Virus genome (UHGV): UHGV-0015805
DNA length: 64,000 bases
Origin: a virus
Reading direction: 5' to 3' (one strand)
Shown here: piece after piece, positions 1 through 64,000 of the stretch
Layout of the letters: each line of letters begins with the position of its first letter
Position numbering within the stretch: position 1 is the first letter of the stretch
Notes under the pieces: model-generated
Told to the model about the DNA's origin: nothing
Databases searched by the model: none
Seen by the model: the letters and a program-made list of their open reading frames with translations, nothing else
Translations under genes and position numbers: made by a program

Positions 1-27
1 CGAGGACGATAATTGAAGGAGAGAAAA

Positions 28-1083
28 ATGAAAGATAACATTGTTTATCTCGATAACGCCGCAACGACAATGCCAAAATTTTTCGCTGTACGGGGCGACA
101 ACCTGTGGGGCAATGCCAATACACCCTATGCTATAAACGAGCGTCAGACGCTAAAAAAATGCCGTTTACGGCTACATGAATTGCTTGACACAGGTGGCAA
201 GGGCAAATTTATCTTTACAAGATGCGCAACAGAGAGCGTTGAGATGCTCGGACGGCTGTGGGATGGTTTGATTTGCACCGATGCAAAAGAGCATGACAGC
301 GTATGGGATGTCGCTCAGAAATCGCCGTTGAGGCTTGTGTCATTGAGATTTTGGCAGCGCGTTAATCAAATGACTGGCGATGTGTTTGAGAACCCTTGGT
401 TCCTGCCAAAAAGAACAGATGATTCATGTCTGGACGAATATGATTTTAACGGTTGTGATTTAACTGCCGCAATTGGTAAAGTTGACTGTTCGCAGAAGAA
501 ACTTAAATATGACGCTTGTTGGTTCAGTGGGCATAAGTTCCATGGACCACATATTGGCGTGCTGTGGTTATGTGATGAGTTGTGCAAGAGGTTTGAATTG
601 TCAGACGACCCGAATAACAACTATGGCATTCTTCACGGCACTCCTGATGTTGCATCAATTTCTGCCATGGTGTCTGCCTTTGAATGGGCGCAGGATATTG
701 CGGGCAATCGTGAAGCGACCTATAAGGGATTTGTCGATTATTTCCTCAAAGAGGTTATTAAAGTGACAGACGATTGTGCGTTTGTACTTGGCGGACATGG
801 AGAAAATAAGACAGACGCAATCAATGCTGTTTATCTTTCTGGCATTAACGCGGACGCATTGCAGCAATATCTCTCTACAAAAAATGTCTATGTCGGTTCA
901 GGAGCGTCGGCATGCTCTGCCAAACATGACTACCGCGTTTTGTGTGACGGCTATGGTTACTCAAAAGAAACCGCCGAAGAAACTATCAGAATTTCATTTA
1001 GCCGATATACAAAAAAGTCCGATATTGACGCACTGGTATCAGGAATTTCAGATTTTTACAAAAATTTTTGTAAAACCTATTGA
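28..1083 (+). CDS. NifS/IscS-like cysteine desulfurase homolog (class V aminotransferase fold), shortened and divergent
   Basis: Motifs YLDNAATT, FTRCATES, SGHKFHGP (PLP-lysine) and SGASACS (active-site Cys) line up with IscS. About 45 aa shorter than canonical, with a deletion in the central region. RBS GAAGGAG before the ATG at 28. Confidence 0.55.
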   Translation: MKDNIVYLDNAATTMPKFFAVRGDNLWGNANTPYAINERQTLKKCRLRLHELLDTGGKGKFIFTRCATESVEMLGRLWDGLICTDAKEHDSVWDVAQKSPLRLVSLRFWQRVNQMTGDVFENPWFLPKRTDDSCLDEYDFNGCDLTAAIGKVDCSQKKLKYDACWFSGHKFHGPHIGVLWLCDELCKRFELSDDPNNNYGILHGTPDVASISAMVSAFEWAQDIAGNREATYKGFVDYFLKEVIKVTDDCAFVLGGHGENKTDAINAVYLSGINADALQQYLSTKNVYVGSGASACSAKHDYRVLCDGYGYSKETAEETIRISFSRYTKKSDIDALVSGISDFYKNFCKTY

Positions 1084-1108
1084 CAAATCAATTTATTTGC
1101 AGTATAAT
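1080..1108 (+). promoter_or_regulatory. sigma70/SigA-type consensus promoter (TTGACA-17-TATAAT, TG-extended)
   Basis: ttgacaaatcaatttatttgcagtataat read directly; it starts the early operon. Confidence 0.6.
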
Positions 1109-1138
1109 ACAATCAACAAATCAAAGGAGGCATGAATA

Positions 1139-1339
1139 ATGCGAGATTGGAAAGACCATTTGTGGGCGGCAATCCTAATGATTCTGATTGTGGTTATACT
1201 GCTTATCAGTTATCAAGTCGAACAATCCGAGAAAAAGGCAAACAAGTACAGTTACAAATACACTGCACAAGCCACAGAAGTTCAGCAAGAATGTATAAAT
1301 ATGCAGAAATTTATGTATAATTATGAGGTGAAGGCATGA
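1139..1339 (+). CDS. small single-pass membrane protein
   Basis: Hydrophobic stretch AAILMILIVVILLISY; RBS AAGGAGG 8 nt upstream. Confidence 0.4.
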   Translation: MRDWKDHLWAAILMILIVVILLISYQVEQSEKKANKYSYKYTAQATEVQQECINMQKFMYNYEVKA

Positions 1340-1971
1340 AAGCAGAGAAACTTTATCCGATTATTTCTAAGTGGGAAGAACAGTGGAAGCGGGATTGCGG
1401 CGGAATGTTAAGTCCCGGCGTTGCAACTGAATTTGCCCTTTTGAAGGAAGACCTTGAAAAAGAAATGCGGGATGCAGCAGCTAAGCAAGGCGGAGTAAGG
1501 AGCGTCTACAATGCTGCTAATGCAATTATCAAGAATGCAAAGAAATGCTATCCGGGCAAGCCCAATATCCACGGCATGTATGAGGACGAAAAACAGTACG
1601 GAGAGACTGTTTATTGTGTATGTGATGGATATTCTGCCGTTCGATTCAAAAAGGAATTGCCGCTTGAGCACATTCCTAATGACGTTGGCGAGCCTTTTCA
1701 TCTCAAAAATATTGTCAAGAAGCCCGATGGTGCGCAGCAAATTGTCCTACCCGATATTGCAGATATTAAGGTATTTTGCAAAACATGCGACAAAGACGAC
1801 CTGTTCTGTCTCGATGAAGAATTGGATATATATGTAAATCCGAATTATCTTGCAAACATTATGGGTTGTTTGCCTAATGCAACCGCATATGCAAGAGATG
1901 GTGTTTCGGCTATTTATTTTGAGGCTGAAAATGGTGATGGTGTGTTGATGCCTGCGAGGCCGAAGAAATGA
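1336..1971 (+). CDS. hypothetical protein
   Basis: ATGA overlap with the upstream gene; 211-aa ORF with no recognised motif. Confidence 0.45.
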   Translation: MKAEKLYPIISKWEEQWKRDCGGMLSPGVATEFALLKEDLEKEMRDAAAKQGGVRSVYNAANAIIKNAKKCYPGKPNIHGMYEDEKQYGETVYCVCDGYSAVRFKKELPLEHIPNDVGEPFHLKNIVKKPDGAQQIVLPDIADIKVFCKTCDKDDLFCLDEELDIYVNPNYLANIMGCLPNATAYARDGVSAIYFEAENGDGVLMPARPKK

Positions 1972-2005
1972 ACAGGGCGTAATGTTTGCAAAAGGAGGTG
2001 ATACT

Positions 2006-5000
2006 ATGCTCAAAAACTATTGTGTCTATCATTTACATACAGAGCAATCTTTGCTTGACAGCTGCACAAACTATAAGCTGTATGTAGACAAGGCCAAAAA
2101 GCTTGGTCGGACAGCGATTTGCTTTACTGAACATGGCAATCTGTACTCATGGGTAGAGAAAAAGATGTATTGCGATGAACAAGGCATTAAGTATCTGCAC
2201 GGTGTTGAGTGCTATCTCACCAAGTCGCTTTACGAATATCCTGATGTGCCTGACGAATGGTACGAAGAACATCTTGGCATGGATGAAAAGGACGTGCAAG
2301 CAGAACTTAATGAGATGCTTGAAAACAACAAACGCAAAGTGCGTGACAATTACCATACCATCCTTATTGCAAAAAATTATGATGGTGTAATGGAACTTAA
2401 TAGGCTGTGCTCACTGTCTACACAGCCCGACCATTTCTATTACAAGCCACGATTGACATTTAACGAGTTTTTAGCTATCAGCCCCAATGTTATCAAAATT
2501 TCTGCCTGCCTTGCATCCCCATTAAATAAGATGCGCAAGGGCGAAACCGATATTGACGAGCGGTTGTTACGAGCATATGATTATTATGAAATTCAGCCGC
2601 ACATTAACAGTGAAGAGCAGAAAGAATATAATCTATGGCTTGTTAAGATGTCCAAGAAATATGGCAAGCCACTGATTGCTGGAACGGACACACATAGCTT
2701 GAATCAATATAAGGCTGAATGCCGAACCATTCTTCAGCTTGCAAAGAAGATTGAATTTTCTAATGAGGACGAATTCGACCTAACATATAAAAGTTATGAC
2801 GAACTTGTTGATATGTTTGCCAAACAGGGAGTACTTGACGAGCAGACATACATTGAAGCCATCAATAACACAAATGTTATGGCAGACAGCGTTGAGCCGT
2901 TTGAGCTTGATGCTGCGTTAAAATATCCTATTCTTTATGGAGAACAGGACGAAGCAATGCTCTGGAAGGTACTTGGTGATAAGCTTGTAGATAAAGAAAA
3001 ACGCGGCGTAATCGACCGCAAGGATCGTCAAGCATATGTTGATCGCATCAAAGAAGAAATGCGTGTTCTTAAAAAAATCGGCATGACTGGCTTTATGCTG
3101 TTTATGTCCGAGATGATTTCTTGGTGTTGGGAAAATAACATTCCAGTTGGATTTTGCCGCGGCTCTGTTGGCGGGTCGATGGTGGCGTATATCAGCGATA
3201 TAATTGATGTAAATCCATTTACTTGGCATACAATGTTTGCGCGCTTTGCTAATGAACACCGTACTGAAGTGGGTGACATCGATGTAGATATAAGTCCAGA
3301 CCAACGGTACCTTGTATATGATTATATCATTAACCGCTTCGGAAAAGAAAAGACTGCATATATTCTTGCAAGCGGGACAGTTAATGACAAGGGTTGTATT
3401 GACGAGATAGGACGCGCGTTGGCTTATCGTGATGAAAATTCGCCATATACGCTTGCGAAAATAAAAGAGATTAAACAGGAATATGCCGCAGACTCCGATA
3501 AAGCAAGGCGCGATTATCCTGATTTATTCTATTACTTTGACGGACTAAACGGAACGGTTGTGTCACAGTCCATGCATCCTGCAGGAATTGTAGCAAGTCC
3601 GATTAATCTAATTGATAACTATGGCTGTTTTATCAACAATGAGGGCAAGCAGGTCATGTATATCAACATGGAAGAAGTTCACGAGACGGGGCTTGTTAAG
3701 TATGATATTTTGGGGCTGCGCAATGTTCAAATCATTCGTGATACATGCGCATTAGCCGGAATACCATATCCAAAATCTCATGAAATCAATTGGAATGATA
3801 ATGCTGTGTGGAAAGATATGGTAAAATCGCCCGTTGGGATATTCCAGTTCGAGTCCGATTTTGCCTTCAAGAGCTTGCAAAAAATGTCCCCACATAGTAT
3901 TAACGACATGTCATTAACAAATGCTGCTCTAAGACCGTCTGGCGAAAGTTATCGTGAGCGGTTGTTTAACAAAGAAGTTAATCATAATCCGTCCGAACAA
4001 ATTGATGAACTATTGGCAGATAACTATGGCTATCTTGTATTTCAGGAAGATGTCATTAAATTTCTACAAGACATATGTGGGTTAAGCGGGTCTGATGCAG
4101 ACAATGTGCGCCGGGCTATTGGGCGCAAGCAAGTTGACCGCCTGCAAAAGGCATTGCCACAAATTTTTGAGGGGTATTGCAATAAGTCTGAAAGGCCTCG
4201 CAATATTGCAGAACAAGAAGCTAAAACATTCCTACAAATTATTGAAGATAGCAGCAATTATATGTTTGGTTATAACCATAGTACGGGTTATTCAATGATT
4301 GGATATACATGTGCATATTTACGCTATCATTATCCAATCGAGTTCTGTACGGCATTGCTCAACAATGCAAATAATGATGATGATTTAACAAATGGAACGG
4401 CGCTTATTAAGCAGCTTGGCATTAAATTAAGACCGCCTTTGTTTCGTCATTCTCGGTCAACATATTTTTGCAACAAAGATGATAACACAATCTATCAAGG
4501 ATTAGATTCAATCAAACATATGTCGTCGGATGTTGCAGAAAGCCTGTATCTTCTGCGAGATAAGCAGTTCAAAAATTTCATTGATTTTTTGTTTTGTATG
4601 CAATACCTGCCAGTCAAGCCCGATAGCCGACAGCTTGATATATTGATTAAAATCGGCTATTTTTCCGAGTTTGGCAAAGCAAGGGCGTTGCTCGAGGGCG
4701 TGCGCGTATTCAATCTTTTTTATAAATCTAAGACAATAAGGCTTGACAAATGGATTGAGATGTGCTATAATATAGACGTGTTAAGGCAACACGCCGAAAA
4801 AATGACCGATAAGACGGCAAGCGGCATTGACAACTATGCTTTAATTCTTGCAATTCTTAAGCAAGAAAGTATGCCTAAGACGACCATTGTGGACATGCTG
4901 AGATGGCAAGCTGAATTTTTAGGTTATGTTGACGGTCATGATTCAAAGCGAGACATAAATGACTGGCTTGTGCTTGACAGTAAAACCACTAATTACGGTA

Positions 5001-5215
5001 TTGCGTGGTTAAGGTTATACAACCTACAACATGGAGTTGAGCGTCAATATAAGTGCAATAAAAAATGGTGGGCAACACATCAATGCAAATCGGGCGATAT
5101 AATCAAAGCCGTGCTTGACAATGTGCCTAAATGGACGAAAAATTCTGATGGCAAATTTATTAAGACGAACGAGACAGAAGTGCAAGTTAAATGTTTTAAG
5201 GTATTGGAGGAATGA
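2006..5215 (+). CDS. dnaE: DNA polymerase III alpha subunit (DnaE-like, N-terminal PHP domain)
   Basis: YHLHTEQSLLDS PHP motif; GFCRGSVGGSMVAYISDIIDVNPF matches the PolIII alpha palm motif GxGRGSAAGSLVAY; about 1070 aa; RBS AAGGAGGTG. Confidence 0.85.
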   Translation: MLKNYCVYHLHTEQSLLDSCTNYKLYVDKAKKLGRTAICFTEHGNLYSWVEKKMYCDEQGIKYLHGVECYLTKSLYEYPDVPDEWYEEHLGMDEKDVQAELNEMLENNKRKVRDNYHTILIAKNYDGVMELNRLCSLSTQPDHFYYKPRLTFNEFLAISPNVIKISACLASPLNKMRKGETDIDERLLRAYDYYEIQPHINSEEQKEYNLWLVKMSKKYGKPLIAGTDTHSLNQYKAECRTILQLAKKIEFSNEDEFDLTYKSYDELVDMFAKQGVLDEQTYIEAINNTNVMADSVEPFELDAALKYPILYGEQDEAMLWKVLGDKLVDKEKRGVIDRKDRQAYVDRIKEEMRVLKKIGMTGFMLFMSEMISWCWENNIPVGFCRGSVGGSMVAYISDIIDVNPFTWHTMFARFANEHRTEVGDIDVDISPDQRYLVYDYIINRFGKEKTAYILASGTVNDKGCIDEIGRALAYRDENSPYTLAKIKEIKQEYAADSDKARRDYPDLFYYFDGLNGTVVSQSMHPAGIVASPINLIDNYGCFINNEGKQVMYINMEEVHETGLVKYDILGLRNVQIIRDTCALAGIPYPKSHEINWNDNAVWKDMVKSPVGIFQFESDFAFKSLQKMSPHSINDMSLTNAALRPSGESYRERLFNKEVNHNPSEQIDELLADNYGYLVFQEDVIKFLQDICGLSGSDADNVRRAIGRKQVDRLQKALPQIFEGYCNKSERPRNIAEQEAKTFLQIIEDSSNYMFGYNHSTGYSMIGYTCAYLRYHYPIEFCTALLNNANNDDDLTNGTALIKQLGIKLRPPLFRHSRSTYFCNKDDNTIYQGLDSIKHMSSDVAESLYLLRDKQFKNFIDFLFCMQYLPVKPDSRQLDILIKIGYFSEFGKARALLEGVRVFNLFYKSKTIRLDKWIEMCYNIDVLRQHAEKMTDKTASGIDNYALILAILKQESMPKTTIVDMLRWQAEFLGYVDGHDSKRDINDWLVLDSKTTNYGIAWLRLYNLQHGVERQYKCNKKWWATHQCKSGDIIKAVLDNVPKWTKNSDGKFIKTNETEVQVKCFKVLEE
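4743..4771 (+). promoter_or_regulatory. consensus promoter-like element inside the dnaE coding sequence
   Basis: ttgacaaatggattgagatgtgctataat, same architecture as the intergenic promoters. Confidence 0.3.
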
Positions 5216-5383
5216 AAGAATATATTTGTGTAGCAATGCGTGGTAGACCGATTGAAAATCCGTCGTTACGAGTTGCTGGGCTTCCAACTAAGCAGCGCCT
5301 TGAGCCAAATTTTGATTGTGTCAACACACTGTCAACAGTATGCAAAGACAATATGATATTGGAGATTGTCCAAGATGAGTAAA
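5211..5383 (+). CDS. small hypothetical protein (57 aa), translationally coupled to dnaE
   Basis: ATGA overlap with the dnaE stop; GGAGG RBS just upstream. Confidence 0.25.
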
Positions 5384-5528
5384 ATTATGCATCTTGTCTA
5401 TGATGATTATAACGGCAACCTATATGGGCACATAGACTATATTGGTACTATCACGGCACATGGCTGTGGATGCAAGGCGATGCGCAACGGAATAAAAATA
5501 ATCGAAGTAATAATGGAGGATGATGACA

Positions 5529-6335
5529 ATGAGCAAACCGTATGAACTTGTTAATTTTTGCGAAATTGATAAATTCGCAACTAAGTCATATTGTGCGGTG
5601 CATGATGTAGACCCGAGCAAGAATCTTGGCGATATTACCAAGGTGGATGAGAACGAATTGCCTGAGTTTAATTGCATCTTTGGTGGTTCGCCTTGTCAAG
5701 ATTTTAGCGTTGCCGGTAAAGGTGCTGGCTCTATGTGGAAATGCCATGAATGTGGGCATGAGTACAACCCTATTACTATGCACTGGTCTAAGCGGCATAT
5801 CTGTCCTGAATGTGGTAGCGACCAGCTTGATAAGACGCGCTCATCTTTGCTTGTTGAATGGCTGCGTGTAATTCGAGCCAACAAGCCAAAGTGGGGTATT
5901 TATGAAAACGTGAAGAATATCACAGGCAAAAAGCATCGAGCCACATTCGACTTATTCGTTAAGGAACTCGAAGAATATGGCTACAATGTATATTGGAAAG
6001 TGCTTAATGCCAAAAATTATGGAGTCCCGCAAAATCGCAACCGCGTGTATGTTGTCATTGTACTGAAAGAGTTGGACAACGGCAAGTTTGAGTTCCCCAA
6101 GCCGTTCGATAATGGCGTTCGATTAAAAGATGTGCTTGAAGATGCGGTCGATGAAAAATATTATGTCGAAACCGATGCCTCCCAGGAGTTAATCGATGAA
6201 CTTGTCGAAAGTGGTAGACTCGACAAGGTAGCAAGCAATACGGTTCGTACAGGGGGGCGCAACGGCCCGATAGGCGACAGACACAATTGGGATGCTGTTG
6301 CAGTTAGGGCGAACGAGGCACATCAAAATCGATAG
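5529..6335 (+). CDS. DNA (cytosine-5) methyltransferase, part 1: motifs II-VIII plus N-terminal half of the target-recognition domain, with a zinc-ribbon insert; motif I absent here
   Basis: EIDKFA, GGSPCQDFSVAGKG (motif IV PCQ), ENVKN (VI) and QNRNRVYVV (VIII). CHECG...CPECG inserted between IV and VI. Ends at an in-frame TAG (6333-6335). Confidence 0.75.
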   Translation: MSKPYELVNFCEIDKFATKSYCAVHDVDPSKNLGDITKVDENELPEFNCIFGGSPCQDFSVAGKGAGSMWKCHECGHEYNPITMHWSKRHICPECGSDQLDKTRSSLLVEWLRVIRANKPKWGIYENVKNITGKKHRATFDLFVKELEEYGYNVYWKVLNAKNYGVPQNRNRVYVVIVLKELDNGKFEFPKPFDNGVRLKDVLEDAVDEKYYVETDASQELIDELVESGRLDKVASNTVRTGGRNGPIGDRHNWDAVAVRANEAHQNR

Positions 6336-6383
6336 ACTTTACGACATGTTGTTTCACAAAATCACGCAGGAGGATTAAAGAGA

Positions 6384-6704
6384 GTGGACATTGACACGCA
6401 AAACAAAAAATATCGCCTTAGACGGCTAACAGAAAAAGAATGCTGGCGTTTGATGGATTTTACAGATGAGCAGTTTGATAAAGCAAAGGATGCAGGACTG
6501 TCTGATACGCAGCTCTACAAGCAGGCTGGCAACAGCATTGTTGTTGGAGTGCTTGAGCAAATTATGGGCAATTTGTATGATGCTATGCCGTATTTGTTTG
6601 ATGATTTGAAAGTGGGCAGCTATTTTAGCGGCATTGGAGCGTTTGAAAGTGCGTTGGACAGAGTATATGAAAAGAAACGAAAAAAAAGGGGGGGGGGGGA
6701 CTAA
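6384..6704 (+). CDS. DNA (cytosine-5) methyltransferase, part 2: motifs IX-X followed by a C-terminal motif I (circular permutation)
   Basis: RRLTEKECWRLMDF (IX) and QAGNSIVVGVLEQI (X), then LKVGSYFSGIGAFESAL, which is a motif I FxGxG SAM loop. GTG start with AGGAGG RBS. Same reading frame as part 1. Confidence 0.7.
   Translation: MDIDTQNKKYRLRRLTEKECWRLMDFTDEQFDKAKDAGLSDTQLYKQAGNSIVVGVLEQIMGNLYDAMPYLFDDLKVGSYFSGIGAFESALDRVYEKKRKKRGGGD
6680..6699. repeat. A8 G12 homopolymer tract at the 3' end of the methyltransferase
   Basis: cgaaaaaaaagggggggggggg read directly at 6680-6699. Confidence 0.9.
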
Positions 6705-6707
6705 CCA

Positions 6708-6938
6708 ATGAAACATTGTTATGGCTTTTGTGCGTCTGAATGTATATTAGGACAATGCCCACAAGCATTGGCACAATCATGTGATTGGTATACAGATATG
6801 GGATTTGATGTTCCAAAATCATGCAGGGATTGTTGGTACAATACAGGGCAATGTGAGGACTGTGTGTTTATAGGCAGCGAACAATGTGAATATCCGAACA
6901 AAGAAAAGAAAATCGTGATTAAGGAGGTCAAAGAATAA
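6708..6938 (+). CDS. small Cys-rich protein
   Basis: 14 Cys in 76 aa. Confidence 0.4.
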   Translation: MKHCYGFCASECILGQCPQALAQSCDWYTDMGFDVPKSCRDCWYNTGQCEDCVFIGSEQCEYPNKEKKIVIKEVKE

Positions 6939-7219
6939 TGCAAGAAATAAAGCCCTGCCCTTTCTGTGGAAATCCAAAGGTTAAGCTTGTAAAGAACGCC
7001 AGCTTTTATACATTTTCATATGGTGACAAATATATAGAGCGTGTTAAATATTCTGTGCGATGCGGAGTGTGCTATGCAAGAGGTGGACTTGCAAGCGGGC
7101 TTGTTGGGGATTATGGCAATTGCGAAAATGATGTTCCAGCGCCATATCGAAATAAAATTGCCACTGACGAAGAGCTGCAGGCAAAAGCAATTGAATTGTG
7201 GAATGAGAGGATTGAATAA
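6938..7219 (+). CDS. Lar-family restriction-alleviation-like zinc-finger protein
   Basis: MQEIKPCPFCG...VRCGVCYARG matches the Lar-family CPFCG/CxxC pattern; strong RBS AAGGAGG. Confidence 0.5.
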   Translation: MQEIKPCPFCGNPKVKLVKNASFYTFSYGDKYIERVKYSVRCGVCYARGGLASGLVGDYGNCENDVPAPYRNKIATDEELQAKAIELWNERIE

Positions 7220-7620
7220 TGGATGCTGTTAAATTTCTCGAAGAAAAAGACAGGATGTGCAGATTTTATGAAACATGTTCGAAATGCCCTTGTTTTTACA
7301 AGTCCGGCATCGCTGTGAATTGCATACTTGCTAATGGGTTGTCTTTAGCAAAAAACAAAGAACAAGTCGCCATTGTTGAAAAATGGTCTGCCGAACATCC
7401 TCGTAAAACAAGACAAAGTGTATTTTTGGAGCAGTACCCCGAGGCAAAAGTAGATAAGAGCACCGGCGTGCTTGTTCTTTGCCCCGCAGCGTTAAAGAAA
7501 GAATACAGAGATGATAGAGGTGCTTGTAATGCATACTGCATCGAAAGTAATGCATACTGCATCGAAAGCGGCATTTGCGCTGATTGCCGCCGCAAGTTTT
7601 GGATGCAGGAGGTAGAATGA
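7219..7620 (+). CDS. Cys-rich hypothetical protein containing an in-frame tandem duplication
   Basis: NAYCIES NAYCIES, encoded by a 21-bp tandem repeat. Confidence 0.45.
   Translation: MDAVKFLEEKDRMCRFYETCSKCPCFYKSGIAVNCILANGLSLAKNKEQVAIVEKWSAEHPRKTRQSVFLEQYPEAKVDKSTGVLVLCPAALKKEYRDDRGACNAYCIESNAYCIESGICADCRRKFWMQEVE
7527..7568 (+). repeat. 21-bp perfect tandem duplication (2 copies)
   Basis: taatgcatactgcatcgaaag x2. Confidence 0.8.
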
Positions 7621-7763
7621 TGAAGCTAACTATTATCTTCAAAGATGAGTTTGAGGAACATATGAAAAGGCAATTTGGGTCTTTCACGAATCCGCAGGTA
7701 TATAACGTGAAGTCTATACGCATTGAACGTGGGTATCTATACTCTACTACGGTTTGTTAGTAT
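7617..7763 (+). CDS. small hypothetical protein (48 aa)
   Basis: ATGA overlap with the upstream gene; AGGAGG 5 nt upstream. Confidence 0.25.
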
Positions 7764-7810
7764 ATGGATGATATTGCCAGAGTTTACTGTGAGTGAGAGG
7801 AGGGCTAATA

Positions 7811-8125
7811 ATGGCTGAATATATTGATAAAAATGCGTTGTTTAAAGACCTTAACGATAAATATGAATGCAAAGACACTGAATGCTGGGATGTTAGTTAT
7901 ACTTTTGGCTTTGAGAGTGCCATAGGTGTAGTAAGCAAAGCATCACCACTTAATGTTGCAATTGTTAAACATGGACAGTGGATTGAGGACCACGAGTATC
8001 TCAAATGCTCAGAGTGCGGCGTGATGGTTATGGATGCGTTTTTTGATGATATTGAGGATTGGAATTACTGTCCCAACTGTGGAGCAAAAATGGAGGACGG
8101 AGCAGCAGACAACGAGACTGATTAA
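7811..8125 (+). CDS. zinc-ribbon hypothetical protein
   Basis: CxxC...CPNCG; RBS GAGAGGAGG. Confidence 0.45.
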   Translation: MAEYIDKNALFKDLNDKYECKDTECWDVSYTFGFESAIGVVSKASPLNVAIVKHGQWIEDHEYLKCSECGVMVMDAFFDDIEDWNYCPNCGAKMEDGAADNETD

Positions 8126-8213
8126 TGCGGATACTGCAGCTGCTTTCGCTGAGAACTGCGGAGCAACCTTTGTGGCAAAAAGATTAGCAGACAGTAATGT
8201 CTTTCCGGAGGTT

Positions 8214-8360
8214 GTGGTGCGATGTAAAGATTGCCAAAATCGCGGCACGATTTTCTGCCCTGTTGTGCATGAAACATTGGGCAGTGGATTAGTAGACTAC
8301 ACATCAGATGATGGTTATTGTTGGCATGGGAGTCCAATATTGGAGGGAGATAAACAATGA
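8214..8360 (+). CDS. small Cys-rich hypothetical protein (GTG start)
   Basis: GGAGG then GTG; CKDCQ...C...C; the next gene overlaps its stop as ATGA. Confidence 0.25.
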   Translation: MVRCKDCQNRGTIFCPVVHETLGSGLVDYTSDDGYCWHGSPILEGDKQ

Positions 8361-8617
8361 AAAGAATCCTCGGCGTTAATTACGAACACGGCAAAGTAAT
8401 TGGCGTAACAATTGATGGGCTAAATGATTGTAGTGGTAATGACAGTGCTTATTTCAAACGGTTAGAGCTTGCTGAGTGGAAAGATGATGAAAACTCTGCT
8501 AATTGTAAAGTATGCGGTAGATGTGGACGTGATGTTTCAATTGTCGATGCAGGTCTTTACTGTTGCAATTGTGGTTCAAAAATGTATAAAACAGACGAGG
8601 AGGTGGGCGAACCTTGA
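8357..8617 (+). CDS. zinc-ribbon hypothetical protein
   Basis: CKVCGRCG...CCNCG. Confidence 0.45.
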   Translation: MKRILGVNYEHGKVIGVTIDGLNDCSGNDSAYFKRLELAEWKDDENSANCKVCGRCGRDVSIVDAGLYCCNCGSKMYKTDEEVGEP

Positions 8618-8874
8618 CAACGAACATTAACAAAATCAACACAAAAACATACTTACCAAAGACTGTAACAGCACAAAGTGACGATAAATATTCATCAAAA
8701 CCTTGTGCTCACCGTTTGCCATGTGGCGTGTGTCGGCTTACAAATGCAATGTGCTCATTTGTTTCTTTACAACCAAGTTATATTTCTTGTAATGATACTG
8801 TACACACTAACGGATTCGGACAAACAATCATATGTAGCTCGGATGCAGATAATCATGCCAAAAGTGCTAACTAA
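8614..8874 (+). CDS. Cys-rich hypothetical protein (TTG start)
   Basis: RBS GAGGAGGTG before a TTG start; Cys-rich. Confidence 0.3.
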   Translation: MTTNINKINTKTYLPKTVTAQSDDKYSSKPCAHRLPCGVCRLTNAMCSFVSLQPSYISCNDTVHTNGFGQTIICSSDADNHAKSAN

Positions 8875-9052
8875 CGATTCAGATGTTCGCATTGGTGCAT
8901 TTCAATTCTCCGATAGAAAAAATCCGTGCCTGTGCGTCGAGAAAGGAAATCAATGCGTTGTATATGGACATTTTATTGATTCTGATAGGGCAGACGAATT
9001 TATGCACGAACTGGCATTGTTTTTAGGAATTAAGGAAAGGAAGGATGAATAA
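8855..9052 (+). CDS. hypothetical protein
   Basis: ORF in the alternate frame with protein-like composition; start uncertain. Confidence 0.25.
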   Translation: MPKVLTNDSDVRIGAFQFSDRKNPCLCVEKGNQCVVYGHFIDSDRADEFMHELALFLGIKERKDE

Positions 9053-9055
9053 GAT

Positions 9056-9688
9056 ATGAGTAGGGCAATTATGATTCTTGGCGCAAGCGGTTCTGGAAAA
9101 ACAACCAGTCTTGAAAAACTTGACCCTAAGCAAACGTTCTATATCGACGCTGATGGTAAGGGGTTGAGTTGGAAAGGGTGGCGAACGCAGTACAACAAGG
9201 AGAATAAGAATTATTTTCGATGTGATGCGCCCGAGCAAATTTTTTCTTTGATGCAACAAATTGATGAGAAGCAAAAACAAATTAAATTCCTTGTCATTGA
9301 CACACTCAATGGGTGCATGGTTGCGGACGAAATGCGAAGAGCCAAAGAAAAGACATACGACAAGTGGATGGACCTTGCACAGAGCGTGTATGGCATTGTA
9401 GACTATGCGAACAAAATGCGCGATGATTTAACGGTCATTCTTGTAGGGCATACTCAAACAAGCGAGGACGGTTTTACTTGTATGCTAACTAATGGGCGCA
9501 AGTTAAACAAGATTTGCTTGGAAAGCAAGATGACTACTGTGCTACTATCCCGAATCAACGAGAATGGCGAGTATGTATTTGAAACACGGGCAAAGAACAG
9601 TACGGCAAAAACACCCCGGGGTGCATTTGATACTGATGAAATTCCAAATGACATCACACTTGTGATTGATGCGCTGAAGGATTTTTAA
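9056..9688 (+). CDS. P-loop ATPase, Sak4-like (RecA-fold phage recombination/annealing ATPase)
   Basis: Walker A ILGASGSGKTT; about 210 aa; directly upstream of the SSB-like partner, as in Sak4/DUF669 pairs. Confidence 0.55.
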   Translation: MSRAIMILGASGSGKTTSLEKLDPKQTFYIDADGKGLSWKGWRTQYNKENKNYFRCDAPEQIFSLMQQIDEKQKQIKFLVIDTLNGCMVADEMRRAKEKTYDKWMDLAQSVYGIVDYANKMRDDLTVILVGHTQTSEDGFTCMLTNGRKLNKICLESKMTTVLLSRINENGEYVFETRAKNSTAKTPRGAFDTDEIPNDITLVIDALKDF

Positions 9689-9696
9689 TAAAATGC

Positions 9697-9725
9697 TTGA
9701 CAGTTTGATGTTTTCGTGATATAAT
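9697..9725 (+). promoter_or_regulatory. consensus promoter (TTGACA-17-TATAAT, TG-extended)
   Basis: ttgacagtttgatgttttcgtgatataat. Confidence 0.6.
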
Positions 9726-9831
9726 ATAAACAGAGGTTAGAATAAGGTTGCAAACTTGTTCTATTTGGGGCAAGGTGCTTACTCCGCCTTGCCCACTCTA
9801 AACAATTTTCTTGAGTAAGGAGAATGTAGAT

Positions 9832-10515
9832 ATGAAAAAGGGATGTCATCCATCGAACTTTATTGATATGACAGGATGGAAAATGTGGGAGCACGGAGTT
9901 ACAGACAGTAGGATAATCGTGATTTGTGAAGCTGCAAAAACAAATAGTAAAAAAGTACGATGGAAATGTATGTGTGCATGTGGCAATCCACGGGTGTTTA
10001 TCGTAGATGGAACTGGTTTGCGATTTGGAAATACATTATCCTGCGGATGCATAAAGAAGGAAAGATGCCATAAAACGCACGGTGAATCAAAAAGCAAATT
10101 ATATAATGTCTGGTGCGCAATGATAAAAAGGTGTAATAACCCACACGACCATGACTATGGGAGATATGGCGGGAGAGGAATAGGCGTTGCCTCTGAATGG
10201 AGGGATTATAAACCATTTCGCGATTGGGCAATTGCGAATGGATATAAAGAAGGACTTGAGCTTGACCGCATAGACAATGACGGAAATTATTGTCACGATA
10301 ATTGTAGATGGGTGACACATCAAGAACAATGTTGTAACAGAAGTTCTAATGTTTGGATTCAATATATGGGAAGAAAATGGTCCGTTGCAGAGTGCTCAAA
10401 ACGAACAGGAATAGCAGAAGAAACTATACGAGCGAGGGTTAAAAATGGATGGACTCCTGAGGAAATTTTCTCAGTGCCATGTAAAACAAAAAGAAAGAAA
10501 GGTAAAGTATTATGA
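9832..10515 (+). CDS. HNH endonuclease with N-terminal zinc-finger DNA-binding module
   Basis: LELDRIDNDGNYCHDNCRWVTHQEQ HNH motif; N-terminal CACGNPRVFIVDGTGLRFGNTLSCGC module, shared with the endonuclease at 55973-57028. Confidence 0.7.
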   Translation: MKKGCHPSNFIDMTGWKMWEHGVTDSRIIVICEAAKTNSKKVRWKCMCACGNPRVFIVDGTGLRFGNTLSCGCIKKERCHKTHGESKSKLYNVWCAMIKRCNNPHDHDYGRYGGRGIGVASEWRDYKPFRDWAIANGYKEGLELDRIDNDGNYCHDNCRWVTHQEQCCNRSSNVWIQYMGRKWSVAECSKRTGIAEETIRARVKNGWTPEEIFSVPCKTKRKKGKVL

Positions 10516-11123
10516 AGAAAATTAGCGGGTACGACAAAATTCAAGAAAGCGGCATGTTTAAGAAGCTTGCACCGGGTGGTTATATTGTCAAGTTGCTTGA
10601 TGCTACAGATGTTCCAGAGAAGGAATATTTAAGAATTTCATTTGATGTGTGCGAAGGGGACAATAAGGGTTTTTTTGCAAGTGAATACAAAAACGATACA
10701 AGAGAAGACAAAAAATGGCCCAACGCAGGCACATTTATTCGCTCGTACAAAGAAAAGGCGTTGCCGATGCTTAAAGGCTTTACGGTTGCCGTCGAAAAGT
10801 CAAATTCTGGATATGTGTGGAATTTTGACGAAAAGTCATTAAAGGGGAAAATCGTTGGATTAGTGTTGGGCGAAGAAGAGTTTGTCAATAGTGTGGGAAA
10901 GCTTCGTACCCGCACATATGTAGAATCCGTTCGTTCCGTTGATTCTATTCGCAAAGGCGACTTCACAATTCCTGCTCTTAAAACGCTTGACCCGAGCAAG
11001 GTTGCAAATGCAAAGAAAGAAGAAAATTTTGTGGATCCTTTTTCGGATAGCCCCGCTCAGACAGCAACGCCTGCTCCTGAAGCAAATCCGTTTGACGATT
11101 CCGATTCTAATCCTTTTGCCTGA
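10512..11123 (+). CDS. DUF669-like single-strand-binding-type protein with acidic C-terminal tail
   Basis: Sits next to the Sak4-like ATPase; C-terminus ...NPFDDSDSNPFA resembles the SSB acidic tip (DDDIPF). Confidence 0.5.
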   Translation: MKKISGYDKIQESGMFKKLAPGGYIVKLLDATDVPEKEYLRISFDVCEGDNKGFFASEYKNDTREDKKWPNAGTFIRSYKEKALPMLKGFTVAVEKSNSGYVWNFDEKSLKGKIVGLVLGEEEFVNSVGKLRTRTYVESVRSVDSIRKGDFTIPALKTLDPSKVANAKKEENFVDPFSDSPAQTATPAPEANPFDDSDSNPFA

Positions 11124-11128
11124 AACAC

Positions 11129-11563
11129 ATGAAAACCGAAGTAATGTTTTCCTCTGCCACAGATGAATGGGCAACGCCACAGAACTTGTTTGACGAATTA
11201 GACAAAGAGTTCCGCTTTGAACTTGATGTGTGTGCAAACGAAAGCAACCACAAGTGTGACAAGTATTACACCAAAGAGCAAGACGGGCTGCTAATGCCAT
11301 GGATTGCCGATGGTGCGATATGGTGTAATCCGCCTTATGGTAGGGAGATAGGCAATTGGGTAAACAGAGCGTGGCACGCATCCGCTGATGCAACGGTTGT
11401 AATGTTCTTACCCGCACGGACTGATACCAAGTGGTTTCATGACTATATCTACAAGAAACCAAATGTTGAAATTCGATTCATCAAAGGTCGCCTTAAATTT
11501 GGAGACAGTAAGAATTCTGCGCCGTTTCCGTCTATGATTGTGGTCTTTAGACCGTTTAACTAA
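11129..11563 (+). CDS. phage N6-adenine DNA methyltransferase (phage Dam family)
   Basis: DEWATPQNLF...LDVCA...WCNPPYG (NPPY catalytic motif), typical of the phage N-6-adenine-methyltransferase family. Confidence 0.75.
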   Translation: MKTEVMFSSATDEWATPQNLFDELDKEFRFELDVCANESNHKCDKYYTKEQDGLLMPWIADGAIWCNPPYGREIGNWVNRAWHASADATVVMFLPARTDTKWFHDYIYKKPNVEIRFIKGRLKFGDSKNSAPFPSMIVVFRPFN

Positions 11564-11582
11564 ATAAAGGGGTAAATGCGGT

Positions 11583-12221
11583 ATGAACAAATTTGTTGCT
11601 TGCGGGAAGCTAATAGAATTTGTCTGCCGCATTTATTCTACCCATATCAATGTAAAAACAGCACTTGATATAAACGGGCAAATAATCCAAACATCACAAA
11701 CAAGCAGTCGTAAGTGGAATGCAGATGAATGCCGGGCGGTGTTTGATATATTGCCTAACCTACATCCAAAAGTTGACGGCGTTGTTTATAATGTTGATAA
11801 ACCCTATTTTTTTTGCCGTAGAGCGCATGAAATCAGTAGGGTTATAGTTGGTGGCAATATCAACGAATGGCGCAATACAGTGTATTTTAATGCCAAATAC
11901 ATGCGTCTTATACAATCGTGCCAGCAACAAGACATGTTAGACATTCAAATTGACGGGCAGTGGGTGGATAATAACAGGCTACTAAATGTCTGTTATGATT
12001 CACCGAGAATATTTAATTTGCCAAAGCCCGCGGGAATAAGCGACAAAATATGTCGGTTATCTGTCGGCTATAATTGCGGATTTACAGTCAAGGGAAATAC
12101 TGTACTTGTGCATGACGGTGGAATATGGGTTAAGTCCGTTGAAGAAACTGACTTATGTTTCACCGAATCACAAGTTGATAATTATCTGCTTGAATATGAA
12201 ATTATTTCGGAAGAAAAATAA
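11583..12221 (+). CDS. hypothetical protein
   Basis: 212-aa ORF. Confidence 0.45.
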   Translation: MNKFVACGKLIEFVCRIYSTHINVKTALDINGQIIQTSQTSSRKWNADECRAVFDILPNLHPKVDGVVYNVDKPYFFCRRAHEISRVIVGGNINEWRNTVYFNAKYMRLIQSCQQQDMLDIQIDGQWVDNNRLLNVCYDSPRIFNLPKPAGISDKICRLSVGYNCGFTVKGNTVLVHDGGIWVKSVEETDLCFTESQVDNYLLEYEIISEEK

Positions 12222-12235
12222 TTCCAAAATAGGGG

Positions 12236-12264
12236 TTGACAAATTGTTTGATATGTGATATAAT
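12236..12264 (+). promoter_or_regulatory. consensus promoter (TTGACA-17-TATAAT, TG-extended)
   Basis: ttgacaaattgtttgatatgtgatataat. Confidence 0.6.
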
Positions 12265-12293
12265 GCAGGCAACAAATAAATGGGAGGACTTAG

Positions 12294-12770
12294 ATGCCAT
12301 CCAAAGTTAAATGCCGTCAATGTGGCAAACAAGTAGATAAATCTACTGCAATTGAAATCAAGCCGAGAATATATGTGTGCTCTGAGCAGTGCTATAATGA
12401 ATGGCAATTATCACATGAACAAAAAAGCAAGCCCGTTGCAGAAAAATCCCCAATGCGGAAATTAACGGATTATGTGCAGTCCTATGCGCCAAATACGGCA
12501 TGGGTCAAATTCGGGGCTAATGTGCAGCGTATGTGCAAAGACGGCATGACGGTTGCTGGCATTCACTATACATTGTGGTATATGCGAGAACATGAAAAAA
12601 TGCAGCTTGACGGAGACGGGCTTGGACTTGTTCAGTGGTATTATGATGCAGCTAAGAACTTCTATCAATGGCAACAGCGCATGAAACAACAAGTATCAAG
12701 CTGGCAACAAACAGACAATACTGCCGTAAAAATACAACAAAGCAATGCGAATGAGGAGGTATTCAGATGA
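12294..12770 (+). CDS. hypothetical protein with N-terminal zinc ribbon
   Basis: CRQCGK...CSEQC; RBS GGAGG. Confidence 0.45.
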   Translation: MPSKVKCRQCGKQVDKSTAIEIKPRIYVCSEQCYNEWQLSHEQKSKPVAEKSPMRKLTDYVQSYAPNTAWVKFGANVQRMCKDGMTVAGIHYTLWYMREHEKMQLDGDGLGLVQWYYDAAKNFYQWQQRMKQQVSSWQQTDNTAVKIQQSNANEEVFR

Positions 12771-13165
12771 AATACAAGGTATGCGGATTGTGCGAGAATA
12801 CTGACGGACTGTGCTATACGACTGACCCGCCTCAATATAAATGCCGGGTAACGGGGCAGTTTCATAAATTCGACGATGATTGCAATGTTGAAACAAAAAA
12901 GGACGCATTTGGATGCAATGCTAAATTGCTGACATGGCGCAGTATAAAGGACGATGTTCCGCCCACGGATGAAGAGGTGCTTGTTTGCTTTTATGATGAG
13001 CAGTCGGGCGAATACGGCTCTTGCGTGGTTGCATATTATACAAATGACGATGAAACGCTCGAGGAGTTTGAATGCCCCGTATGGTGGACCGCAGACCGCA
13101 ATTACATTGTAGACAATACAGACAAATGGGCGCACATTGAAAAGCCTGAGGTGCCTAATGTATGA
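12767..13165 (+). CDS. Cys-rich hypothetical protein
   Basis: ATGA overlap with the upstream gene. Confidence 0.4.
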   Translation: MKYKVCGLCENTDGLCYTTDPPQYKCRVTGQFHKFDDDCNVETKKDAFGCNAKLLTWRSIKDDVPPTDEEVLVCFYDEQSGEYGSCVVAYYTNDDETLEEFECPVWWTADRNYIVDNTDKWAHIEKPEVPNV

Positions 13166-14651
13166 TTTTACAGCGGCAAGGTTGTTGTTGGGATGCTTAA
13201 TTCAACGCCCAAACCTTTCTGTGAATGACAAATATCCGCTCAACAAAAAAGATTTTTCTGAACAATTATTCCATCTGCGGCTATATCAAGCAATTCACGC
13301 TCTTGCTCAAAGAGGAGCAAATAGCATATCTGCAATGGAATGTTATAATCTCTGTAGGGGCAATCAGGCAGTAAAAGAGTTGTTCGACTCAAACAATTTG
13401 TCGGCATTCATTGAGACAGTATCGAAGGTTGCAGATGTAAACAATTTTGCCCTGTATTATTCGACTGTCCGCAAATGCAGCTTAATCAATGCGTTCAAAG
13501 AGGCGGGATTCGACACGGCTAAGTTTGAGCAGGACATAAGCAAATACACAGAAGAAGAAATTTCAAGCCACTTTCTGTCACAAGCCGAAAAAATTTCAAG
13601 GGAGTTTAAGTGCGGGGCAGAAAGAGAAGAATATCTTGCTGGTGCAGATTTCATTGCAACAAAGAATAAATTCAAGGAATCGCCCGATTATGGACCATCT
13701 TTTCAGTCGCCGTATTTGAACAGCATATACAGGGGGCAAAGCGGGCTGATCTTAAGAGCGGGCAAAAGTGGCTTTGGCAAATCTGTACAGTCCATGGGCG
13801 ATGTGTGCAAATGCTGTTGCAAGGAATATTGGGACGATGAATTAAAACAATTTGTTCCTAATAAGTCCGCTGTTGGTCCAGCACTATTCATCAATACCGA
13901 AATGGACTTGCGGAAAGAGCTTGACCCACTTATTATTGCTTGGATAAGTGGCGTATCTCGAGGCAAAATCAAGGACGGATATTACTGCGGCGATGAAGAA
14001 GAACGAGTTGAACGAGCCGCGCAGATATTGCTTGATAGTAAGTTATACATTGTTGACGACCCATGCTTCACTACAACAAGCATTGTTTCGACCATAAAAG
14101 AATACAAGAACATTCACGGCATTAAGCTTGCCTGTTTTGACTATATACAGAATAATGGCTTTGTTGCAAGTGAAATTGCAGGCGAGACCAAAATTCCACA
14201 AAGAGAAGATATGGTGTTGCTTGCATTGACAGATAGGTTGAAGCAAGTACAGCGAATGTGTGACATTCCTGTTTTGACCTCTGTGCAAACAAATGGCATG
14301 GAGGACACAATGAAATATCCGACCGAGGCTTGCTTAGCCGGGTCTAAAGGGCAAATCCGCAAGACTGATGCAACAATGGTTATATTGCCACCTAAGCAGG
14401 ACGAACTTGATATATTTGATATGGCTAAGAGCAATCCTAATCTTGGAATTGACGAAAATGCGGTCTGTAATACAGTGACGCATATTCTCAAAGGCAGAAA
14501 TAGCAAGTTCCCGCGGCATGTTAAAATATATCAACAGGTCAATTATGGCACAGGCAGAACGCATGACTGGTTTGCTACAGACAAGGACGGTAATCAGGTC
14601 GACGGACTGCAGGGGCTGTTAATTGAATGTGATGGGAGGAAACAAATATGA
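13158..14651 (+). CDS. replicative DNA helicase, DnaB-like
   Basis: DnaB-N-like AARLLLGCLIQ; Walker A AGKSGFGKS; Walker B/H2 CFDYIQ; about 500 aa. Confidence 0.65.
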   Translation: MYDFTAARLLLGCLIQRPNLSVNDKYPLNKKDFSEQLFHLRLYQAIHALAQRGANSISAMECYNLCRGNQAVKELFDSNNLSAFIETVSKVADVNNFALYYSTVRKCSLINAFKEAGFDTAKFEQDISKYTEEEISSHFLSQAEKISREFKCGAEREEYLAGADFIATKNKFKESPDYGPSFQSPYLNSIYRGQSGLILRAGKSGFGKSVQSMGDVCKCCCKEYWDDELKQFVPNKSAVGPALFINTEMDLRKELDPLIIAWISGVSRGKIKDGYYCGDEEERVERAAQILLDSKLYIVDDPCFTTTSIVSTIKEYKNIHGIKLACFDYIQNNGFVASEIAGETKIPQREDMVLLALTDRLKQVQRMCDIPVLTSVQTNGMEDTMKYPTEACLAGSKGQIRKTDATMVILPPKQDELDIFDMAKSNPNLGIDENAVCNTVTHILKGRNSKFPRHVKIYQQVNYGTGRTHDWFATDKDGNQVDGLQGLLIECDGRKQI

Positions 14652-14816
14652 ACGATATGGTTCGTGCAACAATTCAGAGCTTGATTGATGAATTATATAT
14701 TAAATGGGGCTGCGACCCTGCATATTGTGTTGATAATACAATTGAAGGCAAGAAAGCAAAGATTGATGCCTATATTATTGAATGGCTAAAGGCGCATTTA
14801 GATGATGAGGTGTAAC
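14648..14816 (+). CDS. small hypothetical protein (56 aa)
   Basis: ATGA overlap with the helicase stop. Confidence 0.25.
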
Positions 14817-14875
14817 AATGCAATACATGGGCGGTAAGAGCCGCATATCTAAACAAATTTCGGAGGTTTTGAACA

Positions 14876-15587
14876 ATGCGTTATCTTGGTGGCAAGAGCA
14901 GAATTGCCAAACAGGTTGCAGAAGCGCTGAATTCTGCGCTGAGAGAGAGAGAGAGAGAGAGTATTTGTAAGCCTGTTTTGTGGCTCTTGCGCCGTTGAAT
15001 CAAAGGTGGACGCAGACATTAAAATTCTCAATGACAAGCATTCCTATCTCATTGCTATGTGGCAAAGGCTGCAACAAGGATGGCGACCGCCATATGCCGT
15101 AACAAAGGAAGAATATTATGCAATTAAAGCCAATATGAACGCCAATCCAGCATTAACCGGGTTTGTTGGCTTTGGATGTTCTTTCGGCGGAAAATGGTTC
15201 GGTGGTTATGCAAAGAGCGACAAGAAACGCAACTATTGTATGAATTCAAGAAATTCAGTGTTAAAAGATTTGCCGGGGTTGCAGGGCGCAACTTTTACTT
15301 GTCTCGACTATAAAGCCGTACCGATCCCAGATGGAGCGGTTGTATATTGTGACCCGCCTTATGCCAATACAACAGGATATAGTACGGGCGCTTTTAACAG
15401 CGACGAATTTTGGGAATACATGCGCCAATTATCTAAACGGTGCGATGTGTATATTTCCGAAGAACAAGCGCCCGGTGATTTTGAATGCATATGGGAACAA
15501 GAGTTAACGCGTTGGATTGATAGGAATAAATCTAATCAACCAAAGAAGATTGAAAAATTATTTAAGTATAAAGGAGGATGTATGTAA
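14876..15587 (+). CDS. D12-class N6-adenine DNA methyltransferase (Dam); reading frame interrupted inside a (GA)10 tract, so OFF as assembled
   Basis: Frame 2 gives N-terminal MRYLGGKSRIAKQVAEALNSAL, then (GA)10 encoding RERERE. Frame 0 continues VFVSLFCGSCAVE (FxGxG-type motif)...VYCDPPYANTTGY (DPPY). The two parts are out of frame by +1. Confidence 0.7.
14941..14960. repeat. (GA)10 dinucleotide simple-sequence repeat inside the Dam ORF
   Basis: gagagagagagagagagaga read directly. Confidence 0.95.
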
Positions 15588-15979
15588 TGAATATTAAAGA
15601 ATACAAAAGCGCGATAGAAACTCTTTATAAAGATATGTGCGAAAACGCAGACCTTGCAACAAAGCAATTTCGAGGACGGTCAAATTCCACATTAAACACT
15701 GAATGGGGACGCGGATATATGGACGCGCTCGAAACCGTGCTCAAAATTTTGGACGATGTTAAGGTTGTTAAACCGCGAACAAAGAAGCGCGAACCCATGG
15801 AAATTCAGCTTGATTATATTGAAGACCTCTATAATTTCGAGGAAATTTATTTTGGCGAAAAGCCCTCGCGCGAACGAAAGAAAGAGTTATTTGAGCAACA
15901 AATTCAGTGTGTAATTGACATCTGTAAAGAATATTACCGCCCCTATGATTTAGTAAGCATAGATGAATTAGATGATTGA
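15587..15979 (+). CDS. hypothetical protein
   Basis: GGAGG 9 nt upstream; start overlaps the Dam stop. Confidence 0.45.
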   Translation: MNIKEYKSAIETLYKDMCENADLATKQFRGRSNSTLNTEWGRGYMDALETVLKILDDVKVVKPRTKKREPMEIQLDYIEDLYNFEEIYFGEKPSRERKKELFEQQIQCVIDICKEYYRPYDLVSIDELDD

Positions 15980-17030
15980 CATTCAATCTATCAAATCGCG
16001 CCTCACAAGCGATGATATTATTGCTGTTATGGATGGCATGGGCATACCATTGGTATCGGCAAATAATCAATATCAATTGTATCCAAGTTGCTGCCACCAC
16101 ACAGATTGGCAAAATCATAAAGCAAAGCTCTATGCGTACAATGATACAAAAATGCTACATTGCTATTCGTGCGGCGAATCCTTTGATATATTTGGCATTG
16201 TTCAAAAAGTAAGGCAATGCAATTTTCAATCTTCTATTGCATATATATGTGAAATTCTGCATATAAATCCCACAGAAAATGTGCAGAAAGAAAATGTCGA
16301 TAATTGGCAGTCAGACCTTGGCAGATGGATAAAAGGCGGTGATGAATCTGAAACAGTTGAAATTCCAACATATGACAAAAGTGCAGTTGAGCTGTTTGAC
16401 CGATTATATCCGCAAGACTGGTTGCAATATGGAATTTCTGCGGACACAATGGACAAGTTCGGCATAGGTTGGTATGGGCGAAAGGCATGCATAACAATTC
16501 CTGTATGGCAAGGCGATAAGCTCGTCGGCATACGCGGAAGATATATGCGGACACAAGACACAGAAAGGGGTAAATATCGCCCTGTAAGCGATTTAAGCGG
16601 ACGTGTATATAAATACCCTACCAATGCTGTTCTGTACGGTTACAACGAAAATAAATGGCAAATACAGCGGTCTAAAACGGTGTGGCTTGTCGAAGCAGAA
16701 AAGACCGTCTTAAAATTTGACACATGGGGCATAAATAATGCCGTTGCGGTATTCGGCTCTAATATATCAAAACGGCAAATTCAAATGCTTATTGAGTTGG
16801 GTGTAAACAATGTAATACTTGGATTTGATTCGGACTACAAACAAATTGGCGATGATGATTACAAGCTATTCATTGAAAAGACTAAGCGGACAATTGCTAA
16901 GCTACGTCCATTCTTTTCGGTTGAGGTCTTTTATAATTGTTTGGGTTTTAATGCGCACAAGTTTTCCCCAACAGATTATACAAAAGAACAATTTGATGAA
17001 TTATGCAAACATATGGTAAAGGTGAATTAA
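15972..17030 (+). CDS. DNA primase (CHC2 zinc finger plus TOPRIM)
   Basis: CCHHTDWQNH...HCYSCGESFD (CHC2); WLVEAEKTVLKFD...GFDSD (TOPRIM E and DxD). Confidence 0.75.
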   Translation: MIDIQSIKSRLTSDDIIAVMDGMGIPLVSANNQYQLYPSCCHHTDWQNHKAKLYAYNDTKMLHCYSCGESFDIFGIVQKVRQCNFQSSIAYICEILHINPTENVQKENVDNWQSDLGRWIKGGDESETVEIPTYDKSAVELFDRLYPQDWLQYGISADTMDKFGIGWYGRKACITIPVWQGDKLVGIRGRYMRTQDTERGKYRPVSDLSGRVYKYPTNAVLYGYNENKWQIQRSKTVWLVEAEKTVLKFDTWGINNAVAVFGSNISKRQIQMLIELGVNNVILGFDSDYKQIGDDDYKLFIEKTKRTIAKLRPFFSVEVFYNCLGFNAHKFSPTDYTKEQFDELCKHMVKVN

Positions 17031-17031
17031 A

Positions 17032-19218
17032 ATGATTGATGTGAAATGTATTATAACAAGAAAGGTATATGATAGCGGTGAGGGCTATCGGGTCTATTCA
17101 TGCCGACCTGTCGAAGCAGAAAAGACCGATGAGCTTGAGCTGAATAAATACGGTGACTTTACACTTTCTATCAATCAGACCACATTTGCCATTGGAAACA
17201 CAATTCATGTTTGTGTTGAAAAGGACGAGCTTTCAAAATATCCCGGCTCATATAAGTTTGTATCCTATTACAACCAAATAGGCGCGGACATTTCGCCAGA
17301 AACAGCTAAACAAATAATGTGCAACTTTATGACAGAATCTCAGGCAATCAGCATTATTGATGCATATCCCGACTTTATTCGATTGATTCTCGATGATAAA
17401 ACCGATGAAATTGATATAAAAAAAATCTATGGCGTCGGCAAACATCGGTTGGCCCTTTATCAAAGAAAAATCAAAGAACATTGTAAGGAAATTGCATATG
17501 CCCCGATTTGTTATAGGTGGAACATTAAAGATATAAGGCTTGTTTCGGGCAGATTTGAAAGCCCACAAGAATTTGAGTCTGCGGTCAATTCTGCCCCATA
17601 TGCCGCATTGATTGATAAATGTGAGTGCGGCTTCACAGAAGCGGACAAAACAATCCTCAGAAACAATAGAGAATTGCGGTCGTCTGAAGAACGGTGCCTA
17701 TATGCTTGTTTGCATGAATTAAAACAAAATGAATTAAACGGCAGTACAATTATGTCAACCGCTGAACTTGCGCACATTATTTTTGATAAATATAATGCTT
17801 GTTACGATAAGTTGGTTGATGTTGTTAAGCGGTCGAGTAAGATTCATTATAATGATGCAAGCAAGTCCGTTGCCCGCGAATCAACATATCAGAGCGAACG
17901 GGCTGTTGCACAGATATTGCTTGAAAAAATAAAAAAACCGTCAAAACTCTATATTGAACTCGATAAATACAGAGAAATTGACGGGATTACATTGACAGAT
18001 GAGCAGTTAAGTGCGGTGGATATGGTCGCAAATAACAGCGTATGCATGCTGAATGGTTATAGCGGCTCTGGTAAATCGACAAGCACAAAGTCAATTGTTC
18101 GCATGCTTGAGGACTGTAACAAGACATATACATTGCTCGCCCCCACGGGGATTGCGTCTCGTGTGTTGTCCAAAGCAACTGGGCGTAAAGCCCAAACAAT
18201 ACATATGTTCCTTGCGACAAATGAAGAAGCGGGAGATTATGTATTGATAGACGAGTGCTCGATGCTACCGATTGATTTAGTCGCTACATTACTGCAATCC
18301 CCACAATTGAACAAAGACACCAACTTGATATTTGTCTGTGATAATGCGCAGTTATTATCAATTTCTTGCGGCAATTTTGTGCAGGATGTTATTGATAGTG
18401 GATTAATACCTCGTGTGTCGTTGTCTAAAATTTTTAGATACAAGACAAGCGGTATTATTACAGAAGTAACAGATGTACGAAATGGCGAACACAGCAATCT
18501 AACTAACGCATATGCGGACTATTCATTTGTCCAAATTGCGGACGAGCCAATGCAGCAAGTTTCTGCGGCTTATGATAAATTCTTGTCTATGGGGTATACA
18601 AAGGACGATATATTGCTTTTATGCCCCTACAACAAGTCTAAAATTGGCTCTACGGCGATTAACGCATATATGCAGGACAAGTATAATCCCTATGAAGAAA
18701 CGGGCTTCAAAGCGCAAAAAAATGGCATTAGAATGCATGACCGCGTAATCAACAAGAAAAACAATTATCATGTAATTGCCTGTTCGTGGTCTGAGGACGA
18801 GCAAGAATATGTGGACGGCGGGCAAATGTTTGTTGCCAACGGTGACATAGGAGAGGTAGTACAGTATCAAAACAACGACAACGAACAGTATTTAATTATT
18901 CGATTTGGCGACCGATATGCAAGATTTGAGCCGTCAGATATATTAAATCTGCAATTGGCGTACTGTATATCCTGTCATTCATCGCAGGGCTGTCAGGCAA
19001 AAGCGGTCATTTGTATATTTGACCGCATGCATCAAGCCCTTGTAACGCGCAATTTGCTCTATGTGGCGATGTCCCGGGCGCAAGAACAATTGTGTGTAAT
19101 CGGTGATTATAACACTATTGTTTGTGGGATTTCAAAGCAAGAAAATCTTGAAAGAAAAACTTTTTTGAAAAACATGTTGACAAATCCGCAAGAATATGAT
19201 ATTATATTGTCAATATGA
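17032..19218 (+). CDS. RecD-like (SF1) DNA helicase
   Basis: Walker A NGYSGSGKST, Walker B VLIDECSML, C-terminal CISCHSSQG (cf. TIHKSQG). Confidence 0.7.
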   Translation: MIDVKCIITRKVYDSGEGYRVYSCRPVEAEKTDELELNKYGDFTLSINQTTFAIGNTIHVCVEKDELSKYPGSYKFVSYYNQIGADISPETAKQIMCNFMTESQAISIIDAYPDFIRLILDDKTDEIDIKKIYGVGKHRLALYQRKIKEHCKEIAYAPICYRWNIKDIRLVSGRFESPQEFESAVNSAPYAALIDKCECGFTEADKTILRNNRELRSSEERCLYACLHELKQNELNGSTIMSTAELAHIIFDKYNACYDKLVDVVKRSSKIHYNDASKSVARESTYQSERAVAQILLEKIKKPSKLYIELDKYREIDGITLTDEQLSAVDMVANNSVCMLNGYSGSGKSTSTKSIVRMLEDCNKTYTLLAPTGIASRVLSKATGRKAQTIHMFLATNEEAGDYVLIDECSMLPIDLVATLLQSPQLNKDTNLIFVCDNAQLLSISCGNFVQDVIDSGLIPRVSLSKIFRYKTSGIITEVTDVRNGEHSNLTNAYADYSFVQIADEPMQQVSAAYDKFLSMGYTKDDILLLCPYNKSKIGSTAINAYMQDKYNPYEETGFKAQKNGIRMHDRVINKKNNYHVIACSWSEDEQEYVDGGQMFVANGDIGEVVQYQNNDNEQYLIIRFGDRYARFEPSDILNLQLAYCISCHSSQGCQAKAVICIFDRMHQALVTRNLLYVAMSRAQEQLCVIGDYNTIVCGISKQENLERKTFLKNMLTNPQEYDIILSI
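19177..19205 (+). promoter_or_regulatory. promoter-like element (TTGACA-17-TATTAT) in the 3' end of the helicase gene
   Basis: ttgacaaatccgcaagaatatgatattat. Confidence 0.4.
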
Positions 19219-19233
19219 AAGGAGGGTGCAGTT

Positions 19234-19548
19234 ATGAACTATGCCGACAAAGCGTTTGACAAAGCAAAATATTACAAGTACGAGCGAACAACAAACAGGG
19301 GCGAAAACAAATCGAGGAAAGACCGCGTTGTAAGAGAGCACTATACAGTGCATGAATCGGGAATGCGCAATCTTGCTGAGGCTATCCTTAAAAGTGCTAT
19401 TGTAGATGTGCAAGACAATAGCCTTCGGCTTAAAGCAGATGTCCGTGATTTTGCAATGGGCAAAGAAAAGATTTGGTGCAGGACATTATGCCAAATCAGC
19501 CATATTGACTACAATGCATATAAAGAGCGCGTTAAGGAATTGTTATGA
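19234..19548 (+). CDS. hypothetical protein
   Basis: RBS AAAGGAGGG. Confidence 0.4.
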   Translation: MNYADKAFDKAKYYKYERTTNRGENKSRKDRVVREHYTVHESGMRNLAEAILKSAIVDVQDNSLRLKADVRDFAMGKEKIWCRTLCQISHIDYNAYKERVKELL

Positions 19549-19751
19549 ATATGTATTACAGAATTTATTTAGGAGATTTCAAGAAGAATGATTTTCTTGT
19601 TATGTTCTCGTCGGACGAAAAGAGCAATAACCTAATTCCTCAAAAGGGCGAAATTTTGCAGATTGATGGTGAATTATATATCGTTAAATGCGTTCTGCAT
19701 GATTATGACCTTGAAGAAACAGATATTTTCGTTGATAGATATGAGGAGTGA
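19545..19751 (+). CDS. hypothetical protein
   Basis: ATGA overlap with the upstream gene. Confidence 0.35.
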   Translation: MNMYYRIYLGDFKKNDFLVMFSSDEKSNNLIPQKGEILQIDGELYIVKCVLHDYDLEETDIFVDRYEE

Positions 19752-19768
19752 GATAACTGGAAATTAAA

Positions 19769-20281
19769 ATGTTAAAACACCCGACCGATGAGGACTGGGC
19801 ATTTGTTAAGACCTGTGCATTAAACACAATTGGCAAGAAGGCAACAACATTGCCAACAGACGAATGGAAGAAAAAGATTCTACGGGCTGAGCACAGCCCA
19901 ATTCGGACTCTTTGGTTTGCATTTGAAATGCATATTCCATCGTGGGTGAGTGTGCATTATATCCGGCATAATGTTGGCTGCTCCCATTTTGTGCAATCAC
20001 AGCGAAATGACAGACAGTCCAATTATGACCGCAATAAAGCCCCACAGGACGCAGAAGTAAGCCATATCATGGTTGTTAATGCTCAGGCACTAATCAATAT
20101 GGCGCATAAACGGCTGTGTGGCGTAGCGGCAAACGAAACTCGCGCCGTCATGAGAGAAATTGTCAAGCTTGTATTGCAGACAAATCCCGAATTCAAAGAA
20201 ATGCTTGTTCCGCAATGTGTATACAAGAACGGCAAGTGTGATGAATTTTATCCATGTGGGTACAATGGCGGTCGAAACTAA
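19769..20281 (+). CDS. ThyX-like (flavin-dependent thymidylate synthase fold) protein, short, with altered active-site motif
   Basis: EHSPIRTLWFAFEMHIPSWVSVHYIRHNVGCSHFVQSQR aligns with ThyX HETPFEH...FRHR..SxxxSGRY. RHR is replaced by RHN; 170 aa against about 220. Confidence 0.45.
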   Translation: MLKHPTDEDWAFVKTCALNTIGKKATTLPTDEWKKKILRAEHSPIRTLWFAFEMHIPSWVSVHYIRHNVGCSHFVQSQRNDRQSNYDRNKAPQDAEVSHIMVVNAQALINMAHKRLCGVAANETRAVMREIVKLVLQTNPEFKEMLVPQCVYKNGKCDEFYPCGYNGGRN

Positions 20282-20291
20282 AATAAAAAAT

Positions 20292-20331
20292 GGGGAACAT
20301 TTAATAGCTTAATTGCTATCTTGTGTTCCCC
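20292..20331. terminator. bidirectional hairpin between convergent early (+) and late (-) transcription units
   Basis: ggggaaca ...24 nt... tgttcccc, flanked by A-run and T-rich sequence. Confidence 0.5.
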
Positions 20332-20340
20332 GTAATTATA

Positions 20341-21252
20341 TTAAGTTGAAGCGGAGGGCGTTGCCCAAGTCAATGTTCCGTCTGCTCCAACAGTTAATAC
20401 TTTGCCCGCATCTTCAGCAGTCCATGCAGGAAGTGCAACATAATTGTTTGTTTTGAGATATCCAATATCGATAGCGTCGTTATCGTCGGTTGGCCCTGCT
20501 GTCAACTTTAGCTTGCCAACCATTGTCCCGCCTGATTTAAGCAATGCGGATGCTTGAAGCGCATTTGTCTTTCCGTCAGAATATTCTTTGGTTACAGCAT
20601 GATTAGACGCAGTAGGCGCGCCAACACTAATTGCTACATACTCAGACTGCGTGTCTGCTTTAACAAATGCAGCAGTACCGTCTGTTGCGCCAGTCAATCT
20701 TGGTGCGTTTGTGCCTGTTGCCTCAATTGTTGCGCCGATATATAAAGGCGCCGGACCATCTGTGCTGATTTTATGAGCATTGATAATTGCATGCTCATTC
20801 ATGTTGAGGTCTGTGTCAATTAGCCCATCACTACCAAGCAAACTGTGGTCGTCTACATATTTCTTTGTAGCTGCGTCTTGGTCTGCCGTCGGGTCAAGTA
20901 GGTCTGTAATCTTGTGGTTGTTTAAGCTTGTCTCGGACTCAATTGCAAGACCTGTGTTGGTATTGCTAATCGAATGCACGCTGACGATAGACTTTCCATT
21001 CATGTTAAGATTGCCAGTCATGGGAACTGTACCGTCCGCCTTGAAATCACCGTTACTCCCGCCACCGCCTTGACTTGCTTGCTTAATCCATCCGCTACCT
21101 TCAGCATACTTATAAACATCGCCCGTGTCTATCTCATAGAACTCGTCGGCATTGTTTGCTTTAATGTCTGCCTTGTTATCCGTGCTAAGCCCGCAATATT
21201 CAGCATATCTTTTATTTTCATAAAATGCAGGACGCTCTAATGTAATCGCCAT
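20341..21252 (-). CDS. tail fibre / host-recognition-type structural protein
   Basis: Last gene of the late operon; shares an N-terminal domain with the adjacent ORF; Gly/Thr-rich. Confidence 0.4.
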   Translation of the reverse strand: MAITLERPAFYENKRYAEYCGLSTDNKADIKANNADEFYEIDTGDVYKYAEGSGWIKQASQGGGGSNGDFKADGTVPMTGNLNMNGKSIVSVHSISNTNTGLAIESETSLNNHKITDLLDPTADQDAATKKYVDDHSLLGSDGLIDTDLNMNEHAIINAHKISTDGPAPLYIGATIEATGTNAPRLTGATDGTAAFVKADTQSEYVAISVGAPTASNHAVTKEYSDGKTNALQASALLKSGGTMVGKLKLTAGPTDDNDAIDIGYLKTNNYVALPAWTAEDAGKVLTVGADGTLTWATPSAST

Positions 21253-21533
21253 TAAATCACCTCCAATGCATTTGGTTGTTCAACCCATTGCTTAGAATCG
21301 GCATCATAAAGAAAATATTTACTTGTATCAATTTCTTTGAATGCCGTTCCATTATCAACATTCTGCGGCTTCTCGTCCGTAGACAGCCCGCTGAATCTTG
21401 CGCATCTGGGCGGCTCATAATAAGCAGGGCGAATTAAAGTAATCAATAAATCGCCTCCTTGTAAATTGTAAAAATTAAAGAGCCCGCAATTAAGCAGGCT
21501 CTTTTTGATTGTTGAAAATCCACATACCAACAT
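21252..21533 (-). CDS. small protein paralogous to the N-terminal domain of 20341-21252
   Basis: LIRPAYYEPPRCARFSGLSTDEKP aligns with LERPAFYENKRYAEYCGLSTDNKA. Confidence 0.4.
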   Translation of the reverse strand: MLVCGFSTIKKSLLNCGLFNFYNLQGGDLLITLIRPAYYEPPRCARFSGLSTDEKPQNVDNGTAFKEIDTSKYFLYDADSKQWVEQPNALEVI

Positions 21534-22005
21534 ATGACGCGCAAAATTCGTTTATATCCGAATATGCATATTCCGTCATGTCATAATTGCCATAGAAAAT
21601 CGGCTCTTGCTCCTCGAACATTTGCAAATATCGTGCATCATTCGCAAGGTTGTTTTTCAGCGCGATATAATGCCCGTATTCATGACAAAGAGCAATAAGC
21701 ATGCGCTTTTCGGTCGATTCTTTTATGCGGATTTCTTTGTGCTTTGGTATAATCTCGCCGTCTTCGCGATAATGCGAAATAAACTTGATTTTGTATTCTG
21801 CCGTCAGTTCTGCATATTCATCATTGCCGACAAGCTGTTTGAATTGTTCAAGCGTCTTCGGCTTTTCTGTTGTCGATGGGAACAAGCTAATGATTGCTCC
21901 CGATACAAGGAACAGCACAAAGAATATTGCAAAGCTGATTAGAAATGTTTTACGCATTTTCTTTCTTATAGTAATACAATCCATTGTCGAGGAAATTAGA
22001 GCCAA
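21490..22005 (-). CDS. membrane-anchored HExxH metallopeptidase-like protein
   Basis: N-terminal TM helix FLISFAIFFVLFLVSGAIISLF; CHEYGHY (HExxH). Confidence 0.4.
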   Translation of the reverse strand: MALISSTMDCITIRKKMRKTFLISFAIFFVLFLVSGAIISLFPSTTEKPKTLEQFKQLVGNDEYAELTAEYKIKFISHYREDGEIIPKHKEIRIKESTEKRMLIALCHEYGHYIALKNNLANDARYLQMFEEQEPIFYGNYDMTEYAYSDINEFCASYVGMWIFNNQKEPA

Positions 22006-23578
22006 TTACAATTGTACCTGCCTTATTAACAGCCAAACTGTTAATTTTCACAGATGTTTGTTGGATTGACCAATTTATTCCGTCGTCACTTGCTGCAAAA
22101 TTATTCCCATAATGAGCGATAAATCTTCCATCAAAAAACACGCACGAGCCAAACGGGACTGTTGCATCAGCAGTTCCAGCAATGCTCCAATTCACACCAT
22201 CGCTGCTATATGCCACTTCTGTTCCGCTTCCTTTTATAACATAAACGCCATTTCCGTAAGAAATAAATGTAGACGAAGTGCGCAAAGTATAGGTGGTATA
22301 TTCAGGGAATGTTATCGTTGCAGTGTGAGCCGCCCAGTTGGTTGCATCTTCAGATATCCAAAACTTGTTTGTGCCATTTTCAAATAGAAAATACTTATCA
22401 TTCGCCAATCCGCCATACGCGTTTAGCACATCGATGGTGCTAAGCTTTGCGTTAAAGCGAGCTGAACTTATCAACGCACGCACAGGACGATAGCCGGAAA
22501 TCCAAGATGTAGAATTCGCAGACATATCGCCAGATATTGTAGTTGCATAATCTTCATATGCAACACTGTTTACTGGCGAGAGCCATGCAAAAGCGCCTGT
22601 TTGAATATTTTTTGAAAATCCACCAGTAATAGAGTAATAGGTCGTGCCAGATACATAATTTGACGTCCAAATTATACTAAGCTCTCGCTTGCCAACAGAC
22701 AACGCGCTCGGAGCATTAAGATGCACATCTGATTGCTTCTTGCCAGTATTTTCTATGTCCCAAGATTCTCCGTCTGTTGATTTTAAGTGATAAATACTAC
22801 TTACCGCTCCCGATATCGCAGGAATTGCAAGAACATGAAAAGAGTCATCTTCACTATCGATAACTGCATTCGTAAACTTTTGACTGTCGGTATCTATTTG
22901 CTGCGAGGTAAACGAAATCTTTTCATACTGCAATACAATATCATCGCTTGCGCTTGCAATAATCCCAATTTCTCCTGAAACCGCGTTAATTGTGATAACG
23001 CCGTCAGCATATGCCGTGCTTGTAATGTCCGCGCCGCCCATTGTCACGGTTACGGTTGCGCCATTCATTGTATATCCCGCTTCTGCGGTCAATGTTGCAG
23101 TATAAGCAGAACCCTTGCGCACGCTCGTTGCGCTGTTGCTGCTTGTGCAGTTTGTCAGCGTATTTGTGACGCTGTAAAAGATATTTGTATAATCTTCTAC
23201 ATTCGACGCATCGCTGTCTTGGAAATTTGTTCCAATAGCAGTTGCCTTAAATTGAAAGTCGCTCTCGGGCAATCCAACCGCAGTCAAATCAAGCTCTAAT
23301 TGGTCGGACGGCAGAGTCCCATACAATTCAAAATCGCCGCCATCAACGCTCACGTAGCCATTATATCCAGTTACAAAAGCGCCGTTATCGGTATTAGGAA
23401 TGATGGTTAATGTATCGCCAGTTATTTTGATTTCTGGCGCGTAGAGCTTTGGTTGTTCTCCTCCGCCGCCTTGGTTAAGAGGGCACAAAATCGGTCTGCC
23501 AAATTCGTCCTTGCGGATTTCATAATCTTCAGAATCTACAAGATATTCTCCGCCAGGGACCTTGAACAATTTGCCCAT
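21950..23578 (-). CDS. structural protein with BNR/sialidase-like repeats
   Basis: SSDGVNWS and SDDGINWS (SxDxGxxW BNR motifs). Confidence 0.45.
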   Translation of the reverse strand: MGKLFKVPGGEYLVDSEDYEIRKDEFGRPILCPLNQGGGGEQPKLYAPEIKITGDTLTIIPNTDNGAFVTGYNGYVSVDGGDFELYGTLPSDQLELDLTAVGLPESDFQFKATAIGTNFQDSDASNVEDYTNIFYSVTNTLTNCTSSNSATSVRKGSAYTATLTAEAGYTMNGATVTVTMGGADITSTAYADGVITINAVSGEIGIIASASDDIVLQYEKISFTSQQIDTDSQKFTNAVIDSEDDSFHVLAIPAISGAVSSIYHLKSTDGESWDIENTGKKQSDVHLNAPSALSVGKRELSIIWTSNYVSGTTYYSITGGFSKNIQTGAFAWLSPVNSVAYEDYATTISGDMSANSTSWISGYRPVRALISSARFNAKLSTIDVLNAYGGLANDKYFLFENGTNKFWISEDATNWAAHTATITFPEYTTYTLRTSSTFISYGNGVYVIKGSGTEVAYSSDGVNWSIAGTADATVPFGSCVFFDGRFIAHYGNNFAASDDGINWSIQQTSVKINSLAVNKAGTIVIGSNFLDNGLYYYKKENA

Positions 23579-23582
23579 CTAA

Positions 23583-25019
23583 TCACTCCTTTGCATATAA
23601 ATTAAATTCGAGCGTAAATGTTTTGTCATTTAACTTCTTATATTTTTGCGTTTTTATGTCAGAAAAATAAGACTTTGTATAAGCGTCCATTGTGTCGAAC
23701 GGTAGTCTTGATGCAGAGATACCGCCCATTTGCGATAGCATCGCCTGTATCTGCGCAATTGGAACGGACATAACCTCTGCGGTATCGTCTACTATCTGTA
23801 CAACAGACCAACCTGCGGGCAAATTCAAGTTGCCGTATGCCCACGTTGGATTTAATTGCTGTAAGAATGCGGACTGCAATGTCTGGGCAGAATCGCTCTT
23901 TGCGACCATCCCATCAAGAGTATTAAACAAGCCCAAGAAGAACTGACTTGTCACTCCATATGCAGGAATAACATTAAAGCATCCACAGGCATCTCCACCG
24001 TCGCCCTGATACATTACATATCCATTGTCCCACGTCGGCATAGAGCCAGTCGGGTCTTGCAAATTATATGCGGTTGTTACTGGGTCTCCATCTGCAACTG
24101 CGGGACCAAAAACATATGGCATACGAATCTTGTCTCCAATCACTACATTGTTTGAAGATTGTTTTTCGGTATACCATTTAATATAATCTCGTGGTTCCAT
24201 AAACAGAGGAGATCGGAAATTGTTACTCCATTCTGCGCTGTTTACACTACGCAATATTGCCGATTTTAACCCGGCGAATGTTTTCGCATCGCTTGTCTGA
24301 AAAGCAGGTATGTCACACACATGGTCGGAATCAACGAAATATGCCTTGCTCGCCCCACTGAACACATTGTTAAACTGCGTTACATAATTTGTCATTAAAT
24401 CCGAAGCGTATGAGTCTACTTGCGTTGCAACATCCGTCGATATGAAATTTATGTAAATTATCATATGCTCAAATCCATCGTCAGCCCAAGAGAAAGCCGC
24501 TGCAGGGCTATAAATTCTGCATTCCAACCTATCAGGCGTTGCAATAACAACGCCGTTTCCTGTCGCGTCTCCAAAGTCGCGCAACGCATTGTAATCTGCC
24601 CCTGAAGAAGATGCGTCTAACGTGCCCACAATTCTTTCCCCTGTAGCATTGTGGGCATAATATCCTTTTGCAAGTGTAGCTGGCGTTACAGTATCATAAG
24701 AAATATCAATCAATGTAACACCGTTCACTTCGACTTTAGAGACCGCGGCATCTGCCGTTGCCTGAAAAACCATAAGCGCCCAAAGTTCCTTAGTCGGCAA
24801 AGTGTCGAATGTCAATTTCTTAAACGCCGTATTGTTCCATGTCCCACTATCATATGCGAGAGTGCATGTGGAGCCATTGCAATATCCGAGATATCTTGCG
24901 GCATCTTCCTTCTGAACAAGCAGCTTGTCGAAATGTTGCCCGTTCGATGTGAACCCGATTTCAAAGCTTAGGCTCTCAGTTGTAAATGTCAGTCTGTCTT
25001 TCCAAGTCCAAGATAACAT
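23583..25019 (-). CDS. hypothetical structural protein
   Basis: 478-aa ORF in the tail-fibre region. Confidence 0.45.
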   Translation of the reverse strand: MLSWTWKDRLTFTTESLSFEIGFTSNGQHFDKLLVQKEDAARYLGYCNGSTCTLAYDSGTWNNTAFKKLTFDTLPTKELWALMVFQATADAAVSKVEVNGVTLIDISYDTVTPATLAKGYYAHNATGERIVGTLDASSSGADYNALRDFGDATGNGVVIATPDRLECRIYSPAAAFSWADDGFEHMIIYINFISTDVATQVDSYASDLMTNYVTQFNNVFSGASKAYFVDSDHVCDIPAFQTSDAKTFAGLKSAILRSVNSAEWSNNFRSPLFMEPRDYIKWYTEKQSSNNVVIGDKIRMPYVFGPAVADGDPVTTAYNLQDPTGSMPTWDNGYVMYQGDGGDACGCFNVIPAYGVTSQFFLGLFNTLDGMVAKSDSAQTLQSAFLQQLNPTWAYGNLNLPAGWSVVQIVDDTAEVMSVPIAQIQAMLSQMGGISASRLPFDTMDAYTKSYFSDIKTQKYKKLNDKTFTLEFNLYAKE

Positions 25020-25032
25020 TTAATCGCCCCTC

Positions 25033-25533
25033 TCACATGGTAATTGTGGCAGTAAGTCCGCCACCATCATTTATAGATTCTGAGTACGATGCGGAAGAGC
25101 CTGCCTCTAATGTGCCTGCAACTCCAAGCACGGTAACGCCCTGCCTAATATTTGCCGGAATAATCTTGGCAGATTCAGTATCCGTAATTTTTGCAGTTCC
25201 GCCTGAATAATATCCCTCTGCGACCGATTTTGCAGACAGGTCGGATATTTCAATGTTTGCCTCGCCGTTGTTCGGCAAAGAGCCATATAATTTCCGCCCC
25301 TTTGAATATGCGGTCTTGTTCACGAGAATATCAAGGTCCGTTGCGGTTGCGTCATTGGTATTTGTGAGAGACTCAATCCCAGAAACATATTCGTCAGGGA
25401 ACGAGATGAGAGTTACGCCGCCAGTTTTTTGGCGAATAGCAGTAGCGACCTTAGAAAGGTCAACACTATCGACTAAATATTCTGCCATCAGAAACTCACC
25501 CCATTTGCATTGGGCACAGTAGCCGCAGACCAA
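25033..25533 (-). CDS. hypothetical (fibre-associated) protein
   Basis: ORF; start ambiguous. Confidence 0.3.
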   Translation of the reverse strand: MVCGYCAQCKWGEFLMAEYLVDSVDLSKVATAIRQKTGGVTLISFPDEYVSGIESLTNTNDATATDLDILVNKTAYSKGRKLYGSLPNNGEANIEISDLSAKSVAEGYYSGGTAKITDTESAKIIPANIRQGVTVLGVAGTLEAGSSASYSESINDGGGLTATITM

Positions 25534-25826
25534 ACGCCGTCTACTACGCGCAAAAACTTGCCGTTGTCTGCGGCTGTCACAGCAACAGCAGACATAGCAG
25601 ACACATCCGACGCCGATAATGTAACAGCGCCCGTCTTATTGTTTACGCTTGCAACGGGGGCGCTTGTTAAATAGTCTGTCCCAGCAACAGCAGAAGAGAT
25701 GTTGCCGTTTCCATCACCTTTAAGCAAGCCAGAGACAACAACCTTGTCCTGTTTTGCATCAACATCTTGTTTCCGCGGAATTGATAAAGCATCAACATAT
25801 AAAGATAAGTTTTTCAAAATTATCAT
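25488..25826 (-). CDS. hypothetical protein
   Basis: ORF. Confidence 0.3.
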   Translation of the reverse strand: MIILKNLSLYVDALSIPRKQDVDAKQDKVVVSGLLKGDGNGNISSAVAGTDYLTSAPVASVNNKTGAVTLSASDVSAMSAVAVTAADNGKFLRVVDGVWSAATVPNANGVSF

Positions 25827-25897
25827 CTCCTTGCTTGTTTAAGAAAGTGCACCCCGCCCCGTTGTAAAGACGGGATGCAATAACATTGTTTGTTAAA

Positions 25898-27646
25898 TTA
25901 GCCGATAATAACAACGCGGTAGGTGTTAGCCGTCAAAGTACCAGTGCCATTAATAGTAATGGTAACATTGCCATTAGAAGCAACAGTAACATCGGTCATG
26001 ACCATAGCGCCACTGGCGACCTCATACACCTGAACGGTAACAGGGGTGGTAACGCCATGAGTGGCCTGAGCGATAGTCCAAGTGAAAGCGCCACCAGATG
26101 CGGTCAGAGCCGTATTCTGAGCGGTGTATTTCTTCAGACCAGCGGGCAGAGCTTGCCAAGTAGGCGCACCAGTGCCAGAAGACACCAGATACTGGCCATT
26201 GGTGCCAGCGGCAGTAGGAGCATAGAAGCTGGGCGTCTTGGTGGCAGTGCCATTCAGAGTGATAGTGTTGGCAGTAGCGCCAGCATCAATACCAGCCAGC
26301 TTGGTGAAATCAGCGCTGGACAGAGCACCGTCCGCAGTACCAGAAGCAGCGCCCATCTTAATGCCATCAGTACCGACGCTCAAGCCATTGCCAGCAACAA
26401 CCTTGGCAGACACTTCATTTGTGTCGCTAATGGTGATACCATTGCCAGCCGTATACGCATCAACAAGGTCAGCAACATTGATATATACAGGCGCAGTCTG
26501 GTTCTGCAACACCAGCTTCAGGTATTTGCCCTCGGGCTGACCAGCGGGATTCTCAACAATCTCGCCGCTTTCAACAAACAGGTCTTTGGGGATGTTGATA
26601 GCCTCGCCAACATTAGTGCCATCCTTGGTCAGGTGGTAAACCGCGGCATAATCAGTACTGGTTGCATCTTTCGTCAGGCTGTATACAGGCACATTGACTG
26701 TGGGAGCAGTAACCTTCAGACCAGCGTCGCTCAGCGTGGCGATGTTGCCCTCTGCGGGGTCAAGCTTAATGCCGACAGTGGGAGCGGTGGTAGTGCCGCC
26801 GACAGTGATGCCGCCATTGGTAGTAGCTGTCACAGATGCGACCTTCTCTTCAGCCAGAGTCTCGGCAGCAGCAGCATCAGCAGACGCCTGAGTAGCAAGA
26901 GCCTTTACGCCATACAGAGACAGCGTATCTTTATCATCCGTAGTCTGCCCCAGTTCCGCAGCGCCAATAGCAGCAGGGGTGATGGCCACAGCCTCAACGG
27001 CGGTCACATGCCCTGCGGCATCGACCGTAACTTTTGCCACATGGCTTGCATCGCCAGTAGCACCAACAGTTACGCCTGACAGAGCGTGCCCAATAGTAAG
27101 CGTTTTGCCTGTACCGTTCACATCAACCCACTTATTGCCCGTAGCCATGGTAATAGTGTCGGTCTTAGCGGTTGCGGCAATGGTTGCATCATCTGCCTGT
27201 CCAGCCACAGCTGTAACTGCTTCGCTCTGCTTTTTAACTGCAACATTGCTAAATGCGTTCTGGTTAACTTCGCCACCGCCAGCAACAGCATTCTTGACTG
27301 CCGTGTCAAGTGCTTTCAGTGCCGCTTCGACGGTCATGTCGGCAGATACATAGCCATCCTCAACGGGCGTATACCCAGCAAGGGTAAGCCCGATAACATT
27401 AGTAGTAGTTACATTGCCCGTTCCATCCAAACCAGTGATAACAGCGCCAGTAGTGCTGCCCTGATTATAAACAACGCCGACAGGTCCCCAAGCAGTGCCG
27501 TTATAGCGATAAATAAATTTATCTGAGCTATTGTAGTAAATCTGACCTTCCTTCGGAGAGGCGGGGGCTGTGCTCAGAGGCTGAATCACGGCGTTCTGGA
27601 GTTCGTTCTGTAAAAGGTTAATTGATGCAAGATATTTAATTGCCAT
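25898..27646 (-). CDS. tail fibre / receptor-binding protein, compositionally atypical (high GC, Ala/Gly/Thr-rich)
   Basis: N-terminal GQIYYNSSDKFIYRYNGTAW motif common in Firmicutes phage fibres. A sampled 60-nt stretch is about 58% GC, against about 37% elsewhere. Confidence 0.55.
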   Translation of the reverse strand: MAIKYLASINLLQNELQNAVIQPLSTAPASPKEGQIYYNSSDKFIYRYNGTAWGPVGVVYNQGSTTGAVITGLDGTGNVTTTNVIGLTLAGYTPVEDGYVSADMTVEAALKALDTAVKNAVAGGGEVNQNAFSNVAVKKQSEAVTAVAGQADDATIAATAKTDTITMATGNKWVDVNGTGKTLTIGHALSGVTVGATGDASHVAKVTVDAAGHVTAVEAVAITPAAIGAAELGQTTDDKDTLSLYGVKALATQASADAAAAETLAEEKVASVTATTNGGITVGGTTTAPTVGIKLDPAEGNIATLSDAGLKVTAPTVNVPVYSLTKDATSTDYAAVYHLTKDGTNVGEAINIPKDLFVESGEIVENPAGQPEGKYLKLVLQNQTAPVYINVADLVDAYTAGNGITISDTNEVSAKVVAGNGLSVGTDGIKMGAASGTADGALSSADFTKLAGIDAGATANTITLNGTATKTPSFYAPTAAGTNGQYLVSSGTGAPTWQALPAGLKKYTAQNTALTASGGAFTWTIAQATHGVTTPVTVQVYEVASGAMVMTDVTVASNGNVTITINGTGTLTANTYRVVIIG

Positions 27647-27666
27647 AAATTATACACCATCCTAAA

Positions 27667-28119
27667 TTAGTTAAGATATGCTTTGCCACTAAATGCGGTC
27701 GAAAAAGCAATTGTAAGATTGTTCAGGTCGATATATTCGACACTACCAACAACAACAGTATCAGCACTGTCTACTGTGGTCACAGACGGATATTTGCCGA
27801 GATTGTGCTGAATTTCCCACACAGACTCAGCGGATGCTTGTGTAAACACAAATGTCTTGTCGCCGTCACCGCTTCCACTCGTGGGCTTTAATGTCCTGTC
27901 AGGTTGAATGATATAGAGGTCGGCAGATGCTTCGCCTACAACTACAATTTTTTGACCGTAGTAATAGACAGTATTAGACGAGCCAGGTGCTTCAGCCGTG
28001 GCTGCCGCAGCAACAGCTTCATCATAACTATTGAAATACGCATTGTATTCAACGGGCAATGCCGCAGTCATAGCTAACGGCACTGAAAAGTTTAGCTTTG
28101 GAAGATTTGCAATTGCCAT
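27667..28119 (-). CDS. hypothetical structural protein
   Basis: ORF. Confidence 0.4.
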   Translation of the reverse strand: MAIANLPKLNFSVPLAMTAALPVEYNAYFNSYDEAVAAAATAEAPGSSNTVYYYGQKIVVVGEASADLYIIQPDRTLKPTSGSGDGDKTFVFTQASAESVWEIQHNLGKYPSVTTVDSADTVVVGSVEYIDLNNLTIAFSTAFSGKAYLN

Positions 28120-28133
28120 ATTGACCTCCTTTC

Positions 28134-30536
28134 TTAAATGGTAACGGTATATTTGTTCACAGTATCGTTGGCTTTTGCAAAGTCAATTCGATATACTTTA
28201 TAGTTAATCGCGGTATAGCTAGCCGCGCCTTCAACATTCACAGTAGACGCAGTAAATGCAGCGGTTATGTCTGCATTAAGCCCGTTTACATCTTTGATGG
28301 ATGTAACATTGCGCAATGTGGCTGGATATGCAATTACAACAGACTCTGCCCCAACAGGCACATTGACGGTAAATGTGTTGCCATTTGCCAATGCTTTGCC
28401 AGATTTCTGAGCCAAGCCGCGAATAGACGCGCTACTAATTGCTGTGGACTTGTCGGCAAATGTCCCATAGAAACTATTGCGATAACCACTAATAATGCCC
28501 GTCTGAGCAGTTTTAGTTGCGCCCTTAATCTGTCCCGCTGTATACGGTTTATTAAGCGCCGTGACAGGAATTTGCCCATCGCTGTATGTACCACTGACGG
28601 TAATTCGATATGCCGAACCATCAGGCACAATATATGCCGCGAATGTGCCCGATTGCGCATCTTTTGTTTCTGCCGTAACATTGTTGCTTACAGACCATGT
28701 GGTAATAGCCGCGCCTGTCGGAGTCGGACCATATTCATATTTGCCCGCATTAAATGTCGCGCTATAAGCAGGCGTGACACTTGTGCCGACCTCATATGCC
28801 TTAGCAGTGGCGCTTGATACAGTTACGGTGGGTTGTGTAATGGTCGGATTCTTATCTTCGCTGTATGCATCGTTCAGTATATCAAGCCAAGACTTATTGT
28901 CCGCTGGAACTGTAACTTTGCCACCAGTGGGTACATACTTGCCAAACTGGTAAGTAAATACAAGGTCGCCACTGAACATAACCTTGTCGGCAGAAATGGT
29001 ATCGATAGAAGAACCCGGCTTAACCCACAAATTGCCGTCAGCATCGACGCCAACGGCAGATGTCATATCATCAGTCTTTGGCTCGGCTTTAACCCCGCCC
29101 AGCGTATCGGCTGTCGCGACAGGCAACTCGTATTGTTCTGGAATTGTCGGCTTGTCCGTTAAATCGTCATAAGAGCCGCTGAAATTGCTTGTGCCAGCGC
29201 CAATGTTTGCTCTTGCTTGCGCCTTTTCTTCGTCAGTAAAAGACTGGCTAAACACGCCCACATATTGCGACAAATCAACGCCGTTAGTGCCAGCGTTAAT
29301 CCACAACTGACTTGCCTCAGAATAGATATACAGGATTTTATCATTATCCATGTCGGTAATGGTTAAAATCAATCCATCCCAATTCTTAGGCTGACGATCA
29401 TAGTTGTCAACAATATATTGTGTAGCTACTGTCTGAACAGTATCTTTCGTGGCGTTGATTACTTCATCTTTGTTGCGAATTTGAACTGCAGTAATATCTG
29501 CAAGCTCGGCTTTTGTAGCATATGTGTTTGCAATATTGTTTCCATCCGCATCACCAGTTGCACGGGCAACTACGGTTGTTCCGTCTGTAAGATTACTCGA
29601 TAGTTGGTCGAGATTTTCTTGCACTTGCGCAATAGCGTTTGCCTGTGCCGTAGACACTGGCTTATCTTCATCGGATGTATTATCAACATTGCCAAGCCCA
29701 ATATCCGCCTTAGATAATTCGATGACGCCCGTTTTGCTATTGACAGACTGTACGGGTGCAGCACTTGCGGCTTGCTCTTTATTCACATATCCCGCATCAT
29801 TAGTCAGTTGACTAACATTTACAGGGATGTCAGACGTTTTTGCATAATCCGCCAATGCATCTTCTGTGATGAACCCGTTGTCATTTTCAAGCTCAGATGT
29901 CTTTGTCGGAATCGTCGGTCGATTGATAAGGCTGTTATAGTTGCCGTCAAAATCGCTCGTTCCTGCTCCAATATTTTCACGCGCCTGTTGTTTCTGCTCG
30001 TCGGTTAAGGACTGCTCGGCATATTTAACAGACTGCGTTTCAACAGCGCCTGTAAGCCCGTCTACGCTTGTCACAGGATACGGTGGAGGATTGTCGGCAC
30101 TATATTGCTTTACATTGTCAAGATTCCCAAGTCCAACAGTGTTTTTATCAATGGATAATTCGGCAATTTTATCAACAATTGGTTGCTCAATGCCGTTAAT
30201 TTTGATTGCCGTAATTGCACCATCGCCACCGCCTTGGACTTCAGCCCAATAGATATTCTTGCCATCATTTGTCAAATACCAACCCTTGGTATCTTCGCTG
30301 ATTTCAGGCAATGTCCCATCAGGCAACGGAACAGTGCTTTCTTCATACTTGCGTGTTGTCGGATTCCATATCATCCAATAGCCGTTTGTCCCAGGCGTAG
30401 GCGGATGATTATTGATGTCTGTAATTGTCCGCTCTATCTGATAGAACTCACTTGGCAGGGCGTTGTTACAATCGCAGTGCTTTTGAGTGGGTTTCTTGCA
30501 ATTCTTTTTGTTGCTTGCTTTGCTGTTGTTTGCCAT
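28134..30536 (-). CDS. tail fibre protein with phage tail-fibre repeats
   Basis: Two copies of KQQARENIGAGTSDF / KAQARANIGAGTSNF (tail-fibre repeat motif); 800 aa. Confidence 0.6.
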   Translation of the reverse strand: MANNSKASNKKNCKKPTQKHCDCNNALPSEFYQIERTITDINNHPPTPGTNGYWMIWNPTTRKYEESTVPLPDGTLPEISEDTKGWYLTNDGKNIYWAEVQGGGDGAITAIKINGIEQPIVDKIAELSIDKNTVGLGNLDNVKQYSADNPPPYPVTSVDGLTGAVETQSVKYAEQSLTDEQKQQARENIGAGTSDFDGNYNSLINRPTIPTKTSELENDNGFITEDALADYAKTSDIPVNVSQLTNDAGYVNKEQAASAAPVQSVNSKTGVIELSKADIGLGNVDNTSDEDKPVSTAQANAIAQVQENLDQLSSNLTDGTTVVARATGDADGNNIANTYATKAELADITAVQIRNKDEVINATKDTVQTVATQYIVDNYDRQPKNWDGLILTITDMDNDKILYIYSEASQLWINAGTNGVDLSQYVGVFSQSFTDEEKAQARANIGAGTSNFSGSYDDLTDKPTIPEQYELPVATADTLGGVKAEPKTDDMTSAVGVDADGNLWVKPGSSIDTISADKVMFSGDLVFTYQFGKYVPTGGKVTVPADNKSWLDILNDAYSEDKNPTITQPTVTVSSATAKAYEVGTSVTPAYSATFNAGKYEYGPTPTGAAITTWSVSNNVTAETKDAQSGTFAAYIVPDGSAYRITVSGTYSDGQIPVTALNKPYTAGQIKGATKTAQTGIISGYRNSFYGTFADKSTAISSASIRGLAQKSGKALANGNTFTVNVPVGAESVVIAYPATLRNVTSIKDVNGLNADITAAFTASTVNVEGAASYTAINYKVYRIDFAKANDTVNKYTVTI

Positions 30537-30919
30537 TAACTCTGAGCCTCCTCTTGGCAGTTACATACGCCAATGAGGCTGTTGTTGACCCACCCATTGA
30601 ATATTTCGCTGTGATAAACTCGACCGTCATTATTGATTCCTCGAAGTTGCATGGCATATCTTCCGCTGTATGGCAACATATCAGATGTAAGCAATGCCGA
30701 ACAAATATTTCCACTGCGCCGCAAATTGATAATATTAAAATGCTCATCTCCACAGCAACACTGCTCATTTGCATAATCAATGTCGAGCTTGTAATTCCAC
30801 GATTCATCAGTGTCTACCGCCACAGTAATCATATCAACGCCATTATTTGCCTCAAATCCAATGTTGCGCGTGTCTTGCGTTACCTTTGTGCCATCAAGCG
30901 TAATATTCACATCAACCAA
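30536..30919 (-). CDS. hypothetical protein
   Basis: ORF. Confidence 0.4.
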   Translation of the reverse strand: MVDVNITLDGTKVTQDTRNIGFEANNGVDMITVAVDTDESWNYKLDIDYANEQCCCGDEHFNIINLRRSGNICSALLTSDMLPYSGRYAMQLRGINNDGRVYHSEIFNGWVNNSLIGVCNCQEEAQS

Positions 30920-30957
30920 CTCCTTTCCTATATATTAAGGCAAAAATATTGCCATTG

Positions 30958-32322
30958 TTATTCATTCAAGACCTTAATATCATATAGCGCGCCGACCTTT
31001 TTAACCCAAATCGAATGAGGCATATCAACAGATGCGCTCTCAATTGTCTCTGACCTAATAACATATGGATATGCCGCTTTTGCAGACCATGCTTTCAGAA
31101 CAGCATAACTATAAGCCTTTTCTGTTTCGGACTGCGTTGTTGTCGCCATTGTTTTCAGAATAGCAAGTAAATCATCGCTCGGATTTTCTTCAAATAAAAT
31201 ATCGCGGCTTGTAACGCTCCATGTACCAGTATCATATGCCAATGTCGAGCCAGCCGATCTAATATATCCAATATATTTATGTCCGTCCGCATCGTGCTGA
31301 ATATTAAGCTTGGTATATTCAACACCGTTTGCTTGAAATTTTATATCCCAATTAAGATTAGTCCCTGGTGCAGGAAATGTTGGTGTTGCATTCCAAGTCC
31401 ACTGCAAAGGCGGATGCTTAACAACTTGCTCTTGCCAATAAACTTCTACCTTGTCGCCATTGATATTGGAACAAGTAACAATCGGTGTTGTATCGCTCGA
31501 AACAAATGAATGCCCCCAAATCTGCAATGTCCAATCTTCGGGTAAAACATATCCTTTATTCCATTTGACCCACTGATTTGGATATAGCATCAATTCGCCA
31601 TCTCCAAATTCAAGCGGAACTTTATTTGTTTCGCCCGGAATGCTCGACAGATTGCTTTGAATGCGGATATAGCCGCCTTTACATACATTTTCCAAAGAGA
31701 AATATTTATATGCAGTCGGCTCAGTAAATTGCACAAAAAATGTCTGACTTCCAGTGCTAATCTGTGTCCCATACTTTGTCACGCCCAAGCATTCAACAGA
31801 ATAAGACTGCCCGCTTCTTAACCCAGTAAATTGATAGGTTATTCTGCTTGTATCAGATGCGGCATATTGCGTCTTACTTGTAGAAATTAACACGCCCGTA
31901 CTGTCATATAAGTTAAACAGATAAGTTGCCAACGGCTCATTTTGGTCTTGTGCATATTCAACGACCAAATTAACTTGGCTTGTTGAAATAGTCGAATCAA
32001 CAGACAAATTAAATGACGGTGTTGAATAACATCTAAGCAAGACCTTGTTCGATTCTGCCGATTCTTCGCCCGCAAGATTATATGTCTTGACAGACGCAAC
32101 ATAAACAGTTCCATTGTTCAATGTTCCTGCGGGAATTGTATGGGAATAATCCTGTGTTGTGACCTTTTGAGCATAGACTTCTGACAAATCCGATTGTTTC
32201 AGAATCGTCAATTTATTAGCCTGTACTTGGTCGCCACCAGCAGGGACAGTAAATTCAATCTCTTGCGCATTGCTTGCATCAAATGCAACAGGGGCAATCA
32301 AATATGGCGTTTGTAATGCCAT
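30958..32322 (-). CDS. baseplate/structural protein
   Basis: 454-aa ORF. Confidence 0.4.
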   Translation of the reverse strand: MALQTPYLIAPVAFDASNAQEIEFTVPAGGDQVQANKLTILKQSDLSEVYAQKVTTQDYSHTIPAGTLNNGTVYVASVKTYNLAGEESAESNKVLLRCYSTPSFNLSVDSTISTSQVNLVVEYAQDQNEPLATYLFNLYDSTGVLISTSKTQYAASDTSRITYQFTGLRSGQSYSVECLGVTKYGTQISTGSQTFFVQFTEPTAYKYFSLENVCKGGYIRIQSNLSSIPGETNKVPLEFGDGELMLYPNQWVKWNKGYVLPEDWTLQIWGHSFVSSDTTPIVTCSNINGDKVEVYWQEQVVKHPPLQWTWNATPTFPAPGTNLNWDIKFQANGVEYTKLNIQHDADGHKYIGYIRSAGSTLAYDTGTWSVTSRDILFEENPSDDLLAILKTMATTTQSETEKAYSYAVLKAWSAKAAYPYVIRSETIESASVDMPHSIWVKKVGALYDIKVLNE

Positions 32323-32849
32323 TAAATCACCCCAATCAAAGCAATTAGGCTACCGCCTGCGCCACTTCCAGTAGAACCCCAAACATTGAGCCCCCCAGTT
32401 TCACCAAGGTCATTAGGTTGATGTCGAACAACATTCACAACGCATTTTACAGATGCCGCGCCCCACTCAGAAGCAAAGCCTTTTGCTGTATTGCCATTAA
32501 AATACATGGGCGCAGTGTTTATGATTGTTCCGTCGGTCGTTTTGACTGTTGCAACAACGCAACTATATTTTAATAAATCGGGCGCCGTAAGAACCACGGC
32601 ACTTCCACCGCCAGCAGCATTATAATATAACCGTTGATTCGGCTTAGCTGGCAACGCCTTGTTTTTGAGTGTACTAATATCCTGCGCATTCTTTGTTATT
32701 TGTTCCGAAACAGCAGGCGGCACGGTTGGATATAAATTGCTATACGCTCCATCTGTTCTCAGCTTAATTTGTACTTCATAATTTGCCATATGTCCGCCCC
32801 CTCTCAAATAATTCCATAGATTGAATATACAATTGCATATGAAACGCAT
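32322..32849 (-). CDS. hypothetical protein
   Basis: ORF. Confidence 0.4.
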   Translation of the reverse strand: MRFICNCIFNLWNYLRGGGHMANYEVQIKLRTDGAYSNLYPTVPPAVSEQITKNAQDISTLKNKALPAKPNQRLYYNAAGGGSAVVLTAPDLLKYSCVVATVKTTDGTIINTAPMYFNGNTAKGFASEWGAASVKCVVNVVRHQPNDLGETGGLNVWGSTGSGAGGSLIALIGVI

Positions 32850-33541
32850 GTGCTTTGGCTAACTCTTGTTGTTCTGAAATCAACGCCGGTAGATGTGCGC
32901 TTAGCATATGCATAATAGCCCTTTTGACCCTCTTGGTTTGCATAGTTATAAATATATGCACAACCACTATTGTTATCTGTGTCTAAGTAAATAACCGCAT
33001 CACCCGCCGATGTTCTTAAAACAATCAGGCTGTAATCGCTAATATTGTCAATTACAGCGCTTCCAACATCTGTGTTAAGCCCATCCTTAAGCAACACATT
33101 TGTCTGAACAGACGGCGTCAAATCAGTCAACTCCGCAATGTCAGCAGTTTGTGCATCAATCTTTGCTTGAACTTTGGGCGAAATCTTACAATAGCACGGA
33201 TTCCATTGTGTGCCATCGTGCTCATACAGCTGCACGGATTGAAAATCGTCATTCTGCCAGTTTGTATAAACAAATTGCAGGCTTCCTTTTGTTCCCGATG
33301 TTGGTACTTGAAACGACGGCTCATCAAGTCTATACTCTGGAAAGTTAATGTCCTCTCGCTCTTCGGCTTCAACTATCTTTGTGGCAAGGTCATTAAATAC
33401 ACTTGCATTAACAACCTTGTCATCTAATGCAGTATCAGACAGCATGGCAATTGCCGTATCATAATCAGCGGCAATCCATTTCGTTTTAAAATCGTCTTGC
33501 GCCTGTTTATTCGTAAAGCTTATATCTTGATATTTTACCAT
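32804..33541 (-). CDS. hypothetical protein
   Basis: ORF. Confidence 0.4.
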   Translation of the reverse strand: MVKYQDISFTNKQAQDDFKTKWIAADYDTAIAMLSDTALDDKVVNASVFNDLATKIVEAEEREDINFPEYRLDEPSFQVPTSGTKGSLQFVYTNWQNDDFQSVQLYEHDGTQWNPCYCKISPKVQAKIDAQTADIAELTDLTPSVQTNVLLKDGLNTDVGSAVIDNISDYSLIVLRTSAGDAVIYLDTDNNSGCAYIYNYANQEGQKGYYAYAKRTSTGVDFRTTRVSQSTCVSYAIVYSIYGII

Positions 33542-33861
33542 CAGACCTCACCTACAATCTGGAACCAATAATCGCCCTCTTCTTGCCCAAGAGGCTCTGT
33601 TTCAGAACAAATAATTGCAGGCGACCATCTGTCTGCGTAGTATTTTTCAAGCGCAGTCAACGCATCAAGCATATCATTTAACAGGCTCGCTGTAATAATC
33701 TTTTTGTCATAGTCCGTAATTTGCAGGAGAATGTTTCTTGCTTCTGCAAAATTGCCCGTCTGCATAAGCGCTTGAAATTGGCTTAGTTTGCTTGCGTCCG
33801 CCGCCGTAATGTCTTGCATTGTCGGGAATGTATCAATGTCGTTAGGAAATTTTGTAGCCAT
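33541..33861 (-). CDS. hypothetical protein
   Basis: ORF. Confidence 0.4.
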   Translation of the reverse strand: MATKFPNDIDTFPTMQDITAADASKLSQFQALMQTGNFAEARNILLQITDYDKKIITASLLNDMLDALTALEKYYADRWSPAIICSETEPLGQEEGDYWFQIVGEV

Positions 33862-33864
33862 ATA

Positions 33865-35328
33865 TTACACCTCCTCATAATACGGATAATATGCAATCAT
33901 TTCAATTTTCATTTCTGAAATCTCGCCATAATCGACCGAAAACGATTTAATCATCCATTGTTTTTCTTCTGTTTCGTCTCTTAATGCGTGAGAAACAAGA
34001 ATATTCACATCAAGCCAAGGAATAGGGACTACAGATAACGCAACCGAATCTTTAAGTCTACATTTCCAGTATAGTTCAAGCTGCGCCCGCTCTTTTGCCA
34101 ATTCGTCCGAAATGATGTTGTCATAATCGCCACCCGACAACACAACTCGAATAATGCCATTATCATATATATTAAACGGACTTTGTCTGTTGGTTTCCCG
34201 CACTACGGCATGAGCCTGAAGCCCGCCTAAATACAGCCAATACCAGTTGCCCGCAAATTTATGAATATGCATCACATGATAGCCCGCTTCAAGTCGCAAA
34301 ATATTCTCGTCCGCGCCATTGACTATATAGAACTCTCTTGGGTCTTTAGAGTTAGTGACGCTAACCCTAATACCACCCCAAACATTGGGCGGCTCAAATG
34401 CGGACTCAAGATTAAATGCAATCAATGTATATTCGGGCAATGTAGAATCAGACAATGATGGTATCGTTAGAACGATAGTCCCCTCTGATTCTGTTGCAGT
34501 TATTTCGGTCGGATAGTTATCGGTCGAATGCGTCTTGCCATACACCTCAATTGTATTCTTGACTTCTTCAAACGAAACATCGTTTGATTCGGAAATCAAT
34601 ATATCATCCCACAAATCATCAGTAACCGCAATTGCTTCGTTTGCTCCACTTGGTATTCTGTTGTAATGGAACGTTCCGTTTACATCAAAATACATTTGAT
34701 AATTAGGAACAATATCCCGCAACTTTGAAAGCATGTCATATACTGTTCCGCCCTGTTCGACCTGTATATCATACGGCACTTCTTGTACGCCACCGAGGTC
34801 ATTTACACATTCATCTACAATATAGCTTGTAAAGCCGCTCATTTCAAGCAATTGTATAATTGCCCCACGAACATCAGAGCCTTGTGGCACAACTGTCGGA
34901 ATACCCTCAAGATTGCCGTTTCTAAGCCCCGTCATTTTTGCCATAAGGTCAACGCCCTTGAACGACAGCTCATTTGTTGATGCATCATACTGCCACGTCG
35001 GCTCATTGATTAAGTATATGCCTTGATTATACCACTGTATTTTGCCCGTGTAGGCGTTTTCATAGCCGACATATGGTTGTATATACCTATTCAGCCAAAT
35101 GCCACCCTCTGGCGAAATATCCACTGTATCGTCTGTTATAACCATAGACACATCACAGTTGCGCCTTAAATCGCTATCGGCATCGACCGAAACCGAACAT
35201 TTGGTCAAATGCCCCGTAATATCTCTGATAACATTGTAGTCAAAATCAAGCAGGTCAATCCTCAGATATTTATTGATATATGGTTGCTTTAAGATATCAT
35301 AATCTTCGCTCTTAATATCAATCGCCAT
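33865..35328 (-). CDS. tail-associated protein (Tal / minor structural protein-like)
   Basis: Size and position downstream of TMP/Dit fit a Tal. Confidence 0.45.
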   Translation of the reverse strand: MAIDIKSEDYDILKQPYINKYLRIDLLDFDYNVIRDITGHLTKCSVSVDADSDLRRNCDVSMVITDDTVDISPEGGIWLNRYIQPYVGYENAYTGKIQWYNQGIYLINEPTWQYDASTNELSFKGVDLMAKMTGLRNGNLEGIPTVVPQGSDVRGAIIQLLEMSGFTSYIVDECVNDLGGVQEVPYDIQVEQGGTVYDMLSKLRDIVPNYQMYFDVNGTFHYNRIPSGANEAIAVTDDLWDDILISESNDVSFEEVKNTIEVYGKTHSTDNYPTEITATESEGTIVLTIPSLSDSTLPEYTLIAFNLESAFEPPNVWGGIRVSVTNSKDPREFYIVNGADENILRLEAGYHVMHIHKFAGNWYWLYLGGLQAHAVVRETNRQSPFNIYDNGIIRVVLSGGDYDNIISDELAKERAQLELYWKCRLKDSVALSVVPIPWLDVNILVSHALRDETEEKQWMIKSFSVDYGEISEMKIEMIAYYPYYEEV

Positions 35329-35331
35329 ATA

Positions 35332-36243
35332 TCAGCCCTCCTTTGGAATCAGCCCCGCATCCTGCAAGTCGTCCTCTGAATTAACGTCCCCAATTTCGGT
35401 CCAGCCCGCATCAACTGTAATTGCCCCTCTTCCATAACTGTTATCATATGAAATTGTCGGCGGAGTTGTAATAATACACAACCACTCTCTGCCATTGTCA
35501 TCTTTCAGCACTTTCGGCTTCTTGTTGGTTAAGAATGCCTGCAATGCTTTTTCAGCCTGCGCCACTTTGCGACCATCCATATATCTGGTTGCTTCAAAAT
35601 CAGCAGGCACAACTCTTGTAGATACCGAGCCCGTCTGATAATTGGTCAATGCATTAGATACAACAACGGGATATCTTCTGCCATAGGGCGTGAATGTGCC
35701 TATCTGCTGATTTGTGTTTGTTTCGCCAAAAGATACGCCGTAATACATGCGAAAAGCGGTCTCAGAATCGCACAAAAACACACCTTTGAAATTGGAAAGA
35801 ATTGTCTCTGTAATTTGCGTTCCTTCTGTACTTCCCGACACAGGAATAAATTGATATTCATACTCAACGCCATTTGCGGTCAATGCGTCAATAAATGCTC
35901 CGCCAAGTGAGGACGGGTCGTTCTTAATATCAATTACTTTGATTGTAATCCAATCATATGTTCCGACAGGAGCACGACGAATAACCATCTTGTCAATATC
36001 AAAAATAATCCTCGTAACACTGCCCGCCGAAATATTATCATCGAAATCGCAGTCCATGATTGTATCAACATCCCATTCAAGCGGAATGTCAAACGACGGC
36101 TCTTTATCCACATTCTTGCTTACATGCAGATGTGAAAATGTGCCTGCTTGAATTTTCGTCTTTGTGATGTTGTTTACATCTGTCGGAATAGGGTCTATAC
36201 TATTCCCATCGGAGCAAAAATTATACCCCAAAAAAGAAATCAT
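35332..36243 (-). CDS. distal tail protein (Dit)-like
   Basis: About 300 aa, positioned between TMP and Tal. Confidence 0.4.
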   Translation of the reverse strand: MISFLGYNFCSDGNSIDPIPTDVNNITKTKIQAGTFSHLHVSKNVDKEPSFDIPLEWDVDTIMDCDFDDNISAGSVTRIIFDIDKMVIRRAPVGTYDWITIKVIDIKNDPSSLGGAFIDALTANGVEYEYQFIPVSGSTEGTQITETILSNFKGVFLCDSETAFRMYYGVSFGETNTNQQIGTFTPYGRRYPVVVSNALTNYQTGSVSTRVVPADFEATRYMDGRKVAQAEKALQAFLTNKKPKVLKDDNGREWLCIITTPPTISYDNSYGRGAITVDAGWTEIGDVNSEDDLQDAGLIPKEG

Positions 36244-36316
36244 TTAATTACTTGCTCCTTTCATAAGCCCGAACAAAGGGCGAGACTATGCCCGCCCTCG
36301 TTGAGCATTGTATATA

Positions 36317-37198
36317 TTATTTTCTGCCGCCACCAAAGTTCTTCAGCAAATCTGCAAGGTGCTTGACCTTTTTGGACTGTGCAATCCAGTATTCAGGGCT
36401 GTTCATTGCGCCCTGCTCTTTCATGTAATTGCATGCTTCATCAACCGTCTTGGAACGACCAATGCGATAATTAAATGTATTGTTAATCTGAATAAACAAT
36501 TCAGGCAACCACTTAACATTATCAAGTTGGTTAATCCAATAGGTCGGAGATGCCATGAAGCCCTTTTCTGCCAGTTCGAGAACGGCAAGTGCAGCGTCGG
36601 CGATATAGCAGATATTACCATCGGTATTAGCCGTAATTCCGTTCGGGCTAACAGGACCTTTCTGCCACATAATCATTGCATCATACTGCGGCTTAGCCTC
36701 ACCGTACTGTGCCACCCACAGCGGATACTTAATGCGCTCGGCATAGAGCTTATTTCTCAAATGGTCGGGATTTGTATACAGCATAGGCAGATAGCCAGCA
36801 TCTTCACAGATTTTCATAAATGCATTGCAAGATTCGGTCAGCTGCGTTCTGTTCTGACACAGCAACGCCGTGTTGTTATAATTTTCACAGTCAAGAGCTA
36901 CATAAGACACATACTGTGCATACGGCTTAATCGCTTTCAAAAACTGCTTAGCTTCCTGCTTTGCTTCCTGCACATTGAATGCACAAAGAAAATGATAGAA
37001 GCCAATAGGCAGATGAGCATTGATACATTTCTGTGCATGCTCGTCCATTTTTCTATCTTTGAAGAAGCTCCCATAACCGTTCAAATATCTGCCCTGCGAA
37101 GCCTTAATCATACACAGCTTAATTCCGTCCTGCTTCAGTGCATTTGCGTCATAAATAGTCTGATACAACGAAACATCAATTGCGTTCATATTTGCCAT
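36317..37198 (-). CDS. GH25 muramidase (lysozyme) with two C-terminal ~30-aa putative cell-wall-binding repeats
   Basis: IDVSLYQ, GFYHF, LWVAQYG GH25 motifs; repeats SPTYWINQLDNVKWLPELF and SPEYWIAQSKKVKHLADLL. Confidence 0.7.
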   Translation of the reverse strand: MANMNAIDVSLYQTIYDANALKQDGIKLCMIKASQGRYLNGYGSFFKDRKMDEHAQKCINAHLPIGFYHFLCAFNVQEAKQEAKQFLKAIKPYAQYVSYVALDCENYNNTALLCQNRTQLTESCNAFMKICEDAGYLPMLYTNPDHLRNKLYAERIKYPLWVAQYGEAKPQYDAMIMWQKGPVSPNGITANTDGNICYIADAALAVLELAEKGFMASPTYWINQLDNVKWLPELFIQINNTFNYRIGRSKTVDEACNYMKEQGAMNSPEYWIAQSKKVKHLADLLKNFGGGRK

Positions 37199-37219
37199 AA
37201 CTATTACCTCCGTTTATTC

Positions 37220-37459
37220 TTAAATAAGTATGAATGCTTGCGAAAAATCGCCCTGTGGGACGATTACTTTAACAACAGTGCCATCGACAAGGGCTGATGA
37301 GTTCCCGCCGTACACGGGCAATTTATATGCCTTGCCGTTGACAGTAATGTTTGTATTCAAAGAGAGGGTCACAATTCCATTGAAGATTTGTGTGCATTTT
37401 TGCATTTTTCTTTCAATCAGAATTGTAATTGCATCGAATAATTCTTTATACTCGTCCAT
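37220..37459 (-). CDS. hypothetical protein
   Basis: ORF. Confidence 0.35.
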   Translation of the reverse strand: MDEYKELFDAITILIERKMQKCTQIFNGIVTLSLNTNITVNGKAYKLPVYGGNSSALVDGTVVKVIVPQGDFSQAFILI

Positions 37460-37468
37460 TATACCCGA

Positions 37469-40450
37469 TTATCCCCTCTCGTAAGCATATTGAAGTGCAA
37501 GATTTTTCAGCCCGGTTACAAACTCTCTTGCATTTGTTACATTGGGCAATTCAAGGTTGTTGACATTCACAGTGGTGTTGCTGGAATTACCAAACTTAAA
37601 GCCCATTAAGCCCTTGAGCGCAGATACAAAATCACTCGGAGATGTGCTACCCCATGCAAACAAATTCTTAGTAACGCCGCTTGTAAGTATGCCGTCACCA
37701 CGATTAAGAATGCGCATTTCAGGACCGTTCTCTCCGACAAGGCTCATGCCGCCAGTTGCGCCAAGCGTGCCGTTTGCATAGCTCGACCACTTGCCTGTTG
37801 CGGCATCATAGGTCGAATTATCTTCAAGCAATTTGGCCAGCTCAACATTTGCATTATGCAACGCCTCGCGCTCGGCAGAGCTTGTAGATGTTGCCCACGC
37901 CGCGCTATTAGCTTGCATCTTGTCAAGAATGGTCTGTCTGACCTCTGCTTTTCTGCGAGCTTCAATGTCCGCCTTGCTTGCCTCTAAGCCTTTATTGCGA
38001 TTATATTCGTCAAGCTTTGCCTGCGCCGCAGATATTGCATCCGCATCTTGCACATACTGGAATCGACCGTCTTTATATACAAGCTTTTTCTGCTCTCTTG
38101 CCTTAGCCATTTCATCGAGCAGTTTTTCATATTCAATTTGGTCGGACAGGGCATCATTAACTTCTTCAAGCCGCGACAGTTCAGAATCATACTTTTCGTT
38201 GATTTTATCAACGGCGTCCTCGACCGACTTAGTTGATTCTTCGACCAACTCTTGCATGCGCTTCTTTTCATACGCATAAATCTTTTCAGAATATTGCCAA
38301 TATTCTTCTTGATATTTGGACTTGCCCTTAAAGAATTTATCGACCATTTCAGTAAGCTCAGCGTAATACTGCTCTTCTGTAATTTCGTCCATTGCAAGTT
38401 GATGGTCTTTATATGCAAGCCAATCTGTAAATGCTTTTTTGTAGGTGTCTGTGGCGGAAGATGCGGCGCTCGAACTGGAACTATATGTTGCGAGCAGTTG
38501 TTCCAGCCACGCAATTTCATCTTCGATATTTTTTATGTTCTGTTCTGCAGTGGCTACTAATGCGTCCTGTCGGGCTGCTTCAGCTTCGGCTTCTTCAGCT
38601 GTTGACAAAAGCTGTGTTTGCCCCATTAAACTCTGTCTTGTCCTGAATCTTAGTGCCTCTGCTTTTGCGGCTTCGGCGTGCGACAATGCCGTTTTCTGCG
38701 CCTGTAATTCCTCTTGTTTTTGCAATAGAACAAATTGCGTTAACTCCTTGCTTCCGCGCAACGCCGCCTTGCCTGCCGATGTCAACGCGCCCGCTTCGTC
38801 ATAAAGTAGGTCATTAAGCCCAGGCAACGCTTCGTCTAATGCTTCTTGCGTTTCAGATTGCAATCCGCCATAAGTATTATAGTCCTGAACTGCCTTATTT
38901 AATGCATTTTGTGCTTTTGCGAGATTGTCGACATTATCTCGCTGGGCTTTTGTTATTCCTGCATTTTTGCCTGCTTGGGTGTTAAGGTTTGCAACAGTTT
39001 CTCCGAGCGATTGAGCCGCAACATTGGCTCTTTCTAATTTTCCTTCCGCGTTTTCAATCGCCTCGTCATACTGCCTTATCTCTTCAATAGTAGCGCTAAC
39101 TTCTTTTGACATGAAGCTCGGGAATATCCCATATCGAAGAACATTCTCATAAAAGCGAATCAAATCGTCCGTGTCCATTAAAGAAACATCAACATCAAGG
39201 TTTTCGCCAAGCCCCGTTATATCAAATCCGAGCGCGTCTCTGTATCGTTTTAGCCTTTCTTGGAGCTCTTGCATCTCAGCGCGTAGTTTATCGCCTGCAG
39301 ATTCGCGAGATGCTTTTGACTCTATTATTTGCCCATAATAAGCCGTTTGCTTTTCTTGCAACGCCGCTTGAAGCGCCTCTTGCTTCATCGCTTCGATGCG
39401 TTTATAAATTGCACCAGTATCTTCTTTGATTTTACCAGTATGTTCGCCAATGCTGAGATTCAAGTCGGGGTAAATTTTATTAAGTTGGTCTACGGCGCTT
39501 TTATACTTATACGCCTCACTCGTAGACATATTCTCAACCTTGTTAAGGTCTTCAATTACCCCAACCAAATATTTTGCTTGTTCGGCATTCGCCTTAGCAA
39601 TATTTGTGGCATCTGTATAAGTGGCGTTAATTGTTTCTATGGACTTATTTATCTTGTTGATTGTGCCGTACTGCGCATCATAAGCATCTTTAACAAGCCC
39701 TATCATAACCGTTAGCGCCGCCATTGCAATGCCAACGACAGGCACAGACGCCTGCAATGCTTTTACGCCAGTTGTCGCGCCAGCCAAAACAGATGTAAAT
39801 GCTTTTATCGATTTTATTGCGACTGGAATGACTTGCGCAATAATTCCGCCGAGCCCAGTAAAAACGCCACTCAGCAAAACAAATTGTGTTAAAGTTCTGC
39901 CTGCTTCGGTGTTCAATACTTTTAACGCGCCATTAGCCAAATTAAGCAAAGACTTAACCAATTCGCTATCAATGGTTTTGTTTGCAAAATCTTCCCATGT
40001 TGCTTTTAATGCAGTTGTTTTTGCTTCAAGCGAATCAAGGACTTTTGCATTTTCTGCTGCGGCCGAACCCGAAGAATTGTATGCAAGCTCTGTTGCTTTT
40101 TGAACGCCCGAAAAGTTAGAAAGCAATGCAGCAAGATTCTGCGATTGCCTTGCTCCTGCCGCCTGTTGCAAGAAATAAGATTGCTCGTTCTTGCTAAGTG
40201 AATCCCACTTGGGGGCAAGGTCGGACATAACATCGTACAGCGACCTTAACTGCCCTGCCTCGTCTTTGACCGCAATTCCGTGCTTTGTATACCATGCAAG
40301 CAGGTTTTTACCTGTGCTTGATGATTCGTCTACAATTTGGTTAAAGCGACTCTGCACTGTAACAAGTGAGCGTGAAGCAGATGCCGCAGAACGAGTAATT
40401 TCGGTAATGCCAGTTAATACATAATTTATTTGCCAGAGGACGCCAACCCT
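37469..40450 (-). CDS. tape measure protein, 3' exon (frame open upstream of the GTG at 40357 to about 40450)
   Basis: LAWYTKHGIAVKDEAGQLRSLYDVMSDL matches the TP901-family TMP core continuation. Long coiled-coil, 960+ aa. Upstream frame stays open through the end of the intron ORF. Confidence 0.75.
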   Translation of the reverse strand, partial: RVGVLWQINYVLTGITEITRSAASASRSLVTVQSRFNQIVDESSSTGKNLLAWYTKHGIAVKDEAGQLRSLYDVMSDLAPKWDSLSKNEQSYFLQQAAGARQSQNLAALLSNFSGVQKATELAYNSSGSAAAENAKVLDSLEAKTTALKATWEDFANKTIDSELVKSLLNLANGALKVLNTEAGRTLTQFVLLSGVFTGLGGIIAQVIPVAIKSIKAFTSVLAGATTGVKALQASVPVVGIAMAALTVMIGLVKDAYDAQYGTINKINKSIETINATYTDATNIAKANAEQAKYLVGVIEDLNKVENMSTSEAYKYKSAVDQLNKIYPDLNLSIGEHTGKIKEDTGAIYKRIEAMKQEALQAALQEKQTAYYGQIIESKASRESAGDKLRAEMQELQERLKRYRDALGFDITGLGENLDVDVSLMDTDDLIRFYENVLRYGIFPSFMSKEVSATIEEIRQYDEAIENAEGKLERANVAAQSLGETVANLNTQAGKNAGITKAQRDNVDNLAKAQNALNKAVQDYNTYGGLQSETQEALDEALPGLNDLLYDEAGALTSAGKAALRGSKELTQFVLLQKQEELQAQKTALSHAEAAKAEALRFRTRQSLMGQTQLLSTAEEAEAEAARQDALVATAEQNIKNIEDEIAWLEQLLATYSSSSSAASSATDTYKKAFTDWLAYKDHQLAMDEITEEQYYAELTEMVDKFFKGKSKYQEEYWQYSEKIYAYEKKRMQELVEESTKSVEDAVDKINEKYDSELSRLEEVNDALSDQIEYEKLLDEMAKAREQKKLVYKDGRFQYVQDADAISAAQAKLDEYNRNKGLEASKADIEARRKAEVRQTILDKMQANSAAWATSTSSAEREALHNANVELAKLLEDNSTYDAATGKWSSYANGTLGATGGMSLVGENGPEMRILNRGDGILTSGVTKNLFAWGSTSPSDFVSALKGLMGFKFGNSSNTTVNVNNLELPNVTNAREFVTGLKNLALQYAYERG

Positions 40451-41853
40451 CTAAGCGATTCTTGAAAAAATATTTTATAAGAATTGTCCTTATCAAATAA
40501 ATAATAAGGTATTCTTATCAAAGGAATGTTGTTTTCTTTGCAATAAGCATCTTTTATCTTATCATGCCTTTTAGTGCTTTCAAAAGTTTTTTGAGCGCGC
40601 TCAAATGATATGCGATTAAAACAACACGGTTTATAGTGACCTTGTCCGTCTATTTCCACAAGAATGCCACCATCTACGATGTAGAAATCAAACGGTAACG
40701 GCAGTATATCCCTGCATTGATTTAATGAATATTGCCGCACATATTTAATATTAAGTTCTTGTAGAAGCTTTTCAAACATGTCCTCAAACCGCGACATGCT
40801 CTTAGCGCAAACAGAACACCTCGTTTTCCCATTTTGAAACGCCGCTATTGATGTATCAAATCGGTTGCCACATTCGCAAATAAACGAAAGGGATGTCAAT
40901 CTTCCACCTTGATACTCTTTGTCGTTGCAAAATCCAATACACTCTACGTTTGCGCCATGTGTACTTGCCCACCAATTCACATTGTAAATATAGTTCTTTC
41001 TATTTATCCGAACATCAAAACGAGACATTCCTTTGCCAGAATTTATTGCAGCTGCAGAAATAAATCCTCTATATCCTTCGGCGTCCTCGACCTCTACCCT
41101 TTGAGCATACTTTAAATCTCTCGTATCTTCATCAGATATTATCTTATAGCCGTGTGCGGATATCATCTCTCCGTATATTCTTTTTTGTCTTTTTGACGCC
41201 CGAACTTTTGTTGCGCATGACACGCAAACGAAACGATTTCTACAAGATATCTCGTATACTTTTTTACGAAATACATTTCCACAACCGCAACGAAGTTCAA
41301 TTATGGCGCACCCGTTTCGACCAGTTGACCACGAGACAAACTCAGTGGTCGGCGCACATTTTGACAAAAGAACACGCATATTATGCTCGATGTTTGCGTA
41401 ATTATATTTACCCCATATTGTTGGCGACTTACCAGCCTTTAAGTTGGAATAAGACGCATAACACCATATTCCGTCCTTTCTTTCGCAAAGCACATATTCG
41501 TTTGCATTGACATAATCACCAATTATTTTAAGTCCATGAGAGTTAAACAATTTTATAACTTCAGAATATTCTAATTTTTTCAAGAATCCTCCCTCTTTCA
41601 ATGGAGATTAGACCATATCTTTTTTACCTATGTTTCCCCGCGCTTGCGGGTATGCCTACTGAATTAGTAGGGCTTACTGGTCGTTGAACAGTTATCAATT
41701 ACCTATTGATAACTTGCTGCGGATTATCCAATCTCTATATTTGTTACTATACAGCAGTCATTACTTGCTCCACCGCATTATTACTAATACGGTTTAGTAT
41801 ATAGAGCTCTAAGGAACTTCCCGTCAATTTATAGGTTTTTAATTGACCTATTA
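40380..41853 (-). mobile_element. group I intron (with ORF) interrupting the tape measure gene
   Basis: Minus-strand core contains canonical Q element AATCCGCAGC and R element GTTCAACGACCAGTAAGCC. Flanking ORFs are consecutive pieces of one TMP domain. Boundaries approximate. Confidence 0.6.
40426..41601 (-). CDS. intron-encoded homing endonuclease, PD-(D/E)xK Vsr/DUF559-like C-terminal domain with zinc-finger N-terminus
   Basis: C-terminal FDFYIVDGGILVEIDGQGHY...KDAYCKENNIPLIRIPYY; several CxxC pairs; TTG start after AGGGAGG. Confidence 0.55.
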   Translation of the reverse strand: MKEGGFLKKLEYSEVIKLFNSHGLKIIGDYVNANEYVLCERKDGIWCYASYSNLKAGKSPTIWGKYNYANIEHNMRVLLSKCAPTTEFVSWSTGRNGCAIIELRCGCGNVFRKKVYEISCRNRFVCVSCATKVRASKRQKRIYGEMISAHGYKIISDEDTRDLKYAQRVEVEDAEGYRGFISAAAINSGKGMSRFDVRINRKNYIYNVNWWASTHGANVECIGFCNDKEYQGGRLTSLSFICECGNRFDTSIAAFQNGKTRCSVCAKSMSRFEDMFEKLLQELNIKYVRQYSLNQCRDILPLPFDFYIVDGGILVEIDGQGHYKPCCFNRISFERAQKTFESTKRHDKIKDAYCKENNIPLIRIPYYLFDKDNSYKIFFQESLRGLASSGK

Positions 41854-42168
41854 ACCTAAGCCAATGCTCTCTTCCATCGTATTTCCGCCAACAGACATTG
41901 CGGCAGACATATTTCCGAGGTTTCGAGCTAAATCTGCTGAAGAAACCGCCATATGGTTGCTGACATTATTGACGCTATCAATGATATGAGAAGATTCATC
42001 AGCAGCAATATTAAATGCCTTCATCTGGGCAATGATAAACTCAGATGCTTCACCCGCCGAAAGTTGCTCATCGGCGATATTTTGGTACATAGCGGCAACT
42101 TTTGCTAATTCCGCAGCATCGGTTTCATTGAACCCGGCTTTCGCAAATTCGGTTGCGCTTTCCACCAT
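41851..42168 (-). CDS. tape measure protein, middle exon (TP901-family core segment)
   Basis: ELAKVAAMYQN...SSADLARNLGNMSAAMSVGGNTMEESIGLG matches the TMP core; closed upstream by an in-frame TAA three codons before the ATG. Confidence 0.6.
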   Translation of the reverse strand: MVESATEFAKAGFNETDAAELAKVAAMYQNIADEQLSAGEASEFIIAQMKAFNIAADESSHIIDSVNNVSNHMAVSSADLARNLGNMSAAMSVGGNTMEESIGLG

Positions 42169-42181
42169 TTGGGACTTTTAT

Positions 42182-42415
42182 TCAATCTTTCTTGGAGTAA
42201 TCAATAAATCCCCAATCGTTATGCTCTTTTTCTTCTCTTCTGTACCGCTCGGACACCCGCCTATCTTCTTCTTCCCATTTTCTGTATTGTTCGGGATTAT
42301 TCTTCTTGGCAGCATCCTTATCAAAAGGAATTCCAAAAACAACATGCCTGAAGAAGCAAGCAACGCCATAGCAGACACAATAAAGCATCATCAAAGGAAC
42401 CGCAATTAACAACAT
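42182..42415 (-). CDS. small single-pass membrane protein encoded inside intron B
   Basis: MLLIAVPLMMLYCVCYGVACFF followed by a highly charged tail; own promoter and RBS AAGGTGGG. Confidence 0.45.
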   Translation of the reverse strand: MLLIAVPLMMLYCVCYGVACFFRHVVFGIPFDKDAAKKNNPEQYRKWEEEDRRVSERYRREEKEHNDWGFIDYSKKD

Positions 42416-42444
42416 AATCAAGCCCACCTTTCTTTGTTGATGCC

Positions 42445-42473
42445 ATTATAACACATAACTTTTAGATTGTCAA
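42445..42473 (-). promoter_or_regulatory. consensus promoter (TTGACA-17-TATAAT) on the minus strand inside intron B
   Basis: Minus-sense ttgacaatctaaaagttatgtgttataat. Confidence 0.5.
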
Positions 42474-42725
42474 TACCTTTTTCGAAATATTCTGGACTAT
42501 TTCTTCACCCTATTTAATTTGGAGGGGTCGAACTTATAAAGTCTCTTGACACATCCCTGTTCGGGACTTCGCGCCCAATCTACCATTGTTTGTCCCGAAC
42601 AATATACAATATTCGTGACAAATTGCACTTAGGTCTTTCGACCATATGCTATCCCGCTTATTTTTAACAGTTTCCCACATTCACACTTGGGCTTATTTCA
42701 TCCCTATGTTGTAGTTAAACAGGCT

Positions 42726-43193
42726 TTAGGTTTTACTGGGTTTTGAACAATTCTCTGTGCTGGTTTGCCATCCCATCACACGGGCTCCCGTCCATAGTTT
42801 ACCCGTCTTCGCAACTTCTGCTCCCATGTCGGTTAGCTTGCTCACATATTCGTCCATTGATTCGCCGGACAAATCTGTGACCTTTGCTAATTCGACCTGC
42901 GCGGCATTCATGGTGTAGACTTCAGAGACCATAGACTTAATAATATCTATGCTCTTCTCCATAATCATGTTCGCCGCTTGATATGTTAATTCAAAATTCT
43001 TCGCGCTGGACGAGGCTTCGTTCATGTTCTTCGACAGATTGCTTATTCCGTCAGATGCTTCCTTAGCCCCTTTTGCTTTGATATTGATATTGACATTTTT
43101 TGCCGCGTCATTCAATTTCTTTTGAATTTCGCTTGTACTTGTCTTTATCTCAATACCTACGCCAATATTCCAGCTCGTGTTTTTATTCGCCAT
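42726..43193 (-). CDS. tape measure protein, 5' exon (N-terminal segment); C-terminal ~20 codons probably intron-derived
   Basis: N-terminal TMP-like VELAKVTDLSGESMDEYVSKLTDMGAEVAKTGK; the ORF stop coincides with the conserved intron 5' motif cctaaagcct. Confidence 0.55.
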   Translation of the reverse strand: MANKNTSWNIGVGIEIKTSTSEIQKKLNDAAKNVNINIKAKGAKEASDGISNLSKNMNEASSSAKNFELTYQAANMIMEKSIDIIKSMVSEVYTMNAAQVELAKVTDLSGESMDEYVSKLTDMGAEVAKTGKLWTGARVMGWQTSTENCSKPSKT

Positions 43194-43207
43194 AATTCAC
43201 CATCCTT

Positions 43208-43705
43208 TTATTTATGAATTTGGCTCCAACCCAAAAGAATGGCATCGCTTATATCATCATCGTTCTTACTGCTTGACGGAGACACCCAATTCAAGTCCAG
43301 TCCGAACAATTCGTTGGCTTTCTCCACGGACTTCCTTTTAAGAACATCTCGCTTCGTGCCATCTCTTGTGCCGTCAAAAATTCCTATATCGCTACGCCAT
43401 TTCTGAGGAAGTACAAATTGAATCGGTACATGATGAGATGCGGCTATCCCAAGAACATATCCTTGAACAGCCCCAAGAATCATCAACACTTTAACATTTG
43501 CCGCCTTCAACGGCACTTCCTCTACGATTAACCTATCGGGTCGATAGGTCTTAATCAATTCAGACAATGGCGCACCTTCATGTGTCAGCCTTTCTCGCCA
43601 ACTATCTCCCTCGGGCTTAATACAGCCATAATGAATGAGCTTATCTTCATTGAAAACCGCATATCCCGTGCAAGATGTGCTGCAATCCAGTGATAATGTG
43701 ATCAT
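43208..43705 (-). CDS. RuvC-like Holliday junction resolvase
   Basis: ITLSLDCSTSCTGYAVF (RuvC motif 1 with Asp), VEEVP (Glu), DDDISDAILLG (Asp pair). Confidence 0.55.
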   Translation of the reverse strand: MITLSLDCSTSCTGYAVFNEDKLIHYGCIKPEGDSWRERLTHEGAPLSELIKTYRPDRLIVEEVPLKAANVKVLMILGAVQGYVLGIAASHHVPIQFVLPQKWRSDIGIFDGTRDGTKRDVLKRKSVEKANELFGLDLNWVSPSSSKNDDDISDAILLGWSQIHK

Positions 43706-44214
43706 ACTTCATAGTGAGATTGCTCGGGGTATTTGCCCGTGAATTTATAGGCAAGCCCCGCCTGTCTCATTCCTTCCTCAACCCATTGTTTTAAGCGCCG
43801 CTTGCTTACATATTTGTCAAGCATGCCCCATGCATTTCTGCGCTTAGTCCAAAATCCGCGACCAAATATTCTGCCCGCCTTGCCTTCAAAGATAATGTCA
43901 GCAAGCGCATAGGCAATATCTGTACCGTCTATGGCAGATGTATGTTGCCCACGGTCTCTTGTCCTAATTTTGCTTGAATCATAAAAATGCGTGCTATATA
44001 ATGCGTCGGACTCAAATTTTTCTTCCGTTGACCATGCGTCAAGGAATTCAAATGTCCGCTCGTATACATCGGGGTGTCCCTTAGAATACACAGAGAAGCT
44101 TATCGCGTTCTTGTTATAGTCCGCAATTTTTTCTATTACATATTCAAGCACAGGCTTCAAGCGCTCTTTCATCTCGGCGCGTAATGCACCAAATGTGTTT
44201 ACGGTTTGGCTCAA
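43702..44214 (-). CDS. hypothetical protein (possible tail assembly chaperone position)
   Basis: ORF between the major tail protein and TMP. Confidence 0.35.
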   Translation of the reverse strand: MSQTVNTFGALRAEMKERLKPVLEYVIEKIADYNKNAISFSVYSKGHPDVYERTFEFLDAWSTEEKFESDALYSTHFYDSSKIRTRDRGQHTSAIDGTDIAYALADIIFEGKAGRIFGRGFWTKRRNAWGMLDKYVSKRRLKQWVEEGMRQAGLAYKFTGKYPEQSHYEV

Positions 44215-44573
44215 CCCTTTTTGCCCTTCTTTGTGCTATTATTAGGAGATTTCAGAGCCTTCTGCAATTTCGGCAGAAATTCGGTAGACAACTGCATAAT
44301 TGCCCGTGCAGTCGATTCGGTGTATTGCAATGCCTGACGAATCTGGTAATAATTCTTTACCTGTCCGCGCACATCATCAATCACGCCATCAATCAACAGC
44401 CGCTCATGCCCGACCTCAGCAATCTTATCTTGCCCAATATCGGTGCAATAGCAAAGCATAAGCATATCAATAATCTGTTGTCTATCGCTCCACACATTGC
44501 TTTTAACAACTTGGTCTACAATGTTCTGAATCTCCGCATATGTCAAATATTCTTTCGTAATATTATATTCCAT
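44211..44573 (-). CDS. hypothetical protein (possible tail assembly chaperone position)
   Basis: ORF. Confidence 0.35.
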   Translation of the reverse strand: MEYNITKEYLTYAEIQNIVDQVVKSNVWSDRQQIIDMLMLCYCTDIGQDKIAEVGHERLLIDGVIDDVRGQVKNYYQIRQALQYTESTARAIMQLSTEFLPKLQKALKSPNNSTKKGKKG

Positions 44574-44595
44574 TTATTCCGTGCTCCTGTTTAAT

Positions 44596-44961
44596 TCATC
44601 TAACTAAGGCGGTAATAATCGCTCCTGTTGCAGCTACAAGTGACGCAATCTGAATCCAATGCTCTTTTATCCACAACACCGCGTCGAGCTTGCCTTTATC
44701 ATCAACACGCCTAATAGCTTTTGTCAATGTATCAACATCGCCCTTAATGTCGCTGATTTGTTGTCCTTGTGTTGCCAAAGAGTCGCTGATTTTTGTCATT
44801 GTAATCTGCAAAGAAGATACCGCCTTATTCAAGTCGTCGCAGACCTGAATATTTTTATCAAGTAACTGCCCCAAATACGGTTGTGCCGTTTCAAGAGCCG
44901 TGACCCGATTTTCTACTTTTCCGAGCCGCCGTTCCAAATCTTCCATGTTGGCAACCGTCAC
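44596..44961 (-). CDS. coiled-coil protein with C-terminal TM helix
   Basis: C-terminal WIQIASLVAATGAIITALV. Confidence 0.4.
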   Translation of the reverse strand: MTVANMEDLERRLGKVENRVTALETAQPYLGQLLDKNIQVCDDLNKAVSSLQITMTKISDSLATQGQQISDIKGDVDTLTKAIRRVDDKGKLDAVLWIKEHWIQIASLVAATGAIITALVR

Positions 44962-45257
44962 TTTCCTATTTTGTATTCCCCACCACTTGTTTTTCTGAGC
45001 TTTACATATGGCGGAATTTTATCTAATGTATTTTTAACCTTAATAACAGTGTCCGCGTCAAGATAAACATACAAATAGCCCTTACGCTCATACGCCACTT
45101 TATTGTAGCCAATTGGCGCAGCTGCGCTCATCTTAACCTTACAATCTTTGGGCATTGATTTCATGGGCTTATAATCCTGTATTTTATCACAAAAATAAAC
45201 AAATGGGCATTTGTCATTTCGGGCTAAACACATATCTTTTTTATTAAATTCGCACAT
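44958..45257 (-). CDS. hypothetical protein
   Basis: ORF. Confidence 0.35.
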   Translation of the reverse strand: MCEFNKKDMCLARNDKCPFVYFCDKIQDYKPMKSMPKDCKVKMSAAAPIGYNKVAYERKGYLYVYLDADTVIKVKNTLDKIPPYVKLRKTSGGEYKIGK

Positions 45258-45268
45258 AATTAAAAAAT

Positions 45269-45299
45269 AGGGAGGAATTATTTATAATAACCCCTCCCT
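45269..45299 (-). terminator. hairpin terminator downstream of the major tail protein gene
   Basis: agggagg ...17 nt... cctccct with a T-run on the minus strand. Confidence 0.4.
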
Positions 45300-45307
45300 T
45301 ATTTTAT

Positions 45308-46366
45308 TTACTGCTCAACAGTAATATGCACAAATGCGGGGTCAACTTCCGTGCCAGTAAGCTTAACACTGACAACTGCATCGCCCGCAGTTGCTTTAGC
45401 GGTGATAACGCCAGTGTTTGCCCCAACAGTAACAGCAGAGCCAGAATCGACCGTAAAGGTCAGGTCTGCGTTATTCAGTTTCTTAGATGCGGTCATGCCA
45501 CCAAACACGCCATAAACATCAATGGTCGTGCTCGTGCTGACTTTCATGGTAACATCAGACGGAACGGGCGCAAGTGCGCGAACATTCGCTTTCCAGTCTG
45601 CGCCGAAGATTTCCTCAGTCATAGTGCCATAGTACGGATCCTCTTCGCAGCTGTCGCCCTCGTCAACTGCAAGTGCAGAGCCAGACAGGGAAATATTACC
45701 CACAGAAGAAGACGTGAGAGAAATCTCGTTCGAGCCATCCAACTGGAAGCTCGGAATGTCAACAATCAGTCTGCCATATTTTGTGGCGGAACCAACGTCA
45801 GCAGTCTCGCCGCTAAACAGGTCGTTCAGAAGCACAATGTGCACAACCTTCGGCACATACTGTGTCTTGATTTTAAGAGAACGCGCGTTTGCATTCTGAT
45901 AGAAATACTTAACACAATACTTGTCGCCAGCTTGCGCGCCACCAATGGTCAGAGTGCTACCTGTAACAGTACCAATGGTCCAGTTGGCATCAGCAGGCTT
46001 TTTATACCATGCGATAACAGAGCCGTCAAAAGCAACGGGCGCATTTGCAAGAGTAATCGTTCCGCCTGCAGCAACAGTTTCGCCAGTAGCAGCAGACTCA
46101 TAAAGAGTAATGCCGCCTTGGTTGATATCAACACCGAGGTTAAGCGCCATGTATTCAAGCGAGAACATAGCGTCAGTAATCGTCAGATTCAGAGCGCTGT
46201 CATGGAAGTATTTGCCCCAAAGCCCATTGGCAGCTCCTGCTCTAACTTCCTCATTCTCAATGGCGAAATTGAATGTGCTTTCGGTAAGCGTCTTGCATAC
46301 TGCAATCAGCTCATTGTTTGCAAACAGCAATGCTCTTGCAACCCCAGCAAGAAATTTCTTAGCCAT
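45308..46366 (-). CDS. major tail protein with C-terminal Ig-like (Big_2-type) domain
   Basis: Lies upstream of the chaperone-like ORFs and TMP; C-terminal TFTVDSGSAVTVGANTGVITAKATAGDAVVSVKL Ig-like; followed by a terminator. Confidence 0.45.
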   Translation of the reverse strand: MAKKFLAGVARALLFANNELIAVCKTLTESTFNFAIENEEVRAGAANGLWGKYFHDSALNLTITDAMFSLEYMALNLGVDINQGGITLYESAATGETVAAGGTITLANAPVAFDGSVIAWYKKPADANWTIGTVTGSTLTIGGAQAGDKYCVKYFYQNANARSLKIKTQYVPKVVHIVLLNDLFSGETADVGSATKYGRLIVDIPSFQLDGSNEISLTSSSVGNISLSGSALAVDEGDSCEEDPYYGTMTEEIFGADWKANVRALAPVPSDVTMKVSTSTTIDVYGVFGGMTASKKLNNADLTFTVDSGSAVTVGANTGVITAKATAGDAVVSVKLTGTEVDPAFVHITVEQ

Positions 46367-47211
46367 TATATTCCTCCTATATTATTTTTATTTAGGAAAT
46401 TGTCAAATTTGCTTTGCATCTCATTCCCATAAGACGCATCGTTTGTAACAGCCCGAATTGCCGAACTGCCACCCATAGACCGTGTGTAAGCATCCACATC
46501 GGTAATATATGAATCAAATGCCCCGCGCTTCTTCCGATAGACCCAGTGGTCAATATCTCCACCACCAAAAGCCGCTATGGAGGTCGTTGCGATATATTGC
46601 ACTTCACCGACAACTTCGGCAAAAACCAGCGAGAATTCCCGCATAGTCATTTCTTTTATGTCGGCGCGTTTAATCCCTGTGTGTGATGTTAGAATCGCCA
46701 TCTTGCGCTCAGTGTTCGGAATTTCAAGATTTTTATTCCTTAATTCGTCAGTCTCGCGCATAGCCTTCTTAAAATCTGGGTCAATGTATCTATCGTCATA
46801 ATCAACGAAGTTTTGATATAAAATTATTTTTGAAATGTCGTCAAACTGTTGGCAACTGATAGTTATGTCAAGATCACTATCGCGTATTGCGGGCTTGCCC
46901 CTTTTATCCAATATAATCTGCGGATTTTTTATCCCTAAACAAATCGCACAAATTGTCCCCAAATTAAGGGGATAGACATTCGATTGTGGGAATAAAACAT
47001 CTGTCAAAAATTTCAAATAAGGCATCTGAATTATCTCAACAGACGGGCTTGAGTTCTTATCAATCATGAGAATTTGCGCGCAAGTTGTAAATAATTCACT
47101 GTGCTTCATCTTGACTGGCGTAATAAGAACTTCTTTGCCATCGCCCAAATCATACGGAACAGGCTCATCAAATTGAAAGTATTGTTCCCGCAATATTTCG
47201 CGGTCAATCAT
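46366..47211 (-). CDS. hypothetical structural protein
   Basis: ORF. Confidence 0.4.
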   Translation of the reverse strand: MIDREILREQYFQFDEPVPYDLGDGKEVLITPVKMKHSELFTTCAQILMIDKNSSPSVEIIQMPYLKFLTDVLFPQSNVYPLNLGTICAICLGIKNPQIILDKRGKPAIRDSDLDITISCQQFDDISKIILYQNFVDYDDRYIDPDFKKAMRETDELRNKNLEIPNTERKMAILTSHTGIKRADIKEMTMREFSLVFAEVVGEVQYIATTSIAAFGGGDIDHWVYRKKRGAFDSYITDVDAYTRSMGGSSAIRAVTNDASYGNEMQSKFDNFLNKNNIGGI

Positions 47212-47782
47212 CGCAGCCCTCGTCTATGCCTGTATCGCCCATATTCGTTGCCAAATACAGTACATAGCCAGTGAATGTCTTTTGATTTCCGACCACAGAC
47301 TTTGCCCCGCAATAGCGAGATAAATCATCGTCAAGCATAAGTTTGCCAACCCCGCCAATTGTCACGCCATTAAGTACGGACAAGATGGAATTGATAAAAA
47401 CATCACCCCTTGCAACAGGAATGCCGTTATATTCGACCAACGACATTTGCCCGCCATAAAGGAAATCAAAGGCATAAATAACAGAGGATACATACGCCCC
47501 CTCGGGCTGAACCATATAGTCATACAGTTTGAACACACATTTTGATTGAGGTAATGCGTCCTCAATCAAATTTGTTAGAAAAATGCTATACTTTTCTTGC
47601 GGACCACTTCGCCAAAGCATGTCAAGCTTTTCACTTGTTGTTAAATTTGGCTTGTTCAGCGCATCATAATCGTTGTATTTTAGCATCTTCCACAAATTTT
47701 CGGCTTCGACCGATTTATCTGTTGCAAGATAATTGATAATGTTGTATAATGAAGGCGGCAATGCAGCCAAGCTATTAAACAT
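47204..47782 (-). CDS. hypothetical structural protein
   Basis: ORF. Confidence 0.4.
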   Translation of the reverse strand: MFNSLAALPPSLYNIINYLATDKSVEAENLWKMLKYNDYDALNKPNLTTSEKLDMLWRSGPQEKYSIFLTNLIEDALPQSKCVFKLYDYMVQPEGAYVSSVIYAFDFLYGGQMSLVEYNGIPVARGDVFINSILSVLNGVTIGGVGKLMLDDDLSRYCGAKSVVGNQKTFTGYVLYLATNMGDTGIDEGCDD

Positions 47783-47794
47783 CTAACCCCCTCC

Positions 47795-49072
47795 TTATCC
47801 AAACATTCCTACGGTCTTAACGGCAAAAACTTTCTCGGCGGAAATGTCCGTTCCTGTAATTTTTGCCGATACGGTCATTTCGATAGGTTGCTTTGCAATC
47901 TTCTTGCATATCATAAGATATTTTAAATCGTCGATTTTATCAATCGCAACAAATTCTCTGTCCGCATCAGCAATTGCAACAACCACATCTTCTAAGTCCG
48001 TTCTTGTCACGCCAGCATATTCAACAGCAATGTTAAACGAAATATTATCATTCTGCCGAATCTTTTCAAACAGCGGGTTTGTAACAATGTTTGCCGATTG
48101 TTTTTCAATATCGGCTATCATCACAGTGATAGATGCCGACACATTTTCATTGCCACTGAGCTGCGCCGTAATAGTGGCAGAGTCGCCCACTGCGCCAACG
48201 GCAGCATATTGCCCGTTCTCGTCAATTGTAACAACGCTTGTGTTGCTGGACGACCATTTGATGTTGCGCTCAACTTCTTCTCCATTCAGCACGACTGTCG
48301 CGGTCAATTTTGCGCCTGCACCAGTCACGACCGAAATATCATCAGAATTGATAGAAATACTGTAATCAAACTTACCATTGTCTGCAATCTGCGTGTCAAT
48401 GTTATCTCCATCATGCAACTCATCGAGATAAAGGTCTAAATAAAGCAGCGAAGGAATACCCTCATCTGCATTATTCAGTGCATTTTGATACGCATTAAGC
48501 TTAAATACACGAGCACCGATAATATATCTTGTATTCAGCCTTAACAGCCGCCAAGTTTCTTCAGAGCCCTGCACCATAACAGTTAAGTGATTGTTCGGCG
48601 TAATAACATATCTGCCGACCTGATTCATTGGAGAGCCAGCATCATATTCAACAATACAAGGCATGCTAACCACAGCGCCGTTCAGCGGGTCAATAATTCT
48701 CAACGCATTATTGCATCTGCGAATATTCACCGCTTTGGGCAAGCCGCCAAATGGGTTAGAGCTTGTAGCAAGCCAAGTGTTGCCGTCAAATTTATATTGC
48801 AATCCGCGTGGTACTCTGTGATAAATATCCTTAAAAATGAGCTTCAAGAAATCACGAGCGTCTCTTGCACCACTCGTTACATCGTCAACCGTAGTGTCAA
48901 TCCACGCCTCAATAGGATAAAAATCTTCCGAGCCAATGTCCCACTGTTCAAGCAACGCTCCGCCATTTGCGGGCGATAAAGCAGATGTATTGTCCCACTG
49001 GTCGTCAATAAAAGCCTGCATTAAGTCCCTATATTGATTGTTCGGTGTGGCTGTGTAATACTGCAATGCCAT
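47795..49072 (-). CDS. structural protein with Ig-like (Big_2) domain
   Basis: SVVTIDENGQYAAVGAVGDSATITAQL. Confidence 0.4.
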   Translation of the reverse strand: MALQYYTATPNNQYRDLMQAFIDDQWDNTSALSPANGGALLEQWDIGSEDFYPIEAWIDTTVDDVTSGARDARDFLKLIFKDIYHRVPRGLQYKFDGNTWLATSSNPFGGLPKAVNIRRCNNALRIIDPLNGAVVSMPCIVEYDAGSPMNQVGRYVITPNNHLTVMVQGSEETWRLLRLNTRYIIGARVFKLNAYQNALNNADEGIPSLLYLDLYLDELHDGDNIDTQIADNGKFDYSISINSDDISVVTGAGAKLTATVVLNGEEVERNIKWSSSNTSVVTIDENGQYAAVGAVGDSATITAQLSGNENVSASITVMIADIEKQSANIVTNPLFEKIRQNDNISFNIAVEYAGVTRTDLEDVVVAIADADREFVAIDKIDDLKYLMICKKIAKQPIEMTVSAKITGTDISAEKVFAVKTVGMFG

Positions 49073-49075
49073 GTA

Positions 49076-49318
49076 TTACACCTCCCTATCACCAATCAAA
49101 TGAAAAACTACTGCCCTCACAGTATCGTGCGAAACATCGTGCCCCATCTCATGTAACCCACGAACGGTCGCATAAGACTCTAAATCACCTTGCCCGCGCA
49201 ACTTTACGCACAAGCGAGACAAATACTTCAAATATGCCACAAATTTTTCATCTGTGTCAGCATCTTCAAACAGCCCCAAAATTTTATAGAAAGCGTCTGC
49301 TCTTTTATCTTTGCTCAT
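49076..49318 (-). CDS. hypothetical protein
   Basis: ORF. Confidence 0.35.
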   Translation of the reverse strand: MSKDKRADAFYKILGLFEDADTDEKFVAYLKYLSRLCVKLRGQGDLESYATVRGLHEMGHDVSHDTVRAVVFHLIGDREV

Positions 49319-49327
49319 AACGCCTCC

Positions 49328-49759
49328 TCATAAATCTATGCTGTCTAAATTTGCCGCAAGATATGCATTTATCTGTCTTGCATTTTCTTCGCGCAGTTTG
49401 TCGATAACATTCTGTTTTTCTTTGAAATTTTGGGCTTCACTGTTAAATACAAATGATGAATTACTCTTTAATTTCAAAGCAATCTGCGCAGCATTGTTGT
49501 TTTCTCTCTGCCACCAAGTAATGACAAAGAAATTGGCAAGAATAGAAACTTCCTGCTCATTCAGGTCTGCAATAAACGTCCGAGCTTCCTCGTCGTATTG
49601 CAAAGACTTTAAGCATTCATAGAACTGCGGGACCGCAACCATAAGCAATCCGTCGCAATATTTTTCAAACCCGTCAATGCTTGAATCAAAGAGCTTTTTT
49701 AGCTTATAATCTTCAATGACTGCAAGCGCACGGGTCTCAATCGTGTCAAATGAGGTCAA
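49328..49759 (-). CDS. hypothetical (head-tail connector region) protein
   Basis: ORF. Confidence 0.35.
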   Translation of the reverse strand: MTSFDTIETRALAVIEDYKLKKLFDSSIDGFEKYCDGLLMVAVPQFYECLKSLQYDEEARTFIADLNEQEVSILANFFVITWWQRENNNAAQIALKLKSNSSFVFNSEAQNFKEKQNVIDKLREENARQINAYLAANLDSIDL

Positions 49760-50398
49760 TTATTTCACCTCGTTCTCGTCCGCTCCAACATCTGCCAAAA
49801 AGTCAATTTTGCTCAGTCTGCCAATCTGTTGCGTGATGTTCGCGTCGACCTCTTCGCCATTAGAGACCTTTTCAAGAATCATATTCTCGATAATGCCCTT
49901 CTGAGAATCCGAGCAATTCTTGTATGTTTCAATAATGCTCTTTGCGTCCAACTCAAACAAATGCGACAAATCAGCATCAGAAAGCAAATATCTGTACACC
50001 TCGGTCAGATTATGTTGTTCAACAAATTCTGCGTCGGCAATATAAACACTGCCGCTTCTAATGCATTCACTCATATTGTTTACAATGATTGCCGCTTCGG
50101 TCTCAAGAAAATCACGGTAGTTAAACTGCCCCTCGATTTTCCAAATCATCGTGCCACGCAGAACAAGCGTTCCTGGCACAAGATTAACAAATCGAATGGT
50201 CTTTGTTTTGGTGTTTTGCGGTGCTTCAGCCGCTTGCACTGCGTAAGCAACTGGCGCAGGCTGTGCTTTCAAAGCCTCCTGCATTGCCGCAATTTGAGCC
50301 TGTAATTCCTTTACCTGTTTTTCAAGCAGGGCAGATGTGTCATTGGCGGTTTTATTCGTAGTCTTGGGCTTGTTAGACCCAGTGGTTTTTCCTGCCAT
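49760..50398 (-). CDS. hypothetical protein with N-terminal coiled coil
   Basis: ORF. Confidence 0.4.
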   Translation of the reverse strand: MAGKTTGSNKPKTTNKTANDTSALLEKQVKELQAQIAAMQEALKAQPAPVAYAVQAAEAPQNTKTKTIRFVNLVPGTLVLRGTMIWKIEGQFNYRDFLETEAAIIVNNMSECIRSGSVYIADAEFVEQHNLTEVYRYLLSDADLSHLFELDAKSIIETYKNCSDSQKGIIENMILEKVSNGEEVDANITQQIGRLSKIDFLADVGADENEVK

Positions 50399-50473
50399 GT
50401 TTATCTCCTTTTATTCCATTTGTTCTTAAATATACAGGAGCGGACTATTAAGCCCGCCCCTATAATGCATTAC

Positions 50474-51328
50474 TTACTGAATGGTATAAACGCCAGCATA
50501 AGCAGAAGAAGCATATGCAAACGCATAGCTGATTCTCTGCGTGAAGTTGCTGGTGATGTCGGCATTCATATAGAAATCATTGCTGTTCGTCAGTTTCGTA
50601 GACAGAACGCCCTTCAGCAGTTTGTCCTGAGACGGAGAAACAACATAAATCTTGTTGTCGGGCAGAACGAGCTGACCGTCAGCGCCAACAGCGTTGTCAA
50701 GCTTCAGCACATCAAAGCCCATGATGCTTCTCATAAGCTCAACCTTGCCGTCGCCTTCGCCATCAACATTCAGACGATAGCCAGAAGTGCTGTCAGGGAT
50801 AACATTCATAAGAGCAGTAGCAGAGCCTGCGAACACAGGACGCACACCGCCATTGCGATACTGCACAGTTTCGCCCATCTTGACAAGCGTCTTGAGGTCG
50901 AACGCGCCAGTAACACTCAGAGCACCTGCAGGAATGGTAGCCAGACCAGCAGTCAGAATGTTCAGAGCATCGCCATACATTGCGGCATTGATGGACGCCA
51001 CAACCCACATCAGCATTTCGCCAATATCTTCCTTGCCCGCAAGAACATTGTACATCTTAGCAAAGACTGTAACAATGCGTTCCTCGGGAGCAACAGTCAC
51101 ATCGGTGGAATAACCGTGCTGTCTAAACGAGGTCCTTTCAGAACGCCCACCTTTTGAAATCAAGTAGTAGCCTCTTGCAGGCACGCGGAACTTAACCACA
51201 TCACCAGCGTTTTCAGTACGCATGTCAGCGAACAGGTTAAACTGCGGCAGAATGGTCTGCGGAATAATTGCACGGACGGTCGCATTTGCAATCGAAAGTG
51301 CAGCAATAATGTTCACATAAAGGCGCAA
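50474..51328 (-). CDS. major capsid protein (HK97-fold-like); frame open ~26 codons upstream of the TTG, possibly a 3' exon
   Basis: About 285 aa, position after the scaffold-like gene; upstream frame open back to 51400. Confidence 0.45.
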   Translation of the reverse strand: MRLYVNIIAALSIANATVRAIIPQTILPQFNLFADMRTENAGDVVKFRVPARGYYLISKGGRSERTSFRQHGYSTDVTVAPEERIVTVFAKMYNVLAGKEDIGEMLMWVVASINAAMYGDALNILTAGLATIPAGALSVTGAFDLKTLVKMGETVQYRNGGVRPVFAGSATALMNVIPDSTSGYRLNVDGEGDGKVELMRSIMGFDVLKLDNAVGADGQLVLPDNKIYVVSPSQDKLLKGVLSTKLTNSNDFYMNADITSNFTQRISYAFAYASSAYAGVYTIQ

Positions 51329-52775
51329 CCCCTTATGCAGTCTTGTTTCCGTGCGAAACAGACCTCTCGTATTTTCATACGATGTTCAGACTATATCTTC
51401 TTCTTATATATCAATTCTTAAATAATGATGCTCAGTATCGACCAAATACTGCACCCCTTGTTTAATTTGTTCTTTTGTGGGGACATTTCCCTTGCTCAAA
51501 AACCTCAAGACTTTTATCCCTTTGCGCATAGAATAAAAGTCTCTGCGTTTGTCTTGTTCTTTTTTGTTTTTGTGCCAAAAATACCCATCAAATTCAACAT
51601 CAATTTTAACATCACCAATAACAAGTAGACAATCATAAATCACTTTATCAAACGGATAAGATGGGAAGCAATTTTCTTCTCCATACATTTCAATCAAAAG
51701 AGCCACCATTTCTTTCTCTGCTTTAGAGCTTGGGATGGTCCCATTGTTAATCATTGTCGCCCAGGATTTATGTCGCACCTCTGGACTCGATTGGGAACTT
51801 TCACCGCCATATCTCTCAACGCAAGTTTTCTTGGCTTTTTTAATTACCCCATCTGATTTAGCAGGGTTGTCTACTCCATATTTCTCAAGACATGTTTTCT
51901 TAATTTTGTTCTGAATTTCTGGCGACTGCGAAACATTATTAACGCCATACTTTTTTATAATGGTATTTTTTGCCTTTTCTTTGAATTGTTGAACATGAAA
52001 CGGCGCAACAGCCCCATATCTTTCGCGCATAGTACGACTTGCTTTTTCTTTAACCTCTTTGTTTCCAAGCGAACACTCGATCCCATATTTTTTAATGTTT
52101 GTCCGTTTTATTTTTTCGGCAAATCTCGGAGACTGAATCGCTGCTACAACGCCATATTTAGTTTTCATAGTTTCACGCATTTTAATATTGCCACAGTCTT
52201 TACAAGCAGATTTATTGGATTCTTTTATGGAGCTATAATAGTTGTCTATAGTCTTTGTGAAAATTTTATGGCAATAGTCACATTCTACTTGTATTTTCTC
52301 TTTTGAACCATGGGTAACAAGTTCTGCTGGAACCTCTATCCAATCTTTACAACTCGTAAATGTATATCCAATAGACTCATAATATTTACGATTATTTGGA
52401 TTCCATTTAATTTTTATGTATTGCCCTGGTACAATCATAATATCACTCAATTCTTGGTCTGTTTTTGATATATAAGAGTTACATTTTTCTTCCCGCATTA
52501 GCTTCGGGTTTTACTCCCCCTCAAGGGGATAGTCGTTGGGGGTTTCTCATATGCATTTGTCACATTTTATAGTGCATCAATACACTTAGAGCTTTCCCTG
52601 CGAAAGACCCATTTACATTCACTTAGGATTTAACCATATGAATATCCTCTAACTTTTTTCTGTTTTCACAGCCATTCAGCTTGCCTTTTCAAGCTACTGT
52701 TTAGGCATAGAGGCTTTAGGGATTCAACGCATTTAACGTAAAGTCTTTACATTTTGCAATATAAAGAGGGCTTCA
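51329..52775 (-). mobile_element. group I intron-like element with endonuclease ORF upstream of (or splitting) the capsid gene
   Basis: Minus-sense CCCAACGACTATCCCCTTGAGGGGGAGTAA (R element plus P8-like hairpin); cctaaagcct shared with intron B. Boundaries approximate. Confidence 0.45.
51404..52498 (-). CDS. homing endonuclease, Vsr/DUF559-like PD-(D/E)xK C-terminal domain with tandem KYGV repeats
   Basis: IDVEFDGYFWHKNKKEQDKRRDFYSMRKGIKVLRF; repeated KYG..N.SQSPE..K.K.T motifs. Confidence 0.55.
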   Translation of the reverse strand: MREEKCNSYISKTDQELSDIMIVPGQYIKIKWNPNNRKYYESIGYTFTSCKDWIEVPAELVTHGSKEKIQVECDYCHKIFTKTIDNYYSSIKESNKSACKDCGNIKMRETMKTKYGVVAAIQSPRFAEKIKRTNIKKYGIECSLGNKEVKEKASRTMRERYGAVAPFHVQQFKEKAKNTIIKKYGVNNVSQSPEIQNKIKKTCLEKYGVDNPAKSDGVIKKAKKTCVERYGGESSQSSPEVRHKSWATMINNGTIPSSKAEKEMVALLIEMYGEENCFPSYPFDKVIYDCLLVIGDVKIDVEFDGYFWHKNKKEQDKRRDFYSMRKGIKVLRFLSKGNVPTKEQIKQGVQYLVDTEHHYLRIDI

Positions 52776-53015
52776 AATTCTTACCCACTGAACAGACGGA
52801 TGGTTAATCCACGCATCCTGCTCAAGCCCTTCACGAGCAACGCCAGACTTGCGCTCAACCTCAGACATAAAAGCGGTCTGAAGCAGACCCTTCTTCTCAG
52901 AGGAGCGCTCTTTATCTACAACATAAGACATTGCTGCTTCATAGAAATCAGTGTTCCCAGCAGCAAACTTAATCAGTTCTTGATTCGTCAGCATATTATA
53001 ATATTCTCCTTTCAA
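52773..53015 (-). CDS. hypothetical 80-aa protein (candidate 5' exon of the capsid gene)
   Basis: ORF ends just upstream of the intron-like region. Confidence 0.3.
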   Translation of the reverse strand: MKGEYYNMLTNQELIKFAAGNTDFYEAAMSYVVDKERSSEKKGLLQTAFMSEVERKSGVAREGLEQDAWINHPSVQWVRI

Positions 53016-53025
53016 AGTTTCTTAA

Positions 53026-53577
53026 TTAGTGATAGTTCGCCATGCAGCGCAGGAGAACAGCGGGAACTTCCTCGAAACCGCACTTAATGGTCGTCAGACC
53101 CTCAATGCGGAAGTAAGCGCCAGACTCAGGAGCATCAGCTGCGGGTGCAGCATACTTGCCGTCAGCAGCAGGAGCAACATACTTGCCAATGTCGCCAACT
53201 ACGGGCAGAGTGCCAGCGGCAAACAGTTCTTTAGTGATTTCAAAGCAGTCAACACCGCCCATGACAGCCCGCAGGCTCATCGGCTTGCCAGCTTCATTGT
53301 AGAAGTAGCGCGGGTCGTCGTGAATCTGCGTCTCGAGCGTGTAACCAAGCTCGGGGCTCTCAACGAGCCAAACATTATCAGCGCCAGCCGTTGCGGGCTT
53401 AACCGCATAGTCGTAACCCTGCACTGCGCCAGTAGTCGCATTCTTGCGAATGCCATCAAGAGTGACAAGCTGACCATTATCAAGGTCGCCGTCTGCATAT
53501 ACGCCGCACATAGTCAGCGCATCATTGTCCCACGCCATCAAGTGCGAGGAAATCAGAATGCCATGATTCTTAGCCAT
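53026..53577 (-). CDS. hypothetical head protein
   Basis: ORF. Confidence 0.4.
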   Translation of the reverse strand: MAKNHGILISSHLMAWDNDALTMCGVYADGDLDNGQLVTLDGIRKNATTGAVQGYDYAVKPATAGADNVWLVESPELGYTLETQIHDDPRYFYNEAGKPMSLRAVMGGVDCFEITKELFAAGTLPVVGDIGKYVAPAADGKYAAPAADAPESGAYFRIEGLTTIKCGFEEVPAVLLRCMANYH

Positions 53578-53595
53578 ATTATTTAATCTCCTATC

Positions 53596-55257
53596 TTAAT
53601 AATTTTCTTTGATTCTGTCCCATACATTCATGGTAGACATATCTTTCTTTTGAATTTCAATCGGTTTAGAGAAAGCGAAGATTTTATCTGCGTCTTTCTT
53701 TGCCGCCTTTTTGAACGCATTAAAGCACTGTGCCTTAACCTTATTACCAAAAGCATCAATCTCGTCCTTGCCACAAGCAAGTCCCTCGGCACGCAGTTCC
53801 TGATATTTGTCGGCATCAAGATAATCCTTGACTTCATCCAAAATATCTTCAACGCGCTTAGCAATCTCTTTTTCTTCAATCGCCGCCTTGTATGCTTTCA
53901 GTTCGTCAAGCTCTTTTCTCAACTCGTCGATTTCGGCATCTTTCTGCATAATAATTGCGTCTTTTTCGTCGGGCTCATCTTCAGACTTGCCCTCTTCACC
54001 CATGAGATGTTTGAACTCTTCAGGGCAAGAGAACCGCTTAATATCATCGGTTTCGACAAACTCAATGTCAACTTTGACCATTTCATCGTCCATGAACAGC
54101 CCATCTTCCGTATAGCTAAAATTGATACGGAATCTGTCGCCGTCATCATTTCTGACAATCACAAACTTTTTATTATCCTGTTCAAAAATGCCGTCAATGT
54201 ACCAACGCCAATCATAATTTCTTGCACGAAGCTCATCATTGATTTTCGTCCACATAAGATTGAGGTCAACAGCCGCAAATGCAACTTCTTTGCTCATTTT
54301 TTCATCGTCCTCCTTTCCCTCTTCGTTCAAATCTAATTCATCATAGATTTCTTTTAATTTATTCAAAACCTCCTGCTCGTCATTCTGTTTAGCATAAGCC
54401 AAAGCAGAAGCAAGAGCACGAGTTGAATAACGCCATTCGCCGTCGAACAGCCCCATTACGGGGTAGCCAAGCTTAGTCACCTCTCTGTCCTCCCAGCCTT
54501 CCTCAAGATTGAGACAGACCTTTGGTGCGAGAGATTTATAATTCTTCTCTTTAATCAAATCTTGCTTGGCCTTGTTTCCATCCCACTCACCAGTATAAAC
54601 GGCGTCTTTAGAAGTGTTGATGGGATGAGATACATATTTCTTTTCAGCCATAGATTGTTTCCTCGTTTCAACAAATTTGGTTAGATTAGATACGGCATTT
54701 GTAGCACTGGCAAAATAAGCATCAGCCTCTTCTGCTGTGAACCGCACCATCTGTATATCTGCATCAGGACATGAACCGTTCACCTTTTTCCCAAGACAAG
54801 TTAGTCCAAAGATATCAAATGCTATAACCTCATGTTCGTCATCATCTTCTGTGTCAACTGTCATTTCCACAGAACTATTACGCAAATTGTCAAATTCAAA
54901 AATATCGTTAAAATCTTTTCCATATTTTTTACTGACAACCGAATAAGCATATGCCTTGGTCACACCTGCATCTTCAACAAACTCAATGTCTTGTTCTATA
55001 GGAAAATAGCCATATATAATTTCATCGTATTCATGACTCATTGCATCGCCAAATCGCACCTTAGCCACAAGGAAATTGCCAAGAATGGTGCCAGCATATT
55101 CCCGCAATACATCATCGTTAATGTTCAGCTCGTGTGCGTTTGGTTTGGTGCTAAGAAAGCAACACTTATACACGGCGAATTTATGCTCTGGATAGGCATC
55201 TGTCCAATGAGGAATTTCTACGGCGTCCTCCATTTGAAACCTTACATTTTTTCTCAA
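53596..55257 (-). CDS. head morphogenesis protein (protease/scaffold-like, C-terminal coiled coil)
   Basis: 553 aa; acidic coiled-coil C-terminal half; position after the portal. Confidence 0.35.
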   Translation of the reverse strand: MRKNVRFQMEDAVEIPHWTDAYPEHKFAVYKCCFLSTKPNAHELNINDDVLREYAGTILGNFLVAKVRFGDAMSHEYDEIIYGYFPIEQDIEFVEDAGVTKAYAYSVVSKKYGKDFNDIFEFDNLRNSSVEMTVDTEDDDEHEVIAFDIFGLTCLGKKVNGSCPDADIQMVRFTAEEADAYFASATNAVSNLTKFVETRKQSMAEKKYVSHPINTSKDAVYTGEWDGNKAKQDLIKEKNYKSLAPKVCLNLEEGWEDREVTKLGYPVMGLFDGEWRYSTRALASALAYAKQNDEQEVLNKLKEIYDELDLNEEGKEDDEKMSKEVAFAAVDLNLMWTKINDELRARNYDWRWYIDGIFEQDNKKFVIVRNDDGDRFRINFSYTEDGLFMDDEMVKVDIEFVETDDIKRFSCPEEFKHLMGEEGKSEDEPDEKDAIIMQKDAEIDELRKELDELKAYKAAIEEKEIAKRVEDILDEVKDYLDADKYQELRAEGLACGKDEIDAFGNKVKAQCFNAFKKAAKKDADKIFAFSKPIEIQKKDMSTMNVWDRIKENY

Positions 55258-55292
55258 TGTTCATCCTCCTTTCCTCAAGGATAGCAAATATA

Positions 55293-55472
55293 TTAAAGCT
55301 CAATGCCGTTATCGGCACAGAACTTCAACATCTTTTTAGTGCGCTTGAACCACAAGCTACCATCATCATCTTTCCACTCAGGAATGTTACCTGCCTGATG
55401 CGCCATAAACGCCAAATTGCCATCAAGGCATACATATTTACTCACATCGGCAGGTGTGCCAAGTAGAATCAT
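55293..55472 (-). CDS. small protein, paralog copy 2 of 57195-57380
   Basis: MILLGTPADVSKYVCLDG...DGSLWFKRTKKMLKF against MIILGSPKDDELDQYICLDG...DGFLWFKRTKKLLRF. Confidence 0.45.
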   Translation of the reverse strand: MILLGTPADVSKYVCLDGNLAFMAHQAGNIPEWKDDDGSLWFKRTKKMLKFCADNGIEL

Positions 55473-55473
55473 G

Positions 55474-55989
55474 TTAGTTGGACTCCTTGAGAATCCAGAA
55501 GTCAGGAACATCGTGGTCATAAGCGCCGATTCTTTCATCGCCATAAATGACCATCTTATCATTGAGCAAAATTACCTGCTCGACGATTTCATTTACATCC
55601 TCCAGCATATCCAGCAAATCGGCATAAACATGGATATCGTTGTTATCAAGCGCAATTTTGCATGCGCCCATAAACATTATCTGGAAATCAATGACGCGTC
55701 GTTCAACCTCAGCAATAATGTCGCTGGCTCTGTCATAATCCTCAGCGCCACTTGGCGTCTCGCCATAGATGACGGCGATATTATAGCGCTCAAGGCATCT
55801 CTCTGCGATTTTATCTGCCAGCGCTAACGGCCAATGGGCAATCCCGTGATGGATTAAATTTGCAGACTGATTGCAAGCAAATTTTACACCTAAGACCGAA
55901 ACGCACCTATCTGTAACTCTGTTGAGAACAAAGCACTGTTTGATTAACTCCATAAGAGCGGACTGTGTGTTATTAGATACAATCGTCAT
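55474..55989 (-). CDS. hypothetical protein (cargo of the endonuclease cassette)
   Basis: 171-aa ORF. Confidence 0.4.
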   Translation of the reverse strand: MTIVSNNTQSALMELIKQCFVLNRVTDRCVSVLGVKFACNQSANLIHHGIAHWPLALADKIAERCLERYNIAVIYGETPSGAEDYDRASDIIAEVERRVIDFQIMFMGACKIALDNNDIHVYADLLDMLEDVNEIVEQVILLNDKMVIYGDERIGAYDHDVPDFWILKESN

Positions 55990-57028
55990 TGGAATTATCT
56001 CCTAATATATTATTTATTTTTGCCTTAAAAGAACCATCCATAATTTCAACATAGCTCAACGCAAGATATTTATAGCCACAAGATTTGGCATATTCCATTT
56101 TATAGTTATCACGCCATTGCAAATCTTTTAGCCATTCGCCTTGCGTCTTGTCTCCAAGCCAACACTTTGGAGCACATGGCAAATAATGCTGTATGCCATG
56201 CACCTCTATAATAATATTGTGCCCTACTATTTCATTATCAAACGGCATTCTACTGCCCGTATTCGGATTTATTGGTACAATAGCGCAAGCGTACTCATGC
56301 AATGTCTGCAACCCAAGACACTTATTGATATAGTGTTTAACGGCAAGCTCTATGCTTGAATCGGTCATCTCGCCCAGGCAATCAGGGCACATTAAATCAT
56401 AAACCCTTGAATATAAAGCAAGTGCACTTGTCTTATATTCCTTTCCGCACTTAGGACATATAATATAAACGTCCCTATGGCTTTTTGCAGTAAGCTCATT
56501 CGGAGCGCGGTCGTTTTTGTCACTCCAAATATTAGAAAGTTCTACGTCTGGATATTTAGATATCAACGAATCCATTAAGCTACCATTTTCTCTTATTGAA
56601 TTTAACGACCTTTTGTACGCAACATATTCCTTTATAGATTTGAACCCATGCTTCTTACACTCATTACACGCCGTTATCTTGCCAGATGTCAAATCATATA
56701 CAGCCACTTCAATGGTGTTCCCACATTTGCATCTACACTTCCATAAAAATCCATTCTTAGTAACTATATATGTGTTCTCGATTGCGACTAATGTCCCAAA
56801 TGTTCTGCCTTGCAAATTGGCCGTTCGTCTTATGGATGAATCTTTATCTCTAATGCACCCACAGCTAAGAGATGCTCCGCTTTTAAGGTGTGTGCCCATA
56901 ACAGATTTAATATTGCCACACGAACATCTACATATCCATCTAATATGCCCAGCAGAGTTCTCTTCGTCCTTATGCAATACTTGCCATTCTCCAAATTCCA
57001 GCCCAGTCAAATCTTTGAATTTCCCCAT
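55973..57028 (-). CDS. free-standing homing endonuclease (Vsr/DUF559-like nuclease C-terminus; N-terminal zinc-finger module shared with the early HNH protein)
   Basis: IIIEVHGIQHY...WRD (PD-(D/E)xK-like); CSCGNIKSVMGTHLKSGASLSCGC and CKCGNTIEVAVYDLTSGKITACNEC; RBS GGAGG. Confidence 0.55.
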   Translation of the reverse strand: MGKFKDLTGLEFGEWQVLHKDEENSAGHIRWICRCSCGNIKSVMGTHLKSGASLSCGCIRDKDSSIRRTANLQGRTFGTLVAIENTYIVTKNGFLWKCRCKCGNTIEVAVYDLTSGKITACNECKKHGFKSIKEYVAYKRSLNSIRENGSLMDSLISKYPDVELSNIWSDKNDRAPNELTAKSHRDVYIICPKCGKEYKTSALALYSRVYDLMCPDCLGEMTDSSIELAVKHYINKCLGLQTLHEYACAIVPINPNTGSRMPFDNEIVGHNIIIEVHGIQHYLPCAPKCWLGDKTQGEWLKDLQWRDNYKMEYAKSCGYKYLALSYVEIMDGSFKAKINNILGDNSNDDCI

Positions 57029-57194
57029 ATAATATCAACCTCCGTTAAAAGTTAATATTAAGCGGTAATCCAAGTATTAACGGTACTTGAAAACACCCGT
57101 CGGTGCTGTCCCGCTGTTCATCCTCATTCAAGCATCTCACGGCTTGCATATTCCCAAATAAAACCTTTTGATGTTTTTCGCTTTCCTTAATATA

Positions 57195-57380
57195 TCAAGG
57201 CTCATAACTAATATCCGCTAAAAACCTCAATAACTTTTTAGTGCGCTTGAACCACAGAAAGCCGTCAGCGTCTTTATACTTAGGCGGGATTCCTGCGGCA
57301 TGTGCACCATTCGCAATAGGTCCGTCGAGACAGATATACTGGTCAAGTTCATCGTCTTTTGGACTTCCAAGAATAATCAT
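57195..57380 (-). CDS. small protein, paralog copy 1
   Basis: See 55293-55472. Confidence 0.45.
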   Translation of the reverse strand: MIILGSPKDDELDQYICLDGPIANGAHAAGIPPKYKDADGFLWFKRTKKLLRFLADISYEP

Positions 57381-57396
57381 ATCTTACCCCTGCTTC

Positions 57397-58965
57397 TTAA
57401 TCGGCATACAATTCGCGGCTTGCCTCGGTCGCAGCATCTACCGCTCCTTCTTCGCGCGGTCTGCCACCTTCTGATTCCTGCGAAGTTGTATTGATGTTTA
57501 CCATAAGTTGGCTATATTGCTCAAGCCATCCAGTGTTCTTGCTCTCTCTCAAAGCCGCCTCAAACAATGCGGGGTTCTGCCCTAAAACAGATGCCCAAGC
57601 AGATGGCGGCAAAACAATGCCCCTGTCTGCCAATTTGTTAATTTGGTCAAATCTTTGAGTGCGATCATATCTATATGTCGCGCCGTCAAATGTAAACTTG
57701 AACTTATACTTCTTTGTCATTTGATTAACAAAGAAATCCATAAAGTTGTTAAACTGTGCATACATTGGACGCATGGTTTGATAAACTTCGTTCTGTTGCG
57801 CCTCAAGTTCCGCCGCGCTTACTCTGTCAGTAGAATAAATAACGCGACTAATGCCAGTGCCACTTGCAGCAGTTGTAGCAACCTGGTCTTTATACATGTC
57901 GCCGTTTTTATCCTCAAACTGGAACAGTTTGTTATCTTCGGTCGGCATTGCCCCCAATTTAACAAGAGAACCGAATCCCGCCTTTGCCTTTGCCATAAGC
58001 TGCCCAAGCAGTTTAAGGTTAATTGCAAACTGGTCTTTTTGTTCGCCCGATTTTGCACCATCATAAAGCCTGATTGTGCCGACAAGAATTGCATATGCAG
58101 AAATCAGGTCTTTATTATATTGCAGGCGCTCAACTTCTTCGTCTCGAAGAATATTCTTGACAAAAGATGCCAAGAACGGTACGGGAGAAAATGTTGATGG
58201 GTCCATTTTGAAAGTATAGGCTCCAAGAACAGGTGACGCATCTGCCCACAAAGCATATGTGCCAGTTCGCTTATTTAATGGCGCAGACGGTTTATAATCA
58301 ATGCCAGGAGATTCCATGACTCGCTCATACATCTTGCGTACAGCGGGGTCAAATTCGCCAATGTCGACGCCCGGTTGCATAAAGTATGTCATGTCCATTG
58401 AGTAAAGTAAGCCCTTTTCCCAATAGCCCGTAATCATACATCTGTCCTGCGGCATCATCTGCAATGCATACCGCATTTTCTTATTGCCATTGCCAGGCTT
58501 TGATTTGCGGAACCATGTGAAATATGTTTCGCGCCGCATAACATTCATCAGAACATTATGGAATTCTTTCTTGTAATCAAAGTTAAGAAGAAAGTCCTCG
58601 ACCCGCGCTTTATCTTTTACATATTCAGCGCTTTCATAGTCCGCCTTTGTATATGCATTTGTGCACACATAAGACAGGTCAAGCGCCAAAGAATTTACAT
58701 AAGAATACAGGGTGCGCTTGAATATCATGTTGAATTGAGCCGCGAACTCATTATACATTTGCAGATTTTCAGGACACGAATTAAAATCAACCAATGCCTT
58801 TTGAATGGCATCATAAGACGGGACGCCTTTTATTGTATTCAAATTCTGCAAAAGTTCATTTGATAAAAATGGCGAATAGTAATTAGAATCCATAAAGGCA
58901 AGCCCCTCAGAAAACTTTATAATGTCCTCAAGCTCTTCTCTTTCAAGCCTTTCTTTTCCGTTCAC
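57397..58965 (-). CDS. portal protein
   Basis: 522 aa immediately downstream of the terminase; GTG start with RBS AAGGAGGTG. Confidence 0.55.
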   Translation of the reverse strand: MNGKERLEREELEDIIKFSEGLAFMDSNYYSPFLSNELLQNLNTIKGVPSYDAIQKALVDFNSCPENLQMYNEFAAQFNMIFKRTLYSYVNSLALDLSYVCTNAYTKADYESAEYVKDKARVEDFLLNFDYKKEFHNVLMNVMRRETYFTWFRKSKPGNGNKKMRYALQMMPQDRCMITGYWEKGLLYSMDMTYFMQPGVDIGEFDPAVRKMYERVMESPGIDYKPSAPLNKRTGTYALWADASPVLGAYTFKMDPSTFSPVPFLASFVKNILRDEEVERLQYNKDLISAYAILVGTIRLYDGAKSGEQKDQFAINLKLLGQLMAKAKAGFGSLVKLGAMPTEDNKLFQFEDKNGDMYKDQVATTAASGTGISRVIYSTDRVSAAELEAQQNEVYQTMRPMYAQFNNFMDFFVNQMTKKYKFKFTFDGATYRYDRTQRFDQINKLADRGIVLPPSAWASVLGQNPALFEAALRESKNTGWLEQYSQLMVNINTTSQESEGGRPREEGAVDAATEASRELYAD

Positions 58966-58986
58966 ACCGCACCTCCTTTCTGTCCA

Positions 58987-59967
58987 TTAATATACAAGTT
59001 GTAAATCGTCAATATCATAATCTTCATCGTCATTGGTCAGGCGTTTATTCCATTCCATTTCGATTTTATCGATTACAATATTGACATAAGACATAACAAC
59101 AACGCGGTCTTTGGTCGCCTTATTGTCTTCTTTAAGATATAGATTGTCTCCCTTTATTTCTGTGTTAAGCTTGATTGCTTCCTGAATAAGCAGGTCTGTC
59201 TCGCCATAAGGGGCAAGCTTGTCTGCTAATTCTTCTGAGGTCAATTTGAAGTATTCGCCCGAATCTTCAAGCTCTTGCTGTTTGTCCGCCATAGATACAA
59301 GCATCTTTATGTCGTTACATTCAAGATGCTTTCTAAGTGCAAGCCACCAAACACCATTCTTTTGTGCCGAGCCCTGTGCAGGAATAATGCATGGGACAGC
59401 ATCTTTATCAACCGTCCGCATACGCAAATCGGCAAGCTTTGATTCTGTTACGAGGTGATAGTTAAAATTCTGAGCGACTGTCAATCCTCGTGAATCCCAC
59501 ATATAGCCGCGCCTTGGATGCGTCCTTTTTTCGGTCATAAGGTTATATAGTGTTTCGCCGCCCGCTCTAAGGTCGTTTACAATAAAGTCTGCGTTATAGT
59601 CCCAAAACAGCTCTCTAACGCGCCATTGCGCGCCTGTACTGTCTGAGGCGGGCCATTGTTCCATATATTCAAGACTACGGATGAACCGACCGTTTTTCCA
59701 GACAGCCGACCAGCACTCAATAATTGTATTATCGTTGCCGTATCCCGTCTTAAATGTTGTGTTCGCAAATGCGTAGTCAACGCCAACAAGCCGTATTTCG
59801 TCCGCTTGTTTTTCTCTGAACGGCGGCTTTGTGTTCGCCAATACCTGTGTATCGGTAGGCGGAACATATGCCTCTGGAATTTCTTGATTGTCCTTAAAAT
59901 TCTTTAGGCTAAAGAATGCACCTTCGGGACTACCCTGTGTTTCATTTTCCATCTCCATTGAAAACAT
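58987..59967 (-). CDS. terL: terminase large subunit, 3' exon (RNase H-like nuclease domain)
   Basis: IRLVGVDYAF first catalytic Asp motif; about 320-aa nuclease-domain-sized ORF. Confidence 0.65.
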   Translation of the reverse strand: MFSMEMENETQGSPEGAFFSLKNFKDNQEIPEAYVPPTDTQVLANTKPPFREKQADEIRLVGVDYAFANTTFKTGYGNDNTIIECWSAVWKNGRFIRSLEYMEQWPASDSTGAQWRVRELFWDYNADFIVNDLRAGGETLYNLMTEKRTHPRRGYMWDSRGLTVAQNFNYHLVTESKLADLRMRTVDKDAVPCIIPAQGSAQKNGVWWLALRKHLECNDIKMLVSMADKQQELEDSGEYFKLTSEELADKLAPYGETDLLIQEAIKLNTEIKGDNLYLKEDNKATKDRVVVMSYVNIVIDKIEMEWNKRLTNDDEDYDIDDLQLVY

Positions 59968-61185
59968 TTTTTTAAACTATTTTTTTTGAGGTTAATTATA
60001 TATATTGCCAGTGAAATCCATATGCGATCCGTTGTTGCCCGCGACAACACTTGGAAATTGAGGACGGGTCCTTGTTCAAGGCACGACCCGCCTCAGCCAC
60101 GGATTCATAAGTAACTCCCGTTTCGACACACATCAGCTTCTTCCCACCAATGTTAAGATGTGCAATCCGCGATTGATCTCGCATCTCCTCTGTCCAAATT
60201 CGATTTTTATTATATCTTCTAAGATGCTCTTTTACGCTTTCTGGACATTTGTGCCCTACTCCGTTCCTCTTACCTTTCATCCTCTCCGACCTACGACGGC
60301 ATATTTCTTCCGAAAGCTTCCATGTTTTGCCTTTTACATTTTGGTTGCCCATTATACTTTGGCTTATTTTATTTCTTGTTTCTTCGGAATGTTTTTTGCC
60401 GAACATGTGATTATCTTTCCCGCATTTTATTTGTTCCGGGTGTTCTTTAAAACGTTTTTTAGCTATTTCGCTCATTCTCTTCTTGTCTTCTTCTCTGTGA
60501 CGATATCCTTTTGTGCTTTCTGCTATCGGACATATATTGTATCCGACATCTCTGTCGGCACTATCATAAAAATCTATCCAATACTGCTCGCGTTGTGTTA
60601 AATTTTCGTGCGATACGCCTCTTTCCAACACTTCAACACTAAAGTTATCAAATCCATACTTTTTAATAGCCATGCAGATACGCCTATTTGTATCTTCGCG
60701 TAAGTATTGTTTCATACGAGTATAAAAATCCACCGTCTGCCCGACATAAACCTTCCCGTTTATTAGGTTTCGCCATAAATAAATGCAACTAAAAGAAAAT
60801 TTCTTTTTATCATTAACCTCAAAAATATTCATGCTATAAAATCCTTCCTGCAATAAAGATTATTATTCAAGAACAAATGGGGTAATTTGTTCGTTTGCAG
60901 ACGAACAAAAACAATTTGCAACTTGCTGTCCCCCATTGTTCTTTTAAGCACAGGTCGCTACTCCTCGTTTCTCTCGTTTTTTTGAGAGACTGCATGTTTC
61001 CATGCAGATAAGACTATATCTTCACTTTGCTTTTATGCAAAGGCATACCACTTCCACAACCAATCGCTTGTTGTGTACTCCCTTACGGGATAGTCGTTGA
61101 ACGTTCCTCTATTCAAAGCTTCGCTGCTGATTGCCCAATTTTTATCATTTTCTCGCATATCACACTTAGCCTTATTTCATGCTTA
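59968..61185 (-). mobile_element. group I intron with GIY-YIG endonuclease ORF splitting the terminase large subunit gene
   Basis: Minus-sense AATCAGCAGCGAAGC (Q-like) and GTTCAACGACTATCCCGTAAGGGAGTAC (R element plus GNRA hairpin). ATPase and nuclease domains lie in separate ORFs on either side. Boundaries approximate. Confidence 0.6.
59996..60832 (-). CDS. GIY-YIG homing endonuclease (I-TevI-like, NUMOD repeats)
   Basis: IYLWRNLINGKVYVGQT..F..R...Y GIY-YIG motif; repeated H..E.R.KIS motifs; C-terminal DNA-binding module. Confidence 0.8.
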   Translation of the reverse strand: MNIFEVNDKKKFSFSCIYLWRNLINGKVYVGQTVDFYTRMKQYLREDTNRRICMAIKKYGFDNFSVEVLERGVSHENLTQREQYWIDFYDSADRDVGYNICPIAESTKGYRHREEDKKRMSEIAKKRFKEHPEQIKCGKDNHMFGKKHSEETRNKISQSIMGNQNVKGKTWKLSEEICRRRSERMKGKRNGVGHKCPESVKEHLRRYNKNRIWTEEMRDQSRIAHLNIGGKKLMCVETGVTYESVAEAGRALNKDPSSISKCCRGQQRIAYGFHWQYI

Positions 61186-62067
61186 TGTTGTAGCTGATAA
61201 AACTCTAAGGGTGTTCCAGCAATTCAATATGTTTAATGCGAACCTTTTCAAATCCGCTTTGGACATTTTCTTCTTTGCCTTTCGGTAGTCCGCCCATGTT
61301 CGGCTTCCTTCTTGAATTGCAGTATAAATGTCCTCTGCCATAGGAATGTACTTCTCGTGCTTTGATGTATAATAGCCCTCAACGCATTTTCTGTATTCTC
61401 TGATAAACCATTCCCACTCATACCGAGTAGATGAAATATAGCAAGATTTTGCTGCCTTTATCCACCTATCTGTTTTATACTTAGGGTCAAGTGTAAATGG
61501 CGCAGGACGCTCATGCCCCATTGGCTCAAATACTGAGTCAAGAATTGCTTTCTTCAGCAATCGCGTCTCTTCATATATCGTAAATGTAGAACGCATACCA
61601 CGGGCGTTTTCAGAACACACAGCGACCGTTGTCGTTGATTCATTTAATGTGTTCGTTAAGACGAAAACACCCTCATCAAGCATTTTAACTGTCAAATAGC
61701 CCTTCTCATACAAATACTTCAAATATGGCGAATATTTCTTAATGATTTCTTTTATCATCTTATCTCTTACAAGTCTTGCGGACTGCGGGATAGAAGATGA
61801 TGTAACAACAATTTCTGAATGCGGATATAAACTCATTGCACAAAATGCAGCAACGCCAACAATAAAAGACTTCGCCGTTGAACGAGACGAAAAATCCCAA
61901 TATTCGTCGGCAACGCCGATCATGTGCAATTTCAGCTTCTGCACAGGATATAGCTTAATACCAAGGACCTCTTCAGCAAATAAGTCCCAATTCCTGCGAT
62001 AATAAGTTATCCACTTTTTGACATTTTCGGACTTGCGGAATTGTTCGTTTTCTCTTGCGGTCGGCAT
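61183..62067 (-). CDS. terL: terminase large subunit, 5' exon (ATPase domain)
   Basis: LYPVQKLKLHMI and SSRSTAKSF (Walker A-like), typical of the TerL N-terminus; last residues probably intron-encoded. Confidence 0.65.
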   Translation of the reverse strand: MPTARENEQFRKSENVKKWITYYRRNWDLFAEEVLGIKLYPVQKLKLHMIGVADEYWDFSSRSTAKSFIVGVAAFCAMSLYPHSEIVVTSSSIPQSARLVRDKMIKEIIKKYSPYLKYLYEKGYLTVKMLDEGVFVLTNTLNESTTTVAVCSENARGMRSTFTIYEETRLLKKAILDSVFEPMGHERPAPFTLDPKYKTDRWIKAAKSCYISSTRYEWEWFIREYRKCVEGYYTSKHEKYIPMAEDIYTAIQEGSRTWADYRKAKKKMSKADLKRFALNILNCWNTLRVLSATT

Positions 62068-62957
62068 TACAACTGCTCCTTAGGAATATTGGGGTAGTTC
62101 TTCGTCCCCGCAATCATATTCTGCATTGACCGCATCCAATCATTATATATTTTCTCATAGCCCTTAACATCCTTATACCGCTCCTCATCCGTCAATTCAG
62201 CAGGCTCAGTATTCTCAAATTTCCATGCCAAGTGGTCTATGTATCTATCTTCGTCCGATTTTGTATTGTCTCTGAAATCATCTATGCGCAACAATTTCAT
62301 CCATTTCAGGATTTCATCAGTTGTAGATTTTGTTTCTTCGCCCGCTTCGCTTTCTTTCTTAAAGCGCAAATTGCATTTGCATAAAGACCTATATGCCTTT
62401 TCCGCCGAAACAGATATGGCTTCGAGGTCGCGCGTGTAGTCCAAATATTCTCTTTCAAGCCAATCCCAATCATCGGCTGTATAATCGCCCCAACGCGCTC
62501 TATACTTGTTTGCGTCTGCGAGATGGCGGTCAATATCCTTAACTTCGCCACCAACGCCCGTCTTTATCATGTCGGACAACATGGCATCTGATTGCCAAAA
62601 GCCCTCATATACGCGATTTAAGTTAGCAAGCGAAATCAAGTAGAATGTGATTAAATCACCCGTTTTGTCGTTTTCATACATTTCAGATGCAGCATACCAC
62701 GCCTCCAAAATGAACGGAACGCCCATCTGCGCCAAAACAAGCCACAGTGCCGCCATCGGCTTTTCTACCTTATCTGTGTAGTCTTTAAGTAATCTTTTGC
62801 CACACCTGCGGCACACAAAAAATTGCATGTTGGGAACGGATGTCGTTGAGTAAAAATCGCTTATTGGCTTTCTTGACCCACAGGCAACGCACAGCCGCAC
62901 ATTCCTGCTATCCGCCCTAATGCTTTTGGTCGGAGCTTTCTTTTTTGCTGTCGGCAC
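62067..62957 (-). CDS. putative terminase small subunit (N-terminal zinc ribbon)
   Basis: Sits directly upstream of terL with a TAATG overlap; CVACG...CRRCG. Confidence 0.35.
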   Translation of the reverse strand: MPTAKKKAPTKSIRADSRNVRLCVACGSRKPISDFYSTTSVPNMQFFVCRRCGKRLLKDYTDKVEKPMAALWLVLAQMGVPFILEAWYAASEMYENDKTGDLITFYLISLANLNRVYEGFWQSDAMLSDMIKTGVGGEVKDIDRHLADANKYRARWGDYTADDWDWLEREYLDYTRDLEAISVSAEKAYRSLCKCNLRFKKESEAGEETKSTTDEILKWMKLLRIDDFRDNTKSDEDRYIDHLAWKFENTEPAELTDEERYKDVKGYEKIYNDWMRSMQNMIAGTKNYPNIPKEQL

Positions 62958-62983
62958 CGCCCCACCTCCATTTATTCAATTGC

Positions 62984-63008
62984 AAAAGAAAGAAGAGCGA
63001 GAAAACCC
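62984..63008 (-). terminator. hairpin terminator upstream of the packaging genes
   Basis: Minus-sense gaagagcgggttttctcgctcttc followed by tttcttttg. Confidence 0.4.
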
Positions 63009-63019
63009 GCTCTTCAAAC

Positions 63020-63856
63020 TTAATTCAAATAGTATATCTTATTCAATTCTCGTCCAAGCTCGCTGTACAATGCGAAGTAAGCGCCCGCACGAGAATTCTT
63101 TAGAATCTTCTTAGCGTATGTGTCCGTTCCACAAATTGACGGCACACGAATAACTTCGCGGTTTCCAACCGCTCCGACACCAGCCGCCTTTGTTTCGCTT
63201 CTATGCAAGTGTCCTGCATACAGGCAGTCAATCTCAATGTCATACAGATTTTCATAATAATCCATAAGACTTACAAGGTCGCCTGTCTCGCCATGAGCGA
63301 ACAACAAGTTCGACCCATAAAGATTAGTAAAGAAAACATCACCATAAGGCTCAACATTCACGCCATAAACATCAACAAGCCTCAAATCCATAAAAGCATG
63401 AATAACCTTTGCGAGCGATTCTTCTGGAAATTCAGGCGTCTGTGTCAATACTCTTGACACATCATGGTTACCGGAAATGATGGCGAACCGAATCGGAACG
63501 CCAAGCCGCTTATTCGCTTCTACGAGCCACTGGCTCATAAATTCAGCAAACTCAATAGTAGAATCAATAACTCCATGCCGCAACTTCTGAAGCGAACTCA
63601 TGCGCAGAATGTTCTCAACGGCATCGCCCGCACTGACCACGAACAACTGGTCGTAATCAAAGCGGTCGTTTTCCATCATTGCAAGCAAATGCCACATTCG
63701 TGTCTTGAACACATCTTTGTCGTACTTATTAACGGTCTCGCCGTAAAGCCCCTTAATTTCAAAGGTCGAATCAAAATGCTCATCAGAAATAATCAACAGC
63801 CCTGTTGTTTCAGCGGGATAGGTATAATCCATGTGAACGGGCTGAATCTTCGGCAA
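63020..63856 (-). CDS. calcineurin-like metallophosphoesterase; ORF continues upstream beyond the window end
   Basis: ISDEHF, GDAVE, GNHD and GHLH motifs; the frame stays open upstream to position 64000. Confidence 0.6.
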   Translation of the reverse strand: MPKIQPVHMDYTYPAETTGLLIISDEHFDSTFEIKGLYGETVNKYDKDVFKTRMWHLLAMMENDRFDYDQLFVVSAGDAVENILRMSSLQKLRHGVIDSTIEFAEFMSQWLVEANKRLGVPIRFAIISGNHDVSRVLTQTPEFPEESLAKVIHAFMDLRLVDVYGVNVEPYGDVFFTNLYGSNLLFAHGETGDLVSLMDYYENLYDIEIDCLYAGHLHRSETKAAGVGAVGNREVIRVPSICGTDTYAKKILKNSRAGAYFALYSELGRELNKIYYLN

Positions 63857-64000
63857 CTTGCCAATTGCTTCTTCAATCTGTTCCGTCAGAAGCTCTTGCC
63901 TTGCAACCTTTCTGAAGTATTCTTGGTGCTCGAGATTCGCAGTTTCAATCTTCTTGCGCTCTTTGATTAGTGCGTCAGTAGCATCTTTGAGTTCGTCAAT

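Follow-up and report, generated by a model that had tools for sequence, protein, structure and literature searches.

Why is the tape measure protein (TMP) gene of this phage broken into three consecutive open reading frames (ORFs), and how might a full-length TMP be made from them? [quoted passage not shown] We find that the three minus-strand ORFs are indeed exons of a single TP901-type tape measure gene (Table 1). Our main reading, to which we assign a probability of about 0.88, is that this gene is split by two group I introns that would be removed by self-splicing, a step that we infer. Both introns would have to leave the late mRNA by self-splicing before full-length TMP could be translated.

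Table 1. Positions of the exons, introns, RNA helices and intron-borne genes in the window
Feature	Position	Strand	Details
TMP exon 1	42801..43193	-	131 codons; 3' end ...AAG ACG GGU; placed by ORF list, homolog alignment and P1 pairing
TMP exon 2	41859..42174	-	316 nt; starts UCC CAA AUG GUG, stops at ...AUU GGC U
TMP exon 3	37469..40419	-	2951 nt including stop codon; starts UA UUA ACU GGC
Intron 1, group I	42175..42800	-	626 nt; last nucleotide G at 42175
Intron 1 ribozyme core	42472..42800	-	hand-built structure, P3/P7 pseudoknot topology
Intron 1 P1	42806-42801 with 42785-42780	-	exon strand ACGGGU with internal guide sequence (IGS) GCCCGU
Intron 1 P10	42789-42786	-	guide GGGA with 3' exon UCCC
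Intron 1 P2	42779-42757	-	
Intron 1 P3	42753-42749 with 42534-42530	-	
Intron 1 P4	42740-42735 with 42579-42574	-	
Intron 1 P5	42731-42729 with 42584-42582	-	
Intron 1 P5a	42723-42716 with 42660-42653	-	encloses P5b/c
Intron 1 P6	42567-42563 with 42557-42553	-	
Intron 1 P7	42543-42540 with AGUC in 42505-42495	-	GACU with AGUC within J8/7-P7'
Intron 1 P8	42527-42525 with 42510-42508	-	
Intron 1 P9	42491-42472	-	
Sigma-70 consensus promoter in intron 1	42445..42473	-	TTGACA, 17 nt, TG-n-TATAAT; overlaps P9 3' strand
Intron 1 cargo ORF	42182..42415	-	77 aa; Shine-Dalgarno GGUGG at 42428-42424
Intron 2, group I	40420..41858	-	1439 nt; terminal G at 40420
Intron 2 ribozyme core	41589..41858	-	no P8 hairpin
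Intron 2 P1	41864-41859 with 41848-41843	-	exon strand UUGGCU with IGS GGUCAA; U.G at cleavage site
Intron 2 P10	41854-41849	-	guide UUAAUA with 3' exon UAUUAA, perfect 6 bp
Intron 2 P3	41836-41831 with 41631-41626	-	
Intron 2 P7, 5' strand	41682-41679	-	
Intron 2 P7.1	41671-41655	-	
Intron 2 P7.2	41650-41637	-	
Intron 2 J8/7-P7'	41621-41611	-	
Intron 2 P9	41606-41589	-	
Intron 2 homing endonuclease gene	40426..41601	-	391 aa from TTG at 41601
Intron 2 3'-terminal hairpin	40435..40452	-	AGAGG...CCUCU; overlaps last endonuclease codons

Cutting out positions 42800-42175 (626 nt) and 41858-40420 (1439 nt) in silico leaves one 3660-nt ORF, free of frameshifts and of any stop codon other than the terminal one, that encodes 1219 aa (predicted mass ∼134 kDa) rather than the roughly 1250 aa first estimated. 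The middle ORF by itself matches positions 19-119 of the 201 in PF10145, whereas the spliced protein matches positions 4-201 in one stretch (79.9 bits) and scores 105.4 bits against TIGR01760 (tape_meas_TP901; cutoff 28.8); in other words, only after in-silico splicing does a contiguous TP901-family domain appear above the curated cutoff. Additionally, Enterocloster phage PMBT24 has an uninterrupted TMP to which the spliced TMP aligns gap-free over both junctions (with a slash for the junction, VAKTG/SQMVE against VARTADEMVE for exons 1 and 2, and ESIGL/LTGITEI against ETIGLLTAGAEI for exons 2 and 3), and metagenomic TMP homologs likewise align gap-free at both.

The insertions lie where they had been reported, but their boundaries had been drawn at ORF ends; for example, intron 1 starts at 42800, so that the first ORF owes its final 24 codons to read-through into the intron. 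The middle piece, once thought to end in ...GLG, instead ends within a Leu codon, T/TA, that the second junction divides to read ...ESIGL/LTGITEI.... A ...GLG/TGI... junction was rejected since the last intron base would be A, whereas U/...G/ boundaries give a perfect P10 and agree with the ...GLLTG... of homologs. The predicted ligated RNA junctions are GACGGGU/UCCCAAAUGG for intron 1 and AUUGGCU/UAUUAACUGG for intron 2, or, in longer form, GAAGACGGGU/UCCCAAAUGGUG and GCAUUGGCU/UAUUAACUGGCA.

Could the TMP instead be made as three separate polypeptides from a truly split gene, with the insertions never removed from the RNA? Gene calls in public data do treat the pieces as separate genes, and an in-frame ATG happens to sit near the start of exon 2, but this ATG lacks a Shine-Dalgarno sequence, as does the first start in exon 3, a GTG 62 nt inside the exon. 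The breaks also lie within a single Pfam/TIGRFAM domain, the TMP is continuous in isolated relatives, and guides in both insertions complement both flanking exons and co-vary with them, all of which makes separate polypeptides very improbable. Searches with the spliced junction sequences found no intron-less allele in IMG/VR and a single, chance match in a metagenome collection, with no close-lineage intron-less allele; megablast of the TMP region against 50,697 phage records returned no match.

That both insertions are group I introns, as the sequence-only reading had it, is supported by every sequence-level test that we used: the 5' splice site follows a U, the intron closes with a G, P1 and P10 guides pair with the flanking exons, a P3/P7 pseudoknot and the conserved J8/7 sequence are present, and the reading frame is restored exactly. 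The assignment comes from different sources for the two, namely covariation for intron 1 and an Rfam match for intron 2. Against Rfam RF00028 (gathering threshold 50 bits), intron 2 scores 52.1 bits (E 2.4e-10) over the full length of the model, and intron 1 scores 15.6 bits (E about 0.2-1) over 42473-42610 only.

For intron 1, we built a structure by hand on 14 distinct family cores (14 helices and 60 pairs in an alignment of 449 columns). Its core has a P3/P7 pseudoknot enclosing P4-P6, a P8, and conserved J6/7 and J8/7, and its P1 (with a U.G pair), P10 and terminal G fit the flanking exons. Paired cells amount to 94.6%, against 31-44% when partners are slid, a control that favors a structure derived from those same sequences. 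Two-sided, compensatory changes occur at 27 of the 60 pairs, and none of 500 shuffles reached the observed value. For example, P7 covaries with three pair types at one position (GA[C/G/A]U with A[G/C/U]UC), P1 exists in three co-varying versions (CGGGU with GCCCG, CCGGU with GCCGG, and GCGGU with GCCGC), and P10 is GGGA with UCCC in the window lineage and CUGA with UCAG in other family members. The window lineage has its own peculiarities: P3 works only in a shifted register (GAAUU with AGUUC), and P4 and P5 are just 3-6 bp. A kissing contact of UCAUU/CUGUU with the P6 loop was dropped, as a local GAAA-capped hairpin, P5c, fits more sequences. We conclude that intron 1 belongs to what appears, from these pairings, to be a diverged group I lineage found always at the same TMP site. 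The similarity to the terL intron that had been noted for the upstream insertion is also present, as 56 nt of 82% identity (42715-42660, intron 1 positions 86-141), which lies within the first ∼75 nt of that insertion as earlier counted from 42728.

What does intron 1 carry? No full-length family member has an endonuclease there; each has a sigma-70 consensus promoter together with one or two ORFs for small membrane proteins. The window's promoter, with a predicted start about 7 nt past 42445, agrees with the consensus at all 12 hexamer positions and in the TG extension and is one of only 5 perfect sites in the 64 kb (0.08 expected), the other four lying in the plus-strand replication module; TTGACA and TGnTAnnnT are kept in every family member with sequence there. 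The 77-aa product has a single N-terminal hydrophobic helix and a charged tail (end ...EHNDWGFIDYSKKD), and its stop codon falls 7 nt ahead of the 3' splice site. It matches nothing in Pfam (above cutoff), NCBIfam or PHROG, and its family, 65 clusters of 68-110 aa, likewise has no Pfam match and bears uninformative source names (one is "hypothetical protein"). In all pairs compared, synonymous differences exceed non-synonymous ones. Instead of an endonuclease gene, intron 1 has a host-type sigma-70 promoter and a small membrane-protein gene 3' of P9, and the putative membrane protein would therefore probably be produced early and without depending on TMP expression.

A perfect promoter, a Shine-Dalgarno sequence, a conserved small ORF, the lack of an endonuclease gene and an Rfam score under threshold are also what one would see if the upstream insertion were a moron, a promoter and small gene that had landed in the TMP gene, with its RNA-like features coincidental. 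However, the ∼330 nt 5' of the promoter fold as P1-P9, including the group I pseudoknot, with covariation at 27 pairs, the boundaries of the insertion fit U/ and G/ exactly while its P1 and P10 pair with the exons on both sides, and an unspliced moron in an essential gene would be lethal; we give this explanation very little credence. Small membrane proteins made early for superinfection exclusion are known from HK97 gp15 and T4 Imm, and, by analogy only, the cargo resembles these and morons in being a small membrane protein with a host-type promoter inside a late structural operon; unlike them, it lies within a predicted self-splicing intron.

The group I intron reading raises a different issue for intron 2, an apparently IA-like ribozyme whose P1 (with its U.G), P10 and terminal G fit its exons but whose core is incomplete: P3, P4-P6, P7 and P9 align to the model, and 59 P8 positions are deleted, with P3' passing via AAAA directly to J8/7. 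By comparison, the intron of relative L001 has a P8, and that of L031, a diverged relative, lacks P8 and has a covarying P3. An ORF-less, 319-nt copy of intron 2 occupies the same site in L008, L023 and L024, and the 3'-terminal hairpin covaries, being AGAGA...UCUCU in these copies. Because the P8 helix of the canonical core is absent, autonomous activity of intron 2 is not guaranteed. Might one or both introns, intron 2 above all, then be decayed, non-splicing relics in a defective or helper-dependent phage? The missing P8, the failure of Rfam to recognize intron 1, and, in some relatives, a final exon base that is C or G rather than U would fit such decay, but the exons are intact, the P8-less intron recurs in four independent assemblies and in the diverged relative with its compensating P3, and the lineage is abundant, with 173 member sequences in the cluster of the cargo protein and 47 in that of the endonuclease. 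Additionally, the widespread compensatory change in intron 1 helices argues for ongoing selection on its RNA structure. We consider relics unlikely, and splicing introns the better account.

The downstream insertion had been credited with a Vsr/DUF559-type endonuclease, and a Vsr-like fold is borne out: the protein has two CxC...CxxC zinc ribbons in its N-terminal half and a C-terminal nuclease domain of Vsr-type fold, with no Pfam match at E ≤ 0.1 (DUF559 included) and no sequence match in the PDB. A TTG at 41583 following GGAGG (385 aa) is a more likely start than the TTG at 41601, and the stop codon lies 5 nt ahead of the 3' splice site. The gene counts as mobile, being present in the window's 1439-nt intron and absent from the three 319-nt copies. 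Although the fold is shared, identity to I-Bth0305I (EDxHD family, PDB 3R3P) and Escherichia coli Vsr (PDB 1CW0) is only 12-18%, with no sequence-level match to either, and the zinc ribbons are a further difference; the motif is FDF...ExDGxxH...HDKxK, in contrast to the contiguous EDxHD of the I-Bth0305I family. The invariant acidic, His and Lys residues D305, E316, D318, H322, D347 and K350 would be compatible with the signature of the family. We propose that a Vsr-fold homing endonuclease gene of I-Bth0305I type was inserted between P9 and the last 3' hairpin of intron 2, where its presumed activity and target would make the intron mobile.

How new is this arrangement? Introns in a TMP gene had been called unusual, a statement that needs tempering. 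Tourasse and Kolsto (2008, PMC2504315) describe group I introns of the IA1/IA2 types at three TMP sites (TMP-IVS1/2/3) in prophages of the Bacillus cereus group, several per TMP gene, at sites that vary between phages, and part with and part without endonuclease genes. Their E33L prophage, with two TMP introns and a terL intron, has the same layout as the window. Multiple group I introns in TMP have thus been known since 2008, and the window is a further case, in another phage lineage, alike by gene and layout. What is new here is that intron 1 has a promoter and a membrane-protein gene and that intron 2 lacks the P8 helix, both unmentioned for the Bacillus introns in the part of that account consulted. 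Cluster J mycobacteriophages also carry group I-like introns in virion structural genes, one with an endonuclease gene and one without, with splicing seen by RT-PCR (Pope et al. 2013, PMC3706429); there, each affected gene, one for capsid and one for a minor tail protein rather than the TMP, has a single intron, and the hosts are high G+C (PMC3706429). Literature searches on intron-encoded membrane proteins in phages found nothing relevant.

In T4 nrdD (sunY) and other phage IA2 introns, the ORF follows the catalytic core, which puts the 3' splice site hundreds of nucleotides past P9 and leaves its selection to P10 and the terminal G, and there are known intron ORFs that bring expression signals of their own. 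The window introns share this layout, and intron 2 shares P7.1/P7.2. Unlike the T4 type, intron 2 lacks P8, and intron 1 lacks P7.1/P7.2, bears two GAAA tetraloops in an elaborate extension of P5, and carries a cargo that is no endonuclease.

The phage is a gut phage of roughly 65-100 kb, with 43% portal identity to Enterocloster bolteae phages. Two MAG hits give conflicting hosts, a "Bacteroidales" bin and an "Eubacteriales" bin; a Clostridia host is indicated by the sigma-70 consensus promoters, the strong Shine-Dalgarno sequences and the relatedness to Enterocloster phages.

It is reasonable to infer that full-length TMP, and hence tail assembly, would depend on splicing. In a widespread gut phage group of Lachnospiraceae type, the tail-length ruler is a hot spot for introns, with at least four insertion sites in TMP among relatives, which extends the pattern documented in Bacillus prophages. 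There is a practical consequence as well: across many gut-phage contigs, gene callers split this TMP into three to five "genes", and with the intron 1 family going entirely unseen by Rfam, the annotation of such phages is systematically wrong. More tentatively, the intron 1 lineage might have swapped its endonuclease for a useful early-promoter membrane-protein cargo, kept for phage benefit (e.g. superinfection exclusion or another early membrane function) and not for homing; independently of this, an active, P8-less IA-like class may be represented by intron 2 together with its L031 relative. We regard this proposal as possible but doubtful. If it is active, an intron that naturally lacks P8 would shed light on ribozyme structure, and the intron 1 family offers a clean and testable example of a promoter-driven, non-nuclease, membrane-protein cargo in a phage group I intron, one that matters for the question of how selfish introns come to be tolerated or useful.

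The gene for the TP901-type tape measure protein (TMP) of this phage is split twice, and joining its three exons gives a single reading frame. All three ORFs named in the sequence-only reading are found in the ORF list for the window, and since the middle one by itself matches the PhageMin_Tail profile over only positions 19-119 of 201, the domain is cut at both sides. To place the junctions, 71 metagenomic homologs were aligned to a provisionally spliced protein, and several are continuous across both break points; these uninterrupted homologs, together with the group I rules of a U ahead of the 5' splice site and a G as final intron base, fix the ends of both introns. When exons of 393, 316 and 2951 nt are joined, a 3660-nt ORF of 1219 aa results, in which PF10145 (positions 4-201) and TIGR01760 are each matched in one piece. 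Moreover, the spliced protein aligns free of gaps at both junctions with the single-CDS TMP of Enterocloster phage PMBT24: VAKTG/SQMVESATEF at the exon 1/2 junction aligns to VARTADEMVEAATEF, and EESIGL/LTGITEI at the exon 2/3 junction aligns to EETIGLLTAGAEI. In other words, the split gene noted earlier is confirmed and its two insertions stand, but their exact limits, which had been taken from ORF ends, do not; the end of the first ORF (KLWTGARVMGWQTSTENCSKPSKT), like the last G of "...GLG" in the middle piece, is read-through into the intron rather than TMP sequence. The group I interpretation is likewise supported, and we infer from sequence that both introns are spliced.

Features of the window and of related phage loci (prefix L), with positions, strands and details
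Feature	Position	Strand	Details
TMP intron 1	42800-42175	-	626 nt
TMP intron 2	41858-40420	-	1439 nt
Replication module		+	DNA polymerase, DnaB-like helicase, primase, exonuclease V, methyltransferase
Structural module		-	terL through to lysin; includes TMP region
Perfect TTGACA-N17-TATAAT promoters	1080-1108, 4743-4771, 9697-9725, 12236-12264	+	
RuvC-like Holliday junction resolvase	43208-43705	-	directly upstream of TMP, inside tail module
terL group I intron with following ORF	59996-61259	-	Rfam 81.6 bits at 60990-61259
GIY-YIG-type homing endonuclease ORF	59996-60853		follows terL intron; 285 aa; PHROG 314, 5123
P5b module, intron 1	42715-42660		approximate
P5b module, terL intron	61193-61138		approximate
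Group I intron after "...NQQAG" of TMP	L002:4555-4863		ORF-less; 27 bits; also L003, L004
Group I intron after "...YMESL" of TMP	L001:4657-4974		369-aa ORF; 52.3 bits
Tandem cores, TMP site 2	L031:4040-6031		97-kb contig

The region clearly comes from a phage genome, and the closest isolated phages are the Enterocloster bolteae phages PMBT24 and CB457P1-type (portal identity 43%). The order of RuvC-like resolvase and TMP genes also occurs in PMBT24, L028 and L029.

Intron 2 gives a full-length Rfam group I match at 41589-41906 (52.1 bits, gathering score 50). Read from sequence, its P1 is UUGGCU/GGUCAA with a U.G wobble at the cleavage site, its P10 is a perfect 6-bp UUAAUA/UAUUAA pairing with bases 1-6 of exon 3, and its terminal G is 40420. 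At the same site, three close relatives from IMG/VR (L008, L023, L024) have this intron in a 319-nt version that lacks the ORF, and the last 3' hairpin shows covariation between the versions (AGAGG/CCUCU with the ORF, AGAGA/UCUCU without). A P8 helix is absent: P7 is followed by the P7.1 and P7.2 hairpins and P3', from which four A residues lead straight to J8/7 (41626-41611). The ORF-less copies also lack P8, as does a diverged intron at the same TMP site (L031:4330-4385) whose P3 is fully compensated (UAGGG/CCCUA), and in all of these P8-less introns only 3-5 nt lie between P3' and J8/7-P7'; in a homologous intron of L001, P8 is normal.

The ORF of intron 2 begins just past P9, stops 5 nt ahead of the 3' splice site, and matches phage homing-endonuclease PHROGs 559, 9084 and 7140. 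Its family comprises at least 581 clusters of ~380 aa that are nearly devoid of Pfam coverage; a few members match PF05207, a zinc ribbon, and nothing else. An AlphaFold2 model from 35 homologs (mean pLDDT 88.3) supports, at the level of predicted fold, the earlier Vsr/DUF559-type assignment of this putative endonuclease. Copies with and without the ORF form the presence/absence pattern expected for a mobile endonuclease gene. In the stretch 41606-41581, the Shine-Dalgarno sequence of the gene, GGAGG, lies within the P9 3' strand, and therefore ribozyme folding could limit translation of the endonuclease.

Intron 1 scores only 15.6 bits with the Rfam group I model. With 23 nt of its 5' part as a search pattern, 16 IMG/VR loci and 2 MAG contigs are retrieved, and the element sits at the identical TMP position in every locus with enough flank to check. 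The structure that we derived by hand from 14 distinct cores (alignment A2) is a complete group I fold, P1-P9, including the diagnostic P3/P7 pseudoknot and a branched P5a-e extension with two GAAA tetraloops. Standard pairs fill 94.6% of cells versus 31-44% when 3' partners are slid (MAFFT alignment), two-sided changes occur in 27 of 60 pairs, and 0 of 500 shuffles reached the observed values, all counted on the same sequences from which the structure was derived. For example, P7 reads GA[C/G/A]U with A[G/C/U]UC across the family; in the window's own lineage P3 has a shifted pairing register. Guide sequences track the flanking exons, with P1 versions CGGGU/GCCCG, CCGGU/GCCGG and GCGGU/GCCGC, and with P10 as GGGA/UCCC in the lineage of the window and as CUGA/UCAG in the others. 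The last base of TMP exon 1, normally an invariant U, is C in L001, L005 and L015 and G in L022, where the guide compensates (CCGGG/CCCGG) with a Watson-Crick pair in place of the U.G wobble. In relatives L001, L002 and L021, intron cores are 82-93% conserved versus 58-70% for flanking exon DNA.

Directly past P9 of intron 1, overlapping its 3' strand, lies a promoter, TTGACA-17-TGnTATAAT, that matches 12 of 12 hexamer positions. Only five perfect sites occur in the 64-kb window, versus 0.08 expected; the other four, in the replication module, are probably the early promoters of the phage. The intron 1 promoter and three of those four have TGTG ahead of the -10 box, in place of which the site at 1080 reads GCAG. 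All intron 1 family members keep the -35 and extended -10 boxes, with a variable spacer. Downstream come a Shine-Dalgarno sequence and either one or two small ORFs, 61-111 aa in length (77 aa for the window), whose stop codon falls 3-19 nt ahead of the 3' splice site. Each ORF encodes between one and three hydrophobic helices as well as a charged tail whose end resembles KYDN[DE][YW]G[YFI]I. Profile searching across 5.8 billion proteins yielded just 65 clusters, each of 40-110 aa; none has a Pfam match, only one carries a source name ("hypothetical protein"), and the single cluster checked for context lies between TMP exon 1 and the remaining TMP. Synonymous differences exceed non-synonymous ones in seven of seven pairs compared. 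We infer that the promoter is used; if the membrane protein is made early, it might, purely by analogy, serve in a role such as superinfection exclusion.

A group I intron also interrupts terL, and the similarity to intron 1 seen earlier is a shared 56-nt P5b module (82% identity). Because this module is common to both although their cores differ, the sequences suggest that introns of one genome exchange peripheral RNA modules. Related phages carry introns at two further TMP sites, which brings the total in this phage group to at least four and makes its TMP gene a hot spot for introns. In L031, an intron-1-like core (~4540-4830) and a 394-aa ORF come in tandem after an intron-2-like core, an arrangement that may reflect nesting or a twin intron; no Rfam match occurs there at E <= 0.1.

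Group I introns in TMP genes are already known. Tourasse and Kolsto (2008, PMC2504315) described IA1/IA2 introns at three TMP sites in B. cereus-group prophages, one of which, like the window, has two TMP introns plus a terL intron, and splicing has been shown for introns in mycobacteriophage capsid and minor-tail genes (PMC3706429). The TMP introns described here are therefore not the first of their kind; what is new is the phage group. Relative to the literature searched, three aspects appear to be new: an Rfam-invisible lineage in intron 1, its carriage of a promoter and membrane-protein gene rather than a nuclease gene, and the P8-less core of intron 2.

What the first reader, a model, noticed from the sequence alone, without database searches (positions are those of the whole stretch)
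42169..42728. Intron-like element carrying its own consensus promoter and a small membrane protein instead of a homing endonuclease
Inside the upstream TMP insertion there is a perfect minus-strand TTGACA-17-TATAAT promoter (42445-42473) and an RBS driving a ~77-aa protein. That protein has one TM helix (LLIAVPLMMLYCVCYGVACFF) and a highly charged tail. The combination looks like a promoter-borne, moron-like gene, possibly for superinfection exclusion, lysis timing or abortive infection, hitchhiking in an intron within a late structural operon.
Basis: inference. Interest (0 to 1): 0.55.

Follow-up and report, generated by a model that had tools for sequence, protein, structure and literature searches.

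The report
Intron carrying a promoter-driven membrane protein
A self-splicing intron inside a phage tail gene carries, in the place where such introns normally hold a DNA-cutting enzyme, a small membrane-protein gene with its own strong promoter, and this arrangement is conserved across a whole lineage of gut phages, so introns can ferry useful accessory genes.

Summary
The tape-measure gene (minus strand) is split by a 626-nt group I-type intron (42800..42175). It has a U.G 5' splice site, a terminal G, P1/P10 pairings that covary with the exons, and 24 compensatory base pairs. Rfam's group I model does not reach threshold. Directly after hairpin P9 lie a perfect TTGACA-17-TGnTATAAT promoter (42473..42445), a ribosome-binding site and a 77-aa ORF (42415..42182) that stops 7 nt before the 3' splice site. 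There is no endonuclease. At least 11 diverged relatives (core 74-90% identical) sit at the same tape-measure site. All keep the promoter (hexamers, spacing and TG conserved; spacer free) and a small protein with an N-terminal membrane helix and a charged tail. These proteins are only 9-27% identical between lineages, yet dN/dS is 0.02-0.15 within them. The promoter matches the three that serve the phage's replication genes, so host-polymerase, early or prophage expression is inferred. Homologues of the protein sit free-standing and under purifying selection at two unrelated bacterial chromosomal loci. The function is untested. The closest analogue is the HK97 gp15 moron, a membrane superinfection-exclusion protein. 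I rate it a new variant of a known kind.

The parts
42801..43193 (-). Tape-measure protein exon 1 (131 codons, ends ...AKTG).
   Evidence: ORF list. The spliced product aligns without a gap across the junction with the uninterrupted tape-measure protein of L003.
42175..42800 (-). Intron A, group I-type, 626 nt, no endonuclease.
   Evidence: P1 ACGGGU (42806..42801) pairs with GCCCGU (42785..42780), with U.G at the splice site in 11/11 sequences. P10 GGGA (42789..42786) pairs with UCCC (42174..42171). The last base is G at 42175. In all, 68 pairs are 97.3% paired and 24 are compensatory. Rfam gives only 15.6 bits.
42472..42491 (-). P9 hairpin (loop CGAAAA; GAAA in the relatives). Its 3' strand abuts and overlaps the -35 hexamer.
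   Evidence: Read from the sequence and from the alignment of relatives.
42445..42473 (-). Sigma-A-type promoter: TTGACA, 17-nt spacer, TG at 42453..42452, TATAAT.
   Evidence: Hexamers, spacing and TG are conserved in the diverged lineages (TG absent in L363) while the spacer varies.
42423..42430 (-). Ribosome-binding site AAGGTGGG.
   Evidence: Equivalent AAAGGAG sites occur in the relatives.
42182..42415 (-). 77-aa bitopic membrane protein gene. The stop codon lies 7 nt before the 3' splice site.
   Evidence: dN/dS is 0.02-0.15. Membrane helix and charged tail. AlphaFold2 predicts helices 2-25, 33-39 and 41-66.
41859..42174 (-). Tape-measure exon 2 (begins SQMVESATEF).
   Evidence: Pfam PhageMin_Tail, 7.4e-11. 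tblastn with the uninterrupted L363 tape-measure protein.
40420..41858 (-). Intron B, a classical group I intron with a 391-aa homing endonuclease ORF (41601..40426) in the same 3'-terminal position.
   Evidence: Rfam RF00028 at 52.1 bits. PHROG HNH/homing endonuclease, 6.9e-43. Boundaries.
37469..40419 (-). Tape-measure exon 3.

Best explanation
An endonuclease-less, self-splicing group I-type intron in the tape-measure gene acts as a silent carrier for an autonomous accessory gene. Host sigma-A RNA polymerase starts at the promoter just 3' of P9. It transcribes a small N-out/C-in membrane protein independently of the late tail operon, early in infection and possibly from a prophage. Late pre-mRNA splices the whole cassette out. 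The anatomy, the conservation and the selection are shown. The expression timing is inferred. The function is inferred by analogy: a gp15/Imm-like envelope protein that excludes competing phages. I put the exclusion function alone at about 0.3. The intron probably persists through selection on its cargo and through co-conversion with neighbouring endonuclease-bearing introns.
For: Intron: frame restoration, P1/P10 covariation, and 24 compensatory pairs against 2-5 in the slid controls. Cassette: the same order of P9, promoter, RBS, small membrane-protein ORF and 3' splice site occurs in at least 11 lineages. Coding: dN/dS is 0.02-0.15. Promoter class: identical to the three perfect promoters of the replication module, and the only one in the late module. 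Stand-alone value: chromosomal copies sit at two unrelated loci, with dN/dS 0.16 and GC below that of the flanks. Analogy: the HK97 gp15 moron is a small inner-membrane exclusion protein encoded next to the tape-measure gene and has chromosomal homologues (PMC3594210).
Against: There are no transcript, splicing or phenotype data. Rfam's group I model is not met and P3 is ambiguous. No terminator follows the ORF. The protein matches no known exclusion or defence family. The phage's lifestyle is unknown. The chromosomal contexts are not defence islands.
Confidence: 0.5

Rival explanations
1. The protein is an early host-takeover or timing factor, for example a cell-division inhibitor like SPO1 gp56 or a lysis-timing regulator, and not an exclusion protein.
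For: It is small and membrane-bound, and its promoter is of the replication-module (presumed early) class. One chromosomal copy lies between recA and recX, 33 nt after the recA stop codon, which suggests SOS-linked expression. The comparison with gp56 and with SOS division inhibitors rests on my own knowledge.
Against: The predicted C-in topology differs from YneA and SosA. There is no match to Pfam holin families. Stable chromosomal retention argues against strong toxicity.
Confidence: 0.2
2. The promoter mainly drives the downstream tape-measure exons. The small ORF would then act as a leader, and ribosomes would re-initiate at the conserved ATG 14 nt after its stop, producing a tape-measure protein truncated at the N-terminus.
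For: No terminator follows the ORF. Every lineage has ATG as the third codon of exon 2.
Against: The ORF is under protein-level purifying selection, and homologues persist alone in bacterial chromosomes. No RBS precedes the exon ATG.
Confidence: 0.07
3. The protein is a type I toxin-like addiction peptide that stabilises the intron or prophage.
For: Its architecture, a short hydrophobic peptide with a charged tail, resembles SPbeta BsrG and YonT (own knowledge).
Against: No convergent promoter for an antisense RNA was found on the plus strand at 41900..42300. Chromosomal copies sit in operons with no partner gene.
Confidence: 0.05
4. The promoter and ORF are a chance or decaying remnant with no function.
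For: None beyond the small size of the ORF.
Confidence: 0.03

Closest known systems
Phage group I introns with endonuclease ORFs, such as intron B here and the T4 td intron with I-TevI
   Same: A ribozyme core with an ORF looped out at the 3' end, inside a phage gene. Intron B's ORF stops 6 nt before its 3' splice site. The T4 intron ORFs have their own promoters (own knowledge).
   Different: The cargo is a membrane protein and not a nuclease, so the intron has no mobility function of its own.
HK97 gp15 moron (PMC3594210)
   Same: A small membrane protein with its own promoter, in the tail operon at the tape-measure gene, with bacterial chromosomal homologues.
   Different: There is no sequence similarity. 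This cassette sits inside an intron within the gene. It has no terminator, and its function is untested.
IStron (group I intron plus IS605-family element; PMC3984707)
   Same: Non-homing cargo embedded at the 3' end of a group I intron.
   Different: The IStron cargo is a transposase, which still serves mobility. Here the cargo has no recognisable mobility function.
ORF-less introns mobilised in trans (collaborative homing; PMC3984707, PMC2790892)
   Same: The intron has no endonuclease, and in 4 lineages an endonuclease-bearing intron lies about 20-24 nt away.
   Different: Trans-mobilisation has not been shown here.

Membership tests
Group I intron | Removing it restores a reading frame collinear with uninterrupted homologues. 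| tested here: met
Group I intron | A U.G pair at the 5' splice site in P1, a terminal G, and P10. | tested here: met
   U.G in 11/11 sequences and P1 compensatory (CG 6, UA 3, GC 2). The last base is G in all lineages. P10 covaries.
Group I intron | A conserved P3-P9 core with the P3/P7 pseudoknot. | tested here: inconclusive
   P2, P4-P6, P8 and P9 are supported. P7 is invariant. The register of P3 differs between clades.
Group I intron | Rfam RF00028 gathering score of 50 bits. | tested here: not met
   15.6 bits. No relative at this site reaches the threshold.
Group I intron | Self-splicing with guanosine. | not testable with these tools
   Needs an in vitro transcript or RT-PCR.
Moron | Its own promoter. 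| tested here: met
Moron | Its own terminator and a GC content unlike the surrounding genes. | tested here: not met
   No terminator after the ORF. ORF GC is 0.40 against 0.424 for the window.
Moron | Expressed from a repressed prophage. | not testable with these tools
   The phage's lifestyle is unknown.
Known exclusion, defence or holin families | Sequence match. | tested here: not met
   Pfam, PHROGs, PADLOC and NCBIfam give nothing significant.
Type I toxin-antitoxin | A convergent antisense RNA promoter. | tested here: not met

The most novel reading that the evidence does not exclude
This is a lineage of group I introns that has exchanged its homing endonuclease for a beneficial gene, and it persists through selection on that cargo and not through homing. 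The cargo would be an exclusion protein physically welded to the tape-measure allele that it must spare, so that weapon and resistant target are inherited as one unit.
Probability: 0.15. Interest if true: 0.8.

Novelty: new variant of a known kind. Interest (0 to 1): 0.62.

Why it matters
Bacterial and phage group I introns are described as either lacking an ORF or encoding mobility enzymes (PMC3984707). A conserved, promoter-equipped, non-nuclease cargo would show two things. First, introns can act as safe harbours for accessory genes inside essential late genes. Second, cargo benefit is one way an intron can survive without homing. The finding also defines a small, previously unnamed protein family: 13 clusters among 1.84 billion proteins. 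This family is shared between gut phages and bacterial chromosomes and can be tested directly.

Tried and rejected
Rfam gave no group I call for intron A. Pfam, PHROGs, PADLOC and NCBIfam found no family for the protein. The annotated phage collection held only one related intron core, in an unannotated record. The S-element pattern AGGGTGAARAAATAGTC was too general, so the single genome-contig scan was largely spent on unrelated introns. Seven literature searches found no prior description. I did not run a fold search, because a three-helix 77-aa model with pLDDT 71.6 would give meaningless matches. I rejected the idea that the chromosomal LysM-GH18 neighbour implies a holin-like export role, because the second chromosomal locus (recA-recX) is unrelated.

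Full report
Observation. On the minus strand, a tail module encodes a tape-measure protein in three pieces. The exact extended promoter pattern occurs four times in the window, and at up to 2 mismatches it is strongly over-represented (8 matches against 1.19 expected). The other three exact copies (4743, 9697, 12236, plus strand) lie in the replication module, which holds the DNA polymerase, Sak4, DnaB and primase genes. The intron copy is the only one inside the roughly 43-kb late module.

Intron. The boundaries are 42800..42175. Exon 1 ends ACGGGU, which pairs with GCCCGU. GGGA, just 5' of that guide sequence, pairs with the first bases of exon 2, UCCC. The intron ends in G. Relatives carry compensating changes: CCGGU/GCCGG, CUGGU/GCCAG and GCGGU/GCCGC for P1, and CAGA/UCUG and CUGA/UCAG for P10. 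An 11-sequence alignment gives 68 pairs that are 97.3% paired, against 23-39% when the partners are slid. Twenty-four pairs are compensatory, against 2-5 in the slid controls. The spliced protein aligns without a gap with uninterrupted tape-measure homologues. Rfam's model does not reach threshold (15.6 bits) and P3 is ambiguous. I therefore call the element group I-type on anatomy, not on a model score. More distant relatives of the core (72% identical) sit at other tape-measure sites and carry ordinary endonucleases. So does intron B here (41858..40420), whose endonuclease ORF occupies the same 3'-terminal position.

Cassette conservation. Pattern scans and protein look-ups recovered at least 11 distinct lineages at the same tape-measure site. 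Each has the same order: P9 with a GAAA-type loop, then TTGAC[AT] or TTGAT[AT], then a 17-nt (once 18-nt) unconserved spacer. Next come TGn (absent in L363), a TAnnnT hexamer, a good RBS, a 57-82-aa ORF and a stop codon up to about 35 nt before the 3' splice site. The proteins are only 9-27% identical between lineages. All start with a membrane helix at residue 1-2 and have tails that are 33-56% charged. Most share a C-terminal aromatic-Gly-x-[IF]-[DE] motif or an [FY][IV]D[YF]S motif. Within lineages dN/dS is 0.02-0.15. The family is tiny, 13 clusters in 1.84 billion representative proteins, and has no name.

Chromosomal copies. Members of one subfamily lie free-standing in bacterial chromosomes. 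One locus is downstream of an SH3_3 lipoprotein gene near nrdR. The other lies between recA and recX. DNA similarity to the phage copy (about 81%) is confined to the ORF. The gene's GC content is 0.43-0.48 against 0.60-0.64 in the flanks. Orthologues at one locus differ with dS 0.64 and dN/dS 0.16. So the gene is kept by bacteria on its own. Its composition suggests acquisition from a source of lower GC content, such as these phages.

Mechanism. The shown parts are the anatomy, the conservation and the selection. The inferred parts are transcription by host polymerase with replication-gene timing, splicing that removes the cassette from late mRNA, and a cytoplasmic tail (from the positive-inside rule). 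The function rests on analogy only. The HK97 gp15 moron is a small inner-membrane exclusion protein that is encoded beside the tape-measure gene and has chromosomal homologues. The rival explanations are listed in their own section. No published description of non-nuclease cargo in phage group I introns was found. The 2014 review divides bacterial introns into ORF-less and endonuclease-bearing, with the IStron as the only composite.

Verdict. This is a real, conserved feature. It is a new variant of a known kind: a group I intron plus a moron-like gene. I score interest at 0.62.

Noticed in passing
window 37469..43193; L001, L002, L005, L104, L198, L340: The tape-measure gene is an intron hotspot with variable occupancy. 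Extra introns occur about 20-24 nt into exon 2 (L002, L005, L104, L340), further into exon 2 (L001), and in exon 1 (L198/L254).
   Followed up: partly
L355-L362 and L364-L365: Free-standing chromosomal homologues of the intron cargo sit at two unrelated bacterial loci. Their GC content is lower than that of the flanks, and they are under purifying selection.
   Followed up: partly
window 42160..42236: The last 55 nt of the ORF, together with the 3' splice site and the first 11 nt of exon 2, are almost invariant among six relatives, even at synonymous sites. The rest of the ORF varies at about 15% of columns. This suggests an overlapping RNA or homing-site constraint. It is unexplained.
   Followed up: no
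window 42593..42621: A 29-nt hairpin insertion in the intron core is absent from the nearest relatives. It is present in similar form in L335, L308 and L340.
   Followed up: no
P0042 (758-nt metagenome contig): A chimeric 117-aa protein joins an endonuclease-like zinc-finger N-terminus to the C-terminal tail of the small membrane protein. This hints at recombination between the two kinds of cargo.
   Followed up: no
window 42166..42168: An in-frame ATG, the third codon of exon 2, is conserved in all intron-bearing lineages 14-35 nt after the small ORF's stop. Re-initiation at this codon is possible.
   Followed up: no
window 9811..10515: A free-standing HNH endonuclease gene lies in the replication module, directly behind one of the perfect promoters (9697..9725). 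Several further ORFs in the late module (51404..52498, 55973..57028, 59996..60853) look endonuclease-like by eye only.
   Followed up: partly

Follow-up and report, generated by a model that had tools for sequence, protein, structure and literature searches.

The large-terminase gene, terL, is a standard marker by which tailed phages are found and classified. Group I introns in this gene are already documented: one is described for Lactobacillus phage LL-H (Mikkonen & Alatossava 1995, by the account given in PMC4299906), another for Bacillus phage Moonbeam (PMC4299906), and 5 of 52 terL genes of the Bastillevirinae contain introns, which encode VSR-type enzymes (PMC11878797). Splicing of the terL transcript of SIOphi has been demonstrated in vitro and in vivo, and certain phage introns do not self-splice in vitro and require cellular factors (PMC11878797). 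Here, we analyzed a 64,000-nt stretch of viral DNA (UHGV-0015805; the window), the intron of which adds another member to this group. It resembles those of LL-H, Moonbeam and the Bastillevirinae in host gene class, in its subgroup-IA-like ribozyme, in the embedded homing endonuclease gene (HEG) that such introns often carry, and in that splicing would restore TerL. However, its TerL belongs to a different, distant family related to Enterocloster phages and SPbeta, and its HEG is of the GIY-YIG type (PHROG 314) rather than the VSR type of the Bastillevirinae.

Two introns of phage T4 invite comparison. The td intron with I-TevI is likewise a subgroup-IA phage intron encoding a GIY-YIG enzyme, whose catalytic residues and modular NUMOD-type DNA-binding repeats recur in the window, but its host gene is thymidylate synthase rather than terL, and the window's enzyme is a distant one (E = 5e-4 to 1LN0) and longer, at 278 aa. 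In td, the I-TevI ORF is looped out of P6; the ORF in the window comes after P9. This placement is shared with the T4 nrdD (sunY) intron and I-TevIII, in which the endonuclease ORF lies 3' of a compact core and a long distance separates P9 from the 3' splice site, although host gene and HEG family differ.

Among cultured phages, the nearest relatives of the host gene are found in Enterocloster phages CB457P1, CB457P2 and CB473P1-P3 (GenBank OP172753-57; 41% amino acid identity). Besides a further intervening sequence before Walker B, their terL contains a second intron with a core much like that of the window (RF00028, 93.6 bits; nhmmer, 110 bits to the window's intron) and the same layout of core, GIY-YIG HEG and short tail with a CUCAAAAAUAG element; by eye, a CUCAAAAA..UAG tail element is common to the window's intron and the related CB457P1 intron. 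This second intron lies at D403|L404 in the nuclease domain, as opposed to D272|F273 in the window, and its HEG is 35% identical to ours. The Enterocloster introns are unannotated and the GenBank records label the TerL pieces hypothetical proteins, illustrating how an unrecognised terL intron makes the gene appear as two or three such products.

The interrupted terL gene and its product

The minus strand carries two ORFs with start codons; as the preliminary description had it, they lie at 61183..62067 and 58987..59967. Its reading of them as the ATPase and nuclease domains of TerL holds by fold, but the split lies inside a late ATPase helix and not exactly at the domain boundary. It is highly likely that a group I intron with its own homing endonuclease interrupts the phage terL gene here (Table 1), and the call of a mobile, putatively self-splicing element is well supported. 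An intron had been placed between the ORFs at about 61185..59968; it is indeed there, and its extent is now corrected to 61251..59965. The boundaries were set by nucleotide alignment to intron-less alleles, a U before the 5' splice site, a G as the last base, and the reading frame. As had been suspected, the last residues of the upstream ORF are intron sequence (22 codons, LKRF...SATT). The ATG of the downstream ORF consists of the final three intron bases, an AUG with its terminal G at 59965; it lacks a preceding Shine-Dalgarno sequence and is therefore not a translation start.

Table 1 Features of the terL locus and elements of the intron, in coordinates of the window
Feature	Coordinates	Strand	Description	Basis
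Whole group I intron	59965..61251	-	1287 nt; starts UUGAAAAGG, ends ...AAAAAAUG, terminal G = 59965	alignment to intron-less alleles
terL exon 1	61252..62067	-	272 codons, most of the ATPase domain; ends ...AAA GCG GAU	colinear with uninterrupted homologues and with L001, L004, L005
terL exon 1 motifs	Walker A R62..K66; Walker B/catalytic Glu I164-E167	-	putative, by position and pattern	invariant residues and fold
terL exon 2	58987..59964	-	325 codons; starts UUU UCA AUG GAG (F S M E)	homologues, alleles, fold
P1 hairpin	61238..61257	-	GCGGAU|UU-GAAA-AGGUUCGC	read from sequence; falls in P1 region of Rfam alignment
Ribozyme core	60991..61231	-		Rfam alignment, RNAalifold on 37 relatives, pair counts and controls, column-to-coordinate mapping
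P3	61231-61226/61049-61044	-		
P4	61220-61216/61130-61126	-		
P5	61211-61209/61136-61134	-		
P6	61124-61115/61109-61101	-		
P7	61095-61091/61016-61012	-		
P7.1	61090-61079	-	UCCC-GUAA-GGGA	
P7.2	61075-61055	-		
P8	61041-61025	-		
P9	61006-60991	-		
Predicted structured region after P9	60855..60990	-	UCUCUC..GAGAGA hairpin and longer GAACAAUGGGG..CCCCAUUUGUUC domain, then HEG ribosome-binding site GGAAGGA	single-sequence folds alone
Intron-encoded homing endonuclease (HEG)	59996..60832	-	278 aa from ATG 60832	Pfam, PHROG 314, I-TevI alignment
Intron 3' tail	59965..59995	-	UUAACCUCAAAAAAAAUAGUUUAAAAAAAUG; holds CUCAAAAA..UAG element	comparison by eye
Upstream gene in small-terminase position	62067..62957	-	PHROG 3314, function unknown	
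Portal protein gene	57397..58965	-	directly downstream of terL	PHROG 2739 portal, 2.8e-28

More than 290 uninterrupted homologues align colinearly with the spliced 597-aa protein and cover 98-100% of it. These homologues are single chains of about 600-620 aa, and relatives encoding the TerL domains as separate proteins, which had been named as the opposing case, were not seen among them. Joining the exons restores a D-F-x-M-E-x-x-N motif without an indel. An AlphaFold model of the protein (pLDDT 85) and a Foldseek search reveal the two-domain TerL fold of an N-terminal ASCE ATPase and a C-terminal RNase H-like nuclease: the top 37 PDB matches are all large terminases, led by T4 gp17 (1e-14) and followed by Sf6 gp2, D6E, HK97, the P74-26 ATPase domain and the G20c nuclease domain. 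Exon 2 completes the ATPase domain and supplies the linker and nuclease domain. Across 47 family members, no variation is seen at R62, K66, E167, D335, D403 or D558 and hardly any at E166; by position and pattern, these residues would include the Walker A lysine, the catalytic glutamate and the acidic residues of the nuclease.

Pfam gave zero matches for both terL ORFs, and searches of PDB sequences with phmmer and with a 47-sequence profile returned noise only. Between 3 and 5 of the 47 homologues do reach Pfam TerL_ATPase (1e-10), Terminase_6C or Terminase_6N, and the homologues in PMBT24 and the TR-TP phages carry a terminase annotation. The stop of the upstream gene overlaps the start of terL in the window, and this order of genes recurs in L001 and in phage PMBT24, where the annotated portal comes after the annotated terminase large subunit. 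Fold comparison, the Pfam matches of some homologues and the gene order beside the portal together confirm the TerL assignment, and the exact exon coordinates provide the correct 597-aa TerL for a lineage lacking a direct Pfam match. The relatives are Enterocloster, Thomasclavelia and SPbeta-type phages, and a crAss-like affiliation was dropped on these grounds.

Ribozyme core and splice sites

The covariance-model search that had been proposed as a check yielded an RF00028 match at 61259..60990, spanning model positions 1-253 (81.6 bits against a gathering score of 50, E = 3.5e-19), and chance is therefore excluded. All three core elements picked out in the preliminary description lie inside this match: AATCAGCAGC (61132..61123) is the P4'/P6 segment, GTTCAACGACTA (61102..61091) is P6'/P7, and the UCCC-GUAA-GGGA hairpin proves to be P7.1. 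P2 is absent from the core structure of the intron, which was placed in subgroup IA because both P7.1 and P7.2 are present between P7 and P3'. Using 37 intron relatives from viral contigs, RNAalifold independently recovers P3-P9, with 31 of 39 pairs compensatory. When P7 is added, 95.4% of cells pair, compared to 38-46% with slid partners, and double (compensatory) changes occur in 32 of 44 pairs; none of 500 shuffles reaches the observed values. P4, P7 and P7.1 are almost invariant and thus uninformative for covariation, and P7.2 has double changes in every one of its pairs (5/5).

P1 comprises 8 bp closed by a GAAA loop (MFE -8.5 kcal/mol), and at the 5' splice site U61252 and G61243 form a wobble pair. 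The 5' part of the internal guide (61249..61238), AAAG, is able to pair with UUUU of exon 2 and form a 4-bp P10; the corresponding pairing is 3 bp for an acceptor at G59977 and 0 for the others considered. The predicted join, GCGGAU|UUUUCA, gives the 597-aa protein in frame. With 1287 nt removed, the ligated exons would read ...AAAGCGGAU-UUUUCAAUGGAG, and the predicted peptide across the junction is ...MSKADFSMEMENETQGSPEGAFFSLK. Comparison with intron-less homologues, likewise suggested beforehand, returned a unique in-frame insertion site, U61252/G59965 being the sole assignment that keeps the frame and is colinear with the empty sites. We rejected the acceptors G59977, G59956, G59953 and G59950, and the donors after U61251 or U61250, by considering reading frame, stop codons, alignment of the motif and P10. 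The insertion point, D272|F273, is within a conserved helix (D272|F273, E276, N279) late in the ATPase domain, and the first nuclease strand follows about 55 residues beyond it. The 3' splice site is located ~1 kb past P9. When the post-P9 region was co-folded with the tail, no convincing helix that would loop out the HEG ORF emerged, and a 4-bp GAGG/CCUC pairing of the tail with 60967..60964 was weakly predicted.

Endonuclease, empty sites and alternative readings

The GIY-YIG/NUMOD endonuclease noted earlier between the two ORFs is borne out by Pfam matches to GIY-YIG PF01541 (8.9e-11) and NUMOD3 (1.1e-7, above its cut-off), and by a match to PHROG 314, 'homing endonuclease' (1e-41). A mechanically called ORF, 59996..60853, begins at TTG 60853, upstream of the assigned ATG. 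The HEG is intact in frame, sits 3' of P9 within the intron and has its own Shine-Dalgarno sequence. In its product, a GIY-YIG domain at the N-terminus is followed by a NUMOD3 module and, at the C-terminus, a NUMOD1/I-HmuI-like helix-turn-helix, for which the NUMOD1 and I-HmuI_NUMOD-like matches fall under their Pfam cut-offs; the last 49 aa correspond to chain 8b6e_A, which bears the name sCTP-23166. Alignment to the catalytic domain of I-TevI (1LN0/1MK0) shows that the Tyr, Tyr, Arg, Glu and Asn positions are kept, in the motifs cIY, vYVG, R (I-TevI R27 position), rEqyW (E75) and gYNI (N90). A promoter and terminator scan of 59800-62200 found sites no more numerous than in shuffled sequence and hence no evidence for a separate HEG promoter. 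Cleavage activity and a target site in terL are predicted. I-TevI cuts about 23-25 nt upstream of the insertion site, and a CNNNG motif at -26..-22 in the intron-less alleles offers, by analogy, a lead to an I-TevI-like cleavage site.

Three near-identical phage contigs (L001, L004 and L005) are without the intron at exactly GAT|TTT and colinear there, and the TerL of the intron-less phages is 96-99% identical to that of the window. Sequence differences in the flanks of the site are clustered (AAA/GTC and TCAATG/CGCGCA). An independent metagenome contig, L006, contains the same intron at the same site. Over 1287 nt, the two intron copies differ by 4 substitutions and a single 2-nt indel (99.5% identity), while the terL exons differ at 35/816 and 37/978 positions (~4%). 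This disparity between 99.5% intron identity and ~96% exon identity points to recent homing, and with filled and empty sites in near-identical phages and an intron ~10 times less diverged than the host terL, the locus would represent a clean natural example of the process. The portal gene of L006 holds a clearly truncated intron-like insert.

Given that both pieces of terL are open frames with start codons and that the split falls near the ATPase/nuclease boundary, the gene might function without splicing, with 294-aa ATPase and 326-aa nuclease pieces separately translated and assembled non-covalently, as in genes split by free-standing homing endonucleases. We consider this very unlikely: the break is exactly where a complete ribozyme with covariation support lies, and it passes through the conserved helix and not a linker; the downstream ATG is the intron's final AUG and has no ribosome-binding site; the 22 extra residues of the upstream ORF are without counterpart in any homologue; and every homologue found is a single chain. 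Still less probable is a real intron with its main 3' splice site at G59977, 12 nt upstream, adding four residues to TerL (D-FKKM-FSMEME) or giving both products. Such an acceptor would be in frame, leave the intron ending in G and allow a 3-bp P10, and it may serve as a minor in-frame acceptor; however, a 4-residue insertion is seen in no homologue, at the nucleotide level alleles without the intron run colinear with the G59965 junction, and P10 is longer (4 bp) for G59965. As the window is uncultured sequence, and a truncated intron-like insert is known from the portal gene of L006, the terL copy could also be non-functional, through a dead intron or a chimeric assembly join. This we find scarcely credible, considering that the identical site is filled in an independent contig, that all core helices and the HEG frame are intact, and that both exons are intact and in frame in a gene whose product, TerL, is essential for tailed phages.

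With a spliced mobile intron as the preferred reading, terL would be transcribed as a single pre-mRNA, on which ribosomes running out of exon 1 would halt 22 codons into the intron. Folding of P1 and P3-P9 would let an external guanosine attack after U61252, held in the U.G pair of P1, and the released exon 1, aligned by the 4-bp P10, would then attack after G59965; catalysis by the intron itself is predicted from its sequence. GCGGAU would be joined to UUUUCA in an mRNA for intact 597-aa TerL of about 69 kDa, with ATPase and nuclease, which would package DNA via the adjacent portal. The endonuclease, presumably made from its own ribosome-binding site, would cut intron-less terL in co-infecting relatives, and repair of the cut alleles would transfer the intron to them along with a few bases of flanking exon (homing).

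Distribution of the intron family

The 26-nt core of the intron family was found in at least 120 IMG/VR contigs, and terL harbours related copies in at least four places: before Walker B, at D272|F273, 8 nt further on, and at D403|L404. The copy 8 nt beyond the window's site interrupts the same F-x-M-E motif in a TerL that is 26% identical, and two HEG-bearing insertion sites have a common 5' exon end, GGAU. A single widespread family of IA introns has settled in several motifs that rank among the most conserved of one TerL family. That this intron family is actively spreading in uncultured phages and repeatedly switching sites within one essential gene is a tentative reading, which we judge doubtful at present. 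Such switching may proceed through reverse splicing, with short sequences complementary to the guide as targets, or through a GIY-YIG enzyme that is redirected to a new target; if it does occur, in these gut phages terL would offer a natural setting in which to study the acquisition of new homing sites by introns. A permissive Rfam scan of the tape-measure region uncovered no third intron. When the locus was compared by megablast with 50,697 phage records, no related phage was returned, the sole matches being 58-66-nt stretches of the intron core in PhiPA3 and Av-05.

Boundaries and fold of the terL intron

The preliminary description had proposed that the large terminase gene (terL) is split by a group I intron encoding a GIY-YIG homing endonuclease; this is correct, and the intron can now be given exact coordinates. 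An Rfam scan of the whole window at the gathering threshold returned a full-length match to the group I model RF00028 (81.6 bits, E = 3.5e-19), so that the suggested covariance-model search proved positive. The core motifs originally quoted all lie within this match; the feature is thus genuine and not attributable to chance. Since the match begins within the upstream ORF, the tail of that ORF is intron sequence; its last 22 residues are intron-encoded, as had been suspected.

Coordinates of features at the terL locus, elsewhere in the window and in related phages
Feature	Coordinates	Strand	Source or remark
Upstream ORF, 294 aa	62067..61183	-	ORF list
Middle ORF, 285 aa	60853..59996	-	ORF list
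Downstream ORF, 326 aa	59967..58987	-	ORF list
522-aa ORF after these three consecutive ORFs	58965..57397	-	ORF list
terL intron, 1287 nt	61251..59965	-	
RF00028 match	61259..60990	-	Rfam scan
AATCAGCAGC, P4'/P6 segment	61132..61123	-	inside RF00028 match
GTTCAACGACTA, P6'/P7	61102..61091	-	inside RF00028 match
UCCC-GUAA-GGGA, P7.1	61090..61079	-	inside RF00028 match
Tape-measure intron	41589..41906	-	RF00028, 52.1 bits
Tape-measure locus ORFs	41851..42168, 40426..41601, 37469..40357	-	second intron region
CB457P1 (L002) terL region	OP172753.1 6704..10155		two intervening sequences; read from DNA
GIY-YIG homologue, L004	8594..8887		
GIY-YIG homologue, L005	8533..8838		
Portal insert, L006	5771..6916		

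At the 5' splice site, a P1 hairpin is formed (GCGGAU|UU-GAAA-AGGUUCGC; 8 bp, -8.5 kcal/mol), in which the U61252.G61243 wobble coincides with a codon boundary. Possible 3' acceptors are limited to phase 0 after a G. Use of G59965, which permits a 4-bp P10 (3 bp with G59977, also in frame, and none with other acceptors), yields a product reading ...MSKAD|FSMEMENETQG. Because the intron begins with UU and exon 2 with UUUU, the terminal-G requirement alone fixes the boundaries uniquely. The apparent start codon of the downstream ORF is the final three intron bases, and this ATG lacks a Shine-Dalgarno sequence.

When 5.8 billion proteins were searched with the predicted spliced TerL, 294 matched; among the matches listed, most were single proteins of ~600-620 aa covering 98-100% of the query. 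The best match (P0001; 96% identical) has 597 residues, exactly the predicted spliced length, and the motif D/S-F-x-M/C-E-x-x-N spans the junction without an indel in 9 of 9 homologues inspected. The proposed comparison with intron-less terL gave the same junction at the nucleotide level, as the empty alleles of three near-identical phage contigs, L001, L004 (99% amino acid identity) and L005, run colinear across the predicted exon junction, GAT|TTT. We infer that the intron is spliced.

The exact 26-nt P7-P7.1 core recurs in at least 120 IMG/VR contigs, two or three times in some of them, and 36 near-full-length relatives were aligned with the window copy. Without knowledge of Rfam, RNAalifold recovered P3, P4, P5, P6, P7.1, P7.2, P8 and P9, with compensatory changes in 31 of its 39 pairs. 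With P7 added as a pseudoknot before counting, changes on both sides were seen in 32 of 44 pairs, and 95.4% of cells were paired, versus 38-46% with partners slid by 1-3 columns; none of 500 shuffles reached any observed pairing measure. Covariation was strong in P3, P5, P6, P7.2, P8 and P9; P4, P7 and P7.1 are almost invariant and hence uninformative either way. The window copy forms every helix, most of them also in a plain single-sequence MFE fold, and lacks P2. Because it has P7.1 and P7.2, it is assigned to subgroup IA, the usual type among phage group I introns. The intron belongs to a family that is very widespread in phages (loci L007-L126). In Pseudomonas phage PhiPA3 and Escherichia phage Av-05, unannotated sequence matches its P6/P7/P7.1 core (61074..61139) over 58-66 nt at ~90% identity.

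Identity of the interrupted gene

With the window protein as query, neither Pfam nor the PDB sequences gave a match. An AlphaFold model of the spliced protein, built from a 47-member family alignment (mean pLDDT 85), had large terminases, full-length or single-domain, as all of its best 37 Foldseek matches in the PDB, led by T4 gp17 (1e-14) and followed by Sf6 gp2, D6E, HK97, T7, the P74-26 ATPase domain and the G20c nuclease domain. Part of the family matches Pfam TerL_ATPase (1e-10), Terminase_6C and Terminase_6N; the pattern of invariant residues agrees with Walker A (R62, K66), Walker B and the catalytic Glu (E166, E167), and the nuclease acidic positions (D335, D403, D558); and the following gene encodes a portal (PHROG 2739). 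Together, these four lines support terL as the host gene. In Enterocloster phage PMBT24, the closest cultured relative whose gene is uninterrupted (41% amino acid identity), the annotation of the homologue reads 'terminase large subunit' and that of the next gene 'portal protein'. The junction, D272|F273, falls in a conserved helix (residues 270-277). The earlier division into an ATPase ORF and a nuclease ORF was thus approximately right, with the correction that the break lies late within the ATPase domain, ~55 residues before the first nuclease strand.

The endonuclease and intron mobility

The description of the insert as encoding a GIY-YIG/NUMOD enzyme held: the middle ORF matches Pfam GIY-YIG (8.9e-11) and NUMOD3 (1.1e-7), more weakly NUMOD1 and an I-HmuI-like domain, and PHROG 314 'homing endonuclease' (1e-41). 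Translation likely starts at ATG 60832, 9 nt downstream of GGAAGGA, giving 278 aa. Over its N-terminal 90 residues, the protein aligns to the I-TevI catalytic domain (1LN0/1MK0) and retains equivalents of the GIY and YVG tyrosines, Arg27, Glu75 and Asn90. The enzyme is presumed to be active and to cut intron-less terL alleles. The ORF lies 3' of P9 and peripheral hairpins, a layout also found in T4 nrdD/I-TevIII, and ends 31 nt short of the 3' splice site; mechanistically, the system would resemble T4 td/I-TevI. No helix that convincingly loops out the ORF was found, the search yielding just a 4-bp GAGG/CCUC pairing. The 3' tail contains a CUCAAAAA..UAG element, which recurs in the related intron of Enterocloster phage CB457P1 and may bear on how the distant 3' splice site is presented to the core.

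The independent IMG/VR contig L006 carries the same intron and endonuclease gene at the same site. Over 1287 nt, the two introns are separated by 4 substitutions and a single 2-nt indel (two conservative residue differences in the endonuclease), and the flanking exons differ at 35 of 816 and 37 of 978 positions. Divergence of the intron is thus ~10-fold lower than that of its host gene, a difference that recent horizontal spread would produce, and the locus provides a clean example of homing. Filled and empty alleles, otherwise 96-97% identical, show 9 substitutions clustered within ~10 nt of the junction (AAAGCGGAT|TTTTCAATG versus GTCGCGGAT|TTTCGCGCA), a pattern compatible with co-conversion of donor flanks and equally with resistant target variants. 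Another GIY-YIG homologue (36-39% identical over ~100 aa) sits ~2.8 kb downstream of terL in the intron-less L004 and L005, which suggests different endonuclease insertions in different members of this phage group.

Related introns and other insertions

Knowledge of terminase-gene group I introns goes back to Lactobacillus phage LL-H (Mikkonen & Alatossava 1995, as cited in PMC4299906), and the Bacillus phage Moonbeam terminase has two bearing endonuclease genes (PMC4299906). Among Bastillevirinae, 5 of 52 terL genes are split, by introns carrying VSR-type nucleases, with splicing demonstrated in vitro and in vivo for SIOphi; PHROG 314 GIY-YIG enzymes occur there in RNR and thymidylate synthase introns (PMC11878797). 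Recognising the window intron helps annotation, although specialists would not find it surprising.

In Enterocloster phages CB457P1, CB457P2 and CB473P1-P3, TerL matches fall in three pieces with an 'intron-associated endonuclease' between; GenBank OP172753-57 list three separate hypothetical proteins and 'intron-associated endonuclease 1'. We found no paper on introns in this group. The first CB457P1 interruption (~265 nt, just before Walker B) had no Rfam gathering-level match. The second, at ADYIVLD|LRNGGE (window D403|L404), is a group I intron (RF00028, 93.6 bits) whose core closely resembles that of the window intron and whose GIY-YIG endonuclease gene, likewise post-P9, encodes a protein 35% identical to the window enzyme; both insertion sites end in GGAU. 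Introns with an endonuclease gene occupy site 403 in loci L050 and L106 as well, and a core with no detectable such gene in L052. In L026 (TerL 26% identical), a relative also lacking the gene lies 8 nt downstream of the window site, inside the same F-x-M-E motif. Taken together, these sites show the introns at four or more of the best-conserved positions of this TerL family.

A second group I intron splits the window's tape-measure gene, whose upstream exon ORF matches PhageMin_Tail (7e-11). It carries a 391-aa Cys-rich ORF with no Pfam match, the C-terminal ...EIDGQGHY motif of which resembles DUF559/Vsr-like nucleases. A ~560-nt gap (42169..42725, minus strand) separates a TMP_N-like ORF (42726..43193) from the PhageMin_Tail exon ORF; it could represent a further intervening sequence, although Rfam gave no match even at E < 0.1. 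Shortly downstream of the portal gene, a ~1.3-kb segment (55792..57116) holding a 351-aa Cys-rich ORF (55973..57028, minus strand) with a DUF4379 treble-clef zinc finger is replaced by ~200 nt in the near-identical L004 and L006 phages, and looks like a free-standing mobile endonuclease-type insertion. In L006, a ~1146-nt insert splits the portal gene into 257-aa and 269-aa ORFs (window 58231/58209); the insert includes a group I core that is truncated (only 33 bits, P4-P7 region missing), 78- and 55-nt stretches 100% identical to the terL intron, and a 284-aa DUF7487/DUF559 ORF.
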